The notes: generated from the sequence alone by a model not told the origin. Positions 1 to 64,000 are shown, numbered from the stretch's first letter. The stretch: DNA of 64,000 nt from Candidatus Hydrogenedentota bacterium (GCA_963668025.2 CAXXTH010000017.1:1376001-1440000); one strand, 5' to 3'. Made by a program: numbers and translations.

Positions 1-882
1 TGTCCAATAGGAAAACAGCAGGGACGACCACAGGTCTTGCGGCGTGTGCCCGGGGTACACGCTCAGCCATAAATCCAAGCAGGTCCAATAGGGGAGATTA
101 TATTGTTTCGCCGCGCCTAGCGCCGCCGCCGCGGTTATTGGAGTGATGGATTCCTTCAAGTATTTCGGCGCGGGCACGATGCCGGCTTCCGCGAGGAGGT
201 GGTTTAGGACCGGGAAGACATACTCGCCTGAAATGACCGGGCCTTTCGTCTTTTGGCGGGCGTTCTCCGCGAAACCCGGGTATTGGACGCTCATGAGCTT
301 GGCGAGGTTGTTTTTGTTGCCGATATACGCCTGCTCGAGCGTATCTCCCTGCGCATCATAGAAGGTGGGCGCATACTTGCCCTCGAGGATGGTGATCCAT
401 GCGCCGTTCATGATGCAATGGTCGAGTTCATCGTAACAAATGCCCAGAAAATAGGGGGAATTGCGGCAGAATTCCACGAGGTCTTTCGGCATTTGGAAGA
501 ATAGCCCCGGTTTCGTATACATGCTTTCATCGCCACGTTCCCGGAGGCCGCCCTCGTTGTTCACGATGTAGCTATGGCCCGTCTGCCGCGCCCATGCATC
601 CAGCTTGGAAACCTCTTCGGCAAGCGGCATACGGCTCAGATGGTAACTCAGGAAGTCAAAGCCAATCTCGTCAAACACCTGCTGTTCCCGGGGGTCATCG
701 AAAATAGGTTTGGAACTGCCCGCGTCATCCACCCCCAATGGCATATCCGTCTCAGGCGGTTTATCCACTTGCGCCTGTGCAGGAACGCTTGCCCAGAACA
801 TAGGAATGCACAGACACGCCAAGCGAATGGCGGGTATGAAAATCCCAAAAGAAAGAGTTGTTGCAAAAGTCATCTTCAGCAT
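1..882 (-). CDS. Secreted hypothetical protein, paralog of 1222..2913 (3' end runs off the window)
   Basis: Manual translation from ATG 882 (RBS GGAAGGA) gives MLKMTF...DMPLGVDDAGSSKPIFDDPREQQVFDEIGFDFLSYHL, matching the neighbour's DMPLGVDDGCSPIRIYDNPREQQVFDEIGFDFLSYHL. Not listed in the ORF track. Confidence 0.85.
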   Translation of the reverse strand, partial: MLKMTFATTLSFGIFIPAIRLACLCIPMFWASVPAQAQVDKPPETDMPLGVDDAGSSKPIFDDPREQQVFDEIGFDFLSYHLSRMPLAEEVSKLDAWARQTGHSYIVNNEGGLRERGDESMYTKPGLFFQMPKDLVEFCRNSPYFLGICYDELDHCIMNGAWITILEGKYAPTFYDAQGDTLEQAYIGNKNNLAKLMSVQYPGFAENARQKTKGPVISGEYVFPVLNHLLAEAGIVPAPKYLKESITPITAAAALGAAKQYNLPYWTCLDLWLSVYPGHTPQDLWSSLLFSYWT

Positions 883-1221
883 GTTGTAGTTCCTTCCCGC
901 AATGTTTCTTTTCATGACGCCACGCATCCCCGCAAAACGAGATATGCACCACATCATAAGGCAGCGCCCTATCACCATATAGTTCCTTACATTAAGCGCC
1001 TACAAGGCTGCCTGAGTTCTCGCTCGATATAGTATCAGTATTCATTAATGTCCATTCGCGGTTCTTGAAAGAATAGTGGATTACAGCGATGGATCATAAG
1101 TCTTTACCCATTGTGAAAGCGATAGCCGGTAAAATGTGTTGTAGAATAACACCTCTTGTAGTTAAATAACGTGTAATATATCCTATGCGGGCCATTTGAT
1201 CCTCGATAAAAACCGACAGAA

Positions 1222-2913
1222 TTATTTTAGTGATCCTGTAGTTACCTTGATAGGTTCCGCTGGGTGTGGAGCGGCAAAAATCACCTCGGTATTGCCAAAC
1301 ACATACCGCAATTCGTCTGGTTTGCCTAGATAGGGCTTCACGAGGGAAACGACGCCTTCATCCATGACATTGTCGGTCACAATCCAACGGCCCTTTCCTT
1401 TGGAAACAATCGTATAGGGTGAAGAACTGTCGTGCTGCATTCCTTCCGGCGCTAGATGTGTTGTGGTAACGACGGTGAGTCCCTGTTCACACACAAACTG
1501 CTCAAGGGTTGCCATGCATGCAGGGCTAATCATCTTGCCGGTGAGAAACACGAGCCGTGCGCTTCGGTAGAGTTCTGGATCCGCCGCCAAATGGTCATAA
1601 ACGGCTACGTTGTTGGCGGGAAAGAAGAATCGGTACGGTTTGCCCATGGAAAGGTTGTTGAAATTGAGGGCAAGCAAGGGCGTTTTACCGTGCGAGATGA
1701 CGTTCCATATCTTGAACCAATACTGCGTTTGCGGATCTGGTTTGAGATCGGGAGCGCCATACAGGTAGCCCGTGATGTAGGTGCTGGTCTTCTCTTGGCC
1801 CCAGTCGGAGTCGTCGAAGTGTATAATGATTATTTCAGGTTCGAAGTCGCGGGAAGAAAAGGTTCGCCGGTGCGTGGGAAGATAGTTCTGACGAAACTCT
1901 TTTGCCACTTCACCCCACGGTGATAGCTCGATCCCGTTAGCGGCTTTGACATAGAGACTACCCTTGAAGAGGAAGTTAGTGCCGTCACCACCCAGGTTCT
2001 CAATATATGCGCGTTCCGCGCCCGTCCAGTAGGAGAACAGCAGGGACGCCCACAGGTCTTGAGGCGAATGGCCTGGGTACTCTGCGCACCATAGGTCCAA
2101 GCACGTCCAGTATGGCAAGTTGTATTGCTTTGCGGCTCCCAACGCCACTGCCGCCGTCACTGGCGTGATTGACTCTTTCAAGTACTTTGGCGTCGGCACA
2201 ATCCCCGCGCGCGCGAGGAGATGGTTCAGGACTGGAAATACGTACTCGCCGCAGATAACGGGCGTCTTGCCGCGCTGTCGGGCGTTTTCCGCGAAACCAG
2301 GATACTGTGTGTCCATGAGCACGGACAGGTTGTGGCTGTTGCCGGCATACGCCTGTTCGAGCGAGTCTCCGGACGCATCATACAAGCACGGTGCGTACTT
2401 GCCTTCGAGGATGGTTATCCATGCGCCGTTCATTATGCAGTGGTCGAGTTCATCGTAACAGATGCCCAGGAATCGCGGTGAAGAACGACAGAATTCCACG
2501 AGATCCTTGGGCAGTTGGAAGAAGAGCCCCGGCTTTCTGAACAAGCTCTCGTCGCCCCGCGCTCGCACGCCACCCTCGCTGTTTATGATGTAGTCGTGGC
2601 CCGTCCGCCGCGCCCACGCGTCAAGCTTGGAAATCCCTTCGGCAAGGTCCGCGGGTTCAAGATGGTAACTTAAAAAATCGAAGCCAATCTCATCAAACAC
2701 TTGCTGTTCCCTGGGATTGTCGTAAATTCGTATGGGACTGCAGCCGTCATCCACTCCCAGCGGCATATCGGTTTCTTGCGGCTTATCCGCCTGCGCCTGT
2801 GCGGGAACGATTGCTAAAAACACAAGAATACAGAGACACACCAAGAGAATAGCCGGCATATGAACCCGGATTTGACACACCGTTATAGTGATAATCTGTT
2901 TGTTCTGTATCAT
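1222..2913 (-). CDS. Secreted hypothetical protein, possibly glycoside-hydrolase-like
   Basis: Long ORF with a signal peptide ending AQA. ATG 2913 overlaps the upstream stop (ATGA). YDELDH and AYIEN are shared candidate acidic motifs (YDELDH also in the paralog). Confidence 0.75.
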   Translation of the reverse strand: MIQNKQIITITVCQIRVHMPAILLVCLCILVFLAIVPAQAQADKPQETDMPLGVDDGCSPIRIYDNPREQQVFDEIGFDFLSYHLEPADLAEGISKLDAWARRTGHDYIINSEGGVRARGDESLFRKPGLFFQLPKDLVEFCRSSPRFLGICYDELDHCIMNGAWITILEGKYAPCLYDASGDSLEQAYAGNSHNLSVLMDTQYPGFAENARQRGKTPVICGEYVFPVLNHLLARAGIVPTPKYLKESITPVTAAVALGAAKQYNLPYWTCLDLWCAEYPGHSPQDLWASLLFSYWTGAERAYIENLGGDGTNFLFKGSLYVKAANGIELSPWGEVAKEFRQNYLPTHRRTFSSRDFEPEIIIIHFDDSDWGQEKTSTYITGYLYGAPDLKPDPQTQYWFKIWNVISHGKTPLLALNFNNLSMGKPYRFFFPANNVAVYDHLAADPELYRSARLVFLTGKMISPACMATLEQFVCEQGLTVVTTTHLAPEGMQHDSSSPYTIVSKGKGRWIVTDNVMDEGVVSLVKPYLGKPDELRYVFGNTEVIFAAPHPAEPIKVTTGSLK

Positions 2914-5240
2914 CGCGTGGTTCCTTTCGATGCAGCTCCCATTTTGGTCTGCGGGTCCACGACCAGCCAGAACGCCTCGCAAGGCTCGAAGGCGGCATCT
3001 ATAAGGATATCTCCTTCAGGCAAAGACTCAGAAGCAACCGTACGTATCTCTCCATTTTCGCAATTCCATATCGAGCACTGCCCCTGGACATCGCGGATGC
3101 GCAGACGGCAATTCTTCGGCTCTTCCGAATTGTTCACCAGCCAAAAATAATCCCGGCCATCAATCCGGCGGTGTGATTGGAGCATCGGGAATTCGCCTTT
3201 CTCGAATGCCACTTGCGGAGGCGCTGTCTGGCTGATAAATTGAGGCAGCTCCTCTAGTGTCGAGTGTTTCACATTCGGCATACGCCGAAGCTTCTCGACC
3301 ATATGGTTCATCGCGGGATCATTCATGCCATTATCCGTTGAGCCTTGAGGCAATTGGTCCAGATACAGGAGCAGCCCGCCTGCTTGTGCGAAAGACAACA
3401 GTTTTTTGACTACTTTCAACGGCAATACGGTTAAGCGGGGCAAAACCACCACCTTGAAAGAAAACTCGCCGATGGACAGCGCAGCTTCGTCTGAGACCCT
3501 CATGCGATTAATGTAATAGCGGTCCGCAATCATATATTCGGTTCTAGAACGAGTCAGGCATTCAATGGCTCCCGAATACACACTCTCAATGGTCTTAACC
3601 TCTTCGGTTGTCCAGTTGGGGAGATCAAAAAAGAACTTGGGGACATCGTAGTTAGTCAATTTGGGATCGAATGTCGCCGGGCAGGTGGATATCCAGACGC
3701 TGTCCATGGGATTGACTAATAGGACATCCGGAACTAGATGGCCATGCGAATTTACAAAGCTGGCCCGCCTGACGAAATCCGTCCATAAATCGAGGTAATC
3801 CCAAAAAGGATTTTCATCATACCAGTCACAAGGGAAGGGAATGGAATTCAGTTCCCGGTCCAGAAATACGCCATGGGGGATGGCGTGGCTTACGCCCCAC
3901 GCCGTGATGGAGTTCGCGATTTGTTTCATCAAGACAGGCGTTTGCTGCCAGCCCGCCACGCCCATGACTTCGGATGTGAACCGTTTTCCATCAAATTCAC
4001 TAACCGATTGGGTTTCTTTAAAGGCGCGCACCTCGAGCCCGGATGAACCGAGACAGTCCTGGCCGGGCATCGAAAACGCGCGTTGCGCTTTGAAATAATC
4101 CCCAACCATGGCAGCTTGCTGCGTTAATACGGGCCATGTATGCCCGGTGAAATACATGCCATGGCCTTCACACCACTGGTTCAATGCGCCAAAAAAACCG
4201 TCTGAATACAGGTCAGATACGGCGTCATACCAGTTCCAGCGAATTTTGACGTATTGTCCCTCTTGATCTTCTTCGAAAAGAAGGGGAAGCCATGTCTTCA
4301 GGTCCAGGCCGGTTTTAGCATGAAACACCGTTTCCAAATCATTGGACCATGCCAGTTTGAATCCATAGGCTCCTTCATGGTCGCAAAACACGCCAGGCAT
4401 GGATTTTCCCAGCCGGTTTCCGAAATACACCGCATACGGCTCATAGGCGATCTTAATATATGCCTTGGCCAGCCGCCGGTCCAGGTAGTTGACATCCCCA
4501 CCGTCTAGGTCGAGTTGGTGTATTTTCTGAAAAACATACAAGCGCCAATTCCCATTCGGAACGGCCCATGTGAACGGCGTGCCCGAACCAATGACTTTCA
4601 AGGTCTTGCTCGCAATAAGCCCTTTTCCACTTTCTCCGTCCTTCTCGGCCAGACGGGCGGCCACCACAAAAAACGATTCCGGCAAGCTGGCTTCTTGTCC
4701 TCCGTTGACATCCATCGTATCCCATCCAAGGGACAATGACTTCAGTTCAGGATATTGCTGAAGCACTTTCCCGTCGGCCCGGCCCATGGGCCACCAATAA
4801 TCATCACAGAACCCGAAATAGCCGTTCGCTTTTTCGCTCTCCTTCAGTGCGGCATCCAATGTTTCAAACCACAAAGGCGACAGCCATTGGTCATGGGGCA
4901 ATAGGCTCAAGGTCTTTCCAGGGATGGGATGATCGAGGGGCTTGCAATAGGGTTCCGCACCCGAACTACGGGCATGTGCGTAGCCAGGATTAAGGCCTTT
5001 GCCACTCATTTTAGCCGCCATGGCCGCCGCCAATCTCGGATCAAGCGGCGCATCATAAAACCAGAAAGCGAAAGGGGCATAGAGCATATCAGGTTGCTTG
5101 AATTGGGTGCGGAGATCATGGAAAGAGATTGATTGGCGGTATCCAGGTTTTGGATTCATATCTTCCCCTTCATTGGCCGCGTAACTACAAAACGCCATGC
5201 CACAAAGCATAACAACGAGGGGAGCCCATCTAGGCTTCAT
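2910..5240 (-). CDS. Glycoside hydrolase, GH106 (alpha-L-rhamnosidase)-like
   Basis: Signal peptide; motifs PFAFWF, DDYWWPMG, PGVFCDHE, W..GH...TGH, SEVMG, W.YENPFW..L..W...RR and W.CENG; GGAG RBS. Confidence 0.7.
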   Translation of the reverse strand: MKPRWAPLVVMLCGMAFCSYAANEGEDMNPKPGYRQSISFHDLRTQFKQPDMLYAPFAFWFYDAPLDPRLAAAMAAKMSGKGLNPGYAHARSSGAEPYCKPLDHPIPGKTLSLLPHDQWLSPLWFETLDAALKESEKANGYFGFCDDYWWPMGRADGKVLQQYPELKSLSLGWDTMDVNGGQEASLPESFFVVAARLAEKDGESGKGLIASKTLKVIGSGTPFTWAVPNGNWRLYVFQKIHQLDLDGGDVNYLDRRLAKAYIKIAYEPYAVYFGNRLGKSMPGVFCDHEGAYGFKLAWSNDLETVFHAKTGLDLKTWLPLLFEEDQEGQYVKIRWNWYDAVSDLYSDGFFGALNQWCEGHGMYFTGHTWPVLTQQAAMVGDYFKAQRAFSMPGQDCLGSSGLEVRAFKETQSVSEFDGKRFTSEVMGVAGWQQTPVLMKQIANSITAWGVSHAIPHGVFLDRELNSIPFPCDWYDENPFWDYLDLWTDFVRRASFVNSHGHLVPDVLLVNPMDSVWISTCPATFDPKLTNYDVPKFFFDLPNWTTEEVKTIESVYSGAIECLTRSRTEYMIADRYYINRMRVSDEAALSIGEFSFKVVVLPRLTVLPLKVVKKLLSFAQAGGLLLYLDQLPQGSTDNGMNDPAMNHMVEKLRRMPNVKHSTLEELPQFISQTAPPQVAFEKGEFPMLQSHRRIDGRDYFWLVNNSEEPKNCRLRIRDVQGQCSIWNCENGEIRTVASESLPEGDILIDAAFEPCEAFWLVVDPQTKMGAASKGTTR

Positions 5241-5710
5241 TTTTTCATCTCCTCATGTTTTCTCTGATGAATATCAGTGGAGTATGGAAACTATATGTGA
5301 ATAATTTTTCCTGTTCCTGTGGCTTTTTTCGTAACACTTTAGCCAACTGAAGCAAGATCTGATGCTCTTTCTTATTTATTGCATCGCAACGGTATTAATA
5401 CGCACTATGCCATGTAACGACCGTCAGGGGTGCGGTCCCTCCCTTTTTTCTAGTAAGCAATGTGTGGGACCGGCGCCCTCGCCGGTCATTCTTCACCTCT
5501 AGGCTAAAGTGTTACTTCTTTTCACTTCTCGCACATCCTATCAGCCCGCTCAAGCGGGCTAAGAGGACTAGCGGTTCCTCACTATTAAGTCTCTGGCAGT
5601 GCCAGAAATGTTGTACGAACTAGGTCAAACGCCGGCGTTTATAGTGAAACTCTTCTAGGTGGCGTATAAGCACCTGTTCTAATATGTTAAATTTACAACT
5701 TTTCCACAAT

Positions 5711-5739
5711 AAAGTACCGTGTTTTTCCGCGCTTGTCAA
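5711..5739 (-). promoter_or_regulatory. Putative sigma70 promoter facing the GH cluster
   Basis: Minus strand reads TTGACA-N17-TACTTT, about 470 nt upstream of the GH106-like start. Confidence 0.45.
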
Positions 5740-6125
5740 GTCTTCTGATTGCTACATCCGATATCAGTTTTTTTGTTTATTAGTAAATCCATACATGCCC
5801 GTATTTTCGCATATTTATAATGGCAAAAGTGCAGATATGGAAATTCCAAGTGGCTAGTGGCAGAAATAAAGCTTGAAATCAGCATTAAAATGGAGTGATT
5901 ATTGCCTATTTGCATGAGGCTTTTGAGGACAGGATAGAGATAGTTTATGTAAAAATTCGCTTTTAATTTTACATTATGAACAATTTGGTGGTTGCGGTGA
6001 AATTATGGCTTAATATGAGGTAAACACCTTAGCAAAAGGAAAAGAATTTTTTTCTGCTCAACTACGGCCTCTTGTCTCGTTCTTTCATGTTTTTAATAGG
6101 TATCTATAGAGTAGCACTACCCCGC

Positions 6126-7121
6126 CTAATCTGGATCAGTTTTGCGCTCTTTCTTGCGAACGAATAGAATCGATGCCAATACTAATAATATACCTAAAGC
6201 AATATAGGAATTGGGTGGCTTGATGATGGATTTGACCATCTTTTTCATTACTAGATCCAGCCTGTTTTTTATGTCGCGATGCAATGGAAGCCTCAAGCCG
6301 TTATTATCTGGTGGAAGACTAAATCGGGCCTTGTCAACCGGGCCGATCCAGGATGTTTCATTCAGTAATTCTATTGTGATTTTTTTCTCATCTTGGAATG
6401 TATATTCGAGACGCTCGGGTAGATAAATGCCGTCGATTTTGGTATGGCCTACCCATGTAAATGACTTTTCAGGTTCGTTATCATCAATAAACCCCCAATC
6501 GGAAACAGGCATATGATATACTACATCAATTTCATATAACTCTGCGCAACTCGGAATATCATTTATAGGAAAAGCGATCTCGATTTCGATGATTTCATTG
6601 AGCTCGTCTGTTTTTTCTATCAATCCATCTGAGTGATATTTCACTGGAAATATTCGGAAGAATAAATCGGCCGTCGATAATCCCCGGTGGTCTTGTCCAA
6701 TAGTGACCGCCATGCTGCTCATCGGCTTGAGGTACGCACGGATGATCGCGTTCTTAAAATATTCATTATTCTCTATATCTTCGCGACAATAAGCGAAAAG
6801 AAAACTCAAATTCATTTCGCTTTTTGACAAGAAAGCTGTTTTCCCATCAGAAACAGCAATTATTTTTGTATCTTCACCCGTATATCCAATCCGAAAACGT
6901 TCTTCGCCCGTCCATTCAAAATAGAAATAGAAAGGCTCCACCGCCAGTTCTGATGCGCTCTGAACTGTGCATTTAAACTCTAGATGGCCCGATGTTAGCT
7001 TGTCTTCTCTCTCGATGCATTTTCGAACCAAATCTCGTGCTTCGTCCGCATAGCAGATATACCCAATCAATATCTGCATGCAAAATAACAACATGCATTG
7101 ATGTGTTGAATGATACCGCAT
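6126..7121 (-). CDS. Hypothetical exported protein with a C-terminal membrane anchor
   Basis: 331 aa; signal-like N-terminus; C-terminal hydrophobic helix then RKKERK; GAGGAG RBS; visibly AT-richer than the core genes. Confidence 0.7.
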   Translation of the reverse strand: MRYHSTHQCMLLFCMQILIGYICYADEARDLVRKCIEREDKLTSGHLEFKCTVQSASELAVEPFYFYFEWTGEERFRIGYTGEDTKIIAVSDGKTAFLSKSEMNLSFLFAYCREDIENNEYFKNAIIRAYLKPMSSMAVTIGQDHRGLSTADLFFRIFPVKYHSDGLIEKTDELNEIIEIEIAFPINDIPSCAELYEIDVVYHMPVSDWGFIDDNEPEKSFTWVGHTKIDGIYLPERLEYTFQDEKKITIELLNETSWIGPVDKARFSLPPDNNGLRLPLHRDIKNRLDLVMKKMVKSIIKPPNSYIALGILLVLASILFVRKKERKTDPD

Positions 7122-7272
7122 AACTACAAGCTCCTCTAGCTCCAGCTAGAAGCATAGGCCAGCAAAAAAATCTATTCTATCTGATGGCTGATAACGCAAG
7201 CAATCTTCTGTAAAAAGGGAGCGACAAAGTGGCCATGTGGCGCATTTGAAATAACTGCTGAACACCTACAAG

Positions 7273-7317
7273 AGAGGCCTGGCCGAATGCAATACAGGCG
7301 GCCAGGCCTCTTTTTTT
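7273..7317 (+). terminator. Intrinsic terminator-like hairpin
   Basis: 13-bp stem AGAGGCCTGGCCG/CGGCCAGGCCTCT running into a T tract. Confidence 0.6.
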
Positions 7318-7451
7318 GTGCGGATGACGGCACGCGCGAAACTTTTTAGTGTATACTAAGGGTGGGGAAACTGGAGATTCGCACCATGCGTGCGGTGGGA
7401 GCGGCTTATGCCTAGAATAAAGGCTGAGCCTCGGGGATAGGGGTTTTATGC

Positions 7452-9134
7452 ATGTTTGAAACGATACGAATACAGAATTATGCGCTAATCAATGAAGTGG
7501 AACTCGAGTTCCGGCCCGGGCTTACCGTGCTCACTGGCGAGACGGGCGCGGGGAAATCCATTATAGTGGATGCGCTCAACTTGGTGTTGGGTAGCCGCGC
7601 TTCCGCGGAAGTCGTGCGGGAAGGCGCGCGCAAAGCGCAAGTGGATGCCTTGTTCCGCATGGAAAAAGTGCCCCGGCGCCTGGCCCGCCTCCTCAAAGAA
7701 CATGATATCGAACTCGAGGATGGCTGTCTACTGCTTTCCCGGTCGGTATCTGCGGATGGCCGGAGCCGGGCGTATGCAGGTGGAAACCTCGTGCCTGCGG
7801 GCGTTTTGGCGGCCATAGGCGATGAAATGGTGGACCTGCATGGCCAGCATGAACACCAGTCCCTGCTAAATCCCGAACGGCAAATGGACCTGTTGGATGG
7901 CTTCGGTGGCACGGAAGAGGACGCCGTGGCGGTGGCTCAAATTGTAAGTGAGCTTCGCGACCTCGATAAGTCTATCGCGGATCTGGAGGCCGATGACCGG
8001 GAACGGGAGCGGCGTTTGGAGTTTTTACGGTTCGAGGTCGGCGAGATTGACGCCGCCGCCCTTCAGCCGGGAGAAGAGGAAGAAACCAAGGGACGGCGCA
8101 ACCTAATCGCCAATGCGGAGACCATCGTCAACTTGACCTCGACGGCCTATGGTTCGCTGTACGAACAGGATGAAGGAGCGGCCATAGATCGGATGAATAC
8201 GGCGCTGAAAGCGCTTATGGAATTATCCGAGATTGATGGCCAATTCCAGCCGTTCGTGCTTCAACTCGAACGCCTCCGCTCCGAAGTGGAAGATCTTGCG
8301 CGCCAAGTCCGCGTTTTTACGGACCAAGTCGAGTACGATCCAAACGAACTGGATAATTGCAGCGCCCGTTTGGCATTAATTAGCGGCCTGCGCCGCAAGT
8401 ATGGCGAAACCATCGAGGTGATCTTGGAATACCGCGCCAAGGCGGGGGAAGAGATTGACCGGTATGAACAGCGGGATCAACGGCTTGCGGAGATGAATGC
8501 CCGCCGCATCACGTTGCGGGAACAAGCGCATATTGCCGCTCAAACCCTCTCGCGCAAGCGAAAAAATGTGGCGGCAAAGCTCGATCGATATGTCACGGAG
8601 AGCTTGCAAGAACTGGGCATGAAGGGCGGCCTGTTCAAGACCCGTTTCGAGAACGCGGAATTAGGCTCGATTGGCATTGATCGAGTCGAGTTTTTGCTGA
8701 CGGCGAATCCAGGTGAAAAAGCCAAGCCCTTGCGCCAAGTGGCCTCTGGTGGTGAAATCTCGCGGGTCATGCTGGCGCTGAAGACGGTTTTTGCGAATGC
8801 CGACAAAATCCCGACGCTTATATTCGATGAAATTGATTCCGGCGTGGGGGGTGCTATGGCGTCTCAAGTAGCCTTGCGGCTGCGGGATCTCGCATCGTCT
8901 CACCAGACCTTATGCATCACCCATTTGGCGCAAATCGCGGCTTCCGCCCAAACACATTACGTGGTGTCTAAAACCGAAGAGGATGGCCGCACCCTGACCC
9001 ATGTGTTGCGCGTGGAAGGTGAGGCGCGCATTGAAGAAGTGGCGCGCTTGTTAGACGGCTCGCTATCAGGCGTCAGCCTTGAGCATGCGCGTGCTTTGCT
9101 CAAGGGGGCCATGGAAGGCGCGGCTAAGGAATAA
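7452..9134 (+). CDS. recN: DNA repair protein RecN
   Basis: TGETGAGKS Walker A, HGQHEHQ, ASGGE signature, IFDEID Walker B, CITHL. Confidence 0.97.
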
Positions 9135-9339
9135 GGCCGGATATATTCTCCATCGTCGCGGCGGCGGCATGGGCGTTTTCCTCTTGAATGGCGAGGTAGA
9201 CTTCCCTGCGATGTACGGGCACGGCGCGCGGTGCAACAATGCCGATTTTCACCTGATTGTCTTTAATGTCAAGGACCTTCACTTCTATGTCCTCGCCAAT
9301 CATGATGCTCTCATCTTCCTTACGCGTGAGAACGAGCAT
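9124..9339 (-). CDS. csrA: Carbon storage regulator CsrA, FliW-type (71 aa)
   Basis: MLVLTRK...IGI.AP..V.VHR.E; R44 present; N55 and a C-terminal extension; AAGGAGG RBS. Confidence 0.97.
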
Positions 9340-9790
9340 CGGACACCTCCTTGTCATTGGCGCTCTGGCGGGCTTGCGCAAGGAAAAATTGCACGGGATA
9401 AGGGCTGTTTTCAAGTATAACCTGTTTGGCCAGCCGCTGGCGCAGGTTGATTAGGATGGGCGCTTTCAGATTCGTCCTGATCTTTTGGGGATCCGGCGGC
9501 GCAACCACCAAGGTGAAGGGGGTGATATCCTCGGGTTTCGATGCGGCAAGCTCGGCCAAGTCATGCGGCGATGCTTGCACTTTATAATCGGGCACAACCG
9601 AATAGGGATTCATAAGGATAAAAGCTAATTTCCCCGAGTCTGTAGATTGCAGCCAATGCAGAAATTTGCTTGGCCCTGGCAACAAGACATAGCGCCGATA
9701 TTCTTGGAAACCCAGAATGGGCTGAGTGAACGTGATAATGCTATTTTCTTCGACGCTGATCGCGCCAAATCGCGTAGTCACGAGTTCCAT
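9320..9790 (-). CDS. fliW: Flagellar assembly factor FliW
   Basis: TTRFG, I.F..PILGF, WLQS, F..MNP, TNLKAPI.IN and KQVIL motifs; immediately upstream of csrA. Confidence 0.95.
9342..9355 (-). promoter_or_regulatory. Putative CsrA-binding hairpin over the csrA Shine-Dalgarno
   Basis: mRNA reads GACA-AGGAGG-UGUC: a 4-bp stem with GGA in a hexaloop, 2 nt before the AUG. Confidence 0.55.
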
Positions 9791-10046
9791 GAAATCGCCT
9801 TCCGAAATACCGCCTCCACCCAACCGCATCAGTATGCGCGAAACATGCGTCTTCTTGCAAGAGCGCATGATGTGCTCGAATGTTTGCTTACTCACGTGGA
9901 CGCAGAGGGCGCGGGAGAGCGCATGGCTTATCATAAAGATATGAGTACGATGATGTTTTTTACCATTCGCATTACAGCCGGTCCATCACTTCGTATTCCC
10001 CGTTTCTTAGGCCAAAATCCTGAGCAGTGGACATGGCTTGCCATGT

Positions 10047-13000
10047 CTATTGCTGCCGATGATGGGGCAGGCCGTTGCTCCCGGCGTACCAGAGCGTATC
10101 TTCTCCTAGCAAATCTTCCACTTGCCGCCGCAATTCAGGGCTCGGCGCGGCCATGCATGCTTTCGTGGCATGAATAATCACTTCTTCTTGTTCTATGGTT
10201 TGGCAGTGTAGATACACATCGCATTTGCCGGGGCGGTTCGAGAGGATTTCGGCCAGATGCTCCATGAGGCTTTTATCAAGCCCGACGGAGTGGACGCGCA
10301 CATGCACCTCGCGGGTGAGTTTGTGCTCGGCTTCTTCGATGGGCATCACGTCCACGGCGATGAGGCCGGGCTGGTCGTTGCGGACGCTCACCCGGGCAGG
10401 CGCCATGACCGCCATATCGTTGACCAGCAAGCCCGCCCGCTCCTCGAAAATATCCGAGAAGACGGTCAATTCACAGGGGCCCTCGAGGGTGTCTAAGGTG
10501 ATAAACGCCATACGCTTGCCCTTCGAGGTCGTGTGGAGCTTGACGGCGGATATCATGCCTCCCACAACAACCTCTTGCCCATCACGCATGTCCGCCAGCT
10601 CGCTAATGCGCGTTGTGCTGAATCGTTCAAGTATTTTCGCGTGCCGCGCAAGGGGATGGCTCGATACGTACAGGCCCAGCATTTCCTTTTCATAGGCAAG
10701 AAGCTCGCTCTCGGGCCATTCAGAGAGATTCGGGCGCGCGTGCATATTCCCGTTTCCACCCTGCTCCGCCATAAGATCAAAGAGGGATGTTTGGCCGGAC
10801 TCGCGCTCACGCTGGGCGATTTGGCCTTCGCTAATAGCTGAGTCGAGGGATTCCTCGACCTCGCGGCGGGTCCAGCCCGTGCTTGCGAAGGCTCCCGCGC
10901 GATTCAGGCTTTCGAGAACGCGGCGGTTGGTGACGCGGGAATCGACCCGGCTGCAAAAATCGAAAATATCGGCATATGGCCCTTCGGCCTTGCGCTCGGC
11001 GACGATGGATTCGACGGCTCCGCCGCCTACGTTTTTCACCGCGCCCAGGCCGAATCGGATGCACTTGCTCTCGACGGTGAAGGCGCTGAAGCTTGAATTG
11101 ACATCGGGCGGCAGGACTTCGAGGCCCATGCGCTTGCATTCCTCGACGTATTCGCCGATTTTATCGAGATTGCCCGATTCGCTCGAGAGCAAGGCGGCCA
11201 TGAATTCCGCCGGATAATTGGCCTTGAGGAAAGCGGTCTGGTAGGCCACGAAGGCGTAGGCCATGCTATGGGACTTGTTGAAGCCATACCCTGCGAACGT
11301 CTCGATTTTGGTGAAAAGGTCTTCCGCCACTTGCTTATCGAGGCCATGGGCCACCGCGCCCTCGACGAATTTGTCCCGCTGTTCGGCCATGACATCGGCC
11401 TTCTTCTTGCCCATGGCCCGGCGGAGGATATCGGCCTGTCCCAGGGTATAGCCCGCGACGGCCTGCACGATCTGCATGACCTGCTCTTGGTAGAGGGCGA
11501 TGCCATACGTTTCTTTTAGAATAGGTTCGAGCAACGGATGGTCGTATTTGATCCGCTCGGGGTGGTGTTTATTCTCGATGTAGTCATCCTTGAGCGCCAT
11601 GGGGCCGGGCCGGTAGAGGGCGACCAAGGCGCAGATCTCCTCGAGGCTTTCGAGGCCGATGCGCCGGGCAAGGTCGCGCATGCCCGAGCTTTCGAGCTGG
11701 AAAACACCCGTCGTCCGGCCAGAACGCAGCAGGGCGTACGCTTTCGGGTCATTCGGCTCGATGGCGTCGATATCGATAGGATTATTCTGGTTGTCTTTGA
11801 TGAACCGCACTGCGTCATGCACCACGGTGAGCGTGCGCAGGCCCAGGAAGTCCATTTTGAGCAGGCCCACTTCCTCGGCGTATTTCATCTCGAATTGCGT
11901 GGCCACGATGTCGCTGCCCGCGGCCTTGAACAGGGGCACATGGTCCGTGAGGGGCTGGTCGCAGATGATGACCCCTGCGGCGTGGGTGCCGCAGTTGCCG
12001 ATGGTGCCCTCGAGGCGCGTGGCCAGGTTCCACAAGCGCGCCACTTGGGGGTCATCCTTCACCATTTGCTGTAATTCAGGCTCGCGCTCGTAGGCGTCCT
12101 TGAGTTTGATCTTCAATTCATCGGGGATGAGCTTGGCGATGCGGTCCACATCGCTATACGGCATGCCGAGCACGCGGCCCACATTACGCACCACCTGCTT
12201 GGCGAGCATCCGGCCAAACGTGATGATCTGGCTTACATTGTCCTGGCCATATTTGGCGCGCACATACTCGATCACCTCGCCGCGCCGGTTGTAACAGAAA
12301 TCGAGGTCGAAATCGGGCATCGAGATGCGCTCGGGATTGAGAAAGCGCTCGAAGAGCAGGTTATACCGGATCGGGTCGATATTGGTGATCTGAAGGGCGA
12401 AGGCCACGAGGCTGCCCGCACCTGAGCCGCGCCCAGGGCCTACGGGGATGTCTTTGCTCCGCGCGAAGGCGATCAAATCCCAGACCACGAGGAAATAGTC
12501 CACGAATCCCATTTGCTCGATGACACCCAGCTCGAAATCGGCGCGGTCGAGATGGGCCTGGGTCGGCTGCCCATCATAACGCGCTTCGAGTCCGAGCCGG
12601 ACCTGATGGCGCAGAAAGTCCACTTTGCTCATGCCCTCGGGCGGCTTGTATTCGGGGATGAGGTGCTGGTGCAGCGGCAGCTCGATGTTGCAGCGCGCCG
12701 CCACTTTCTCCGTGTTCGATACCGCCTCGGGCCAGTGCTCGAATTTAACGTGCATTTCCTCGGGGCTTGTGAAGTAATACTGAGGCCCGCCGGGGAAACG
12801 AAAGCGTTTTTCCTCGTCGATGGTGGCGTTGGTCTGGATGGCGAGCAAAGCATCGTGGGCCAGCGCATCTTCTTTATCGGTGTAATGGCAGTCATTCGTG
12901 GCGATGAGCATAAGGCCGTATTGCTCCGCCATCTCGGCCAAGAGCGGATTGACCTTCTGGTCTTCGGGCAGGCCGTGGTCCATGATCTCGACCAGCAGAT

Positions 13001-13514
13001 TGTCGCGCCCGAAAATCTCGATGTAGCGTTTGAGCGCCTCGTGGGCGGCGTCGATCTCCTCGTGCAACAGATGCTGCGGCACCACGCCCGCCAGGCAGGC
13101 TGTGGTGGCAATGAGCCCCTCTCGGTGCTTGTACAGTAAATCAAGGTCCACGCGCGGGCGATAATGAAATCCATCGAGATAGCCGGAAGAGCTTAATTTA
13201 CAAAGGTTATGGTATCCGGTCTCGTTTTCGCAGAGGAGCAGGAGATGGTTGTGGGAAGCGCCCGCCGATTTCGCGGATTTATCCGTCCGGCTGCCTTTCG
13301 CGACGTACAGCTCCGCGCCGATGATGGGTTTGATGCCCGCCCTTTGGGCGGCAAGATAGAAATCCACCGCACCAAATAAATTGCCGTGGTCCGTGATGGC
13401 CAGCGAACGCATGCCATACGTCTTGCACCGCTCGATCAAATCATGGACTTTGCAGGCCCCATCCAGGACGCTGTATTCGGAATGACAATGCAGGTGGACA
13501 AATCCGCCGCTCAT
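10047..13514 (-). CDS. dnaE: DNA polymerase III alpha subunit
   Basis: PHP domain HLHCHSEYS, GRGSGAGS, catalytic PDFDLD, YGFNKSH, C-terminal OB fold. No intein apparent. Confidence 0.98.
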   Translation of the reverse strand: MSGGFVHLHCHSEYSVLDGACKVHDLIERCKTYGMRSLAITDHGNLFGAVDFYLAAQRAGIKPIIGAELYVAKGSRTDKSAKSAGASHNHLLLLCENETGYHNLCKLSSSGYLDGFHYRPRVDLDLLYKHREGLIATTACLAGVVPQHLLHEEIDAAHEALKRYIEIFGRDNLLVEIMDHGLPEDQKVNPLLAEMAEQYGLMLIATNDCHYTDKEDALAHDALLAIQTNATIDEEKRFRFPGGPQYYFTSPEEMHVKFEHWPEAVSNTEKVAARCNIELPLHQHLIPEYKPPEGMSKVDFLRHQVRLGLEARYDGQPTQAHLDRADFELGVIEQMGFVDYFLVVWDLIAFARSKDIPVGPGRGSGAGSLVAFALQITNIDPIRYNLLFERFLNPERISMPDFDLDFCYNRRGEVIEYVRAKYGQDNVSQIITFGRMLAKQVVRNVGRVLGMPYSDVDRIAKLIPDELKIKLKDAYEREPELQQMVKDDPQVARLWNLATRLEGTIGNCGTHAAGVIICDQPLTDHVPLFKAAGSDIVATQFEMKYAEEVGLLKMDFLGLRTLTVVHDAVRFIKDNQNNPIDIDAIEPNDPKAYALLRSGRTTGVFQLESSGMRDLARRIGLESLEEICALVALYRPGPMALKDDYIENKHHPERIKYDHPLLEPILKETYGIALYQEQVMQIVQAVAGYTLGQADILRRAMGKKKADVMAEQRDKFVEGAVAHGLDKQVAEDLFTKIETFAGYGFNKSHSMAYAFVAYQTAFLKANYPAEFMAALLSSESGNLDKIGEYVEECKRMGLEVLPPDVNSSFSAFTVESKCIRFGLGAVKNVGGGAVESIVAERKAEGPYADIFDFCSRVDSRVTNRRVLESLNRAGAFASTGWTRREVEESLDSAISEGQIAQRERESGQTSLFDLMAEQGGNGNMHARPNLSEWPESELLAYEKEMLGLYVSSHPLARHAKILERFSTTRISELADMRDGQEVVVGGMISAVKLHTTSKGKRMAFITLDTLEGPCELTVFSDIFEERAGLLVNDMAVMAPARVSVRNDQPGLIAVDVMPIEEAEHKLTREVHVRVHSVGLDKSLMEHLAEILSNRPGKCDVYLHCQTIEQEEVIIHATKACMAAPSPELRRQVEDLLGEDTLWYAGSNGLPHHRQQ

Positions 13515-13535
13515 GTGGGAATCTCCAAATATGAT

Positions 13536-14288
13536 CTATTGTTGTGCATCATAATCGTTGTAATCTTTTGAGGCCATTGGCGAGAAACCTTCGGGCCATT
13601 TCCCGGACAGCTCGATCAAAATGCGCTGCTGGTAGGGATCCGTCTTCTGATTGCGTTTCACTACGCGGGCGCGAATACTGTTCTGCGATTCATTTACGAC
13701 GCTCACGAGATCTTGCACCAGATAACGTGGAGCCCATCCAATCATATAGTAATCCGTGGTCTGAAGCTGAATGGCGAACGTAGTGGCGGGATTATTCAGT
13801 TCAACCGCCACGCATAAGTTTTCATCCGCCTGAAGCAAATCGATGCGTTCCTTGGCGGCATCGCTTAGGTGGCGCCAGCCATGCAAGAAAAAACGGCAAC
13901 AAAAAAAACCGTCAGGTGTTGGCGACAATTTTGGGAATACTTCGAGTGAGTCCGTCTGGCGGCGCCCCTCCGTGACGGCGAGAATCACCATGGGGTCAGG
14001 GTGCTGAGAATCAAGGCCCAGTATGCGGAGATGCTCTTGGAAATCTTTGCGCTTAGGAGAGAGAATCCGGTTTTTGAACAAAGGGAAAAGCTCGTCGGAA
14101 TGATATTTTTCCTCGAATTTGGGAAACGAAACGAATGGACGAAGATTGGCTTCACGATTGGCGCGATACGCGCCGTGGAGATAGCCGAAATGGAAAGGCC
14201 CATTCGGCGAATCGGCCTCAAGTCGCCCAATCGGATACCATTCCCGGCTCTTGGCGGGATTTTGCCAGGCCATATAAACTGTTGTCAT
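13536..14288 (-). CDS. HIRAN domain protein with a HipA-N/HipS-like N-terminus
   Basis: N-terminal WQ..W.PIGRL...F.F.Y...LFPLF.NR; C-terminal F.LHGWRH...E.NN...AI....IGW.PRYL, typical of HIRAN. Confidence 0.75.
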   Translation of the reverse strand: MTTVYMAWQNPAKSREWYPIGRLEADSPNGPFHFGYLHGAYRANREANLRPFVSFPKFEEKYHSDELFPLFKNRILSPKRKDFQEHLRILGLDSQHPDPMVILAVTEGRRQTDSLEVFPKLSPTPDGFFCCRFFLHGWRHLSDAAKERIDLLQADENLCVAVELNNPATTFAIQLQTTDYYMIGWAPRYLVQDLVSVVNESQNSIRARVVKRNQKTDPYQQRILIELSGKWPEGFSPMASKDYNDYDAQQ

Positions 14289-15214
14289 GGTGCTATTCCT
14301 TTTAATTCATGGAGCGTATATTGCACCAATTTCGCACAAAAAGAACGAGCAGCCTCACTCATCACGTCATCAGGCATGAGATCAAACACATGAAGCATTT
14401 CCTTTTCACATAATTGCTTGAAATGATCCAACCACTCGGCAAACAACTCAGGATGCTTCAAGGAAGCCCCGCGAACGAGTTCTATTGGATTCTCCGAACG
14501 CGCGCTCGTGGCGTCGAGATATATCGCGCCTTTCCCGTTCCTAACATATTTTGCTATATTTTTATGCTTATCGCGTCTGGCTTCGTCGGTAAGCTCCCGG
14601 CCCAGAGAAGAGCCGTGATCATAGGATGGAGATAGCGTGTACTCGTCAGAATCTGTATTCAGAATCAGCGCCCAATTCTCATGATGGCGGTCCGTGTTGC
14701 CGATAAGCGCATCGAGCATTAGAAGCCCGGCAAAACTCCGCTTGACCTGCAAAGCATCCGAAGCCGTGACAGTCGCATCAATCGCATTTATGATATTCGC
14801 GAACGTATGATCGCGTTGTCCTCGCAGTTTATCTTTTTCATATTCGGGCATCCACCCAGCTAGCACCTCATTGCCATGCACCAACACGCCTTCTTGAATG
14901 AGTGAATTCATCTCATCTTGGTGATGCGCAATTACATTCCGGCAAACAGTTCCTAGTTTTTCACCTATCCGCACGAGTTCCACTTGTGCGGCAGGTATCC
15001 CGGCAATGCACGCCAATTCATAAGCCAATTTTTCCGCCCAGTGCTCTCCCGTGCATGGCCTTGGGAATTTTAATAACCAGGGGTGAGCATCATCAGCTAA
15101 TTGAATCCATTTCTTATCTTTGCTTCCGAGTTGTTCCGTTTGAATCTGTTCTAGAGAATCCGAAGGCAATTCAAGCAGCTTAAATTGTCCATTTTCGTCT
15201 CTACAGGGAATCAA
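14285..15214 (-). CDS. HipA-like Ser/Thr kinase
   Basis: LGSKDK loop, LLKF, EHWAEK, catalytic loop DALIGNTDRHHENW, SPSYDHGSSLG; ATGA overlap with the HIRAN gene. Confidence 0.88.
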   Translation of the reverse strand: MIPCRDENGQFKLLELPSDSLEQIQTEQLGSKDKKWIQLADDAHPWLLKFPRPCTGEHWAEKLAYELACIAGIPAAQVELVRIGEKLGTVCRNVIAHHQDEMNSLIQEGVLVHGNEVLAGWMPEYEKDKLRGQRDHTFANIINAIDATVTASDALQVKRSFAGLLMLDALIGNTDRHHENWALILNTDSDEYTLSPSYDHGSSLGRELTDEARRDKHKNIAKYVRNGKGAIYLDATSARSENPIELVRGASLKHPELFAEWLDHFKQLCEKEMLHVFDLMPDDVMSEAARSFCAKLVQYTLHELKGIAP

Positions 15215-15279
15215 CGATGCTCACCGCCTTTATGCTTGATACCATGCTGGACCGATTATCACCGCATTCGCCTTCAAAC

Positions 15280-15777
15280 CTAGCTGCGTGAAGTGTTTGA
15301 GACGCCTTCGATCAATTCCGCCAGTATTTCGAGGGCGCGCTGGGCGGTTTGTTCCTTGATCTCGATACGCCCGCCGGAAAACTCATTGCGCTTGACCATG
15401 GTTTCCTCGGGGCCAGCCACGCCAATGTAGACAAGCCCCACCGGTTTTTCAGGCGTGCCGCCCGAAGGCCCGGCGATGCCAGTGACGCCGATGCCCCAAT
15501 CCGCGCCGAATCGGGTGCGCGCGCCTTCGGCCATCTGCTGGGCCACGGCGGCGCTGACAGCGCCGTAATACGTCAAATCCGCTTCCATGACCCCTAGCAG
15601 CTCGATCTTGGCTTTATTGCTATATGTTACAACGCCTCCAAGGAAATAGGCGGAAGCGCCGGATACATTGGTGACGCGATGGGCGATCAAGCCGCCCGAG
15701 CACGATTCCGCTGTCGCCAACGTTTGGCCCATTTCCAAAAGCGCATGGCCGATGGCTTCCTCGATAGGAATATCCAT
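15280..15777 (-). CDS. pncC: CinA C-terminal domain protein / NMN amidohydrolase
   Basis: TAESCSGG, GASAYF.GG.VTYSN.AK, GAVS, TGIAGP.GG...KPVG. Confidence 0.9.
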   Translation of the reverse strand: MDIPIEEAIGHALLEMGQTLATAESCSGGLIAHRVTNVSGASAYFLGGVVTYSNKAKIELLGVMEADLTYYGAVSAAVAQQMAEGARTRFGADWGIGVTGIAGPSGGTPEKPVGLVYIGVAGPEETMVKRNEFSGGRIEIKEQTAQRALEILAELIEGVSNTSRS

Positions 15778-15871
15778 ATCGGATTCTCCAAGATTCTTTC
15801 CAGGCATTCGGCTCCGCAACTTGCTTTACCTTATCATCCTCAAGGCAAGTGGGACAAGGGGGAATTCAGGC

Positions 15872-16711
15872 TCATTCAGAAAGGACCGCATGAACAGCCT
15901 GCTTCACGGAAGGCCATGGAGCGCCGGTGAGCACCGTGACATGCCTGCCATGAGGAGCCCATATGGCTGGATTCGTGGGGCCAAAGAGGGCGAAAGTGCG
16001 GCAGCCCACGGCTGCGGCGAGATGGGTCACGCCACTGTCGTTGCCCACATAAGCGTGCGCCGATGCGAGGATGTGGGCAAGCTCGACCAAGGAGTCGCTT
16101 CGCAGGAGTTCCACGCCGAATGGCGGCAGCGCTTCTTCCTCCGCAGGCCCGGTGCACCAGGCCACATGACGGCCTGCATCCATAAGGGCGCGGCCCAAAT
16201 CTTGAAACTTTTCCAAGGGCCAGTTCTTACGTTTGCCACCGCTGCCGGGGTGGAGCACCACGTCATGTGTTTCATCGGAAGGTGCGACAAACAGCCGGAA
16301 CGGCGGACTGGGCGGATATCCGAGTTGCTCCAAATAATACTCCGAGGCGTGGCGCTCCCACTGTTCCGGCGGCAAACCGGGAAATACGCGCACATCCGGC
16401 ACGCCGCATTCCTGCAATGCATGTGCGATTTCGCCCGTGTCGCGCATCCACACAACCGCTCGAGCGAAGCGCGCAAGATGCGCGCGGAGGCGTTTGCTGG
16501 GGGTGGTGAACAACGAGTCGAAGTCCACGGCGTCGAAATGGACCGCCCGTTCGGCCAATCCGCCCGCCACGGCAAGGGCTAGGCGATCCGGACGCCCCAG
16601 CAATTCGACGGGGCCTTCCGCCGCCAGATGGGCCAATGCCGGGCACGTGAGCAAGAAATCGCCAATGCCGCCGCTATGCGCCATGAGGGTGCGTTGAGAT
16701 GCTTGTTTCAT
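15872..16711 (-). CDS. Glycosyltransferase family 9 (heptosyltransferase-like)
   Basis: GGIGD, HPGSG...KNWP, GNDSG.THLAAA, LFGPT.P..W.P. Confidence 0.9.
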   Translation of the reverse strand: MKQASQRTLMAHSGGIGDFLLTCPALAHLAAEGPVELLGRPDRLALAVAGGLAERAVHFDAVDFDSLFTTPSKRLRAHLARFARAVVWMRDTGEIAHALQECGVPDVRVFPGLPPEQWERHASEYYLEQLGYPPSPPFRLFVAPSDETHDVVLHPGSGGKRKNWPLEKFQDLGRALMDAGRHVAWCTGPAEEEALPPFGVELLRSDSLVELAHILASAHAYVGNDSGVTHLAAAVGCRTFALFGPTNPAIWAPHGRHVTVLTGAPWPSVKQAVHAVLSE

Positions 16712-16744
16712 GAATGATTCCGTACGGTGAAAAAACGGTCATTA

Positions 16745-17359
16745 TTACGCGGGTGCTTTCCGCTCCATGTAGTAGAAACGAACTTGTGGAACACTGCCTT
16801 CAAAACGTGCGTGGGGAGCGATATGTGCGTTTTCCGGCGCCCTCATGTCAATCATGTTGAGGTAAGGGTCATCCTTCCAAAACTCGCCCGTTTTGATGAA
16901 TCCCGCTTTTTTATAGCACCGGACTGCACGCTCATTGGGGCCCGCCACATCGAATCGTATACTCGTGAGCCCACTCCCGAAGGCCCAGTCACAAAGAAGC
17001 TGCATCATGGATGTCCCAAGTCCCCTATCGCAAAGATCAGGCCTGAGTCGAACACCAAGATTGCCTACTGATCCAGTTTCCCAGTCAATATCCATAAGAG
17101 CAAGGTAACCTGCACACGAGGTGGTCCGCCAGTCAGCGACTATCGGAAAACGGTGTTCATCGGTTGCCCGGCTCTCAAACCATGCATCATTACTTGCCCT
17201 ATCGTCACCAGCAAAAGTCGGCTGAAACATCGTGAAAGGGGGTGGATATTTTGGCCATTCCAGTAACGTGTCGATGTCAGCGCGCTCAAGAACGCGAATG
17301 GTCATACCGTCGCGTTCGGCAGGCAGGCGATGATAAAGCTTGTGTTTGGATAGGCTCAT
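16745..17359 (-). CDS. GNAT (RimJ/RimL-like) acetyltransferase
   Basis: DRGLGT motif A and N.RA.RCY.KAGF; AGGAG RBS before ATG 17359. Confidence 0.85.
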   Translation of the reverse strand: MSLSKHKLYHRLPAERDGMTIRVLERADIDTLLEWPKYPPPFTMFQPTFAGDDRASNDAWFESRATDEHRFPIVADWRTTSCAGYLALMDIDWETGSVGNLGVRLRPDLCDRGLGTSMMQLLCDWAFGSGLTSIRFDVAGPNERAVRCYKKAGFIKTGEFWKDDPYLNMIDMRAPENAHIAPHARFEGSVPQVRFYYMERKAPA

Positions 17360-17755
17360 TTTGCAGCTCCTGATTGCGCCTTGCCCAGAGAGAACAAGAG
17401 TAAAGATCGGGCGTTTCATTCGCAAGATGGTGTCGCTGGATTGTCTCAGCGTTTGTCCTTTGGACTGCGAGCCTTTCCACCACTGGCCAGAACCAGAGAG
17501 CTGCTCTTTGAACCACGAAAAGCCCAGCGCGGCACGGCCATGGCAAAAGAGTTGGATCTTGAACCACGAATGGACACCAATGAACACTAATTTTTTCCAC
17601 AGATTGCGCTGATGACACAGATGTAAAAAAGTACTCTTCGTCGATTCGCGGTGAAAAATCCAGAGCGTTAGGTGCAGCTATGCCGCGCTAAAGGTGTTGA
17701 AGCTCTATCGGGACGACAGATGCTCAGCCGGTGGTAGTACCGCGTATCGGCTCTG

Positions 17756-18943
17756 TCATTTCCCAAACCATCCCCGTGTGTTCATGCAAATACGCACGAG
17801 GCCGAGCATGACGGGCACTTCGATGAGAACGCCCACAACAGTAGCCAGGGCGGCTCCCGAGCTGAGCCCGAAGAGCATGGTGGCCGTTGCTATGGCGACC
17901 TCGAAATGATTCGATGCGCCGATCATGGCGGCGGGCGCGGCGTCTTCGTAGCGGAATTTGAGTATGCGGGCGGCGGCATAGCCCAGTCCGAATATGAGCA
18001 TGGTCTGAATAAACAGTGGGATGGCGATCCAGATTATCGTCAGTGGGTTGCCCAGAATCACTTCGCCCTTGAAACTGAAGAGCAGCACAAGCGTAACCAA
18101 CAAGGCGATGATCGTAATGGGCGTGAGCACGTGGAGGAAGCGCTCCTCGAACCATGCCTTGCCTTTGGCGGCGATGAGCCAGCGGCGGGAGAAATAGCCC
18201 GCGACAAGGGGCAGCGCCACGTAGATCGCGATAGACAGGAGCAAGGCCTGCCAAGGCACGGGCAGCCGCCCGACGCCCAGCAGGAATCCGCCCAGAACGC
18301 CGTAAAGCACGAGCATGGTGAGCGAGTTGACGGCAACCATGACCAGCGTAAGCCCGTCGTTGCCCCGAGCCAGGTAGCCCCAGACGAGCACCATGGCCGT
18401 GCAGGGGGCCACGCCGAGGAGAATGCAGCCGGCGAGGTAGCTGCGCCAGAGGGGCACCTCGAGCATCTTTACGCCGTCGTGCATCACGACGATTCCCGCG
18501 CCATGGCGCGCGCCCTCCGGCAGATCAAGGCCGAAAGGCATTTTAACAAGGTCCATGGCGTCCGCACCGATGAAGCCCTTGAACAAGAAGCCCAGAAAGA
18601 AGAGGGCGATGGCGTACATCGTGAACGGCTTGATGGCCCAGTTCACGAAGAGCGTGAGCCCTACGGGCTTGCCGCTCTTGCCCGCCTTGATGACTTCGCC
18701 AAAATCGATCTTCACCATGATGGGATACATCATGAAGAAGAGGCATATGGCGATGGGGATAGACACGACCGGAGCGCCTTGCACATACAAGGACATGCCA
18801 TCGAGCGTTTGGGCGAAGCCGGGAGCGAACTTGCCCAGCAAAATCCCGCCCACGATGCACAGCGCCACCCAGACGGTCAGGTAACGCTCGAAAATATTGG
18901 TGAGTTTGCGTTCACCGTTATCGGGGCAACGAACAGCGTCCAT
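17756..18943 (-). CDS. acr3: Arsenite efflux transporter Acr3
   Basis: [44 protein letters not shown]. Confidence 0.95.
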
Positions 18944-18956
18944 CGATACATCTCCT

Positions 18957-19808
18957 TTATTTACAAGGTTTTCGCGCGGTGACACTCAAACTGGTTACGA
19001 AATCGCTGGGTTTGGTTCCTGCTGGGAAATGCTGAGCCAGTTCCCGGAATACCGGGTCCGACCAATCCGCCATGCTGTCGATGAAGTCTGATTTATGTGT
19101 AAACTCGGCGTCCGCCAGCCCGGCGGCTTTAACCATGGCTTTTGTATCTTCCACCAATACAGCGCCCGCCACACAGCCCACTAACGCCTCGACGGATGCC
19201 CGCGCCGCTTCGGGCAGTGGTTTGCGCAGTGCGATGTCTGACACGGACACGCGCCCGCCTGGTTTGAGCGCCCGTGCGATCTCCCGCCAGACCTGGGGTT
19301 TGTCCGGCGAAAGGTTGATGACGCAGTTGCTGATGATCACGTCCACGCTGGTGTCGGCCACGGGTAGATGCTCGATCTCGCCGAGGCGGAACTCGACGTT
19401 GTCGAGGCCGGTCTTTTCTTGGTAGGCCTTGATATTGCGGCGGGCTTTGGAGAGCATTTCCGGCGTCATGTCCACGCCGATGGCGCGCCCGGAAGCCCCC
19501 ACCTTTCGGCCTGCAATGAACACATCGAAGCCGCCTCCACTGCCGAGGTCGAGTACAACATCGCCTTCACTGAGCGACGCCAGAGCCACCGGATTGCCGC
19601 ACGATAATCCCATGTTCGCGCCTTCGGGCAGGCTCTCGAGATCACCGGCTTCGTAGCCGATGGATTGCGCCAATTGCGTGGCGTCATCCGCCTCATCCCG
19701 TCCGCCGCAGCAAGAAGTAGGACCGCAACACGATTTAGTGGTTCCTTGTGCAATGCGGGCGTAGCCCTCACGTACAAATTCATGAATGTTTTCGGTTGAT
19801 GCATCCAT
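18957..19808 (-). CDS. arsM: Arsenite S-adenosylmethionine methyltransferase
   Basis: CC pairs, GLSCGNP, DLGSGGG.D, SNCVINL, GCVAGA. Confidence 0.95.
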
Positions 19809-19838
19809 AGCCAGGCCTTTCTTTTTTGAGTAGCTATT

Positions 19839-20273
19839 TCAATCCAGCATTTTCGGCAGCTTTTCCACGAACGCCCGGATCTCGTCCCGCACCTTTCGAT
19901 AACAATTAAGTTTGGCTTCTTCGCCTTCCATCAAAGCGGCCAGCGCGGGCGGGTCGTCAAATCCCACATGGACCACCTTGGTGTGTCCCGGAAAACGGGG
20001 GCAGGTCTCGTGGGCGTGGCCGCAGACCGTCACGACATAATCGAAGGGGATATCCAACAGCCCGCTCACGAGCTTCGATTGGTGGCCGGAGATGTCTACG
20101 CCCGCCTCAGCCATCACCCGCACCGCATGGGGATTCAGGCCGTGGGTCTCGATGCCCGCCGAATACGGCTCGAGCACATCGCTTTTCAAGTGGCGCGCCC
20201 ATCCCTCGGCCATCTGGCTGCGGCAGGAATTGCCCGTGCAGAGAAAGAGTATTTTGAGCTTGTCATGCGCCAT
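19839..20273 (-). CDS. arsC: Arsenate reductase, LMW-PTP (thioredoxin) type
   Basis: CTGNSCRSQMAEG, TVC...ETCP, FDDP; AAGGAGG RBS. Confidence 0.95.
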   Translation of the reverse strand: MAHDKLKILFLCTGNSCRSQMAEGWARHLKSDVLEPYSAGIETHGLNPHAVRVMAEAGVDISGHQSKLVSGLLDIPFDYVVTVCGHAHETCPRFPGHTKVVHVGFDDPPALAALMEGEEAKLNCYRKVRDEIRAFVEKLPKMLD

Positions 20274-20646
20274 TGCATGCCTCCTTAGCAGGTGCTTTGA
20301 TTTTCTGGCAAAGGGAATCCAAATCGCATGTGGTGATGGTTTTGAGCCGTTTGGCATCCCCGCGAACGCTGGGATCTTTCGCCAGTTCCTTGCTCAGCCA
20401 TTCCAGCACGGCAGCCGTTTTAGGAGTCCGCCGCAACCGGAAATGCACCCAACGCCCCTCTTTCCGGCTGTCCACCAATCCGGCCGTATGCAGCACGCTC
20501 ATGTGCCGCGAGACCGTGGCGGGGGCCAATTCGAGGAGTTCGATGAGCTGGCAGGCGCAGAGTTCCGGGTAATCGATGAGGGCCATCACGGCCCGTACCC
20601 GGCTGGCGTCCGAGAGTGCGCGAGTGATGATGAGGATGTTTTCCAT
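20263..20646 (-). CDS. arsR: ArsR/SmtB family repressor
   Basis: ALSD..R, ELCAC metal site, TVSRH helix-turn-helix, GLV...EGRW. Confidence 0.93.
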   Translation of the reverse strand: MENILIITRALSDASRVRAVMALIDYPELCACQLIELLELAPATVSRHMSVLHTAGLVDSRKEGRWVHFRLRRTPKTAAVLEWLSKELAKDPSVRGDAKRLKTITTCDLDSLCQKIKAPAKEACNGA

Positions 20647-20655
20647 GCCGCCTCG

Positions 20656-20710
20656 TTTCGTTAATTCGCTAACTAACGAAATAATAGCATAAATAAAACC
20701 TCCCTGTCAA
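20656..20710 (-). promoter_or_regulatory. ars promoter and ArsR operator
   Basis: TTGACA-N18-TATTAT on the minus strand; inverted repeat TTTCGTTA-N10-TAACGAAA (20656-20681) at and downstream of the -10. Confidence 0.75.
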
Positions 20711-20858
20711 GCGCTTGAAAGTGTTTCTCTGTGTTCTCTTTGGTGAATAATCTGATATTTTTACCACAGAGAGACAGAGAGAATTAGTCCGATTATGGAC
20801 GTTACTACACGCAAATGCTTGTGGATCTCTCCAGTTTCTTGTCGTAACCAGCTTCTGG

Positions 20859-22034
20859 TTATCCTGCCGACTCCAATGTCTTCCAGCAATACCAGAGCAT
20901 GCGCGGGAGGTGGAAGGGGCCTTTCCAGATGTTGCCCTTTAGGTCCACCGAGATGCGGCCGTCGCGGTGCAGATAGCCGTACCATTCGCCGTATTCGGGA
21001 TCGGGGAAATGCCCAAACGCCCAGTCATGCACGGCCTTGTGCCATTGGGCGTATTTATCGTCACCCGTGAGCTGGTGGGCCAGCAGCGTGGCGATGATGG
21101 CCTCGTTGTGGGGCCACCAGAATTTCATGTCGTGCCAGTATTCCTGCACGGGCAAGCCCTTTACATCCACGAAATAGAGCAGGCCGCCGTATTCCTGGTC
21201 CCAGCCGCGCTTCCACATCCAATCGAGGATGGTTGTGCCGAGTTCGAGCAGTTCCCGGTCGCCGCCGCGCAGCTTAGCTTCGTGCATGATGAACCAGGCC
21301 GCCTCGATGGCGTGGCCGGGCACCAGCATGCGGCCGTCGAAATGGTCGATGAACTCGCCGTTGGGGCCGACCGTCTCGAAGACCGCCTCGAACTCGGGCT
21401 TCACGAACAACGTGCGGATCTCGCGGATGGCCGTGTCGATCCATTCGTCGCATTCCGGCATGCCGATAGTTTCCCGGAGGATTTGCGCCAGGTTAATGAG
21501 GATCATGCGCGGCCCGATGCCGGTCATGGGGCGCGTGTCCGGATTCACTTTCGGCGGGATATAGCCCGGTTCGGTCGTGACGGTGTGGAATAGCCGCAGC
21601 AGGTTGCGGGCTTCCTCTGCGGCTTGTTCGTCGCCGGACGCCTTGGCATAGGCGGCGAAGGCGATGGACGCGAAGGCCTCCGAGTAGGCGTAACGGCGCT
21701 TGCGCACGGGTTTCCCGTCACGCGTGACGATGAAGAACATGCGTCCGTCGGTGTCGAAACCATACCGGCGGAGGAATTCGACGCCGCTCCGCGCCTGTTC
21801 GAGCCATTCCGGACGTTTTTCGACGGTGTTGTAGAGCGTGCTGAGCAGCCAGGTGAAGCGTCCTTGCTGCCAAATGCCCTTATCCGTGTCCAGCAGCGAG
21901 CCGTCGCGCCCCCGGGCGATCATAAAACCACCGTATTCGCGGTCGATGGCATGGCGCATCCAGAACGGAAGCACATCATTCAAGAGCCCATCGCGGTATA
22001 TTTTCAGATAATGGTTTCGAGTTTCTGTATCCAT
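20859..22034 (-). CDS. N-acylglucosamine 2-epimerase (AGE family)
   Basis: DK.IWQQGR, YSE.F, PGHAIE..WF, K.WWPHNE, GEWYGYL, KGPFH.PR. Confidence 0.92.
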   Translation of the reverse strand: MDTETRNHYLKIYRDGLLNDVLPFWMRHAIDREYGGFMIARGRDGSLLDTDKGIWQQGRFTWLLSTLYNTVEKRPEWLEQARSGVEFLRRYGFDTDGRMFFIVTRDGKPVRKRRYAYSEAFASIAFAAYAKASGDEQAAEEARNLLRLFHTVTTEPGYIPPKVNPDTRPMTGIGPRMILINLAQILRETIGMPECDEWIDTAIREIRTLFVKPEFEAVFETVGPNGEFIDHFDGRMLVPGHAIEAAWFIMHEAKLRGGDRELLELGTTILDWMWKRGWDQEYGGLLYFVDVKGLPVQEYWHDMKFWWPHNEAIIATLLAHQLTGDDKYAQWHKAVHDWAFGHFPDPEYGEWYGYLHRDGRISVDLKGNIWKGPFHLPRMLWYCWKTLESAG

Positions 22035-22161
22035 AATAGCCTCCTTTACCCGGATGATACGACGGACGGGAAATCAATAGCAAACGTTTTCTTATCGGAT
22101 CGCATCCAATCTGTCCTGGAGGAGCATCCTGTCCATGGAGCAGGGTCTATTGATCATGCTT

Positions 22162-22184
22162 CATGGGCGGGACGCCCATGCTAC
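22162..22184 (-). repeat. GTAG-type REP-like palindrome
   Basis: GTAGCATGGGCGTCCCGCCCATG; 22/23 identical to the copy at 39059-39081. Confidence 0.65.
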
Positions 22185-22194
22185 GGTATCGATT

Positions 22195-23283
22195 CTATTC
22201 CGCGGGCGGGGTAAAGGGGATATTGCTGCTCTGGAAATGGCGCAGCAAGTCTTCTTTGTCCGCCGCTTTTTTATATGCTTCATCCGGCTCGACAAGCCCC
22301 TCACGCACGAAGCGCGTGAGTTCTTCATTGAGAAGCGTCATGCCCTCTTTGCGGCCCGTTTGCATGATGCTCATGATCTGGCTCGTCTTAGCTTCGCGGA
22401 TAAGCGCGGATACAGCGGGATTGACGATAAGCACCTCGAGCGCCGCCACGCGCCCGCCACCCTTCTTCTTGAGCAGGTTCTGCGCCACGATGCCTTTGAG
22501 CGATGTGGACAGCATCATGCGGATTTGGGATTGCTGATCGGCGGGGAATTGATCGATGAGGCGGTCCACGGTCGAGATGGCCGTGGTGGTGTGGAGGGTG
22601 CCGAACACCAAGTGTCCGGTTTCCGCGGTCTCGATGGCGATATGGGTGGTCTCGAGGTCGCGCATTTCGCCCACCAAAACAATATCCGGGTCTTCGCGCA
22701 GCGCCGCGCGCAGGGCGCGTTTGAAGCCTTGTGTGTGGCTGTGGACCTCGCGCTGGTTGATCAAGCAACGCTTGTTGCGGTGGACGAATTCGATGGGATC
22801 TTCGATGGTTAAAATGTGGTCATTGCGCGTCGTATTGATGAGATCGATGAGCGCGGCGAGCGTAGTGGATTTACCGCTGCCCGTCGGGCCGGTCACGAGC
22901 ACGAGTCCTTTGTTGAGCGAACAAAACTTGCGGATGCTATCCGGCAGCTTCAATTGCTCGCACGTGAGGATCTCGGACGGGATGATGCGGAATACGCCGC
23001 ATATGCCTTTGTGATCACGGAAGATATTGACGCGGAACCTGGCAAGCCCGGAAATCTCATACGCAAAGTCGGTGTCGTTCTCCTCGTTGAACTGCCGCTC
23101 GTTCTCAGCAGGCATGATCTCATACAGCACTTTTTTGACCGTGGAATCATCGAGAGGTTCATCCGCGCGCAGCCCGACTAGCGAGCCATCTTTGCGCAAG
23201 ATCGGCTTGCAGCCGGTGCAGTAATGCAAGTCAGAAGCCCCATGCTCCGCCATCATATGCAAGAAACGATCAATTTCCGCCAT
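22195..23283 (-). CDS. pilT: Type IV pilus retraction ATPase PilT
   Basis: ASDLH, RFRVN.F, TGPTGSGKSTT, TIEDPIE, ALREDPD, GE.RD, ETGH.V..TLH. Confidence 0.95.
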   Translation of the reverse strand: MAEIDRFLHMMAEHGASDLHYCTGCKPILRKDGSLVGLRADEPLDDSTVKKVLYEIMPAENERQFNEENDTDFAYEISGLARFRVNIFRDHKGICGVFRIIPSEILTCEQLKLPDSIRKFCSLNKGLVLVTGPTGSGKSTTLAALIDLINTTRNDHILTIEDPIEFVHRNKRCLINQREVHSHTQGFKRALRAALREDPDIVLVGEMRDLETTHIAIETAETGHLVFGTLHTTTAISTVDRLIDQFPADQQSQIRMMLSTSLKGIVAQNLLKKKGGGRVAALEVLIVNPAVSALIREAKTSQIMSIMQTGRKEGMTLLNEELTRFVREGLVEPDEAYKKAADKEDLLRHFQSSNIPFTPPAE

Positions 23284-23538
23284 ATCCGCCGCCTCCTTGT
23301 TGGGCCAAATACCGGCAAGAGCCTAGCATGGTTTGCATATTGGGGTCCAGGTAATCTATCTAAATGCAGGCAAAAAACATGCTTGCTGTAGTTGCTGCAT
23401 GAGCGGCGAGGGGGCGGGTCGATATAAGCTCTTTTGAAGCATGGCGTCTGCTCTAGATATAACAAAGCCCGTCGGCCTGCTTTGCCGCAAGTGAAGATCA
23501 CGGCGGGAGCAAAGGCCGGCGGGCGTGTGTGCCAGGAT

Positions 23539-25653
23539 TTATTTTTTCTTTGCTGGCTTATCCGCCGGGCTTATCCGCACCAGAAACACGCCATGGCGGG
23601 GCACGGTTTTCTCGAATTGCTTGTCGAAAACGCCCAAGTCTTTTTGCCGCCAAAGATCGCGTACTTTCATCGGGCCGGTGATACCCAAGTCTTCCCAATT
23701 CACCTTGACTGTGGTCTCAATTTCGCCGATGTTAAATAATCCTACCGCCTTCGAGCCATCTTCCAGGTCCTTGACCAGGACGCATCGATAATCTTCCCGC
23801 TTGGCCATTCGGGCTTGCTGTCCCAGCGGATCCAGGTTGACTTCCAGGACTTCAGGATTGCAGAGCACGTTCAGTGTGTGTTCTTCGAGTTTGTCCATCC
23901 GCCCAGTGAAAAACAACGGAGCGCACAGCATGGTCCAAAAAGTCATATGGCTGTATGCTTCATTGGAAGAGACGTTGAACGGTTTTCCTAGCACCAGGAA
24001 ATCGGGATCATTCCAATGCCCCGGCCCAGCCCATTTTTCCAGGCCGATTTCGGATAAAGCGACACTCACAAAATTCGAGTAGTATGAGTTGTGGGTAGTC
24101 ACAGCGGCAATATCATTCCCCGTGCGCCAAGACTGCCCGCCTGCGGCCGCGCCCCATTCCCAGATATCGCCCAAGCCATATTGGCACAGATTAAAGAGGA
24201 TATCGCGGGGCTGTTTTTTAATGGCCTCGTTCATCCGAATGAAAGGCTCTTTCATTTGATCGGGTGACGGCAGTTCCGGGGCCCATCGCCAGCCGTAATA
24301 ACACCAGTCGTATTTCAGCAAGTCAAAGCCCCACTCGGCGAACCGTTGGGCGTCCTGGTCTTCATATAAGTAGCTGCCCACAAAACCGGCGCATGTGATG
24401 GGGCCAGGTGACGAATAGATGCCCGTCTTCAAGCCCATGGCATGAATTTGATCGTTCATGGCCTTCATGTCCGGGAATTTGGGATTGGCGTTGATGCGCC
24501 CTTGTTCATCGCGAGGTTCGCCATGTCCTGGCTCTGATTCACCAGGAACCAGCTTATAAGTGTTGTTCAGCATCTCTTTGAACGTTTTTGAATCGGCATA
24601 GTGGGAGTCATCCGCCAATACTTCATATCCCTGTCCCGGCTTGACCATCCAGGAGTCATCAATGCCGATATAGGTATAGCCATATTGGCTCATCGTGCTA
24701 TCGACCATCGCCCTCGCACAATCCAGGATGGTGTCTTGATCGATATTCAGGCCGTAGCTGTACCAATCATTAAAGCCCATGGGAGGCGTCAACGCGATGG
24801 TATCGCCAATCACGACGCGCAGCGTATTGGTGTCTTTCCCATGGCTGTTTGTCGCGATGATTTTCACTTTATACGTGCCCGCTTTTTTCGCCACGCCCGT
24901 GATAATGCCTGTGTCTTCATCCAAGGCCAGGCCCTTGGGTAATCTTTTGGCCTTGTATTTCATCGGGCGTTCTCCTGAGACGGGAAGCAGAAACTGAAAT
25001 GGGTGTCCAGGGCGTGCGCCGTAAACCCTGGGGGCGTTGATGTGCGGCGATAAGGACGGCTTAGGTGTTACGATCTCGTCGGCTTCGCGCTCCGGCGAAA
25101 CCGCTTGCGGTTGATACCCATCGGTCTCGAGTTGGGCTTCGGCCCAATCCGCAATATTGGCGGGATAATTTCGATGAACGGGAAGGGCCAGCAAAGCCAG
25201 TTTTTTGATGCCCGTGATGTCCACGGAAACCGGAAGCGGCGGAGAATCCGGCGTCATAACCGGGCTTTTCCAGAGGTCGCGCCCATCGCCTTGGACATAA
25301 AAAACAACCGCCGCCTGCTTCATATCAATCATATACAAGGGAATGGAATCATCGACACCCACCTTGGCCGTGAATTTGGTTCCGTGCCCATCGAGCTGGA
25401 TATGCATGAAGCCATGGGCGCACATCCAGATGCCATCGTCAAATTTTTGTCCGTTAATGCTCAAGGGCCGTTTCAGCGGTATCCCGGGTATGAATGTCAG
25501 CGACATTAGATTCAAATCCAAAGAAGAGACCGGTATGATGGTTTTGTTCGCAGCCGATTGGGTTTCTTCGGCGGCCATGGCCAAGCCGGACGCCAGGATA
25601 CAGGAAATCAACAACGTAAAAATTCCTATACCGCATCGTATGTGTTTCATCAT
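23539..25653 (-). CDS. Secreted GH27 alpha-galactosidase with NPCBM and Ig-like domains
   Basis: TPPMGFN.W, IDD.W, LKYDWC nucleophile, WRTGND acid/base, WNDPD.L, VRDLWRQ. Confidence 0.92.
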   Translation of the reverse strand: MMKHIRCGIGIFTLLISCILASGLAMAAEETQSAANKTIIPVSSLDLNLMSLTFIPGIPLKRPLSINGQKFDDGIWMCAHGFMHIQLDGHGTKFTAKVGVDDSIPLYMIDMKQAAVVFYVQGDGRDLWKSPVMTPDSPPLPVSVDITGIKKLALLALPVHRNYPANIADWAEAQLETDGYQPQAVSPEREADEIVTPKPSLSPHINAPRVYGARPGHPFQFLLPVSGERPMKYKAKRLPKGLALDEDTGIITGVAKKAGTYKVKIIATNSHGKDTNTLRVVIGDTIALTPPMGFNDWYSYGLNIDQDTILDCARAMVDSTMSQYGYTYIGIDDSWMVKPGQGYEVLADDSHYADSKTFKEMLNNTYKLVPGESEPGHGEPRDEQGRINANPKFPDMKAMNDQIHAMGLKTGIYSSPGPITCAGFVGSYLYEDQDAQRFAEWGFDLLKYDWCYYGWRWAPELPSPDQMKEPFIRMNEAIKKQPRDILFNLCQYGLGDIWEWGAAAGGQSWRTGNDIAAVTTHNSYYSNFVSVALSEIGLEKWAGPGHWNDPDFLVLGKPFNVSSNEAYSHMTFWTMLCAPLFFTGRMDKLEEHTLNVLCNPEVLEVNLDPLGQQARMAKREDYRCVLVKDLEDGSKAVGLFNIGEIETTVKVNWEDLGITGPMKVRDLWRQKDLGVFDKQFEKTVPRHGVFLVRISPADKPAKKK

Positions 25654-25978
25654 TCTCTTTGCTCCTTCTTGGTCAACCGATTTACTTGATCATTTCGGGT
25701 GTTGTTGTCCCAACGTTTTGATGCTCATTGCTTGATGTGGCTGATTGTATCGCATGTAGGTAAAGGCATCTCTTTTTAAGTATACTCAGTATACTTTGGA
25801 GAGGCGGGGATCGCAAGCACTTAATCCATCTGAAATCGCTGGTTTGCAAGTTCGGTGGGGCCTACGGGTTTTCAAGATCCGTTTTTCAACACAGAGGAAT
25901 GAAAAACGCCCGCCGACCCGCTTTGCCGCAAGTGGGAAGGCGGCGGAAGCAAAGGCCTGCGGGCGCGTATTTTGGGAG

Positions 25979-28090
25979 TTACTCTTTTTTGTCCGACGAA
26001 GATGCCGGGCTCAGGCGCAGCAGGAACACGCCATGGCGGGGCACGGTCTTCTCGAATTCATGCTCGAAAACGCCCAAGTCTTGTTGCCGCCAAAGGTCGC
26101 GGACTTTCATGGGGCCTTTGAAACCTAGATCTTTCCAGTTTATTCTTACCGTCGTCTCAAATTCGCCAATGTTAAATAGGCCAACTGCTGTAGAGCCATC
26201 CTCCATGTCTTTGGCCAGGACACATCGATAATCTTCACGCTTGATCACTTTGGCTTGTTGCCCCAAAGGATCTTGGTTGACTTCCAAGACTTCGGAGTTG
26301 CAGAGCACGTTTAGCGTGAATTCATCGAGCTGATCCATCCGGCCGGAGTAAATCAGAGGGGCGCATAACAAACTCCAAAACGACATATAACTGTATGCTT
26401 CGTTAGGGGAGACATTAAACCGTTTTCCAATAAGCAAGTAATCGGGATCATTCCAATGGCCCGGCCCTGCCCATTTATCTAGGCCGTTTTCAGATAAAGC
26501 GACACTCACCATGTTTGAGTAATAGGAATTACCGGTAATAACCGCGCCAATATCATTTCCGGTGCGCCAGGAATGCCCGCCCACGGGTTCGCCCCATTCC
26601 CAGATATCGCCAAGGCCGTATTGGCACAGATTAAAAAGGATATCGCGGGGTTGTTTTTTGAGTGCCTCGTTCATTCGAATGAATGGCTCCTTCATTTGGT
26701 CGGATGAAGGCAGTTCCGGGGCCCATCGCCAGCCATAATAACACCAGTCGTATTTCAGCAAATCAAAGCCCCATTCGGCGAATCGTTGTGCATCCTGGTC
26801 TTCATATAAATAGCTGCCCACAAAACCGGCGCATGTGATGGGGCCAGGTGAAGAATAAATACCCGCTTTTAGGCCCATGGCATGAATTTGATCGGTCATG
26901 GCTTTCATGTCCGGGAATTTGGGATTCGAGTTGATGCGCCCTTGTTCATCGCGGGGCTTGCCATGCCCAGGCTCCGCTTCGCCAGGAACCAGCTTATAGG
27001 TAGTGTTCATCATTTCTTTAAACGTTTTAGGATCGGCATAATGGGAATCATCCGCCAACACCTCATAATCTTGTCCCGGCTTGACCATCCAGGCGTCATC
27101 AATGCCGATGTAGGAATATCCATACTGGCTCATCCCGCTATCTATCATTGCTCTCGCACAATTTAGCATGTCGTCTTCATTTACCTCCATGCCGTAGCTA
27201 TACCAATCATTAAAGCCCATGGGAGGCGTCAGCGAGATGGTGTCGCCAATCACCACGCGCAACGTATTGGAATCCTTCCCCAGGCTGTTTTTCGCGATGA
27301 TTTTCACTTTATACGCGCCCGCTTTTGGGGCTGTGCCGGAAATGACGCCCGTGGCGGCATCCAGGGCCAGCCCTTTGGGCAATCCCTTGGCTTTATACTG
27401 CATTGGGCGTTCGCCAGAGACAGGAAGCAGAAATTGAAACGGATGGCCAGGACGAGCGCCGTATATCCGTGGGGCGTTTATCCGTGGAGCCTGCGGCGGA
27501 GCTGGCGTAAGTATCTCCCCGGCTTCACGCTCTGGTGACACCGCTTTAGGTTGATACCCATCGGTCTCGAGTTGGGCCTCGGCCCAATCGGCTATGTTGG
27601 CGGCATAGTTGCGGTTAATGGGCAGGGCCAGCAGCACAAGCTTGTTGATGCCGGATATATCCACGGAAACCGGAAGTGGGGGGGAGTCCGGTGTCATGAC
27701 GGGGCTTTTCCAGAGATCGCGCCCATCGCCTTGCACATAAAAAACAACCGCCGCCTGCTTCATATCGGTCATATGCAAGGGGATGGAATCATCAATGCCT
27801 ACCTTAGCCGTAAATTTGGACCCATGGCCGTCCAGTTGAATATGGAGGAAGCCGTGCGCGCACATCCAGATGCCATCTGCAAAATTCTGCCCTTGAATGC
27901 GTAAAGGCCGCTTCATGGGCACACCGGGAATGAAGGTCAACGACATTTGATTCAAATCCAAAGAAGAGACCGGTATGACGGTTTTGTTCCCGGGCGGCTG
28001 TGTTTCATCAGCGGACAAGGCCAGGCCGGGTGTAAACATGCAAAGAATCAAGACGATAATCCTTGCGATACATGATGTGTGTTTCATCAT
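25979..28090 (-). CDS. Secreted GH27 alpha-galactosidase, tandem paralog
   Basis: Same motifs and architecture; collinear with 23539..25653 along the full length. Confidence 0.92.
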   Translation of the reverse strand: MMKHTSCIARIIVLILCMFTPGLALSADETQPPGNKTVIPVSSLDLNQMSLTFIPGVPMKRPLRIQGQNFADGIWMCAHGFLHIQLDGHGSKFTAKVGIDDSIPLHMTDMKQAAVVFYVQGDGRDLWKSPVMTPDSPPLPVSVDISGINKLVLLALPINRNYAANIADWAEAQLETDGYQPKAVSPEREAGEILTPAPPQAPRINAPRIYGARPGHPFQFLLPVSGERPMQYKAKGLPKGLALDAATGVISGTAPKAGAYKVKIIAKNSLGKDSNTLRVVIGDTISLTPPMGFNDWYSYGMEVNEDDMLNCARAMIDSGMSQYGYSYIGIDDAWMVKPGQDYEVLADDSHYADPKTFKEMMNTTYKLVPGEAEPGHGKPRDEQGRINSNPKFPDMKAMTDQIHAMGLKAGIYSSPGPITCAGFVGSYLYEDQDAQRFAEWGFDLLKYDWCYYGWRWAPELPSSDQMKEPFIRMNEALKKQPRDILFNLCQYGLGDIWEWGEPVGGHSWRTGNDIGAVITGNSYYSNMVSVALSENGLDKWAGPGHWNDPDYLLIGKRFNVSPNEAYSYMSFWSLLCAPLIYSGRMDQLDEFTLNVLCNSEVLEVNQDPLGQQAKVIKREDYRCVLAKDMEDGSTAVGLFNIGEFETTVRINWKDLGFKGPMKVRDLWRQQDLGVFEHEFEKTVPRHGVFLLRLSPASSSDKKE

Positions 28091-28145
28091 CGTTTATACT
28101 CCTTCTTGGTTATGTACTTCATTAAAATATTATGCAAATGCGATG

Positions 28146-29600
28146 TTATTTGCCTGCCGTTGGGCCTGCGGCGAATTCCTGTTCAATTTGTTCGAGTGTT
28201 TTGTTCTTCGTTTCGGGCACGAGCAGATAGATGTAGACCAAGCCCGCCGCGCAGATGGCCGCATAAATCCAGAAGGTTCCCGCCGCGCCCAGGGCCTCAT
28301 TGAGCAGTGGAAAGGTGTAGGTCAGGATGAAACAAGCGATCCAGAGCGCGGAAACCGCCGTGGCGACAGCCGCGCCTCGGATCCGGTTGGGGAAAATCTC
28401 GGATATGAGCACCCAAGTGATCGGTGCGAGCGAAAGGGCGTAACAGGCCATCGAAGCCAGTACGGGGATTACCACGGCCAGCCCCTTCAAATGCAGGAAA
28501 TAGCTCAATCCAATCACGCTGTGCGTCAGGGCCAGGCCCGCACAACCGGCCAGCATCAGGCCGCGCCGTCCGAAGCGGTCCACCATTGCAATGGCCGCCA
28601 GCGTAAAGATCAAGTTGACGGAACCGGTGATGACGATGTTGAACAGGATGCCGCTGACGCCGTAGCCCGCTTGGGCGAATATTTCTTCGGCGTAATTGAA
28701 AATGACGTTAATGCCGCACCATTGCTGCAAGACCGCCAGCGTGATGCCGATCAACAGAATCTTCGAGACCTTTGGCTCAAGCAAATCCTTGAAACGGACC
28801 TGTTTGGTTGTATCTTGTAAAAGAGTCGCTTTGACTTGTTGCAGTTCCTCATCGGCATAACGTGCGCCGCCTATGCGCGCTAGGATACGGCGGGCCAAAG
28901 CATCCCGCCCGTTTTTAATCAGCCAGCGCGGGCTTTCGGGGACAAACAAGGCCAGGACAAAAAAAACCAACGAGGGCGCGGCCACGGCGTAAAACATCCA
29001 GCGCCAGCCGTGCTGGCAATTCCAGGATAAGCGGAGCATCTCCGGTGTGGCTTCTTCGGGAACCTGTTGGGCGATCATCATATTGGCCAATTGAGCCGCG
29101 AGGATGCCGATGACGACCGTTAATTGGTTGATGGCCACTAGGCGCCCACGCATGGTGGCGGGAGCCACTTCGGCGATATACATCGGGGAAAGATTAGAGG
29201 CCATGCCGATAGCTACGCCGCCTGTCATGCGCCAAAAGACAAACGATGTGAAATAAGTGGCCTGTCCAGTCAAGATGGAACTGGCGGCAAACAAGATTCC
29301 CGAGGCCAGCAACAGCTTTTTCCGTCCGAAACGGTCGCTCATGCCGCCGGAGATCAATGAACCGAGCAGGCAGCCCAGCAAGGCGCAGCTATTGGCCCAG
29401 CCGCTTTGCGAGGCCGTGGACAACGCAAAATACTTCTCGTAAAAAAGTTTCGCGCCGCCGATCACCACCCAGTCGTAGCCAAAGAGCAATCCACCCATGG
29501 CCGCCACCAGTGAGATTCCCCAAACATAAGCCATGTTATACTTAGGACGTTGCAGGCCTGTGTCCGGAGCGGTTCCATTCGCCATTTGCGCCTGATTCAT
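28146..29600 (-). CDS. MFS sugar porter (XylE/AraE-like)
   Basis: GGLLFGYD, DRFGRK, P.YIAE.AP...RG, PESPRWL, QQ..GIN, SEIFP, PETK. Confidence 0.95.
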   Translation of the reverse strand: MNQAQMANGTAPDTGLQRPKYNMAYVWGISLVAAMGGLLFGYDWVVIGGAKLFYEKYFALSTASQSGWANSCALLGCLLGSLISGGMSDRFGRKKLLLASGILFAASSILTGQATYFTSFVFWRMTGGVAIGMASNLSPMYIAEVAPATMRGRLVAINQLTVVIGILAAQLANMMIAQQVPEEATPEMLRLSWNCQHGWRWMFYAVAAPSLVFFVLALFVPESPRWLIKNGRDALARRILARIGGARYADEELQQVKATLLQDTTKQVRFKDLLEPKVSKILLIGITLAVLQQWCGINVIFNYAEEIFAQAGYGVSGILFNIVITGSVNLIFTLAAIAMVDRFGRRGLMLAGCAGLALTHSVIGLSYFLHLKGLAVVIPVLASMACYALSLAPITWVLISEIFPNRIRGAAVATAVSALWIACFILTYTFPLLNEALGAAGTFWIYAAICAAGLVYIYLLVPETKNKTLEQIEQEFAAGPTAGK

Positions 29601-29606
29601 GATCGC

Positions 29607-30866
29607 TCAGCCTCCCCTACTGTCTTTGACTGCCCTGAACATGGCCAAAATATTCTCTACTGGCACGTTGCTTTGGATGTTATGAATGCCAGTAAACACA
29701 AAGCCGCCGCCTTCGGCGAAAATATCGATCCGCTCCCTCACCTGCCGGTACACCTCATCCGGCGCGCCGAAGGGAAGGGTGCTCTGGGTGTCCACGCCGC
29801 CGCCCCAGAAGACCAGTTGCTGGCCAAATTCCTTCTTGAGTTCGCGTGGGTCCATTCCCTGGGCCGAGCATTGGACGGGGTTGAGCACGTCGAATCCCGC
29901 GTCGATAAATTCGGGAATTAGGCCGCGGATTGCGCCACAGGAATGAATAAATGTTTTCCAGGGAGTTCTGGCATGAATCCGCGCATTGACCGCATGGTGG
30001 AATGGTTTGTATAGATGGCGATAGGTCTCGATGGAACAGAATGTTCCGCGCTGATGCCCGAAATCCGTCCCGCTGACAAAAACCACCTGCACTCGGCCGC
30101 CCAAGGTTTCGGCCAAGAGGTCAATGTTTTCTAAAGCGGCTTCGCATTGGCGCTCGAAAACTTTGAGCACATAGTCTTGGCGCGAGAGCGTGCTCATGTA
30201 CCACTCGCTGACATCGCGGATGCCCTTGGGGGCTTTCATCCAAGGTGCGGGCACGCAGGCGATATCCCCGAAACCCATCCCCGGCAATGTTGCATAGATT
30301 CCATATGAGGTTTGTTCAAAGTATGCACCGGCTTGGCAGGCGTAGTGTTTGACATCCGTATCCGTGAGCACGCCGAATTCTTCCATGTTGTCGGCGGGAT
30401 CGAGCGCTTGTTCGTCAAGGGGCGGCTGCCGGTTGGTCGAGTCAAAGAAGAAACTGCTGTGCGGCATAATCGCGCTTGGCGGACAACTTAAGTCGCCTTC
30501 AGGATATAGGAGAATGGACCCATCTTCACCGCGAGTCCAGTTGAACTGGCCGGGAACCAGCACGGGCGTGCCGTCGTTCATGGTGAACGGTTTCCAGTCT
30601 TGATTGGGAAAACCGAACATCGTACAGCGGGGATGTACGCCCACTACGTCCAATTCGAGCGCTTGGCGCAAATCTTCGTCCACTTCGCCCAGCATTTGAT
30701 ACGGTTCGATAATCCGAACCGGCGAGTCATCGCCCAGCAGCTCCTTGCGTAAGCGCCAGAGGGCGCCCGCGCCGATGCCGGTCTGGCCGCCCGCTCCTAA
30801 ATCCACACACAGGCGGTCCGGGGCCTGATGGCTCATTGTCGCGGCAAGCCGTTCACGTGAATTCAT
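29607..30866 (-). CDS. UroD / MtaA-CmuA-like family protein
   Basis: MNSRER, GTDFG.Q, FIHSCG, D.LNPVQ, FWGGGVDTQ..LP.G, HNIQ. Lacks the HemE RQAGR motif. Confidence 0.85.
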   Translation of the reverse strand: MNSRERLAATMSHQAPDRLCVDLGAGGQTGIGAGALWRLRKELLGDDSPVRIIEPYQMLGEVDEDLRQALELDVVGVHPRCTMFGFPNQDWKPFTMNDGTPVLVPGQFNWTRGEDGSILLYPEGDLSCPPSAIMPHSSFFFDSTNRQPPLDEQALDPADNMEEFGVLTDTDVKHYACQAGAYFEQTSYGIYATLPGMGFGDIACVPAPWMKAPKGIRDVSEWYMSTLSRQDYVLKVFERQCEAALENIDLLAETLGGRVQVVFVSGTDFGHQRGTFCSIETYRHLYKPFHHAVNARIHARTPWKTFIHSCGAIRGLIPEFIDAGFDVLNPVQCSAQGMDPRELKKEFGQQLVFWGGGVDTQSTLPFGAPDEVYRQVRERIDIFAEGGGFVFTGIHNIQSNVPVENILAMFRAVKDSRGG

Positions 30867-30952
30867 CTCAGCTTTACTCCCTTGTGAAATGGACTAATAT
30901 GCAAAGCATATTTTGTAAATGCTCTTTAAACAATGCACGATAATCCATTAAG

Positions 30953-31945
30953 ATGGATAATCATCCGATGGACAACGAAACGCGCAAGGTGGCGCATGGG
31001 GAAAACATGGGTCGAAAAGCCCATCATAGAGACCCAGGGCATGCCGCGAAAAGCGGTGGCTCCCCGCGTATTCCGGAAGGATTTCCTGGCCAGATATGGC
31101 GGGTCATTCCCACAACGGTCATGCTAGAAGCAACGAAGAACAACCTGTTCAACCCGGTGTATCCAATTGTCATGGGCTGGTTTCCAGAAGCGCGGTATCA
31201 TTATTTTGAACGTCCTAAAGGATGCGCCCAGCATGTCTTCATTTTTTGCATGGCGGGCGAAGGCTGGTTTGAAGTGGCTGGCCGGCGTGAGGTGCTCAAG
31301 GCGCAAGAAGCCGTATTTTTGCCGAAAGGACTTCCGCACGCCTATGGCGCGATGGAAGACCAGCCATGGAGCATCCACTGGGCGCATTTCGACGGCCGTG
31401 ATGCGGCTCAATATATCAGCTATCTTCCCGCGAGAATGTATAAACTGCCTGTTTCACCGGACGTTGCCCAAGAAGTGTCGCGTTGTTTTTTTGATTGTTA
31501 TGAACAGCTCAAACAGAATGTATCCATGCCTTCATTGATCCATGCCGCTCATTTATTGCGGTTAATCTTCAGCCAGGTTTTTTTTGCCAAATCTCATTAC
31601 GCCGAAACGATCTCGGCGCGCCATCCCTGGCTGTTGCATGAAACCATCGAATTCATGCAAGCCCATTTGCGCGGCGGACTGACTTTGGCCTCCTTGGCCC
31701 GGCGCGCGGGATTGTCTAAATCGCAATTTAGCGCGTTGTTCAAATCTCAAATAGGCTTTTCTCCGATGGATTATTTTGCGCACCTGCGCATCCAGGAAGC
31801 CTGTTATCTCCTAGATAACACCCGCCTCAGCGTCAAAGACATTTGCACCAAAATTGGTTTTGAAGATCAATATTATTTCTCGAGGGTATTCCGCAAGACG
31901 ATGGGCATGCCTCCCGTGGCATATCGGAAGATCATCAAGTTTTAA
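30953..31945 (+). CDS. AraC family transcriptional regulator
   Basis: Cupin domain (G.GW, PHAY, W.HF.G) plus C-terminal LA...GLS...F and GF.DQYYFSR.F; divergent from the sugar operon. Confidence 0.95.
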   Translation: MDNHPMDNETRKVAHGENMGRKAHHRDPGHAAKSGGSPRIPEGFPGQIWRVIPTTVMLEATKNNLFNPVYPIVMGWFPEARYHYFERPKGCAQHVFIFCMAGEGWFEVAGRREVLKAQEAVFLPKGLPHAYGAMEDQPWSIHWAHFDGRDAAQYISYLPARMYKLPVSPDVAQEVSRCFFDCYEQLKQNVSMPSLIHAAHLLRLIFSQVFFAKSHYAETISARHPWLLHETIEFMQAHLRGGLTLASLARRAGLSKSQFSALFKSQIGFSPMDYFAHLRIQEACYLLDNTRLSVKDICTKIGFEDQYYFSRVFRKTMGMPPVAYRKIIKF

Positions 31946-32049
31946 TGGTGATTCCCATCGAGAAAGGAATGAAGTGGCGGTTTGCCATGGGTGTTGCGCA
32001 TATATACCGTCCGTGCTAGTATCTTTGTATCAAGGGAGAGGGGCTAGGC

Positions 32050-34137
32050 ATGCGTATCCGAAGACGTTGGGTGGCGATCGGGGCGCTGCTCCTTGTGGGC
32101 TGTGCCGGGCAGACTGGGCTTGAACGGGAAGGCGCGGCATACGGGGTCACGCAAGGAGTGTTCCACGGGCGCTGGTGGAATTATTACGAGCGGGGCGTCT
32201 CGTATGGCGAAGGGCAGTTCTTCGCCGAAGCGGAAGCGGACCTGCAAAAGGCCTTGCAAGGCCGTTCAGCGGATACGTGGGCGGCGCGCACCTACGGCAT
32301 GCACTTCGTCCCTTATTTCCCCAATCGCGAACTAGGCGTCGTTTGTTATCATCAAGATCGGCTCGATGATGCGGAGCGTTATCTGCGCGCTTCGCTCGAA
32401 CAGGCGGATAGCGAACGAGCGCGGCATTATCTGGACCTCATCACCAAGCGGCGCATCGAACAAGGAATCCTTTCGGATGGCGCTGCGCCTGCATTGACAA
32501 GCTCGATTTTTGGCATGGGTTCAGATATGCACATCGTGGCGGACCGCATCGTGCCGGTTCGCGTCGAAGTAGAAGACGATCTGGGCGTCGCGGGGCTTTC
32601 CGTCAATGGCGCGCCCATAGGCATTCGCGGAAACACGGACGCCTTCGAGTATAAGAGTTCGCTGGCGTTGCCGGAAGGAACCCATGCCATCGCGATATCA
32701 GCCAGTGATTTGGCTGGAAAAGAGACAGAGGCGGAGATGAATATCGTCGTGGATCTAACCGGCCCAGCCATTGCCATTCTCGATCCCGCTCCTCCTCTCG
32801 TCACTACCGCGTTTTCCCTGCGCCTTCGCGGCGCGGCGGCTGACGCAAACGGCGTAGCCGAAGTCCGCCTGGGTGATACCGTGCTGGCGCAATCGGCGGG
32901 AGCGGCCCAGCTCGAATTTACGTCGGACCTTCCATTAGTGGCGGGGGAGAATCATTTCGTACTCGCTGCGCGCGATATGGCGGGCAACGAAACCTTTGCC
33001 CCAGTGGATGTGCTCTGTGGCGAGCCTCATGCGGCGGTATCGCGCCGGTGGCTCGAACAGGCGCGTGGCGAGGCCGGCGTGCAGGTGGCTTCGGCAGTGG
33101 ACGCCATACCTGGACTGCTCGCGGGCGCGGCGGAAGAACAACAAGGGCCGTTGAGCATTCACATGAAATTCCCGAACGCGCGCGTGGATACGGCTTCCTA
33201 TCGTAAGAACGAACTGCGCGTGGCGGGCTGGGTGGCGGCGGAGGTGGATCTTCGTTCATTTGCGATTCAAGGGGACAGCTTCCCCGTTGTTCCCGGCGCG
33301 AAACGCGTTGATTTCAGCCGCCGGATTCCTATCGAGGCCCATGAGACCAAAGAGCTCCATGTCGCGGCGGAAGATACGCAGGGCCGCAAGGAAGAATGGA
33401 GCGCCAAAATCACAGGCAAACCGGTCATGCTGGATGAATACCGCATGAAAGTAGCCGTGCAATACGTCCAGGGGGGCGATGAAGCGGTCGAGAGCTATCT
33501 GCAAAGCATGCTCGTGAGCAAGCTGGCGTCCGTGGAAGAAGGCCGTTTCGAGGTGCTCGAGCGGGCGCAGCTCGAAGCGGTGTTGCAGGAGCTTCAACTC
33601 TCCACGAGCGATTTGGCCGATCCGCGTTTTGCGTCGAAGCTGGGCAAAGTCAAGCCCGCCGATGTGTTCCTGTTCGCGGAAGCGTATCCGCGCGAGGCGG
33701 GCGGTATCGAACTGCTGGTGCGCGCCATTGGGGCGGATAACGGCCTCGTGCTGGATACCTACGATGTGTTCGTGGGTGATTGGAACGATGCGGATCAGCG
33801 GGAAGAGCGGGTGAACGAAATTGCCGGGTGGATGGCCCGGACGTTTCCTCGCGTGCCCGGCGCGGTGGACCGTGTGGCGGGCAATAATGCGTGGGTGAAT
33901 CTGGGTGTTGAAGAAGGGATTCGCAAGGGAATGAAAGTCGTGCTGGCGTATGAAGCCGCACCCGAGGAACGCGATCCGGCCACGGGTGAAGTGTTGGAAG
34001 ACGCCCTATATGACGCCATGGGCTGGGCCCCAATTGACGGCGTCGATGCGGAACGCAGCAAACTGGGGCCGTTAGCGCCTGCCCTGAACCATGAGGATGC
34101 GACCATTGCGGAAGGACAGCCGGTCTTTACCATGTAA
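32050..34137 (+). CDS. Lipoprotein with TPR, Ig-like and CsgG/FlgT-like domains
   Basis: Lipobox LVGC; RWWNYYERG and YFPNRELG TPR region; EG.H.I...A.D.AG Ig repeats; RF.VLER..L..VL.E CsgG-like motif. Confidence 0.7.
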   Translation: MRIRRRWVAIGALLLVGCAGQTGLEREGAAYGVTQGVFHGRWWNYYERGVSYGEGQFFAEAEADLQKALQGRSADTWAARTYGMHFVPYFPNRELGVVCYHQDRLDDAERYLRASLEQADSERARHYLDLITKRRIEQGILSDGAAPALTSSIFGMGSDMHIVADRIVPVRVEVEDDLGVAGLSVNGAPIGIRGNTDAFEYKSSLALPEGTHAIAISASDLAGKETEAEMNIVVDLTGPAIAILDPAPPLVTTAFSLRLRGAAADANGVAEVRLGDTVLAQSAGAAQLEFTSDLPLVAGENHFVLAARDMAGNETFAPVDVLCGEPHAAVSRRWLEQARGEAGVQVASAVDAIPGLLAGAAEEQQGPLSIHMKFPNARVDTASYRKNELRVAGWVAAEVDLRSFAIQGDSFPVVPGAKRVDFSRRIPIEAHETKELHVAAEDTQGRKEEWSAKITGKPVMLDEYRMKVAVQYVQGGDEAVESYLQSMLVSKLASVEEGRFEVLERAQLEAVLQELQLSTSDLADPRFASKLGKVKPADVFLFAEAYPREAGGIELLVRAIGADNGLVLDTYDVFVGDWNDADQREERVNEIAGWMARTFPRVPGAVDRVAGNNAWVNLGVEEGIRKGMKVVLAYEAAPEERDPATGEVLEDALYDAMGWAPIDGVDAERSKLGPLAPALNHEDATIAEGQPVFTM

Positions 34138-35509
34138 GCCCGCATGCGTGTTCGTGTGCGTGGCGGCGCTGCTGGCAGGCGCGGGGGCCATGGCCCAGCC
34201 GCGTATTAATTCGTCGCCGAATCCCGTCGGAAGCGGCGCGCGCGCTTTGGGCATGGGCGGCGCGTTCATCGCCATCGCCGACGACGCCACCGCCGCGTCC
34301 TGGAATCCCGGCGGCCTGACGCAGCTCGAACGGCCCGAGATTTCCGCTGTTTATGCCTGGAAATCATTTCGCGAAGATTACGACGCGGGAGCGAGGCTCG
34401 AGCTTGATCGCGCCGGGGAAGTGGACTTTAGCAGTCTCAACTACTTGAGCGTCGTCTATCCTTTCCAGCGGACCATCGCCGGGCGCAATGTAGTGATCAG
34501 CTTGAATTACCAGCGGAAATTCGATTTTGACCGCGCGATGGATTTGACCTACCACGACATGGACGCCGCCACACAGTTTTCCACCCAGGGCCGCCTGCAT
34601 TATGAGCAAAGCGGCTCGCTCGCGGCGTTGTCACCCGCTTTGGCGTTCGAGGTGACGGACCAGTTGTCGCTGGGCATGGCGGTGAATATTTGGGACGAGT
34701 CCCTCTTAGGCCAGAATGAATGGTCTGAATACACCCGCGCCGACACCTGGACGAAAGTGGGCGGCACCTTGCTGGCAAGCCGCTTCGAGCAGCTCAAGCG
34801 ATATGAAAATTTCGACGGCATGAACTACACCTTCGGTGTATTGTATAAACCCGCCGAGCGCTGGAGTATCGGCGCGGTGTATCACACGGCCTTCGCGGCG
34901 GATGTGGACTATACGGAAGTGCAGCGCCAGCCGCGTGTCCAGGTCAACAAGGAGAAGCGCCGTATCGAGATGCCCAGCGCCTGGGGCCTTGGCGTCGCAT
35001 ACCGGTTTCCGAATGACAAACTCACCCTTTCGCTCGATGTGACCCGCCGCCAGTGGGATCAATATGTCGAGGTGCAGCGCGGGCTTTTCGGCCAGGCCCA
35101 GCGCATTTCTCCGATCACGGGCCTCGAAAAATGGCGCAGTCCCCATGACTCTACCTATACCGTCCGCCTGGGGGCGGAATACGTCTTTTTCGACCCGAAA
35201 CAGCCGCTCAAGAACTATCTGCCGAGCCTGCGCGCGGGCGTGTTTTACGACCCCGCGCCCGCGGGGGGCGGCCATTTCCTCGCCAACATAAATGGGCAGG
35301 AGTTTTATAGCCGCATGACAGGCAAGCCGGATGATTTCTGGGGCATCTCGCTCGGCGCGGGCGTGCTTATCCGCAATCGGATCAACATCGATATCGCCTA
35401 CCAATATCGGTGGGGCGATGATGTCCGCAAAGACACCTTCCAGCAGTGGGACATGGACGGCGACGTGGACCAGCACGAGATATTTCTGTCCACCGTGATT
35501 TATTTCTAG
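34091..35509 (+). CDS. FadL/OmpP1-like outer-membrane beta-barrel (start uncertain)
   Basis: GSGARALGMGGAF.A.ADDATA..WNP.GL; terminal aromatic residues (IYF). Confidence 0.85.
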   Translation: MRMRPLRKDSRSLPCKPACVFVCVAALLAGAGAMAQPRINSSPNPVGSGARALGMGGAFIAIADDATAASWNPGGLTQLERPEISAVYAWKSFREDYDAGARLELDRAGEVDFSSLNYLSVVYPFQRTIAGRNVVISLNYQRKFDFDRAMDLTYHDMDAATQFSTQGRLHYEQSGSLAALSPALAFEVTDQLSLGMAVNIWDESLLGQNEWSEYTRADTWTKVGGTLLASRFEQLKRYENFDGMNYTFGVLYKPAERWSIGAVYHTAFAADVDYTEVQRQPRVQVNKEKRRIEMPSAWGLGVAYRFPNDKLTLSLDVTRRQWDQYVEVQRGLFGQAQRISPITGLEKWRSPHDSTYTVRLGAEYVFFDPKQPLKNYLPSLRAGVFYDPAPAGGGHFLANINGQEFYSRMTGKPDDFWGISLGAGVLIRNRINIDIAYQYRWGDDVRKDTFQQWDMDGDVDQHEIFLSTVIYF

Positions 35510-35754
35510 CATCGAGCGCTTCCATAGAGGATGCGCACTCATCTAACTCAATCCCTTGTGTCTGCATGGCGATGGATACCATATTTATAAGCATTCTTGA
35601 AGCTGACCACATGGTATGGTAGCATCCTTGGTCGGCCCCCGATGTATTGTATGCGCCGCTCCTGGGAGGCCGTGAAGGTGCGGGCGTGTTATCGGGCCTC
35701 GTAAGCGCCTCATGCGTCTTGAGTTGCCCGTATCAGCAGAGCCGAATTGTGCCT

Positions 35755-37584
35755 ATGCGCCGCCGTATAACCCGCTTGCTGGGGTTCGTTTCACTCGTAT
35801 TGAGTGCGCCCGCCGCGTGGGGGGTTGATATTGTCGAACCCTTCACGGACGGGAGTGTCGCCGTGTTGCGCAATGGGCGCTCCATCTTCATTGAATGCAC
35901 CCCTCCATCCGGCCCTTCGGCGGAATCCTTCTTGAAAAAACGCCTGGGAGAAGGCGCGGACTGGCGTGTGTATGCAGGCAAAGGCCGGGTTGTGCTGCCT
36001 TACGCCAATTTGAATCCTGAATCGCAGCGCGAAGCGTTGCTCACTATTTTTAAGTATGACTATGTAAATGAAAAGGGCTGGGTGCATCAGGTCCGTTTTG
36101 TCGGTGAAGGCACAGGCAAGGAGACGCTCTGGACGTTATGCGAGTGGCTGACAGGAAATGGATTCAACCACGAGAAAGTGCAGCAGGCGAATGGACTGCA
36201 TACGCCCAATTTGGTGCGCGGCCAGCAGGTGGTGTTTCCCGTCGAATTATTGCGCGATATCATGAAAAAGCGGACTCCGGACCGGCTGCCGAAACCGCCT
36301 CCGCTCCAGGAGTCCGCGCCGCAGGAATCCGCGCCACTTCAGGACTCGCCGCCTAAGGCCATGGCGGAAGAATCGCCCGAGCCTGTCGAAGATACCTTGG
36401 TCGAGCTTGGGGCGCTGGATGATGCGGAAACGAAGCTTCTCACGTATAAAAGTGATAAGGACGGCCCCTACGCGTTGTATCATTTACAGCCTGGCGATAA
36501 ATCCATTTATACGCCCGTAGTGGTGCGATTCACGGATTACCGGGAAAATGTCGATATCCTGGCGGCGTGCGAAGCCATCTTGAAGCGCAGCGGCATCAAT
36601 GATGTCACCAGCATGGAGACAGGCCAGCCCATCAAGATCCCTCAAGATATGCTGTCGGCGCGCTTCATGCCGGAGAACACGCCGGAGCGGCGTGAGTATG
36701 AAGAAACCATCACCGAAGCGGAGCAGGCGCGTAATGAGCAGGTTCGGGCTCGGGATCTCGAGGGTGTGGTGGTGATTCTCGATCCGGGGCATGGAGGAGA
36801 CGATCCGGGGGCCATGGTCGAGAGAGGCGCGTACCGCATATATGAAGATGAGATCAATTACGATATTTGCTGCCGGGCGAAGGCTATCCTGGAGCGGGAA
36901 ACACGAGCGAAAGTGTATATGACCGTCCGGGATCGTTCGCAGAGCTATACGCCCGCGGCCACAAGCAGATTCACCCACGACAAAGATGAAGAGCTTACCT
37001 CCACGCCAGCGTATCCAAATGAGAATCCCAAATATTCCGTTAATCTGCGCTGGTATATGGCCAATGCGATATATCGCAATGAACGCCAGCGCGGCGTGAG
37101 TGAGCGGCAGATCATTTTTACGAGTTTTCATTGCGACAAACTGTTCAATGAACAATTGCGTGGGGCGATGTTCTATATACCCGGCGCACAATACCGGAAA
37201 GACAGTTATACGGCCAGCCCCGAGAGTTTTTATAAACGGTATGAGGAAGTGCGGGAAGGCCGCAGCTTTGAATCCAATGCCTCGGAACGGCGGCGGGATG
37301 AAGCGTGGTCGCGCAATTTCGCGGAGACGCTGTATGGGGAATTTGGTAAGAAGCGGATTCGCCGCCACCAAGAGAGCGCGCCCATCCGCAATGTGATCCG
37401 CCAATCCGGCGAGCGGTATTATGTGCCGGCTGTGTTGCGGTATAACAAAGTGCCCACGAAGATTTTGGTGGAAGTGGCGAATATGACGAACAGCACGGAC
37501 TGTGAGCGTATGTCAGACGCCGAATGGCGCCAGACGGTGGCCGAGGCGTATGTCAATGCGCTAAAGGTTCATTTCGGTTCTTGA
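35755..37584 (+). CDS. N-acetylmuramoyl-L-alanine amidase (Amidase_3) with LysM-like repeats
   Basis: ILDPGHGG.DPGA, catalytic E, SFH.D, LVEV.N; signal peptide; two degenerate LysM segments. Confidence 0.85.
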   Translation: MRRRITRLLGFVSLVLSAPAAWGVDIVEPFTDGSVAVLRNGRSIFIECTPPSGPSAESFLKKRLGEGADWRVYAGKGRVVLPYANLNPESQREALLTIFKYDYVNEKGWVHQVRFVGEGTGKETLWTLCEWLTGNGFNHEKVQQANGLHTPNLVRGQQVVFPVELLRDIMKKRTPDRLPKPPPLQESAPQESAPLQDSPPKAMAEESPEPVEDTLVELGALDDAETKLLTYKSDKDGPYALYHLQPGDKSIYTPVVVRFTDYRENVDILAACEAILKRSGINDVTSMETGQPIKIPQDMLSARFMPENTPERREYEETITEAEQARNEQVRARDLEGVVVILDPGHGGDDPGAMVERGAYRIYEDEINYDICCRAKAILERETRAKVYMTVRDRSQSYTPAATSRFTHDKDEELTSTPAYPNENPKYSVNLRWYMANAIYRNERQRGVSERQIIFTSFHCDKLFNEQLRGAMFYIPGAQYRKDSYTASPESFYKRYEEVREGRSFESNASERRRDEAWSRNFAETLYGEFGKKRIRRHQESAPIRNVIRQSGERYYVPAVLRYNKVPTKILVEVANMTNSTDCERMSDAEWRQTVAEAYVNALKVHFGS

Positions 37585-38891
37585 TGCCGTTCTTCTTTCC
37601 ATCGCTGGCCGAGGGTGATCCCGTGGGCCATGAGGGGGTCTTGCGCAAGGCCGTTCTGGGCCATTTTTTCCGTAATCCAGCCTTCAAGCCGCGCTTCCAA
37701 CGTGCGCACTTCTTCCGGCCTTGCATCTGCGATATTGTGTAATTCTTGCGGATCGGCCTCGAGGTCATACAGCTCCCGCATCGGCGTGCCGTAAAAATCG
37801 GTTTCACGGGCAAGGATAAATTTCCGGTCTTTGGTGCGCAATCCCCATTTCATTTGCCAGGTGCATTCCTGCGTGGTGAGGAATTCCCGCTGTGGCCCCT
37901 TCGATGGCTCGCCGGAGCGGAGGGCCTCCACCCAGTTCGCGCCTTCCATCTGGGGCGGGATCTCGAGGCCGCACAGGCCGAGAATGGTTGGGGCGATATC
38001 CACATGCGCGGCTAATGGGCTAATGCGGCCCGGTGCAATCGACGGGTGGCGCATGATCAATGGCACGTGGATGTTGCCCTCGTATAAGCCGTGATGATCA
38101 AAATAGACGCCGTGGCGGTACATTAACTCGCCATGATCGCTCAAGAACACCACTAAGGTGTCTTCCGCCGCGCCGGTGCGTTCGAGGGCTTCGAGCAACT
38201 GGCCAATCCCTTCATCGCAATACCGGATCGACGCGTCGTATAACGCCACGATGTATTCCGGGTCCGTGAATTTGCGGCCAATCAAATTGAACCAGGTTTC
38301 CCGCCAGAGGCGCCCGAGGGGATGCCGTTCGAGGGCGTCGAGGAGATGGTTATCCGGCTGGTCGGGTTCGCCCGAATAAAACAGGGATCGGTACGCCCGG
38401 GGAGGCAGATACGGCGTATGGGCGTCCCAGTAATGGATTAACAAATAAAACGGTTCGGCGGCATGCCGTTCCAGCCAAGGGATCGCCCGCTGGTTGATTC
38501 CCCGGTTGTCACAGTTGAATTGCAACGAGCGGCGGCTCGTGGGGTCAATATAGAATTCCAGCCCGCGTAAAAAACCGGGGTGCCAGGCGGCAAGGTTGTC
38601 CACCGCGCAAGTGGTGTAGCCGTTTTTCTGCATGATGGCGGGCAGCAAGGGCGCATGCGCCGATAAGGGAATATGTCCGCCGTGGGCGACCACGCCATGG
38701 GTGATCGAGTATTGCCCGGTCAGAATGGTCGAGAAAGCCGGATGCGTCGGGATAGCCGTGGCGATGGCGTGATCAAATACGGCGCTCTGTGCGGCGAAGG
38801 CGTCAATACGCGGCGAGGTGGCCCGGGAGTAGCCGTAACAGCCGAGGTGGTCGGCCCGGAGCGTATCCATGGCGATGATGAGCACATTCAT
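37569..38891 (-). CDS. Sulfatase-like alkaline phosphatase superfamily protein
   Basis: DTLRADHL, HYWD.H.PY, SDHGE, ELYDL..DP.E; nucleophile loop PTHPAF. Confidence 0.88.
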   Translation of the reverse strand: MNVLIIAMDTLRADHLGCYGYSRATSPRIDAFAAQSAVFDHAIATAIPTHPAFSTILTGQYSITHGVVAHGGHIPLSAHAPLLPAIMQKNGYTTCAVDNLAAWHPGFLRGLEFYIDPTSRRSLQFNCDNRGINQRAIPWLERHAAEPFYLLIHYWDAHTPYLPPRAYRSLFYSGEPDQPDNHLLDALERHPLGRLWRETWFNLIGRKFTDPEYIVALYDASIRYCDEGIGQLLEALERTGAAEDTLVVFLSDHGELMYRHGVYFDHHGLYEGNIHVPLIMRHPSIAPGRISPLAAHVDIAPTILGLCGLEIPPQMEGANWVEALRSGEPSKGPQREFLTTQECTWQMKWGLRTKDRKFILARETDFYGTPMRELYDLEADPQELHNIADARPEEVRTLEARLEGWITEKMAQNGLAQDPLMAHGITLGQRWKEERHQEPK

Positions 38892-39058
38892 GGAAAAAAC
38901 ATTCCTTCCAGAGAACGTATACACTCGCCTCCTGCGGGCGATTCATCCGCATGGTGTATCACGAAACTGGAAAAGAGTGCAAGGTTGGCGCGGTTAAAAT
39001 TTTCGTGGAGCTGCCTAGCGCGGCATGGGCGCCCATACATGCTCAAAAAATAATCCTC

Positions 39059-39082
39059 GTAGCATGGGCGGCCCGCCCATGC
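39059..39082 (+). repeat. GTAG-type REP-like palindrome
   Basis: GTAGCATGGGCGGCCCGCCCATGC. Confidence 0.65.
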
Positions 39083-39263
39083 AAGGCTCCTGTGTGATCA
39101 AAAAAAAGCGCGGGCTATCTCCCCTCCTCTTTCGCATCGGGACGCCTGATAGGACGTCTCCGATGGCGGTCGGAAAGGGTGGATAGCCCGCATGTTCCAT
39201 AGCATCTACGGATTTTACGTTCAGTGTATGGGCAGCCGTTCCGGCCACGCTTTCGGCTGCTTG

Positions 39264-39494
39264 TCAGTTGTAATACATTTGGCGTTTATCTTCCATGGTT
39301 TGCGACAAGACTTCGAGTAGTTTCTGGCGCTCTTCTTCGGTCAAGCCCGTGGCCGGATCCTGAATGATCTTGGCCAGCGGAGGCGCCAGCTCGTCTTCAA
39401 GCACCCAATACGTAATGATATCTCCATAGGGCCAAAAGCGTATATTAATCCCTGACTTGAGCGTTGCCCACAACCCAATGTAACGACATAACAC
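39264..39494 (-). CDS. Small hypothetical protein or gene remnant
   Basis: 76-aa ORF with protein-like composition (GLTEEERQKLLE) among REP-like repeats; no clear RBS. Confidence 0.3.
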   Translation of the reverse strand: MLCRYIGLWATLKSGINIRFWPYGDIITYWVLEDELAPPLAKIIQDPATGLTEEERQKLLEVLSQTMEDKRQMYYN

Positions 39495-39513
39495 TGTTTA
39501 TTCTCGTTTACTT

Positions 39514-39621
39514 TTGCGTTCTTTGCGGCTTTGCGTGCGCATAAATCGATTTGGATCTCTGTTGATAGTACAGCGCGCCAGCTTTACTCATCCATTTCAC
39601 GCAAAGCCGCAAAGAATGCAA
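39514..39621. repeat. Inverted repeat, 24-bp arms
   Basis: TTGCGTTCTTTGCGGCTTTGCGTG ... CACGCAAAGCCGCAAAGAATGCAA (23/24 complementary). Confidence 0.75.
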
Positions 39622-39994
39622 CCGTTTAAAGCGCGATACCTGTAATAAAAGAACTTCTTAACCCTTTAGCCATCTGGAGTTAAAATAGTGGGCTGATTTT
39701 TTAAACCGCGAATAGATGCGAATAAACTCGAATTCATGACAAACCTCCGTTAATAAGAGATTTTTTTGACAGGATTGAGCCGATGAATGATTTGGTGAAG
39801 TGGAAGCCTGGCTGTTTAGGGGCAGCAGGCGTATATATTCATATGCCTATCGTCATGGAGAATGCATAAGCCATCGCAAAGGATTGCGCATCTTGCACGC
39901 GGGGGTGGAAAAAAATGCCGCAACCGGCATACCCGTCAGAAAAATTTCTGTTGTAACTATTGATTGTATAAGAGATTGTGCAGTGCATTCTTGA

Positions 39995-40010
39995 TGGCAT
40001 GGCGCTTGCT
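39995..40010 (+). promoter_or_regulatory. Sigma-54 (-24/-12) promoter
   Basis: TGGCATGGCGCTTGCT has GG-N10-GC and matches TGGCAC-N5-TTGCW at all but one position; 36 nt before ATG 40047. Confidence 0.7.
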
Positions 40011-40046
40011 TGTTTCTGCCTGGCATCGGATTGGGAGTTGGAAAAC

Positions 40047-41210
40047 ATGGAACTGGCCTTGATCGCCCTCGAAAACGCATTGGCGGCAGCCCGGCCTGAA
40101 CCGCCGCGCAGTTCCGCCCGCTATATTGTCGAGCAGAGCAAGGCGGTTTCCGATGATGGTTTCCGTGCTGCTCTCGAAAGTGCGAACGCCCGCGCGGCGT
40201 CCACGGAAAGCGCCAGCCATTGCGTGGAGCAAGGCGACACGCTTTGGGAAATTTGCCGGGATGCGCTTCAGGATTCCGGTATTGCTCCCGTACATGCGGA
40301 AGTGCAGGCGGCAATTGACCGGGTAGCGGAGGCCAATCAATTGCGTGATCCAGACAAGCTTTCCGTCGGACAACAACTTGATCTGCGTGCGATAATGCCG
40401 GAGGAGCATGAACTTGAAACTCCGCCGGAATCAACCGCCGCAAGCACATTGAAATCCATGAATATCCCAAGGGATTTACGCTTGGCGGATGGGCGTAGCT
40501 TCCTGGAAGGGAGCGCCTTGACAACTTTGATACCCGTGCAAGCGGTCGAAAAGTACGCCACATCCGCTCAAGGCGGCCCTGCGCCCGTAGGCATTCTCGT
40601 CGCCAGCCGCACCGAGGAGCTGGGGCTGATACCGGATTCGGATGTAACAACCGCGAAGAGCGTGGATGCGGCGCAAACGTCCTCGCTGGAGAACCAGCCC
40701 ATCACCCGGGCCAGCCTAATGGCCATGATCGAGCGGCTTCTCGGCGGAAGTGAGGATTCAACGAAACAAGCATCCCAGGAAACCGGGCCGTGGAGTACCC
40801 TGCTACGGGATGATACGGCGAGATTATCGTCTTCTTTCGGGATGCGTGCGGATCCGTTCACGGGGCTGCCGGAGCATCATGATGGGATCGATATTGCAGC
40901 GCCCACGGGAACGGAGATTTATCCGTACAAAGCTGGGCAAGTGGTGGCGGCGGGCTGGCAGCCAGGATATGGCCGTTCCGTCATTTTGCGGCATCGGGAT
41001 GGGACGGAAACCGTGTATGGGCACGCATCCAAGCTCTTGGTGCGGCCAGGCGATTTGGTGACGGCGAACGACCCGATTGGCCAAGTAGGCTCGACCGGAC
41101 GGGCGACAGGCCCGCATCTGCATTTTGAAGTGCGTGTCGAAGGCCAGGCAGTGGATCCTACGCCGTTCCTGTCCAATGATACGCTGCAACTGGCGCAAGC
41201 GGAGGCGTGA
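40047..41210 (+). CDS. LysM and M23 family peptidoglycan endopeptidase
   Basis: V.QGDTLW...N.L.DPD.L.VGQ.L LysM; SS.FG.R.DP, H.GID, YGH and GPHLHFEV M23 motifs. Confidence 0.92.
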   Translation: MELALIALENALAAARPEPPRSSARYIVEQSKAVSDDGFRAALESANARAASTESASHCVEQGDTLWEICRDALQDSGIAPVHAEVQAAIDRVAEANQLRDPDKLSVGQQLDLRAIMPEEHELETPPESTAASTLKSMNIPRDLRLADGRSFLEGSALTTLIPVQAVEKYATSAQGGPAPVGILVASRTEELGLIPDSDVTTAKSVDAAQTSSLENQPITRASLMAMIERLLGGSEDSTKQASQETGPWSTLLRDDTARLSSSFGMRADPFTGLPEHHDGIDIAAPTGTEIYPYKAGQVVAAGWQPGYGRSVILRHRDGTETVYGHASKLLVRPGDLVTANDPIGQVGSTGRATGPHLHFEVRVEGQAVDPTPFLSNDTLQLAQAEA

Positions 41211-41232
41211 TTCCATGTAGGATTGCCTGCGC

Positions 41233-42510
41233 TTATAAGTATCCTCCCGCTTTTAGTGCCCTCCGGTCTTCTTCCGAAAGCGCTGTTCCTTCGGTTTGGC
41301 TGCGGGGATGGCCTTCATTCCATTCAGTGATGAGTATGCGCAACCGCTCTAGTTGCTCCGGATATTCGGCGCTGCAATTTGCAAGTTCCTTTGGATCGGT
41401 ATCGAGGCGGAACAGCTCGGGATGGTTCTCATGTAAAATGAGTTTCCATGGGCCATCGAGAATGCCTTGACGCTGGGGAGGGCGGCCCTTGAGGATCAAT
41501 TTCGCGCCGGGCAAATGAGGCACCGCGCCGCCATACGTTTCGATGATGCGGATGCGGTTATCGGGCGGTGTCTCGTTCAGGAGATTCATGCCCTGCATAT
41601 CCGCGAGCGGTGGAAGCCCTGCCAGCGCCAGCAAAGTGGGGCCCACATCGAGGCCGCGCACGGGGGCTTGGATGCGTTCTGGCTGTATGCCCGGCCCGGT
41701 GAAGAAAAAGGGAATATGAATGCCGTCTTGATAGATCCGGCGGCCATGGCCGAGATAGCCATGCTCATATAAGCTCTCACCATGGTCTGCCGCAAACAGG
41801 ATATAGGTGTTTTCTAGGGGCAGCGCTTCCAGCAAGCGGCCAATCTCATAGTCGGTAAAGGCGATTTCGGAGTCATACCGCTTTCGAGTGCGGTCTTCTT
41901 TGTTCAATCGTTTGCCTTCGTTATCCCAAGGATTGAAGCGGGTATGAAAACGATACGGGGCGTGCGGATCGGAATAATGTATCCAGCAGAAAAACGGCTT
42001 GCTGGCATCGCGCTGGGATAACTGTTCCAAGGCGATTTCGGTGACTTCATCGGCGTACCGTTCGTTTTTGAAAAATCCCCACCGCTTGTTGGTGAAATGG
42101 TCTTCATACACCTCGTAGCCGCGCGCCAGCCCCGATAGTTTGGCGCGAAGGGTCCAATTGCTTTGCACGCAGAATGTCTGGTATCCCGCCAGTTGGAACT
42201 GTTCCGCCACGGTGGGAGTGTCGTTTCCCAAGGGAAGCCCATTGCGAAACGCGCCGAGCGTCCGTGGAATCTGGGAGGTTTGCATCGCGCAGAAGGCGGG
42301 ATTGGTGAGAGGAACCTCTGTTACACAATCCTCGAATAGGCGGCCTTGGGCGGCAAGGCGGTCCAGATGGGGCGATGTATTCCGGCCGTACCCATAACAG
42401 CCGAGGTGATCGGCGCGTAATGTGTCCACGGATAAAAAGACGACATTGGGCGCGGAGGCATTCGGCGCGCCTAACACCAGCATGCATACGGTAACAAGCA
42501 CAGCGGCCAT
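41233..42510 (-). CDS. Exported sulfatase-like alkaline phosphatase superfamily protein
   Basis: Signal peptide; PNVV..SVDTLRADHL, HY.DPH.PY, ADHGE; nucleophile loop PLTNPAF. Confidence 0.88.
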   Translation of the reverse strand: MAAVLVTVCMLVLGAPNASAPNVVFLSVDTLRADHLGCYGYGRNTSPHLDRLAAQGRLFEDCVTEVPLTNPAFCAMQTSQIPRTLGAFRNGLPLGNDTPTVAEQFQLAGYQTFCVQSNWTLRAKLSGLARGYEVYEDHFTNKRWGFFKNERYADEVTEIALEQLSQRDASKPFFCWIHYSDPHAPYRFHTRFNPWDNEGKRLNKEDRTRKRYDSEIAFTDYEIGRLLEALPLENTYILFAADHGESLYEHGYLGHGRRIYQDGIHIPFFFTGPGIQPERIQAPVRGLDVGPTLLALAGLPPLADMQGMNLLNETPPDNRIRIIETYGGAVPHLPGAKLILKGRPPQRQGILDGPWKLILHENHPELFRLDTDPKELANCSAEYPEQLERLRILITEWNEGHPRSQTEGTALSEEDRRALKAGGYL

Positions 42511-42520
42511 CCATGGCCTC

Positions 42521-43003
42521 TTATTTAGGTTCAGCAGGCGACGGTGGAACAGGTTCTGCGGGATATTTGATTTCCACTTGGCATGGGGTTTCCAGCGGCG
42601 CATCTCCTTGTTCCGTGGAGACAATCACGACGCTGCCTTGTTCATTATATGCGGAGATCAAAAACGTAAATTGGCCGGAAGGGGCGTTGAGGGGAACATC
42701 GAGCATGCTGGATGTCCAGATGCCATCGCCGCTTTTCGCATCGGGAGCCTCGCCATTGTCGTAGAGGTGGATAATCACCCGGTTTTCAGGTTCTTGAGCG
42801 GTTTGTTCGCCTTTGACTTCCGCCTGCACGTTCTTGATGATCCCGTATTTGTCAGAGACCTTGACGGAAATAACCGCGCTGTCGCCGGGAGCAAGGACGG
42901 CGGGTTGAACTCCGGCTTGATCAAGACGGGGCTGGCGTCCAAGCGTATTGCAGCCAGCTAACGCCAGTGTTGCGATGAGCGCCAGATACATCGAGGTTTT
43001 CAT
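42521..43003 (-). CDS. Lipoprotein with a choice-of-anchor X-like motif
   Basis: Lipobox LAGC; LYDNG..PD...GDGIWT. Confidence 0.75.
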   Translation of the reverse strand: MKTSMYLALIATLALAGCNTLGRQPRLDQAGVQPAVLAPGDSAVISVKVSDKYGIIKNVQAEVKGEQTAQEPENRVIIHLYDNGEAPDAKSGDGIWTSSMLDVPLNAPSGQFTFLISAYNEQGSVVIVSTEQGDAPLETPCQVEIKYPAEPVPPSPAEPK

Positions 43004-43237
43004 GCTGCATTCTCCAGGCGCCGTACGCGGCGCCGTATACCAGTCATTCCATTGACGCGGGCTTCACCCGCATGCCATGCTGTTTCGCGGATTCGCGGAT
43101 ATTGGCTTTCCACGGAAATCCATGGCAAGCAGACTACCCCAGCCCATGCGAAGCTGTCAAACGCGCATGCCCTGCTCTGTGTATAACGGAATGGATAACG
43201 CGCAGGGGGACAGCCCGGGGCGATTGGCAGAGGATAC

Positions 43238-44032
43238 ATGACGCAACGATTTCTGGCGCGGCTGCGCTACGAGGGAACTCATTTCTCGGGCTGGCAAGTG
43301 CAGCCGCATCTTCGCACGGTGCAAGGCGTAATCGAAGAAGCCCTGTCCCGGATGGCCGGGGAGCATATACGGGTGCAAGGCGCTTCACGTACGGATGCGG
43401 GCGTTCATGCCTTTGGGCAAACGTGCGTGTTTGATTGGAAAAAAGAGCAGGACGGCGGGCGGCTTCAGCATTCCCTCTCGGGCATGCTAGGCCCCGAGAT
43501 TCGCGTGGACGCCATCGAACCGGTTGTGGCGGATTTTGATCCAAGGCGCTGGGCCATAGGCAAACACTATGCCTATACGCTGCATCTAGGGCGGGAAGCG
43601 GATCCGTTTGCCGTCCGGTATGCCTGGCCCATTCGATGGAAGCTGGATATGGGGCGGCTCGCGGATTACGCCCAGCTTTTGGTGGGCGAGCATGATTTCG
43701 CGGGATTCGAGAGCTCCGGTTCTGCTAGCGGCTCCACTATTCGAACCATTCATGGCATAGCCGTGCGGCCCGGGGCGGTTATAGGGTCGTGTGACGCCGT
43801 GAATTGCTGGCGCATGGAATTTCACGGGAGCGGCTTCTTGTATCACATGGTGCGCAATATCGTGGGGACGCTCGTGGATGTGGCGCGCGGCCATAAGCAG
43901 GTGGACTGGATTGCCGAACGGCTACATGCCCCCGGGCCTTTCCGGGGCCGCACGGCCCCTGCTCAAGGCCTGGTCCTCATGCGCGTGTTTTATGAACACG
44001 CCGAATACGCCAAGGCGCACCAGAGGATATGA
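43238..44032 (+). CDS. truA: tRNA pseudouridine(38-40) synthase
   Basis: YEGT.F.GWQ.Q, SRTDAGVHA.GQ, G.HDF, GFLYHMVR, TAP..GL. Confidence 0.97.
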   Translation: MTQRFLARLRYEGTHFSGWQVQPHLRTVQGVIEEALSRMAGEHIRVQGASRTDAGVHAFGQTCVFDWKKEQDGGRLQHSLSGMLGPEIRVDAIEPVVADFDPRRWAIGKHYAYTLHLGREADPFAVRYAWPIRWKLDMGRLADYAQLLVGEHDFAGFESSGSASGSTIRTIHGIAVRPGAVIGSCDAVNCWRMEFHGSGFLYHMVRNIVGTLVDVARGHKQVDWIAERLHAPGPFRGRTAPAQGLVLMRVFYEHAEYAKAHQRI

Positions 44033-44245
44033 AAAGGAAATGCGCCGTGGGGGCAACCACAGCGCACTCACAGAGGGTTTCGGCCTTGCGGATACCTTTC
44101 AGCTCGGGACTTGATATGGCGTCCGAAAGACCGTTTGTTTCGACATCCGTGTCACGTAATCCTCGACTTCCCTGTCTTGGATGAATCTTGATTGGACTTC
44201 CTTGTCCTTTTTTCCGGCCTTGGCCTCCTTGCCTCGGCCGTTATG
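44032..44245 (-). ncRNA. Putative CsrA-binding sRNA 1 (about 210 nt, ends approximate)
   Basis: Sigma-28 promoter upstream; hairpins GGC-AAGGAG-GCC, GGAC-AAGGAA-GUCC, GAC-AGGGAA-GUC and GAC-ACGGAU-GUC; terminator stem 44041-44066 then UUUCCUUUU. Confidence 0.72.
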
Positions 44246-44251
44246 CAATAT

Positions 44252-44278
44252 ATATCGGCGCGTTTGGCGAGAACTTTA
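44252..44278 (-). promoter_or_regulatory. Sigma-28 (FliA/SigD) promoter 1
   Basis: TAAA-GTTCTCGCCAAACGC(15)-GCCGATAT. Confidence 0.85.
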
Positions 44279-44312
44279 GTTGGGGCGCATTCGGTTACAT
44301 CAATAGTGCGCT

Positions 44313-44437
44313 AAAAAAATAAGAGCGCCACACATGGGGACTGTGGCGCACTCAAGAAGGGTGGAACTTGGGACATCGAGACTGGTCCGGGGGACAACCT
44401 TTCCGGCCTCTTTGTTGTTTCCCATTCAACTTTGTTA
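44313..44437 (-). ncRNA. Putative sRNA 2 (about 125 nt), paralogous unit
   Basis: Sigma-28 promoter upstream; GUUG-AAUGGGAAA-CAAC hairpin; conserved GUCCC..AG.U and UGAGUGCGC; terminator GCGCCACA/UGUGGCGC with a U run. Confidence 0.65.
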
Positions 44438-44443
44438 CTTCTT

Positions 44444-44470
44444 ATATCGGCCTTTTGCGGGAAAACTTTA
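44444..44470 (-). promoter_or_regulatory. Sigma-28 promoter 2
   Basis: TAAA-GTTTTCCCGCAAAAG(15)-GCCGATAT. Confidence 0.85.
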
Positions 44471-44575
44471 GCCAAAATATAAAGGAAATTTATATAAACA
44501 AAATGGCATATTCTGGGACTATTTTGGCTTTATTAATGTTACAGAATGATGATACAACACATATTTAGCACTAAT

Positions 44576-44744
44576 AAAGGAAAGCGCCACAATTGGGCAT
44601 TGTGGCGCACTCATGGAGGTATAGCTTAGGGACCTTGTATTCGCCTCGGCGTTGGGACGGCGCCTGGGCTGTGGGACGGTTCCGTTAGCGTAATTTCGAC
44701 TTCCGTGTCTCGGGGGGCTTCGACTTCCTTGTCTTAGCCTTGCA
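44576..44744 (-). ncRNA. Putative CsrA-binding sRNA 3 (about 170 nt)
   Basis: Sigma-28 promoter upstream; hairpins GAC-AAGGAA-GUC and GAC-ACGGAA-GUC plus a further ACGGA; terminator GCGCCACAAU/AUUGUGGCGC then UUUCCUUU. Confidence 0.72.
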
Positions 44745-44750
44745 CTGTAT

Positions 44751-44777
44751 ATATCGGCGGCAATGAACGAAACTTGA
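44751..44777 (-). promoter_or_regulatory. Sigma-28 promoter 3
   Basis: TCAA-GTTTCGTTCATTGCC(15)-GCCGATAT. Confidence 0.8.
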
Positions 44778-44839
44778 GCCCGAATGTAAATGGGCGTGAT
44801 GTGGATTGAATAATAAAACTTATGTGATATTTATGTGTT

Positions 44840-45865
44840 TTAATCAAACAGATGGCCTTGCGCATTTGGTGGAGGCGCCAGGCCGAAGTGGCGGTAGCCA
44901 AGGGGAGTGGCGACGCGCCCCTGCGGGGTGCGCTTGAGGAAGCCTAACTGTATTAGAAAAGGCTCATGGACCTCCTCGATGGTTTGGGCGTCTTCGCCGA
45001 TGCTGACAGCGAGGGAAGACAGGCCAACAGGCCCGCCGCTGAATTTATGGATGACGGTTTCGATGATATGGCGGTCCATGTCGTCGAGGCCCAGCGCGTC
45101 GATGCGCAGAAGGTTAAGCGCGGCATCGGCGATTTCCTGCGTGATGACGCCATCGCCCTTTACTTCGGCAAAGTCGCGCACGCGGCGGAGCAGGCGGTTG
45201 GCGACGCGGGCGGTTCCCCTGGAGCGTCCCGCCAATTCAAGCGCGCCGGTGTCTTCAATGGGCACATTGAGGATGCGGGCGGAGCGTTTGACGATCTGCT
45301 CAAGCTCGGCGGGAGAGTAGAATTCAAAGCGGCAGGTGTCGCCGAAGCGCGCCCGCAGCGGTGGCGTAAGGAGGCCCGAACGGGTGGTGGCCCCGATCAG
45401 GGTGAATCGCTTGAGGCCGATTTTCATCGAGCGCGCCGTGGGGCCCTTCCCGAGCATGATATCGACCTCAAAATCCTCCATGGCGGAATAGAGGGTTTCC
45501 TCGACCGCATGGTTAAGGCGGTGGATCTCGTCGATGAACAGGAAGTCGAACTCATCCAGGCTGGTCAGAATAGCGCTGAGGTCCGCCTGGCGCTCGATGA
45601 CGGGCCCGGAGGTGGATTTAATGTCCACTCCCATCTCATTGGCGAGAATGCGGGCGAGGGTGGTCTTGCCGAGTCCTGGCGGGCCAGAAAGCAGCAGATG
45701 GTCAAGAGGCTCGCGCCGGTTCTTAGCGGCTTCGATGGCGATGTGGAGTTTTTCCTTGATGGGCTCCTGCCCAGGGAAATCCTCGAGGCGCTGCGGGCGT
45801 ATGCGGTCGTCAAACTGCGAGTCCTCGCTAATGGGCGCGCCGCTGAGCAAGTCATTGTTAGCCAT
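44840..45865 (-). CDS. ruvB: Holliday junction branch migration helicase RuvB
   Basis: [53 protein letters not shown]. Confidence 0.98.
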
Positions 45866-46186
45866 GGGGTGTTGTGTTTCCTTATGCCAGGTAAAACCAA
45901 TTAGGCGCGAAGGCGCACTTCGCATCTGCATTATGGAAGACAGCGCGCCCGGACGCAAGCAGTTGGCCAGCGGGGGAAATAGAATGGAAATGCCGCTCTT
46001 CATCTCGCGGAAGAATCCGCCACAAAAAGCGCAGGCCACAAAGATGCATTCTTTCTTGTGCTTCTTGTGCTTCTTGTGGCTAGAGCGGTGTAAGGTTGGA
46101 TACAATGAGATAGAGTGCATGGCTATGATTCAAATTGAACCGCTCAAGTATCGTGAACGAAGATGATGCCGGAATTGGTTACGTAG

Positions 46187-46590
46187 GTGTCCCGAAGGGA
46201 CATCCCATCACAGCCCAGGGCCGACCGCCGCCCGAAGGGCAAGGGAGCCCCTGGGTGCAAATGCCCCCTCCCCGAAATGCCCTGTATGGGCATCCCAAAA
46301 GTGAGCCATTTCACGCTATTGATACCTGAAAGTATTCGGCGGCGGAGCTTCTTTAACGCAGAGAACGCAAAGGACGCGGAGTTTCGCGGAGCAGACATCT
46401 CCTCCTCGAAACTCCGCGTCCTCAGCGCCTATCTCTGCGATGATCTACAACACATTGATGGCGTGAAAAGAATGACTCTTGTGATGTCCCTTCAGGACAA
46501 TTCATTGGGGGCGCTTATTCCCAGGGGCTCCCTTGCCCTTCGGGCGGCGGTCGGCCCTGGGCTGGGGGTTGGGTTGTCCCTTCGGGACAC
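46187..46590. repeat. Nested inverted-repeat element (REPIN/MITE-like)
   Basis: Arms of about 70 bp (GTGTCCCGAAGGGACA...GGAGCCCCTGGG) at both ends; inner perfect 16-bp IR AGGACGCGGAGTTTCG/CGAAACTCCGCGTCCT. Confidence 0.85.
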
Positions 46591-46657
46591 TATTTTTTAA
46601 TTCTGTACTGATCTCTTATATCAGCAGGTTTCATAATGTGATTCTTTCAATGCAAAG

Positions 46658-46692
46658 ATAAAAGCGGCGCGCCCGTTACGAGTGCGCCGCTT
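46658..46692 (-). terminator. Intrinsic terminator after the dehydrogenase gene
   Basis: AAGCGGCGCAC/GCGCGCCGCTT stem with a T run on the minus strand, just after stop 46715. Confidence 0.7.
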
Positions 46693-46714
46693 CGTGTGTA
46701 CTCTCAATGGAGAC

Positions 46715-49255
46715 TTATTGTACGCCGTATTTCGTTAAGGCGAGCATTTCCTCGGGCGTACGGTCCGTCGTGGGCGTGTAGCCCGGCAGCGCCTTGATCT
46801 GCGTGTGGTACGCATCCAGGAACCATTCCGTTTGCGGATAGTAGAATTCTTCGAGTTCCGCTGGCGGCACGATCCAATTGCGTGCGCCTACGATGCAAGG
46901 CGGCGCATCCAGATAATCGAAGGCCATTTGCGAGATCCGTGAAGCCACCGTATGCAGGTAGCTCGCGACTTCACAAGCGTCGCTGGCCAGGATGAGCTTG
47001 CCCGTTTTCTTCACGGAATTTACCAGCTTCTCATAATCGAGCGGAGCCAGGCATTGGCCGTCAATCAGCTCGACCGAGATGCCGAATTCCTTCTCGAAGC
47101 GCTGGGCGGCTTCCCATGCGCGGTACAGCGTAGCGCCGAAGGTCACGATGGTGAGATCGCTGCCTTCTTTGATGATGGCCGGTTCGCCGATGGGCAAGGT
47201 GTAATATTCCGCCGGAACGCCGCCGGGATGGAGGATTTCGGTCTGGTCGTACAGCCGCTGGCTCTCGAAGAAGACCACCGGGTCGCTGCCGCGCAATGCC
47301 GTCGCCATGAGGCCCTTGGCGCTGTACGGCGTGGCCGGGAACACGACCTTGAGGCCCGGAACGTGGGCGCAAAGGGTCGTCCAGTCCTGCGAGTGCTGTG
47401 CGCCGTATTTGCTGCCGACGGATACGCGCAGCACCACCGGCATGCGGCAGTAGCCGCCCGACATGGCCTGCCACTTGGGCAATTGGTTGAACACTTCGTC
47501 GCCCGCGCGGCCCATGAAGTCGCAATACATCAGTTCGACGATGGGGCGCCCGCCCTCGAGGGCGAAACCGACGGACGAACCGACGATGGCCCCTTCGGAT
47601 ATGGGCGAATTAAACAAGCGGTGGTAAGGCAATGCTTCCGTCAGGCCGCGATAGACCGCGAACGCGCCGCCCCAATCGCGGTTTTCTTCACCATACGCCG
47701 CGATGCGCGAGTCATTGTAGAAGTGGTGGGCAATAGACTCGAAGATGGCGTCGCGGAAACTGACCGCTTTGCTTTCCTTGAGGGTTTTGCCTGCGCTGTC
47801 GAGGCCGCTGCGGGATTTTTTGGCGATTTGGACGACCCGGGGATTCTCCTCGAGGGGCATGCGCACGTCTTCTTTACGGGCCAGGCCGGGAAGCTCCTGG
47901 AGAGGCTCATTCGAGAACATGAACGTATCCAAAGTGATATGCGAACCAAGCTTCATGCGCGGCGAGGTGGTTTCATCCACGGCCAGCTTGCAGGCCTTCT
48001 TGACCTTTTCGGTGGCATAATCGCGCACGGCGGCCAATTCGTCCTCGGAACAGACGCCCGCATCCACCAATTTGCCCGCGAATTCCGTGAGCGGATCCAC
48101 CGCGCGCCATGCCTCGATCTCTTCGCGTTCGCGATAAGACGACTGGTCGCTGGGGGAATGGCCCGTCTGGCGGTAGCAGATGGTCTCGAGAAGAACCGGG
48201 CCACGGCGGTCGGCCAGGATGGCTTTCTTGCGCAGGTAGGCGTCCGCGAGGGCCAGCGGATTATTGCCGTCGACGCATTCGGCATGCATGTTTTCGGGAT
48301 TGATGGCGGCTCCACTGCGGGCCAGGCGCTCGAAGCCCATGGTCTCGCCGATAGGCTGGCCGCCCATGCCGTAGAAGTTGTTCATGAAGTTAAAGATAAT
48401 CGGCAGGCCGCCTTTGAAGGGCTCTTCCCATAAATTGCGGTATTGGGCCATGCCGGCGAACTGCATGCCTTCCCACACCGGGCCGCAGCCAATCGAGGCG
48501 TCGCCGATGTTGGCCACGACGATGCCGGGCTTTTGGAGGATTTTCTTGGCCAAAGCCGCGCCCGCGGCGATGTCGGAACTGCCGCCCACGATAGCATTGT
48601 TCGGGAAGACGCCAAAAGGCGTGAAGAACGCATGCATCGAGCCGCCCATGCCTTTGTTGAAGCCGGTCTCACGGCCGAAGACTTCCGCGAGCAAGCCATA
48701 AAGCAGGAAATCGATGCCCAGCTCCATTTCATCGGCATTTTCCGTGGCGGCCAATTTTTTCTTGCCATTCAAGGAAGCGGCCAAGGCATGCGGTGCGCCG
48801 CCTTGTTCGACAATTTTCAGAATGATGCCGTCGAAGTACGACTCCATGATGGGCATAAGGCCCGAGCCTTTGAGGCGCTGGATGGCGCTAAGTCCTTTGG
48901 CGATGATTTCACCGTGGCTGCGGTGGCTGCCAAAAATATGGTCTTCTACATCGAGATAGAAGCTTTCGCCTACAGCCGCGCCTTCCTGGCCGATGGAAAG
49001 GTGGGCGGGGCCTGCATGCTTGTAGGCAATGCCTTGATATTCGCCGAGGGTCTTAATTTGGTTCAACATGGTCTCGAATTCGCGAATAAGGACCATGTCG
49101 CGGTAAATGCGCAGGCAGGATTCAGGAGTGACATCAGGATTTTTCTTTAGCTCTTCCTTCAACGTCTTTTGGTATGCGTTGATGGAGATGCTGCCTAGCT
49201 CCAGTACTTCCATTTGGCGCACTTGCTCAGGGACTACCATCAGTTTCTTCGTCAT
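46715..49255 (-). CDS. Fused E1 alpha/beta TPP-dependent 2-oxoacid/acetoin dehydrogenase
   Basis: HLSIGQE, HRSHG, GGSMH, GDA...MNN TPP motif and YR..GHS..D; beta part PISE.AI, ELMY.DF, GAQHSQ. Confidence 0.9.
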   Translation of the reverse strand: MTKKLMVVPEQVRQMEVLELGSISINAYQKTLKEELKKNPDVTPESCLRIYRDMVLIREFETMLNQIKTLGEYQGIAYKHAGPAHLSIGQEGAAVGESFYLDVEDHIFGSHRSHGEIIAKGLSAIQRLKGSGLMPIMESYFDGIILKIVEQGGAPHALAASLNGKKKLAATENADEMELGIDFLLYGLLAEVFGRETGFNKGMGGSMHAFFTPFGVFPNNAIVGGSSDIAAGAALAKKILQKPGIVVANIGDASIGCGPVWEGMQFAGMAQYRNLWEEPFKGGLPIIFNFMNNFYGMGGQPIGETMGFERLARSGAAINPENMHAECVDGNNPLALADAYLRKKAILADRRGPVLLETICYRQTGHSPSDQSSYREREEIEAWRAVDPLTEFAGKLVDAGVCSEDELAAVRDYATEKVKKACKLAVDETTSPRMKLGSHITLDTFMFSNEPLQELPGLARKEDVRMPLEENPRVVQIAKKSRSGLDSAGKTLKESKAVSFRDAIFESIAHHFYNDSRIAAYGEENRDWGGAFAVYRGLTEALPYHRLFNSPISEGAIVGSSVGFALEGGRPIVELMYCDFMGRAGDEVFNQLPKWQAMSGGYCRMPVVLRVSVGSKYGAQHSQDWTTLCAHVPGLKVVFPATPYSAKGLMATALRGSDPVVFFESQRLYDQTEILHPGGVPAEYYTLPIGEPAIIKEGSDLTIVTFGATLYRAWEAAQRFEKEFGISVELIDGQCLAPLDYEKLVNSVKKTGKLILASDACEVASYLHTVASRISQMAFDYLDAPPCIVGARNWIVPPAELEEFYYPQTEWFLDAYHTQIKALPGYTPTTDRTPEEMLALTKYGVQ

Positions 49256-49472
49256 AATTCGGAACCTTTCAGTATGCTGCGGACGTATTTTTCCGTGCGC
49301 GGGTGTTGGGTGCGGAATCAGGCGCACTCGCCTACATAGTAAAAAAACCGTTAAAGTATACCAAAAGCATATCCTAAATGCGAATAGCTGTTTTTTTGAA
49401 GGAAGGAATATTCTATTCTAACATAGTGGAATCTAAATGCGGTAACACGAACACCATGGGGGAGCATATGTT

Positions 49473-50756
49473 ATGGAGCTTATAGGCGGACAATCAATTC
49501 TACGGGGCGATGTGGCCATTCCCGGTTCCAAATCCCACACCATACGCGCGGTGGCCATCGCCGCGCTGGCGGAGGGTGAAAGCCGCATTCAGCGCCCATT
49601 GCAGTCCGATGACGCCCAAGCCGCCGTGCGCGCCTACAGCGCGCTGGGGGCTGAGATGCACATACAAGAGAATGAATGGCGCGTGCAAGGAACAGGCGGC
49701 AGGCTCCAAGCCCCGGATAATGTCATTGATGTGGGAAATTCCGGCACCACCATGCGCATGGCCATGGGCTCGAGTGCGCTGCTTGAGCAGGGCATGGCGG
49801 TGCTTACCGGCGACGAGCAGGTGCGGCGGCGTCCGTGCGGCCCGCTTGCGGCGTCACTCAACGACTTAGGCGCGCGTGTGCGCACCACACGCGGCGGCGG
49901 AGTGCCTCCCTTTGTCATTGAAGGGCGCTTGCGGGGCGGCGAAACCGTTATCGAGGCAGTGACGAGCCAATATCTATCGAGTTTGTTGTTGAATGCCCCG
50001 CTTGCGGACCACGACAGCACCATTCATGTGAGCCTGCTGAATGAACGGCCCTATGTGGAGATGACCCTGGACTGGCTCCACCGCCAAGGCGTGCATATCG
50101 AGCGTGACGGCTGGACCAAATTCCATGTGCGGGGCGGGCAATCCTACGAGCCGGTGCGCCGGGCCATTCCCGCGGATTTCTCGTCGGCCACGTTTTTCCT
50201 CGCGGCGGGGGCGCTGCCGGGAAATGAGGTGTCGGTTCATGGGCTGGACATGGACGATGTGCAGGGCGACAAAGCCGTCGTGGAGTATCTGTGCGCCATG
50301 GGCGCGTCCATTGAAATCACGCCAAGCCCCGTGGGCGGGCATGTATTGCGTGTCCAAGGCGGCTGCCTGGAAGGCTGTGAGCTGGATCTCAATGCGACGC
50401 CGGATGCGCTGCCGATGATGGCGGTGCTGGCGTGTTTCGCACGGGGGGAAACACGGCTGCTCAACGTGCCGCAAGCGCGGCTCAAGGAGACGGACCGCAT
50501 CGCCGTGATGCGCCAAGAACTCGAACGCATGGGCGCGCGTGTCCAAGAATTGCCCGACGGGTTGGTGATCGAGGAAAGCGCCCTTCACGCCGCCAGGGTC
50601 GAGGGCCATGGGGATCACCGTGTCGTCATGGCGCTGGCTGTTGGGGCCATGGCCATACCGGGCGAGACCATTATCCACGGCGCGGAAGCGGTGTCGGTTA
50701 CGTATCCGGAATTTGTGAAGACGCTGGCGTCATTGGGCGCTCACGTTCAAATGTAA
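49473..50756 (+). CDS. aroA: 3-phosphoshikimate 1-carboxyvinyltransferase
   Basis: PGSKS, GNSGTT.R, SQY.S, D.SSA, R.KETDRI, DHR..MA. Confidence 0.97.
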   Translation: MELIGGQSILRGDVAIPGSKSHTIRAVAIAALAEGESRIQRPLQSDDAQAAVRAYSALGAEMHIQENEWRVQGTGGRLQAPDNVIDVGNSGTTMRMAMGSSALLEQGMAVLTGDEQVRRRPCGPLAASLNDLGARVRTTRGGGVPPFVIEGRLRGGETVIEAVTSQYLSSLLLNAPLADHDSTIHVSLLNERPYVEMTLDWLHRQGVHIERDGWTKFHVRGGQSYEPVRRAIPADFSSATFFLAAGALPGNEVSVHGLDMDDVQGDKAVVEYLCAMGASIEITPSPVGGHVLRVQGGCLEGCELDLNATPDALPMMAVLACFARGETRLLNVPQARLKETDRIAVMRQELERMGARVQELPDGLVIEESALHAARVEGHGDHRVVMALAVGAMAIPGETIIHGAEAVSVTYPEFVKTLASLGAHVQM

Positions 50757-50764
50757 ACGCAATT

Positions 50765-51263
50765 CTAGTGTGTTAATTCGACCTGATGGCAACTTGCCCT
50801 GATCTGAGAAACGCGTTTACGTTCACGCACCGCCTCTTTGACCTGCGTATAGCCCCCCGTGTATCCCTCCTCACGAAGGCGCTCGAAAATGCGTTTAGCT
50901 GTGTGGCGTTGCTTCTTCGGCCGTTCTTTATCCGACTGTAGAATGGCCAATATAAACTCCAGATACGGGCCTATCTTGGGTTGCGGACGCTCCGGACACT
51001 GGAACTCCGGCGGGGTAGAATGCTCAAGAATCTTCTTAACCGTCTCGAAATGCAGCTCCGTTTCCCGCTGAATCTGCCGGATACTCACACCTTCGCGAAG
51101 CACCCGCTGACGAATCTCACACCACTTTTCCATATCCCGATACACTCCTTAGTCCCTCCCAGAAAAACCAAGGCCCAATGCCTCGGACTCCAAGGAGTCT
51201 ACCAAGGGTGCTTCATTTCTCCACCGCCCCATCCCCCACTACACTTCTCGACCGGCGTTTACA
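50765..51263 (-). mobile_element. istA: Truncated IS21-family element (left end plus 5' istA fragment)
   Basis: S.RQI.R.....TV.K.L, PKKQRHTAKRIFERL..EGY.GGY..V; homology stops after about 115 aa; TG-initiated end TGTAAACGCCGG at 51263. Confidence 0.85.
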
Positions 51264-51414
51264 GCGCTTCCTTGACTCAAGACAATGTGCCACTTTCTGT
51301 GTCATTTTTTGGTAGACATGGACCTCTTTGTTGATGCGGAAGCGTCAATTCATATGGGAGTTTCCGAACGGTTCGCGCATCAGCGGCGTCAGTCCGCTGT
51401 ATGCGCTGGCTAGG

Positions 51415-52497
51415 TCAATCCTTTTGGTACTCAAGCACTTGTTTTCCCACGCCGACCAGCAGAAGTTCACTGTCGGTACGCTGAGGGTGAGGGATTACCG
51501 CGAGCGTTTTTACCCGTCCAGTGAATACTTCCTCGTGCACTATCTTTCCATCTTCGGTAAAAATATACAGATAGCCATTTTCGTAAGCGTAAGCAACTTG
51601 GTTCGCGGCGGCGTAATAGAGGATCCCGCCAAACCTCACCGGTTGAACGGCCACGGTGTAGCCCTTTCCTCGCGGCAGCCGCAGCCTGGAAACTTCGTTC
51701 CCAAGCGTGTCGAACAGACGGAGAGAGCGACCTTTGGTGCCGACAATAAGGGCACCATCGGGGTGCTGTCTCCACAGCAATTGGTCAAGATGCCCGGCAC
51801 GAAATCGGAATCGGCGAATCAGTGTGCCTTCACTGTCACGAATGACGATATGCTGACCATCAATGTGCACAACCTCGGGTTTGCCATCGGCATCCAGGTC
51901 TAAAACCTCTACGCAAAACACATTGCCGGCTTCGTGCCACCACTTGATGGAGCGGTCCTTATTTAGTGCGTAAACTCCCCCGTCGCCATTCATTCCTACC
52001 ACGAAATCTAGGATTCCGTCGCCGTCCAAATCCCCCGCCGCCATTTGGTCGGCGGCGTTCTGGCCTTCGTCTGGAAAGCTCCAAAACGATCGTCCCTCGG
52101 AGGAAATGAGTTGTACGGCAGACCAGCCTCCACCGCGGTCCATGAACTCGAACACATCATCGCCATCGAGATCGACAGGAACTGTCGTTGCGAGTCTGGT
52201 GCCGATGAATGGCACAACGGTTTTCTGTGTGTAATTGTGGGTGAGGAATGCGGCTCCCTGGCTTCCTCCGACCGCAAGGATTGGAACTCCCTGCAGGAAT
52301 ATCCTGGTGATAGCATTGACATTTCCCAACGATGGATTAGAGTACACTACCCGGCGTTTAATGCCTGGCTCCGTATAGCTGATGCCCGGCTCCTTCGCGA
52401 CCTGGCTAATGCAACCGGTCATAAAACAAAGAAGCAAGGCCGTTAGTGAAGCCGCTTTCCTGCGGGACCTCTTCATGGCACTCGACTTACTCATCAT
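51415..52497 (-). CDS. Lipoprotein with FG-GAP/VCBS repeats (start uncertain)
   Basis: Lipobox MTGC; DLDGDDVFE, GDLDGDGILD and DLDADGKPE repeats. Confidence 0.75.
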   Translation of the reverse strand: MMSKSSAMKRSRRKAASLTALLLCFMTGCISQVAKEPGISYTEPGIKRRVVYSNPSLGNVNAITRIFLQGVPILAVGGSQGAAFLTHNYTQKTVVPFIGTRLATTVPVDLDGDDVFEFMDRGGGWSAVQLISSEGRSFWSFPDEGQNAADQMAAGDLDGDGILDFVVGMNGDGGVYALNKDRSIKWWHEAGNVFCVEVLDLDADGKPEVVHIDGQHIVIRDSEGTLIRRFRFRAGHLDQLLWRQHPDGALIVGTKGRSLRLFDTLGNEVSRLRLPRGKGYTVAVQPVRFGGILYYAAANQVAYAYENGYLYIFTEDGKIVHEEVFTGRVKTLAVIPHPQRTDSELLLVGVGKQVLEYQKD

Positions 52498-52734
52498 GAT
52501 GGCTGGCCAATTGCAATACAGCCTCGTCCTCATTGACAAGAACCGAAGCGTACCCGCTATATCGATAATCATTATATTTGACCCCTCCCTCATGGACTTG
52601 CTCTCGGCAACTTCGCCCCAGACCTATGAGCCTCCCCCCATCTTTCGACAGGATCGGGTGATGATTAAGGTGTGCTATTTCAGATGAATTAGGTTTGTTA
52701 AGCAGTGGTAGTTTACGGAGCGTTTGCGCGTCGT

Positions 52735-53319
52735 TCAACTAAGTGACGGGACTGTGTTATGGTGGTTGCGGCCTGAGGCGGAGGATAGGGCGACGCCGGG
52801 GCCGATATCTTGCTGCTGGCCGCGCGTGGGAAGCACGAATCCACGTTCCTTGAGCATCTTGATGTCGCGGCGGATCGTGCGCGGGTCGCACATCAGGATT
52901 TCCGACAAGTCCTCCTGCGTCAACAGCCCGCCCTGCTCCCGGGCTTCGTCCACCATCCGGACAATCCGGCGTTGGCGCACCTCGGCGCTCATGCCGCCTG
53001 CATCCCCGAAGCCCATGAGCCCCTGTTTATCCTCGGCGTGCAACAGCGTCAGGGTTACGGAGACCTTCTGGCATTCCGAAAGCGGCTTGCCCGGCCCCTC
53101 GTCGCTCCGCACGCAATTATACCGCATCTGGCCGTCGCGCGCCGGGGCCAGTTCCGGGTCCGAGAAATACACCTCCTCGATGCTGCTGACCAGCGCTTCC
53201 GCTTCCCATTTCGATAATCCCGCGCCCACCATCGCCTCGGTGAGCATGCGGGCGCTTTGCCGTTTCATCGCCATCCGTTGGGATTGCGCTTCCCGGCTGC
53301 TCGTGCTACGCTTATCCAT
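52735..53319 (-). pseudogene. DUF1670-family protein, probably C-terminally truncated
   Basis: G.PL..C..V.V.L, EA..QGGLLTQEDL..IL.....TIRRDI, PTRG...DIGPG; ends shortly after this motif; AGGAGG RBS. Confidence 0.65.
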
Positions 53320-53488
53320 GGCATTGCCTCCTGTGGGTTGAGCACTACGGAACACAATGCCACGGCGGGTCTCCTAGATGGAAACCCGCCTCTTCTCTCC
53401 TTCAACGGACATTTGCCCGAAACGTAGGATAAGTTGCTTTAATGATGATTCACTACACTAGCGCATCAACGAGGCTGGCCGTTAGTGG

Positions 53489-54649
53489 TCAGCCTCCGCC
53501 GATGGACTTCTTGAGGCGTTCGATGAAGCGTTTGTGCAGAGGATAGGTCTGCTCGGAGCTGAGTTCTTGGAACTTCTCGATGAGTTCCCGCTGTTCTTTG
53601 CCCAGCTTCGAGGGCGTTTCGACGCTAACCCGCACAATTTGGTCGCCTTTGTGGTATCCGTGGATATCCGGCATGCCCATGCCTCGAAGGCGGAAGGGCG
53701 TGCCGGGCTGTGTGCCAGGCGGAATTCTAAGTTCGGCTTCGCCGGACAGCGTGGGGACGCGGATTTTATCGCCCAAAATGGCTTGCGGGAAACTGATCGG
53801 TATTTCGCAGATCACATCATTGCCATCGCGCGTGAATATTTCATCCTCTTCCACTTCCACGAGGACATAGAGGTCGCCGCGCGGCCCATTGCCTTCTCCG
53901 GCCTCGCCTTCGCCCTGATAACGGACGCGCTGGCCAGAGCTGATGCCGGCGGGCAGATCGACTTTTATTTTCCGGTCTAGTGCAATGCGCCCCGCGCCCG
54001 AACAGGCTTTACAGGGATCGAGAATGATGCGGCCTTGGCCCTTGCAGCGCGGGCAGGTCTGGGTAATGCTGAAAAAACCTTGCGCGCGCCGGACCTGGCC
54101 CGTGCCCTGGCAATCCGCACATGTCGCGGGCTGGCTGCCTTTCGCGGCCCCCGTGCCGTTACAATCGCCGCATTGCTCGTAGCGTTTGAATTGGATGGTG
54201 CGCTTCGCGCCCGTGGCGGCTTCGCGCAAGCTGATGGACAAGCGGTATTCCAGGTCGCTTCCCGGACGGGAGCCGCGCCTGCGCCCGGTGCGCTGGCCGC
54301 CGCTTGCCCCGCTACGCCCGAACAACACATCGAAGAAATCGTCAAAGGGCGCATCGAAGCCCCCTTGGCCGCCCGCGCTGAATCCGCCGAATCCGCCGCC
54401 GAATCCGCCGCCGCCCATGCCGCCCATGCCTTCTGTACCGCCATAGGCATCGTATTGCTGGCGTTTCTGGGGATTTTTCAGCGTGTCATAAGCCGCATTG
54501 ATCTCCTTAAGCTTCTCCTCCGCCGCCTTATCGCCACCGGTTTTATCGGGGTGGTATTTATGGGCGAGCTTGAGGTAAGCCTTCCGAACATCATCTTGCG
54601 AGGCGCTTTTATCTACGCCGAGAATGTCATAATAATCACGTTTGGCCAT
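53489..54649 (-). CDS. dnaJ: Chaperone DnaJ
   Basis: HPD J-domain, G/F-rich region, four CxxCxGxG repeats. Confidence 0.98.
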
Positions 54650-54663
54650 ATTGCTCGATGGTA

Positions 54664-54699
54664 TGCAAGGCGCGCGTCCTCGAGGACGCGCGCCTTGCA
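54664..54699. repeat. Perfect 36-bp palindrome between dnaK and dnaJ
   Basis: TGCAAGGCGCGCGTCCTC|GAGGACGCGCGCCTTGCA. Confidence 0.85.
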
Positions 54700-54746
54700 G
54701 CCTTTCCTATTCAGCGAATGCTTCACGCCGCAAGGCGTTTGCCTCG

Positions 54747-56681
54747 CTATTTCTTTTCCTTGTCATCGTCGTCCACGACAGTGAAATCAGCATCCACCGT
54801 ATCGCCGCTCTTCATGCCGGGCTCTTCCGCTGGGCCGCCCGCCGCCGCGCCGCCGCTTGCCGGGTTTTGGCCTTGCGCTTCGCTTGCCGCGCGATACAGG
54901 GCCTCGGCGAGTTTGTGGGCAGATTGCGTCAAATGCTCCGTGGCACGTTCGATGGCGGCTGTATCGCTGCCTTCGAGCGCCTTGCGAAGCTCCGCCATGG
55001 CCGATTCAATGGCCGACTTATCTTCCGAGCTGATTTTATCGCCATTTTCTTTAAGGGTTTTCTCGGTGCCATACAGCAGCGAATCCGCATTATTGCGCAC
55101 CTCGATGGATTTTTTCTTATCCGCATCATCTTTGGCGTGGGATTCGCCTTCGTTCACCATGCGTTTGATCTCGTCTTCGTTCAAACCGCTGGAGGATTCG
55201 ATGCGGATTTTCTGTTCTTTGCCCGTGGCGAGGTCTTTCGCCGCCACATGCAGGATGCCGTCCGCGTCGATGTCGAAAGCGACTTCGATTTGCGGGATGC
55301 CGCGCGGCGCGGGTGGAATGCCCAACAGGTCGAAGCGCCCCAGCGTGCGGTTATCAGCGGCCAGTTCGCGTTCGCCCTGCAACACATGGATGGTCACGGC
55401 GGTCTGGCTGTCGGCGGCGGTCGAGAAGATCTGCCGCTTCGTCACGGGGATGGTGGTGTTGCGCTCGATTAGCTTCGTGCAAATGCCGCCTAATGTCTCG
55501 ATGCCCAGCGACAGCGGCGTCACGTCGAGCAGCAATACTTCCTTCACTTCGCCCGCGAGGACGCCCGCCTGGATGGCGGCTCCTATGGCCACCACTTCAT
55601 CCGGATTCACACCACGATGGGGCTCTTTTCCGAAAATGCTTTTTACAATAGCGCCCACGGCGGGCATGCGGGTCATGCCGCCCACGAGGATGACTTCATC
55701 GATATCCGATGCGCGCAGGCCCGCGTCTTCAATGGCGCGGAAGCAGGGATTCTTCGTGCGCTGCAGCAGTTCATCGCACAATTGTTCGAGTTTCGCGCGC
55801 GTCATTGTGTAGTTGAGGTGTTTTGGCCCCGCCGCGTCCGCCGTGATGAACGGCAGGTTTACATCGGTCTGCATGGTGGACGACAATTCGCACTTGGCTT
55901 TTTCACCGGCCTCTTTGAGGCGCTGGAGGGCCATCGGGTCTTTGCGCAGATCGATGCCTTGGTCCTTCAGGAATTCATCGGCCAGCCAATCGATGATGCG
56001 TTGATCGAAGTCATCGCCGCCCAAATGGGTGTCGCCGTTGGTGCTCATGACTTCGAAGCTGCCATCGCCGATAGCGAGAACGGAGACATCGAATGTGCCG
56101 CCGCCCAAGTCGTAGACGGCCACTTTTTCATTCTTTTTCTTGTCAAGGCCATAGGCCAATGCGGCCGCAGTGGGCTCGTTGATGATGCGGAGCACTTCAA
56201 GGCCCGCGATGCGGCCCGCGTCTTTAGTGGCCTGGCGCTGGGAGTCGTTAAAGTATGCCGGCACCGTGATAACCGCCTGGGTGACCGTTTCTCCCAGGTA
56301 GGTCTCCGCCGTTTCCTTCATTTTCCGCAGGATCATGGCCGAGATCTCGGGGGGCCTATGGGTTTTCCCTTGCACTTCGACTTGGCAGTCGCCCGATGAG
56401 GCGGAACTCACCGTGTAGGGAACCAGTTTTTCCTCGGTGGATACTTCACCGTGGCGGCGTCCCATGAATCGCTTGATGGAAAACACCGTGTTTTTGGGGT
56501 TGGTGATGGCCTGGCGTTTGGCCACCGCGCCTACCAGGCGCTCCCCATCTTTTGTAAACGCCACGACCGATGGCGTTGTGCGGTTGCCTTCCGCGTTCGC
56601 GATCACCGTGGGCTCGCCGCCCTCCATGACCGCCACGCAGGAGTTAGTCGTTCCCAGGTCGATGCCAATCACTTTACCCAT
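54747..56681 (-). CDS. dnaK: Chaperone DnaK
   Basis: [34 protein letters not shown]. Confidence 0.99.
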
Positions 56682-56748
56682 TGTCGTTTATCCTCCATGC
56701 ATATCATTTGCACTGATTTGAACGCTATCGCGTGCCGTAGGCGCTTTG

Positions 56749-57447
56749 TTAAGCGGGCGGCTCCGCGGAATCCGCTGGTGTGCTCTCCCCTTCGGGCTGA
56801 TCCGCAAAAGGGGCAAAATCGATGATGTTATCTTCTTTAGGTTCTGGCGCTTTAGCATCTGGGCCGCCTGTGCTCACGATGACTTTCGCGGGACGGAGCA
56901 CTTGCCCGCCCAAGGTGAATCCCTTTTGGAATTCTTCGACCACCGTATGCGCCGGTTTATCTGGCTCTTCGCGCTGCATCAGGGCTTCATGCACATGGGG
57001 ATCAAACGGCAGCCCCAGCGCGGGGATGATCTCGAGTCCATAACGCCCAAGGGTGTCATAGAATTGTTTCAATACCATGCCGACGCCTTCGGCCAGGCCG
57101 CCCGAGGAATCACCCGCGTGCTGCATGGCCAATTCCAGGTGGTCGGCCACGGGCAGCAATTCGCTGATAAGGCCCTCGGCAGCCATGCGCCGGATCCGTT
57201 CGACATCGCGCGCCGTACGCTTGCGGTAGTTGTCGAATTCCGCGCGCATGCGCAAGAGCTGATCTTTAAGCTGATCCCGTTCGGCAGTCAACGCCTCGAT
57301 GGTTTCACGGGCTGAAGCCGCTTGGGCATCAGATTCCGCCGGGGCGGGCTCTGCCTGCTTTTCGGTTTGGTCGGCGGCTTCCGCCGCCGCTTCCGCTTCC
57401 AGCCGTTTCTCTAGTTCGCTTTTTTCGATAGGAATTTTCTTGCTCAT
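56749..57447 (-). CDS. grpE: Nucleotide exchange factor GrpE
   Basis: R..AEFDNYRKR, LLPV.D.L, FDP..HEA, KG......LRPA.V. Confidence 0.97.
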   Translation of the reverse strand: MSKKIPIEKSELEKRLEAEAAAEAADQTEKQAEPAPAESDAQAASARETIEALTAERDQLKDQLLRMRAEFDNYRKRTARDVERIRRMAAEGLISELLPVADHLELAMQHAGDSSGGLAEGVGMVLKQFYDTLGRYGLEIIPALGLPFDPHVHEALMQREEPDKPAHTVVEEFQKGFTLGGQVLRPAKVIVSTGGPDAKAPEPKEDNIIDFAPFADQPEGESTPADSAEPPA

Positions 57448-57492
57448 ATGCCGCAACTATTTCACTTTCTTCCCACCGCCAGTGTATGCGCC

Positions 57493-58542
57493 TTAGCGCG
57501 CTAACGCCGTTAGGAACCGGCTTAGCATGCTCGCGGTATATTCGACCAGCGCCGACAGGCGCGAATAGGGCATCCGGCGCGGACCTAATACGCCCAGCAT
57601 GCCCACCGGTTTCTCGTTTACATAATAGGGCGAAGCGACTACGCTGATCTCGCCCAAGCCTGAATCGGGCGAATCCGCCCCAATCACGACAAGCTGCCGG
57701 GGCGTGTCTCCGGAGAGGCCCTCCCGCAGCAACTGTATCAACCGTTGTTGCTCATCGAGCAGATGGAAGACTTCCCGCGCCTTCCCGACATCCTGGAATT
57801 CTGGCTGCTCGAATAGCTGTGTCGCGCCATTGAGGAATAACTGCCCCGTCCGTTGTAGCGGGAAGGGCTCCAAAACCTCAAGCGCCGTTCGCATGATATG
57901 TTTTTGCTGGTCAATGCGTCCGGAGAAACGCTGCTGCGCCTCCGCCCGAATGCTATCCACCGGCACATTGCATAATTGTTCATTAAGGAGCCGCCGCAGT
58001 TCCGGCAATCTGGCTTCCTCAATAGGCTCCGAAAGCGTCGTCACGAGTGTCTTCACCCGCCCGTAGCTATCCGCGACGAGCACGGCGATGCGTTCCGTGG
58101 ACAGGCGCATCAGCTCGATGTTGCGCACCAGCGCCCCGTTTTCCCGGGGCGCTTCCACTAGCCCTGCATGATGCGACACCAGTGCAAGCAACTGGCTTGT
58201 TTGGCGCATCACTTCGTCGGTATCGTTAAGGCGGTGCGAAAGCTCCGTCTCGATGCGCACCCGCTCCGAAGCGCTCAATTCCTGCACCCGCATCAAATAC
58301 GTGACGTAATACCGGTATCCTTTGTTCGTAGGGACGCGCCCGGAGCTCGTATGAAGCTGTTCAATAAAGCCCAGCTCTTCGAGATCCGCCATGACATTAC
58401 GCACGGACGCCGGACTCAAATCAAGGCCAAAACGTTTTACAATGGAACGGGAACCCACAGGTTCAGCCGTGGTGATGTAGGTATGCACCACCGCCTGAAG
58501 GATCAGTTGCTCCCGCTCATTCAACTCCCGTTCTGTTCGCAT
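57493..58542 (-). CDS. hrcA: Heat-inducible transcription repressor HrcA
   Basis: EPVGS, S.A.VRN.MA.LE, HTSSGR.PT..GYR.YV, G.LGP.RM.Y. Confidence 0.97.
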   Translation of the reverse strand: MRTERELNEREQLILQAVVHTYITTAEPVGSRSIVKRFGLDLSPASVRNVMADLEELGFIEQLHTSSGRVPTNKGYRYYVTYLMRVQELSASERVRIETELSHRLNDTDEVMRQTSQLLALVSHHAGLVEAPRENGALVRNIELMRLSTERIAVLVADSYGRVKTLVTTLSEPIEEARLPELRRLLNEQLCNVPVDSIRAEAQQRFSGRIDQQKHIMRTALEVLEPFPLQRTGQLFLNGATQLFEQPEFQDVGKAREVFHLLDEQQRLIQLLREGLSGDTPRQLVVIGADSPDSGLGEISVVASPYYVNEKPVGMLGVLGPRRMPYSRLSALVEYTASMLSRFLTALAR

Positions 58543-58555
58543 GATTATAAATCCC

Positions 58556-58582
58556 TTAGCACTCGATAATAAAGAGTGCTAA
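58556..58582. promoter_or_regulatory. CIRCE operator
   Basis: Perfect TTAGCACTC-N9-GAGTGCTAA upstream of hrcA. Confidence 0.98.
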
Positions 58583-58593
58583 CAAGCCACCGG

Positions 58594-58622
58594 AGTGTAC
58601 CATACCCCATTTCACCTGTCAA
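58594..58622 (-). promoter_or_regulatory. Sigma70 promoter of the hrcA operon
   Basis: TTGACA-N17-TACACT with an extended TG, just upstream of CIRCE. Confidence 0.85.
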
Positions 58623-58721
58623 GGCCCCCGCGCATAGGCCCATATGGATTCTATTTCATTTAACTCGATTTATTTCAATTACTTAGAATATATAGCCCGC
58701 AGCGTATTCCGCATGGATTTC

Positions 58722-58750
58722 TTGACACGCATCGCCAGAGTTGATAGCAT
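58722..58750 (+). promoter_or_regulatory. Sigma70 promoter of the GT4 operon
   Basis: TTGACA-N17-TAGCAT; the ATG follows 6 nt after the -10. Confidence 0.65.
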
Positions 58751-58756
58751 GGCTTC

Positions 58757-59890
58757 ATGCGAATCGGTTTCGATATTAGTCCTATCACGGCATCGCGCAC
58801 CGGCGTGGGCAATTACTGTTATTACACGCTGAAGCATCTGCTGGAGCTGGCCCCAGAGGACGCCTTTTATGGATTCTCGTCGGGTTTGCGCCGAATTGTG
58901 CTGGATGAAATGGAGCACCGGCTTGCAAGCCATCACCATGTACAATTGCCTACCCGCGTGATGTATGCCATATGGTCGCTGCTATCGGCCCCCAAAGTGG
59001 ATCGCCTATTAGGGGGAGTCGATGTATATCACGCCACGAATTATTTCCTTCCGCCTGCGCAGGCGGCCCGTACGGTCGTATCGATTTACGACCTGGCTTT
59101 TCTCGTGAATCCGGCTTGGTGCAGCCCGAAAATTGTGGGGCCTTATTCGGCGGGCATGCGGCGCTTTGCCGCCAAGGCCGATGGAATCGTGGTGTGCTCG
59201 GAAGCGACGAAGCGGGATGTCGTGCATCTATTGGGGGTGGAGCCGGAAAAGATCGCCGTCATGTATGGCGGTGTGGATGAACGGTTTGCACCTGTTCCCC
59301 GGGAGCAAGCGGTTCCCCTTCTGGAACAGCGCTATGGCGTGCGGCCTCCTTTTCTTTTATTCGTCAGCACGCTTGAACCGCGAAAAAACGTGACGGGCCT
59401 CCTTCATGGTTTTTCCCGCATCGTGAAAGATATCCCGCATCAGCTTGTGCTTCTGGGCTCGGTGGGCTGGCGCGCGGAGCCTATTTTCCAGGCGATAGAT
59501 GAACTCGGTTTGGCAAACCGTGTGGTCCGCCCCGGTTTCGTGCCGCATGAAGAATTGCCGCTGTTTTATGGCGCGGCGGACGCTTTCGTGTTTCCGAGCC
59601 ACTATGAAGGATTCGGCCTGCCTGTTCTCGAAGCGATGACCTGCGCCTGCCCGGTGATCACCTCCACCACTTCCTCCCTGCCCGAAGTGATCGGCTCCGC
59701 GGGGCTTATGGTGGAGCCTTCCGACCCCGATGCGCTTGCGGAGGCTATCCTCGAAATCACGGGAGATAAGGCATTGCGGCAGGAACTGGGACGGCGCGGC
59801 GTAGAGCAAGCCAAACGGTTTTCTTGGAGCCGGTGTGCGCAAGTCGTGCTCGATATGTACCGCAGGCTGGCGGCATGCTCGTCCTCGTAG
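58757..59890 (+). CDS. Glycosyltransferase family 4
   Basis: TGVG.Y, TLEPRKN, F.FPS.YEGFGLP.LEAM, SLPEV. Confidence 0.95.
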   Translation: MRIGFDISPITASRTGVGNYCYYTLKHLLELAPEDAFYGFSSGLRRIVLDEMEHRLASHHHVQLPTRVMYAIWSLLSAPKVDRLLGGVDVYHATNYFLPPAQAARTVVSIYDLAFLVNPAWCSPKIVGPYSAGMRRFAAKADGIVVCSEATKRDVVHLLGVEPEKIAVMYGGVDERFAPVPREQAVPLLEQRYGVRPPFLLFVSTLEPRKNVTGLLHGFSRIVKDIPHQLVLLGSVGWRAEPIFQAIDELGLANRVVRPGFVPHEELPLFYGAADAFVFPSHYEGFGLPVLEAMTCACPVITSTTSSLPEVIGSAGLMVEPSDPDALAEAILEITGDKALRQELGRRGVEQAKRFSWSRCAQVVLDMYRRLAACSSS

Positions 59891-60999
59891 ATGGGCTTCA
59901 AGCGGGCAACCGCAGCGGAACGGGAACCTATACGGCCGCCTTGGCCCGATGGCTACCGGAAGTGGCGCACGAGCTGGAAATTCGGATTTTATGGCCTGCT
60001 CAAGCGGCTGCGCCGCCTGGCTGCGAGGAAGCCGTTTTTCTGCGCTGCGCCTTGCCTCGATTTGCGGGACGCGTGATGGCGAGCCAGTTTGGCGTGCAAC
60101 GGATGGCGAAGAAGCTGGGGGCCAGCTTAATTCACTATCCAGCTACAATCGGGGGGCTGCTGCCTCGACAGACTCCATCCATCATAACCGTGCATGATCT
60201 CAGTTTTTACCATCATCCGGAGTGGTTCCGCTTCGAACGCGCCTGGTATTATCGGGTTGCAACGGCTTCCAGCACGCGCCATGCGGCGCGCTTGATTGCC
60301 GATTCGGAAGCCACCGCCCAGGATATCGAACGTTTTCTGGGAATTTCCAGAGAGCGGATAGATGTCATTCATTTGGCCCCACATGAAGAAATGGGCCGTC
60401 CGATGTCCACGGCGGCGGTGGAATCCGCACGAATAAAGTATCGATTACCCCAGCGTTTCTTCCTCTATCTTGGAACGCTCGAACCACGCAAGAATCTGAT
60501 TCGCCTGATTCACGCATACGCGGAGACAGCCGCAAAACATCCATTCGATTTGGTGCTTGCGGGCCGGGATGGGTGGAAACAAAAAGGCATTTATGCCGCC
60601 GCACGTGCTGTTCCATGCGCGCCCCGCATCCATTTCCCCGGTTATATAGAAAAAGAGGATGTTCCGGCATTATATGCGGCGTCGGGCGCTTTCGTGTATC
60701 CGAGCCTGTTCGAGGGATTTGGATTGCCAGTAGCGGATGCGCTGGCGGCTGGGCTGCCCGTGATCACCGCCCGTTCTTCTTCGTTGCCCGAGGTTGCCGG
60801 TAACGCCGCCTTATATGTGGAGCCGGAAGATCCCCATGGCCTTGCGGATGCGCTAGAACAGCTCGCGAATGATGAGGAACTGCGTACGGAGTTAGCCGCC
60901 CGGGGCCGGGCCTGGTCCGCCCAATTCTCGTGGCGGCATACTGCCGAGAAAACCATTCAAGCCTATCGCCAAACCATTGCCGCTCACACGATAGGATGA
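59875..60999 (+). CDS. Glycosyltransferase family 4
   Basis: SGTG.Y, T.HDL, GTLEPRKN, YPS.FEGFGLP..DA. Confidence 0.93.
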   Translation: MLVLVDGLQAGNRSGTGTYTAALARWLPEVAHELEIRILWPAQAAAPPGCEEAVFLRCALPRFAGRVMASQFGVQRMAKKLGASLIHYPATIGGLLPRQTPSIITVHDLSFYHHPEWFRFERAWYYRVATASSTRHAARLIADSEATAQDIERFLGISRERIDVIHLAPHEEMGRPMSTAAVESARIKYRLPQRFFLYLGTLEPRKNLIRLIHAYAETAAKHPFDLVLAGRDGWKQKGIYAAARAVPCAPRIHFPGYIEKEDVPALYAASGAFVYPSLFEGFGLPVADALAAGLPVITARSSSLPEVAGNAALYVEPEDPHGLADALEQLANDEELRTELAARGRAWSAQFSWRHTAEKTIQAYRQTIAAHTIG

Positions 61000-61031
61000 A
61001 TACTTCACAGGAAAGGCGCTACCTTCTGCAT

Positions 61032-61067
61032 AAAAGACAAACGCCCAATGGCTTAAGCCAATGGGCG
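61032..61067 (-). terminator. Terminator-like hairpin between convergent genes
   Basis: CGCCCA.TGGC/GCCA.TGGGCG stem; TTTGTCTTTT follows on the minus strand. Confidence 0.55.
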
Positions 61068-61095
61068 CCCGCTTAATACTTGTATAACGCTTGTG

Positions 61096-61497
61096 TTAGA
61101 AATTAGTCAGTACATCAACGATTTGGCATGAGCCGGACGTTGTGGATGTGGAAAGCACCCAACGCAGGTTCTGCAACAGATCCACGTTGAATTCATAAAC
61201 TTCCACACCCGTGTACCCTGCACCACATGGGGGCGTGGTGAAGACGGCGCGCAGGTCATACGTGCCTTTCGGGATGCCGGTGACGGTGTAGCAGTTTCCT
61301 GCCACAAGATCGGCGCTTAGCTGGTTGCGGCCCCATCCGGTTTCGCTATCCTGCGAGATATACACCGCCGAAAGCGATGATCCCGTAAGATTGTCCACTC
61401 GGAAAGACACTGTGCCTAGCGCTGGGCAGCCAACCATTGCGCCCACTGCCAAGCCTACCAGCACGAGTAGGGGTACTGTTTTCTTGTATCCTGCCAT
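61096..61497 (-). CDS. Hypothetical lipoprotein
   Basis: Lipobox MVGC; N.T...L..VY.S....WG.N.L and G.YDLRA; GGAGG RBS. Confidence 0.8.
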   Translation of the reverse strand: MAGYKKTVPLLVLVGLAVGAMVGCPALGTVSFRVDNLTGSSLSAVYISQDSETGWGRNQLSADLVAGNCYTVTGIPKGTYDLRAVFTTPPCGAGYTGVEVYEFNVDLLQNLRWVLSTSTTSGSCQIVDVLTNF

Positions 61498-61980
61498 GAC
61501 GTTTCCCTTCCTCCGTTAAACCTTGTAGTACTAACTCAGGTCCATTCTGCCATTATTCCCTTAGAATTGCAAGCCTGCCTTTTTAAAGACACCTTGGCCC
61601 GCGCATTCTGGGCTGTTCTTGAACGAACTATAACACATGAACAAGGAAAAGATCCACCCTTTTTTTATAAGAATTGCATGTTATTTTCTAGGAATAATGG
61701 AGTTTTTAAGCCGCATACCTAGCATATCACATATTCCCCCGGCTTCTCCATGCTAGCTTGCCCCTCTTTGATACGACACAATTCATTTTGAGAGCTCTTC
61801 TCATCATGAATTGCGGCATATGTGGAGTGCAAAAAAACCGGAAACATCCCGGACATGCCGTATGCAATCCGGCCCTATCCGCCTATATCGCACTGGCGGG
61901 GATTTTCCGCTATAATAAACGCTTCCATGCCTTGGGCCAATGCAAACTTCGAGGCGGCGCTTTCGATTGGGGCATTTCGA

Positions 61981-63141
61981 GTGACACGTATAACGAGATA
62001 TATATTGCGCGAGATATCCGTGCCCTGCGCCTTGGCGATGGTGGTGCTCGGATTCATGGGCATAGCGAACGAACTGCGCGAGCGCGCGGGCGATTTCGAT
62101 ATGGGCCATATTAATATCCTGGATTTCGCCCGCTTATCCGTCTGGTTTTTTCCAACGTTATTGCAATACTTGGTGCCCGCGATGTATATGCTCGGCGTCA
62201 TGCTGGCGTTTGGCCGCCTGGCGCAAAATAGTGAAATCACCGCCATGAAAGCCGCGGGCATTCCCCTCAAACGCCTAGTGATCCCCGTGATTTTGGGAGG
62301 CGCTCTCTTGAGCGCCATTTCCTTTGTGGCACAAGACCGCATCCAGCCCATGGCGTTGCGGAATATCAACTCCCTTATATATTCAGAATTGCCAAAGCGG
62401 GTGACGATGGATGTAATGACTCCCGGCGTCATGTATGCCTTCGGCAATTGGCGGGTGTATATCGGCGGGCGCGACCGCGCTTCAAATTCATTAAAGGATG
62501 TGGATATTTTACAGACGCAAGACAACGGCGAAGTGTGGCTGTACCACGCGAATTCGGCCCAATTCATTCGGGAAGGCGGGCGCGGGCGGCTCCATATCCC
62601 GAGCGGCTATCTCATCATGCCGGGACAGCACGGCCGTGGCTCCATCACCGATTGGAATTTGTATCCGCCCGAGCCCAAGGAACAAACGCTTCCCAGCACT
62701 CGCCGTCTTCTCACTTTCCAGCAACTCCTGCGCGAGGATCAACAAACGCAAGCCCGTATTCTGAAAGATGGAGGCCTGGATTCCATGCGCGGCCTATATA
62801 CGCCCATCTCGAAACTGGAGATCCCCGAAAACGTTTCGATCAATGATGTGGGAACGCTCTATAAAATCCGCAACGAATTGCGCGACCGCCTTGCGTTTCC
62901 CCTCGCCTGTGTCGCCGTGAGCCTCGTGGCGGCTCCGCTGGCCGTGCGGGGCGGGCGGGGCGGGCGCTCGTTCAGTTTCGCCATCGGCTTCGGCGTATGC
63001 GTGCTGTACTATTTCTTGCACCGGCTCTCGCAGCCCTGGGGGCTATGCTCGCTTGAAGAAGCAATGCTCCGTGGCGCTCTTCCTTGCCTGATTCTCGGGA
63101 TCTTTGGCCTTTGGGCGGTATGGCGGGTGGACAACGTATGA
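61981..63141 (+). CDS. lptF: LPS export permease, LptF/LptG family (LptF-like)
   Basis: RYILRE, GRL..NSE.TA.KA.GI, R.A.PL; probable GTG start at 61981. Confidence 0.85.
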   Translation: MTRITRYILREISVPCALAMVVLGFMGIANELRERAGDFDMGHINILDFARLSVWFFPTLLQYLVPAMYMLGVMLAFGRLAQNSEITAMKAAGIPLKRLVIPVILGGALLSAISFVAQDRIQPMALRNINSLIYSELPKRVTMDVMTPGVMYAFGNWRVYIGGRDRASNSLKDVDILQTQDNGEVWLYHANSAQFIREGGRGRLHIPSGYLIMPGQHGRGSITDWNLYPPEPKEQTLPSTRRLLTFQQLLREDQQTQARILKDGGLDSMRGLYTPISKLEIPENVSINDVGTLYKIRNELRDRLAFPLACVAVSLVAAPLAVRGGRGGRSFSFAIGFGVCVLYYFLHRLSQPWGLCSLEEAMLRGALPCLILGIFGLWAVWRVDNV

Positions 63142-64000
63142 TCATGACGACCATGGACCGGTATTTGTCTGTGCGCCTGCTGGCCACCCTGGCAAAGTCG
63201 CTGCTGGCGCTGGCGGTCTTTTATATACTGATTGACCTCCTCGCCCACCGGAGCGCCGCCATCGAGCGGAACGACGTTCCCTGGGCGGTGGTTATGCGGT
63301 ATTACCTTGCATCGACGCCACGGATTATCACCGACTACGCCGCACCGTTCGCCATGCTCGTGTCGGCGCTGCTCGTGCTGGGCGATACGGCGCAGAATAA
63401 TGAGAGCACCGCTGCTCTCGCTTGCGGCGTCAGCTTGCGCCGTTTCGTACGCATGCCTATTTGTTTAGCCTTGCTATTCGCCGTGGGGCTGTTCGCCACG
63501 CAAGAAACCATAGGCGTCGCCGCCGCCCGTACGGCCGTGAATATCGAACAGGACTATTTCGCCAGCGGCGGCGATCTCGAGCGCAAGCCCGTGAGCTGGG
63601 CCAGCCTCTCCGGCAAATGGACCTGCCATATCTTGAAGTTCAACCAGGCCGCCCTATCCGGCGAAGGCGTTCTGCTCTATTCCATCCAGCCGGAAATACA
63701 CATCCAAGTCGAGGCGGAACGCATCTTCTGGGACGCGCAACGCGGCGAATGGCTGCTCGAACGGGGGCACTGGCGCGAATTCGACCCTAAAACGGGCGAT
63801 TCGCTGCTTCCCTACGCCCAAACGCGCATTACCCAGCGCCCCGCTCCATTCACGGAAACGCCTGAAGAACTGTTCGCCTTGGAACAGCCACCCGAGACGC
63901 TTGCCGCAGGCGAACTAAAAACCAGCATCGCCCGCGCCGCAGCGCGCAACATGCCCATCGGCAAATATCTGATGCGATATTACACAAAATACAGCCAGCC
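63138..64000 (+). CDS. lptG: LPS export permease, LptG-like (3' end runs off the window)
   Basis: ATGA overlap with lptF; manual translation MIMTTMDRYL...NNESTAALACGVSL.R...P. Not listed in the ORF track. Confidence 0.85.
   Translation, partial: MIMTTMDRYLSVRLLATLAKSLLALAVFYILIDLLAHRSAAIERNDVPWAVVMRYYLASTPRIITDYAAPFAMLVSALLVLGDTAQNNESTAALACGVSLRRFVRMPICLALLFAVGLFATQETIGVAAARTAVNIEQDYFASGGDLERKPVSWASLSGKWTCHILKFNQAALSGEGVLLYSIQPEIHIQVEAERIFWDAQRGEWLLERGHWREFDPKTGDSLLPYAQTRITQRPAPFTETPEELFALEQPPETLAAGELKTSIARAAARNMPIGKYLMRYYTKYSQ

What the first reader, a model, noticed from the sequence alone, without database searches (positions are those of the whole stretch)
44032..44777. Tandem array of three sigma-28-driven small RNAs with CsrA-type GGA hairpins (candidate new Csr-sponge system)
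Seen: the truA-ruvB gap holds three minus-strand units, each with promoter, non-coding body and terminator. All three promoters are C(TAAA/TCAA)GTT...GCCGATATA with exactly 15-nt spacers of otherwise different sequence. Units 1 and 3 together carry six short hairpins with ANGGA in a hexaloop, for example GAC-ACGGAU-GUC and GGAC-AAGGAA-GUCC. All three end in UGAGUGCGC-stem-U terminators. Known: TAAA-N15-GCCGATAA is the FliA/SigD consensus and RUACARGGAUGU in a loop is the CsrA/RsmA site. Characterised CsrB/RsmZ sponges are mainly gammaproteobacterial and typically activated by BarA-UvrY/GacS-GacA. Inference: these are flagellar late-class sRNAs that titrate CsrA once sigma-28 is released, which could de-repress flagellin translation. 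I know of no described equivalent.
Basis: partly seen in the sequence, partly recalled or inferred. Interest (0 to 1): 0.92.

Follow-up and report, generated by a model that had tools for sequence, protein, structure and literature searches.

The report
Sigma-28-driven CsrA decoy small RNAs
Three tandem non-coding RNA genes with late-flagellar promoters carry hairpins that copy the CsrA-binding sites of the flagellin mRNA, and this RNA family is conserved across an uncultured phylum, which points to an RNA decoy for CsrA in bacteria thought to rely on the protein FliW alone.

Summary
The gap between convergent truA and ruvB holds three minus-strand units. Each has a near-consensus sigma-28 promoter (TAAA/TCAA-N15-GCCGATAT), a non-coding body and a GAGUGCGC-stem-U terminator. 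Units 3 and 1 carry two and four CANGGANG hexaloop hairpins.

The units belong to a conserved sRNA family that Rfam 15 does not hold. A covariance model finds it in 35 of 40 relatives and 101 of 134 other genomes of the phylum (Candidatus Hydrogenedentota by record titles), at 1-5 copies per genome, often in tandem. A sigma-28-type promoter sits upstream of the hits although the model does not contain it.

The genome encodes FliA, FlgM and an adjacent fliW-csrA pair. Flagellin leaders across the phylum have the hairpin-plus-SD two-site CsrA layout. The sRNA's two hexaloops mimic those sites, with about the same spacing (24 vs 25 nt in this genome). The three relatives that lack CsrA, FliW, FliA and flagellin also lack the sRNA.

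Best reading (0.6): late-flagellar sRNAs that bind and titrate CsrA. Binding and titration are inferred, not shown.

Caveats:
- Most members have only two sites.
- A conserved 3' module is shared with hairpin-less members such as unit 2, so a second function is likely.

Verdict: a new variant of a known kind.

The parts
44751..44777 (-). Unit 3 sigma-28-type promoter (TCAA-N15-GCCGATAT)
44576..44744 (-). Unit 3 sRNA, type A, about 169 nt (5' end predicted, not mapped)
   Evidence: R1 hit of 114.5 bits, E 1.7e-30; fold z -2.96
44716..44739 (-). Unit 3 hairpin H1: GGCU-AA-GAC-AAGGAA-GUC-GA-AGCC. This is a hexaloop CANGGANG site. The 2x2 internal loop is GA/GA in most family members.
   Evidence: family pair counts
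44698..44709 (-). Unit 3 hairpin H2: GAC-ACGGAA-GUC, 24 nt after H1
44643..44669 (-). Unit 3 middle hairpin with the GUCCCA loop (family-conserved UCCC loop)
   Evidence: family covariation
44615..44619 (-). Unit 3 CCUCC stretch just before the terminator
44576..44612 (-). Unit 3 terminator (GAGUGCGCCACAAU...AUUGUGGCGC plus U tract)
44444..44470 (-). Unit 2 sigma-28-type promoter (TAAA-N15-GCCGATAT)
44317..44437 (-). Unit 2 sRNA, type B, about 121 nt. It has no GGA hexaloop hairpin but shares the UCCC and terminator module.
   Evidence: R1 hit of 34.9 bits, E 2.7e-7; fold z -1.87. One 155-nt contig of an RNA library covers 44361-44514.
44252..44278 (-). Unit 1 sigma-28-type promoter (TAAA-N15-GCCGATAT)
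44030..44245 (-). Unit 1 sRNA, expanded type A, about 216 nt, with four hexaloop GGA hairpins (44233-44222, 44206-44195, 44176-44165, 44153-44142). Its terminator at 44069-44038 ends on the truA stop codon.
   Evidence: R1 hit of 80.7 bits
43238..44032 (+). truA, a flanking gene that converges on the array
   Evidence: truA is next to the sRNA genes in 9 of 29 relatives' loci
44840..46120 (-). ruvB, a flanking gene that ends 63 nt upstream of the unit 3 promoter
9124..9339 (-). csrA (71 aa), the presumed protein partner. It is the Bacillus/Geobacillus type with a C-terminal extension.
9320..9934 (-). fliW, directly upstream of csrA and overlapping its start

Best explanation
The three units are independent sRNA genes of the late flagellar (FliA, sigma-28) regulon. 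They belong to an sRNA family conserved through the phylum Hydrogenedentota.

In type-A members (units 3 and 1) the 5' part presents two CANGGANG hexaloop hairpins (four in unit 1), 21-29 nt apart. These copy the two CsrA sites of the flagellin mRNA leader, which are an upstream hairpin and the Shine-Dalgarno site. One CsrA dimer would clamp each pair of hairpins.

Proposed sequence of events:
1. The hook-basal body is finished and FlgM leaves the cell.
2. FliA transcribes flagellin mRNA and these sRNAs together.
3. The sRNAs compete with the flagellin leader for CsrA. This adds an RNA decoy to the FliW protein antagonist and speeds or sharpens the de-repression of flagellin translation. The circuit is a coherent feed-forward loop.

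The shared 3' module probably gives stability or a second activity, likely base-pairing. It comprises the UCCC-loop hairpin, the CCUCC stretch and the conserved terminator, and unit 2 carries it without GGA hairpins.

Shown here: gene anatomy, conservation, promoter type, site mimicry and co-occurrence with the CsrA-FliW-flagellar genes. Inferred: transcription by FliA, CsrA binding, titration and the effect on flagellin.
For: (1) Promoter. All three units have TAAA/TCAA-N15-GCCGATAT. The genome has only 34 loose matches to this motif. The matches with the same extended -35 lie upstream of flagellin, fliD, flgN and a FapA-family gene. FliA and FlgM are encoded.

(2) Promoter association, tested without circularity. 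Model R1 starts after the -10 element. Of 49 full-length R1 hits in 30 loci, 37 have the strict motif and 44 the loose motif within 45 nt upstream. The strict motif occurs in 0.67% of random 57-nt windows. The other 5 hits are two one-mismatch -10 elements and three hit-boundary cases.

(3) Family.
- R1 hits 35 of 40 relatives and 101 of 134 other genomes of the phylum, at 1-5 copies each.
- A two-hairpin pattern scan of 185,579 species' genomes gave 85 stretches. All lie in records titled Hydrogenedentota, Hydrogenedentes or Hydrogenedentales, 'uncultured bacterium', 'metagenome', or 'Nitrospirales/Nitrospiraceae'.
- The five such records checked have hit coordinates identical to genomes of the same GTDB phylum.

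(4) Structure. 93.3% of cells are paired, against 34-51% in slid controls. 18 of 22 pairs show double changes, and 0 of 500 shuffles reach this. The H1 and H2 stems and loops are almost invariant in sequence, as expected for a protein site.

(5) Site quality.
- The loops are C-ANGGAN-G. The commonest are ACGGAG in H1 (27 of 74) and ACGGAU in H2 (31 of 74).
- Spacing has a median of 23.5 nt and a range of 21-29.
- The GGA bases have mean unpaired probability 0.72 and 0.66.
- Dugar et al. describe CANGGANG hexaloops as high-affinity CsrA/RsmE sites. They report 21-nt spacing in the flaA leader, which titrates CsrA (PMC4894983, passages).

(6) Mimicry. This genome's sigma-28-driven flagellin leader has UGC-AAGGAU-GCA and the SD UUC-AAGGAG-GAA, 25 nt apart. 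Unit 3's hairpins are 24 nt apart. In relatives, 39 of 48 flagellin leaders have at least one ANGGAN hexaloop hairpin upstream of an SD CA(A/C/U)GGAGGA.

(7) Partner. csrA sits next to fliW in the window. The CsrA aligns over 69 residues with B. subtilis CsrA (1T3O) and with the Geobacillus CsrA of the CsrA-FliW complex (5DMB).

(8) Co-occurrence. 35 of the 37 relatives with CsrA and FliW have the sRNA. None of the 3 without CsrA and FliW has it (G007, G034 and G038, which are 100%, 97% and 63% complete). Those three also lack FliA above cut-off and flagellin. In family f11 the sRNA is in 2 of 23 genomes and CsrA in 1 of 23.

(9) Non-coding. The H1-H2 distance takes every value from 21 to 29 nt. 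Only 2 of 74 sequences have GGAGG or AGGAG 4-9 nt before an ATG.
Against: - Sites per RNA: 94 of 101 type-A units have exactly two hairpins, far fewer than CsrB-type sponges (13-22 sites for CsrB/C; abstract of PMC6546359 in the listing). Titration would need high expression, which is unknown.
- FliW is present, and it is the main antagonist in the studied FliW systems (PMC4894983; PMC7652899).
- The most widely shared part of the family is the 3' module, not the GGA hairpins. Type-B members such as unit 2 lack the hairpins.
- Genus g46 has CsrA in 4 of 4 genomes but R1 in 0 of 4 (78-91% complete). Two other relatives with CsrA and FliW lack R1 hits (85% and 83% complete).
- In full-length minimum-energy folds, only 62 of 150 hairpins form the exact hexaloop.
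- The only RNA-library contig over the locus (44361-44514) reaches 77 nt upstream of the predicted unit 2 start. It carries no strand information.
- The co-occurrence rests on few independent losses, mainly one family. It cannot separate CsrA from the flagellar apparatus as a whole.
- Part of the alignment used (A1) came from a pattern scan that required both hairpins, so their invariance there is partly by construction.
Confidence: 0.6

Rival explanations
1. These are base-pairing sRNAs of the late flagellar regulon. The conserved 3' module is the working part and pairs with mRNAs, for example at Shine-Dalgarno regions. It comprises the UCCC apical loop and the CCUCC stretch before the terminator. 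The GGA hairpins make type-A members clients of CsrA, for stability, matchmaking or gating, rather than sponges.
For: - The 3' module is shared by type A and type B, including unit 2, which has no GGA hairpin.
- The middle hairpin is supported by covariation: 80.4% paired against 30-50% in slid controls. A UCC(C) motif lies in a hairpin loop in 70 of 87 minimum-energy folds.
- A C-rich motif lies within 24 nt of the terminator in 64 of 74 type-A and 12 of 13 type-B units.
- No Hfq gene was found in this 93.75%-complete genome. In B. subtilis, CsrA promotes pairing of an sRNA with its mRNA (PMC6546359, listing and abstract).
- Known sigma-28-dependent sRNAs act by base pairing (PMC10578931, listing and abstract start; PMC11187230, passages).
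Against: - The C-rich motif is at least 80% unpaired in only 21 of 64 type-A folds, with mean unpaired probability 0.48. Part of its conservation is explained by a helix that closes the middle domain.
- RNAduplex of the 3' modules against 6 flagellin-type leaders of this genome gave z-scores from -1.97 to +0.87 relative to 400 other SD-bearing start regions, with no consistent signal.
- This reading does not explain why H1 and H2 copy the two flagellin CsrA sites in sequence and spacing.
- It is compatible with a dual function, so it is only partly a rival.
Confidence: 0.25
2. The sRNAs are real, but the ANGGAN hairpins bind something other than CsrA, or are structural. The link to CsrA is then only a shared link to flagella.
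For: Co-occurrence cannot separate CsrA from FliA, FliW or flagellin, because all are lost together.
Against: - The loops fit the CANGGANG hexaloop site and come in pairs at bridging distance (PMC4894983).
- The same genomes use such sites in flagellin leaders.
- The CsrA RNA-binding core aligns with solved CsrA/RsmE proteins.
Confidence: 0.08
3. The units are not functional RNA genes. They would be decaying repeats, promoter-like and terminator-like debris, or only bidirectional terminators for convergent truA and ruvB.
For: The unit 1 terminator abuts the truA stop codon. No mapped 5' ends exist.
Against: - R1 gives E-values down to 1e-38 in 101 of 134 other genomes across 13 of 15 GTDB families of the phylum.
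- Compensatory changes are seen.
- A conserved promoter lies outside the model.
- The family sits in varied genomic contexts. truA is a neighbour in only 9 of 29 loci.
Confidence: 0.04

Closest known systems
CsrB/CsrC and RsmX/Y/Z sponge sRNAs of Gammaproteobacteria
   Same: Both are stand-alone sRNA genes with a Rho-independent terminator. Both have repeated GGA motifs in hairpin loops that fit the CsrA/RsmE site. Both are often present in several copies.
   Different: - No covariance-model match to any Rfam family.
- 2 (rarely 3-4) sites instead of 13-22.
- A sigma-28 promoter instead of sigma-70 with BarA-UvrY/GacA control. The scan found no sigma-70-like promoter in the region.
- The host has FliW, whose presence is reported as anti-correlated with these sRNAs and with BarA-UvrY (PMC7652899; PMC4894983).
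- An extra conserved 3' module.
The flaA mRNA leader of Campylobacter jejuni, an mRNA-derived CsrA antagonist in a FliW system
   Same: [quoted passage not shown]
- FliA-dependent transcription.
- It titrates CsrA together with FliW (PMC4894983, passages).
   Different: There the decoy is the leader of the flagellin mRNA itself. Here the flagellin leaders keep their own sites, and separate non-coding genes, multi-copy and in tandem, carry the mimic.
TwoAYGGAY (RF01731) and Bacillaceae-1 (RF01690), candidate CsrA-binding sRNAs predicted in Firmicutes
   Same: They have two strong CsrA-motif hairpins per RNA. TwoAYGGAY has tandem G-A pairs in one stem (PMC4333381, passages). H1 here has a GA/GA internal loop.
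   Different: - No match to either model, even at E up to 10, in the window region or in 20 relatives' loci.
- The commonest H1 loop, ACGGAG, does not fit AYGGAY.
- That paper's passages name no sigma-28 promoter or UCCC module.
- Those candidates were unvalidated in the text I saw.
McaS and GadY of E. coli, base-pairing sRNAs that also bind CsrA
   Same: They are sRNAs with a few GGA sites that antagonise CsrA and also act by pairing (PMC7652899, passage). This matches the two-module layout proposed here.
   Different: No sequence relation was tested or expected. Those sRNAs are Hfq-dependent, and no Hfq gene was found here. Their promoters are not sigma-28 type (recalled, not checked).
Sigma-28-dependent sRNAs: FliX, MotR, UhpU and FlgO in E. 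coli, and CJnc170/FlmR in C. jejuni
   Same: They are sRNAs made with the late flagellar genes that tune flagellar synthesis (PMC10578931, listing and abstract start; PMC11187230, passages).
   Different: Those act by base pairing, and the E. coli ones derive from UTRs. None is described as a CsrA decoy in the passages I read.

Membership tests
Rfam Csr/Rsm sponge families (CsrB, CsrC, RsmX, RsmY, RsmZ and others) | Match to the family covariance model at its gathering score | tested here: not met
   There were 0 matches in the 64-kb window at gathering score. No Csr/Rsm family appeared at E up to 10 in 43900-44950 or in 20 relatives' loci.
Rfam Csr/Rsm sponge families | Several GGA motifs exposed in hairpin loops | tested here: met
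   There are 2 hexaloop hairpins in unit 3 and 4 in unit 1. 94 of 101 type-A units have 2. GGA unpaired probability is 0.72 and 0.66.
Rfam Csr/Rsm sponge families | Transcription under the BarA-UvrY/GacS-GacA two-component system from a sigma-70 promoter | tested here: not met
   The promoters are sigma-28 type. The scan found 0 sigma-70-like promoters in 43500-45300. I did not search for BarA or UvrY genes.
Rfam Csr/Rsm sponge families | Binds and sequesters CsrA/RsmA | not testable with these tools
   This needs a gel shift, ITC or pull-down.
TwoAYGGAY RNA (RF01731) | Match to the covariance model | tested here: not met
   The family was not listed at E up to 10.
TwoAYGGAY RNA (RF01731) | Two hairpins with AYGGAY loops, with tandem G-A in a stem | tested here: inconclusive
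   H2 fits AYGGAY in 44 of 74 sequences (ACGGAT 31, ACGGAC 9, ATGGAT 3, ATGGAC 1). H1 is mostly ACGGAG or AAGGAG and does not fit. H1 has a GA/GA internal loop.
FliA (sigma-28) regulon | -35 TAAA, a 15-nt spacer and -10 GCCGATAA upstream of the transcript | tested here: met
   All 3 units have it. 44 of 49 model hits in relatives have it. The family consensus is ctaAagttt-N-tGCCGATA.
FliA (sigma-28) regulon | fliA and flgM are present, and the same motif lies at known late flagellar genes | tested here: met
   FliA scores 251 bits and FlgM 37.8 bits. The motif lies upstream of flagellin, fliD, flgN and a FapA-family gene.
FliA (sigma-28) regulon | Transcription depends on FliA | not testable with these tools
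   This needs a reporter or in vitro transcription.
High-affinity CsrA site pair | CANGGANG in an apical hexaloop, with two sites at bridging distance on one RNA | tested here: met
   The hairpins read gaC-ANGGAN-Guc. Spacing is 21-29 nt. Definition of the site: PMC4894983, passage.
FliW-CsrA partner-switch system (Bacillus/Campylobacter type) | Adjacent fliW and csrA, CsrA with a C-terminal extension, and a flagellin leader with two CsrA sites | tested here: met
   Adjacency. Alignment to 1T3O and 5DMB through residues 66-69. Leaders.

The most novel reading that the evidence does not exclude
A FliW-type Csr system has a second, RNA antagonist timed by sigma-28, and that RNA is bifunctional. 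Its 5' half would mimic the flagellin leader and strip CsrA. Its 3' half would pair with the same GGA-containing sites (GGGAU loop and GGAGG SD) on flagellin or other late mRNAs. The 3' elements are the AUCCC loop and the CCUCC stretch, which type-B paralogues such as unit 2 carry alone. One tandem sRNA array could then both release and directly gate flagellin translation. Type-A and type-B members would have opposing or sequential roles.
Probability: 0.12. Interest if true: 0.85.

Novelty: new variant of a known kind. Interest (0 to 1): 0.72.

Why it matters
The accepted picture divides Csr systems in two. Gammaproteobacteria antagonise CsrA with GacA/UvrY-driven sponge sRNAs. Bacteria with FliW use the protein. 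The presence of FliW and of those sRNAs is reported as anti-correlated (PMC7652899; PMC4894983).

This finding points to a dedicated, multi-copy sRNA family that mimics the flagellin leader. It is wired to the flagellar checkpoint sigma factor and conserved through a whole phylum that has FliW. If it holds, it would show three things:
- RNA decoys for CsrA arose independently outside the Gammaproteobacteria.
- Such decoys can be wired to a morphogenetic checkpoint instead of a two-component system.
- RNA and protein antagonists can coexist.

It also gives Hydrogenedentota, a phylum known only from metagenomes, its first candidate regulatory RNA family. The model built here can be used to annotate it. 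The hypothesis is testable in vitro and in a B. subtilis chassis without culturing the organism.

Tried and rejected
(1) Rfam membership. Three cmscan runs gave no relevant family. The only matches were noise-level, such as the terminator against ctRNA_p42d at E 1.3-9.4.

(2) Intramolecular kissing between the GGA loops and the UCCC loop or the CCUCC stretch. I compared the variable last loop base of H1 and H2 with the base 5' of UCC.
- H2 against the middle loop: 27 of 56 complementary, 29.1 expected if independent.
- H1 against the stretch before the terminator: 25 of 52, 28.8 expected.
- Cross pairs: 11 of 56 and 11 of 52, with 12.9 and 11.4 expected.
There is no covariation, so I dropped the idea.

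(3) Antisense pairing of the 3' modules with flagellin leaders. RNAduplex against 6 flagellin-type leaders of this genome, compared with 400 SD-bearing start regions, gave z from -1.97 to +0.87. Only 3 of 18 pairs had at most 5% of background as good. RNAduplex ignores intramolecular structure and builds long artificial duplexes, so this neither supports nor excludes pairing.

(4) RNAalifold on a plain MAFFT alignment of the middle hairpin predicted no pairs, because the register varies. A hand-given structure on a 26-sequence subfamily was then counted. That structure was derived from one of those sequences, which favours it.

(5) Coding reading. 56 of 74 units have some ATG/GTG/TTG frame of 30 or more codons. 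Only 2 of 74 have an SD before an ATG, and indels are not in threes. Rejected.

(6) A possible fourth sRNA at G000:C17:644991 (-), with a sigma-28 motif and a GGA-rich 300 nt. R1 does not hit it. It lies upstream of three tandem flagellin genes, so it is more likely a long leader.

(7) Expression.
- The single search for runs gave one RNA run (X1, wastewater metatranscriptome, contigs only) and DNA-like runs.
- Laid on 43700-45000, X1 gave one 155-nt contig at 44361-44514.
- X1 gave nothing over truA, ruvB, unit 1 or unit 3. Missing cover in contigs proves nothing, and the contig has no strand.

(9) Supplementary files of papers were not opened. Supplements of PMC4333381 and PMC13443453 might list further candidate CsrA-binding RNAs or Hydrogenedentota CsrAs.
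Full report
WHAT IS THERE

The finding lies in the 807-bp gap between truA (43238-44032, +; PF01416) and ruvB (44840-46120, -; RuvB_N, lid and C domains). The two genes converge, so neither needs a promoter in the gap.

Read on the minus strand, the gap holds three units of the same build.
- Promoters: a sigma-28-type promoter at 44777-44751, 44470-44444 and 44278-44252. Each has TCAA or TAAA, 15 nt of otherwise unrelated sequence, then GCCGATAT.
- Bodies: about 169, 121 and 216 nt.
- Terminators: each stem begins GAGUGCGC (at 44612, 44353 and 44069) and is followed by a U tract.

The pattern TAAAGTT-N10-13-GCCGATA occurs twice in the window against 0.00 expected in 100 shuffles.

Unit 3 has two hexaloop hairpins of the form GAC-ANGGAN-GUC, and unit 1 has four. 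Across both strands of the 6.15-Mb genome there are 2593 such 3-bp-stem hexaloop hairpins, or 0.21 per kb. Unit 1 is the only cluster of three or more. The Poisson P for four or more in 216 nt is 1.7e-7.

The three RNAs fold better than dinucleotide shuffles, with z of -2.96, -1.87 and -3.67.

THE UNITS BELONG TO A CONSERVED sRNA FAMILY

BLASTN of the gap against 40 relatives found only short pieces, covering promoter plus 5' end and the terminators, in 18 of 40. Reading those loci showed a common plan:
1. a sigma-28 promoter;
2. about 20 nt;
3. hairpin H1, GGCC-GA-GAC-A(A/C)GGAN-GUC-GA-GGCC, with a tandem GA internal loop;
4. hairpin H2, GAC-ACGGAU-GUC;
5. often AGUUGAA;
6. a structured middle domain whose apical loop holds (A/G)UCCC;
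7. a C-rich stretch (CCUCC);
8. a terminator with a conserved stem sequence.

I call this plan type A. Units 3 and 1 are type A, and unit 1 has extra hairpins. Type B (unit 2 and others) has the promoter and the 3' half but not H1 and H2.

A pattern that needs CGATA, H1 and H2 was run over one genome for each of 185,579 species. It gave 85 stretches. All are in records titled Candidatus Hydrogenedentota, Hydrogenedentes or Hydrogenedentales, 'uncultured bacterium', 'metagenome', or 'uncultured Nitrospirales/Nitrospiraceae'.

I checked five of these records: four titled Nitrospirales/Nitrospiraceae and one titled 'uncultured bacterium'. Their hit coordinates are identical to genomes that the genome tool places in the window's own GTDB phylum. 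The odd title is therefore a labelling matter. That is my basis for the phylum name. The window's own record is not named.

From 126 promoter-to-terminator units extracted by script, 101 were type A and 25 were not. Of those 25, I took 13 with the shared terminator core as type B for later counts. I aligned 74 non-redundant type-A units and built covariance model R1 from them (180 positions, 22 pairs). R1 starts after the -10 element.

Results with R1:
- Own genome: R1 finds exactly the three units (114.5, 80.7 and 34.9 bits). The next hit has E of 0.9.
- Relatives: R1 finds the family in 35 of 40.
- Phylum: R1 finds it in 101 of 134 other genomes, in 13 of 15 GTDB families, at 1-5 copies per genome and often in tandem.

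Rfam 15 has nothing like it. There was no match at gathering score in the window. No relevant match appeared at E up to 10 in the 1-kb region or in 20 relatives' loci.

STRUCTURE

On the model-derived alignment of 50 hits, 93.3% of cells pair, against 34-51% when partners are slid. 18 of 22 pairs show double changes, and no shuffle in 500 reaches the observed values. That alignment is fitted to the model, which favours the structure.

Most covariation is in the terminator. H1 and H2 are nearly invariant in stem and loop: for example GC 39 and AU 1, and AU 37 and GC 3. That is what a sequence-specific protein site looks like.

The middle hairpin has its own support on a 26-member subfamily: 80.4% paired against 30-50% slid, with covariation 0.323 against 0.152 or less. 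That structure was derived from one member.

The RNA is not coding. The H1-H2 distance takes all values from 21 to 29 nt. Only 2 of 74 members have an SD before an ATG.

THE PROMOTER IS A FLAGELLAR LATE PROMOTER

The genome has FliA (251 bits, above the curated cut-off) and FlgM. A loose T[AC]AA-N14-17-GCCGATA search gives only 34 hits genome-wide. The hits with the extended CT(A/C)AAG -35 lie upstream of a flagellin, fliD, flgN and a FapA-family gene.

R1 excludes the promoter, so its hits give an independent test. Of 49 full-length hits in 30 loci, I dropped one 33-nt partial hit. 37 have the strict motif and 44 a loose one within 45 nt upstream. The strict motif occurs in 0.67% of random 57-nt windows of the same loci. 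The remaining 5 are two GCCGATG variants and three cases where the hit boundary does not coincide with the RNA start.

The close fit to the enterobacterial extended consensus TAAAGTTT-N11-GCCGATAA is recalled from memory and was not checked against a source here.

THE LINK TO CsrA

The window itself holds csrA (9124-9339, -) directly downstream of fliW, whose frame it overlaps (9320-9934, -). This CsrA aligns over 69 of 71 residues with B. subtilis CsrA (1T3O). It also aligns with the Geobacillus CsrA solved in complex with FliW (5DMB), including the C-terminal extension. Its core aligns with RsmE and CsrA proteins solved with RNA.

The sigma-28-driven flagellin of this genome has a leader with UGC-AAGGAU-GCA and, 25 nt later, the SD UUC-AAGGAG-GAA. 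Among 48 flagellin genes in 30 loci of relatives, 39 have at least one ANGGAN hexaloop hairpin within 110 nt upstream. Nearly all have an SD of the form CA(A/C/U)GGAGGA. The Bacillus-type control of flagellin by CsrA is therefore very likely kept in this phylum.

The sRNA hairpins read C-ANGGAN-G. Dugar et al. give this hexaloop form as high-affinity for CsrA/RsmE. They report 21-nt spacing in the flaA leader, which they show to titrate CsrA (PMC4894983, passages).
- H1 is most often ACGGAG(G), the same heptamer as the flagellin SD site.
- H2 is most often ACGGAU(G), like the upstream flagellin hairpin.
- The two are 21-29 nt apart, with a median of 23.5. Unit 3 has 24 nt.
- The GGA bases are mostly unpaired in the ensemble, at 0.72 and 0.66.

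CO-OCCURRENCE

Among the 40 relatives, 37 have both CsrA and FliW, and 35 of these have the sRNA.

The three without CsrA and FliW are G007 (100% complete), G034 (97%) and G038 (63%). They also lack FliA above cut-off, flagellin and the sRNA.

The two other relatives without an sRNA hit are 85% and 83% complete and have all four proteins. G022 (80% complete) has the sRNA, CsrA and FliW, but no FliA or flagellin hit.

Across the phylum, family f11 has the sRNA in 2 of 23 genomes and CsrA in 1 of 23. Genus g46 has CsrA in 4 of 4 but the sRNA in 0 of 4. A full two-by-two table cannot be given, because 13 and 11 negative genomes were not listed by name.

The losses are few and related, so this is supporting evidence and not a statistical proof. 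It also does not separate CsrA from the rest of the flagellar system.

MECHANISM

The best-supported reading has these steps:
1. After hook-basal-body completion, FlgM leaves and FliA transcribes flagellin mRNA and these sRNAs together.
2. The paired hexaloops of type-A sRNAs bind CsrA dimers in competition with the flagellin leader.
3. Flagellin translation is released faster or more completely than by FliW alone.

The promoter type, the sites, the mimicry and the co-occurrence are shown. FliA dependence, binding and titration are inferred.

Arguments against a pure sponge:
- 94 of 101 type-A units have only two hairpins.
- FliW is present.
- The shared core of the family is the 3' module, which type B carries without any GGA hairpin.

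I therefore think a two-module RNA is likely: a CsrA decoy at the 5' end and a second activity at the 3' end.

What the 3' module does is open. A UCC(C) motif is in a hairpin loop in 70 of 87 folds. The CCUCC stretch is clearly unpaired in only 21 of 64 type-A folds. I found no covariation for an internal kissing interaction. I found no signal for pairing with flagellin leaders above background. No Hfq gene was found in this 93.75%-complete genome, which leaves CsrA as a candidate RNA partner for both modules.

EXPRESSION

One RNA library (a wastewater metatranscriptome, held as contigs) has a single 155-nt contig, 99% identical, at 44361-44514. It covers most of unit 2's body but also its promoter and 44 nt more upstream, and it carries no strand. 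It shows only that RNA, or DNA carried over into the library, from this spot was assembled there. It does not confirm the predicted start.

COMPARISON AND NOVELTY

The system works like the Csr/Rsm sponges and even more like the C. jejuni flaA leader. It is not a member of any Rfam family.

Its wiring differs from the sponges: sigma-28 instead of BarA-UvrY/GacA. It also occurs with FliW, whose presence is reported as anti-correlated with Csr sRNAs (PMC7652899, passages; PMC4894983).

Candidate two-site CsrA-binding sRNAs were predicted in Firmicutes (TwoAYGGAY, which has tandem G-A pairs, and Bacillaceae-1; PMC4333381, passages). So the idea of such RNAs outside the Gammaproteobacteria is in print, but those models do not match here.

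Sigma-28-dependent sRNAs are known in E. coli and C. jejuni, where they act by base pairing (PMC10578931, listing only; PMC11187230, passages).

Full-text searches found no sigma-28-driven CsrA decoy sRNA. On Hydrogenedentota together with CsrA, they found only one incidental co-mention (PMC13728152, listing only). The library does not hold most subscription journals, and supplements were closed.

I rate the finding a new variant of a known kind.

CONTEXT IN RELATIVES

truA is the neighbour of the sRNA genes in 9 of 29 relatives' loci, all in the window's own family, and ruvB in 1. Elsewhere the neighbours are unrelated housekeeping or sugar-nucleotide genes. In one locus they are fliS and fliD. 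In several genomes flagellin genes lie within about 1-15 kb of the sRNA genes (coordinates). The sRNA genes are thus stand-alone units and not parts of a conserved operon.

Noticed in passing
G000:C17:644991-645017 (-), outside the window: A sigma-28-type promoter is followed by at least 300 nt of GGA-rich sequence without an obvious frame. It contains GGC-AAGGAU-GCU and GUC-ACGGAG-GAC, and it lies upstream of three tandem flagellin genes (C17:641773-644327, -). Model R1 does not hit it. It is probably a long CsrA-controlled leader.
   Followed up: partly
G000:C19:36367-36393 (+), outside the window: A sigma-28-type promoter precedes a 108-aa frame with no Pfam match. Its short leader has two ANGGAN hexaloop hairpins (CUG-ACGGAU-CAG, and GCC-AAGGAU-GGC across the start codon). 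It may be a further CsrA target in the late regulon.
   Followed up: partly
window 44471-44575 (-): An AT-rich spacer of about 105 nt lies between the unit 3 terminator and the unit 2 promoter, unlike the GC-rich surroundings. Part of it (up to 44514) is inside the only RNA-library contig laid on the locus. Its role is unknown.
   Followed up: no
window 44030-44069: The unit 1 terminator ends exactly on the truA stop codon (44030-44032). One hairpin could therefore terminate both the sRNA and the converging truA transcript.
   Followed up: no
Relatives G124-G127 (genus g46): Four genomes of about 3 Mb (78-91% complete) have CsrA but no hit to the sRNA model. Either the family diverged there or was lost while CsrA was kept.
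   Followed up: no
Loci L119, L129, L136, L143 and L146 (and L131): An RmlD-type (dTDP-4-dehydrorhamnose reductase) or related sugar-nucleotide gene lies next to the sRNA genes in five of 29 relatives' loci, and a GDP-mannose-dehydratase-type gene in a sixth. A link to flagellin glycosylation is possible but untested.
   Followed up: no
Loci L030, L031, L040, L059 and others: Public MAG records titled 'uncultured Nitrospirales/Nitrospiraceae bacterium' carry the family. For the four such records checked, the hit coordinates are identical to genomes placed in the window's own GTDB phylum. The titles look mislabelled relative to GTDB.
   Followed up: partly
Flagellin loci L147-L176: Many relatives have 3-7 flagellin genes, often in tandem arrays. 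Each has its own upstream ANGGAN hairpin plus a CA(N)GGAGGA SD, but only 13 of 48 have a sigma-28-type promoter within 200 nt. The others may be read through or use longer leaders.
   Followed up: partly
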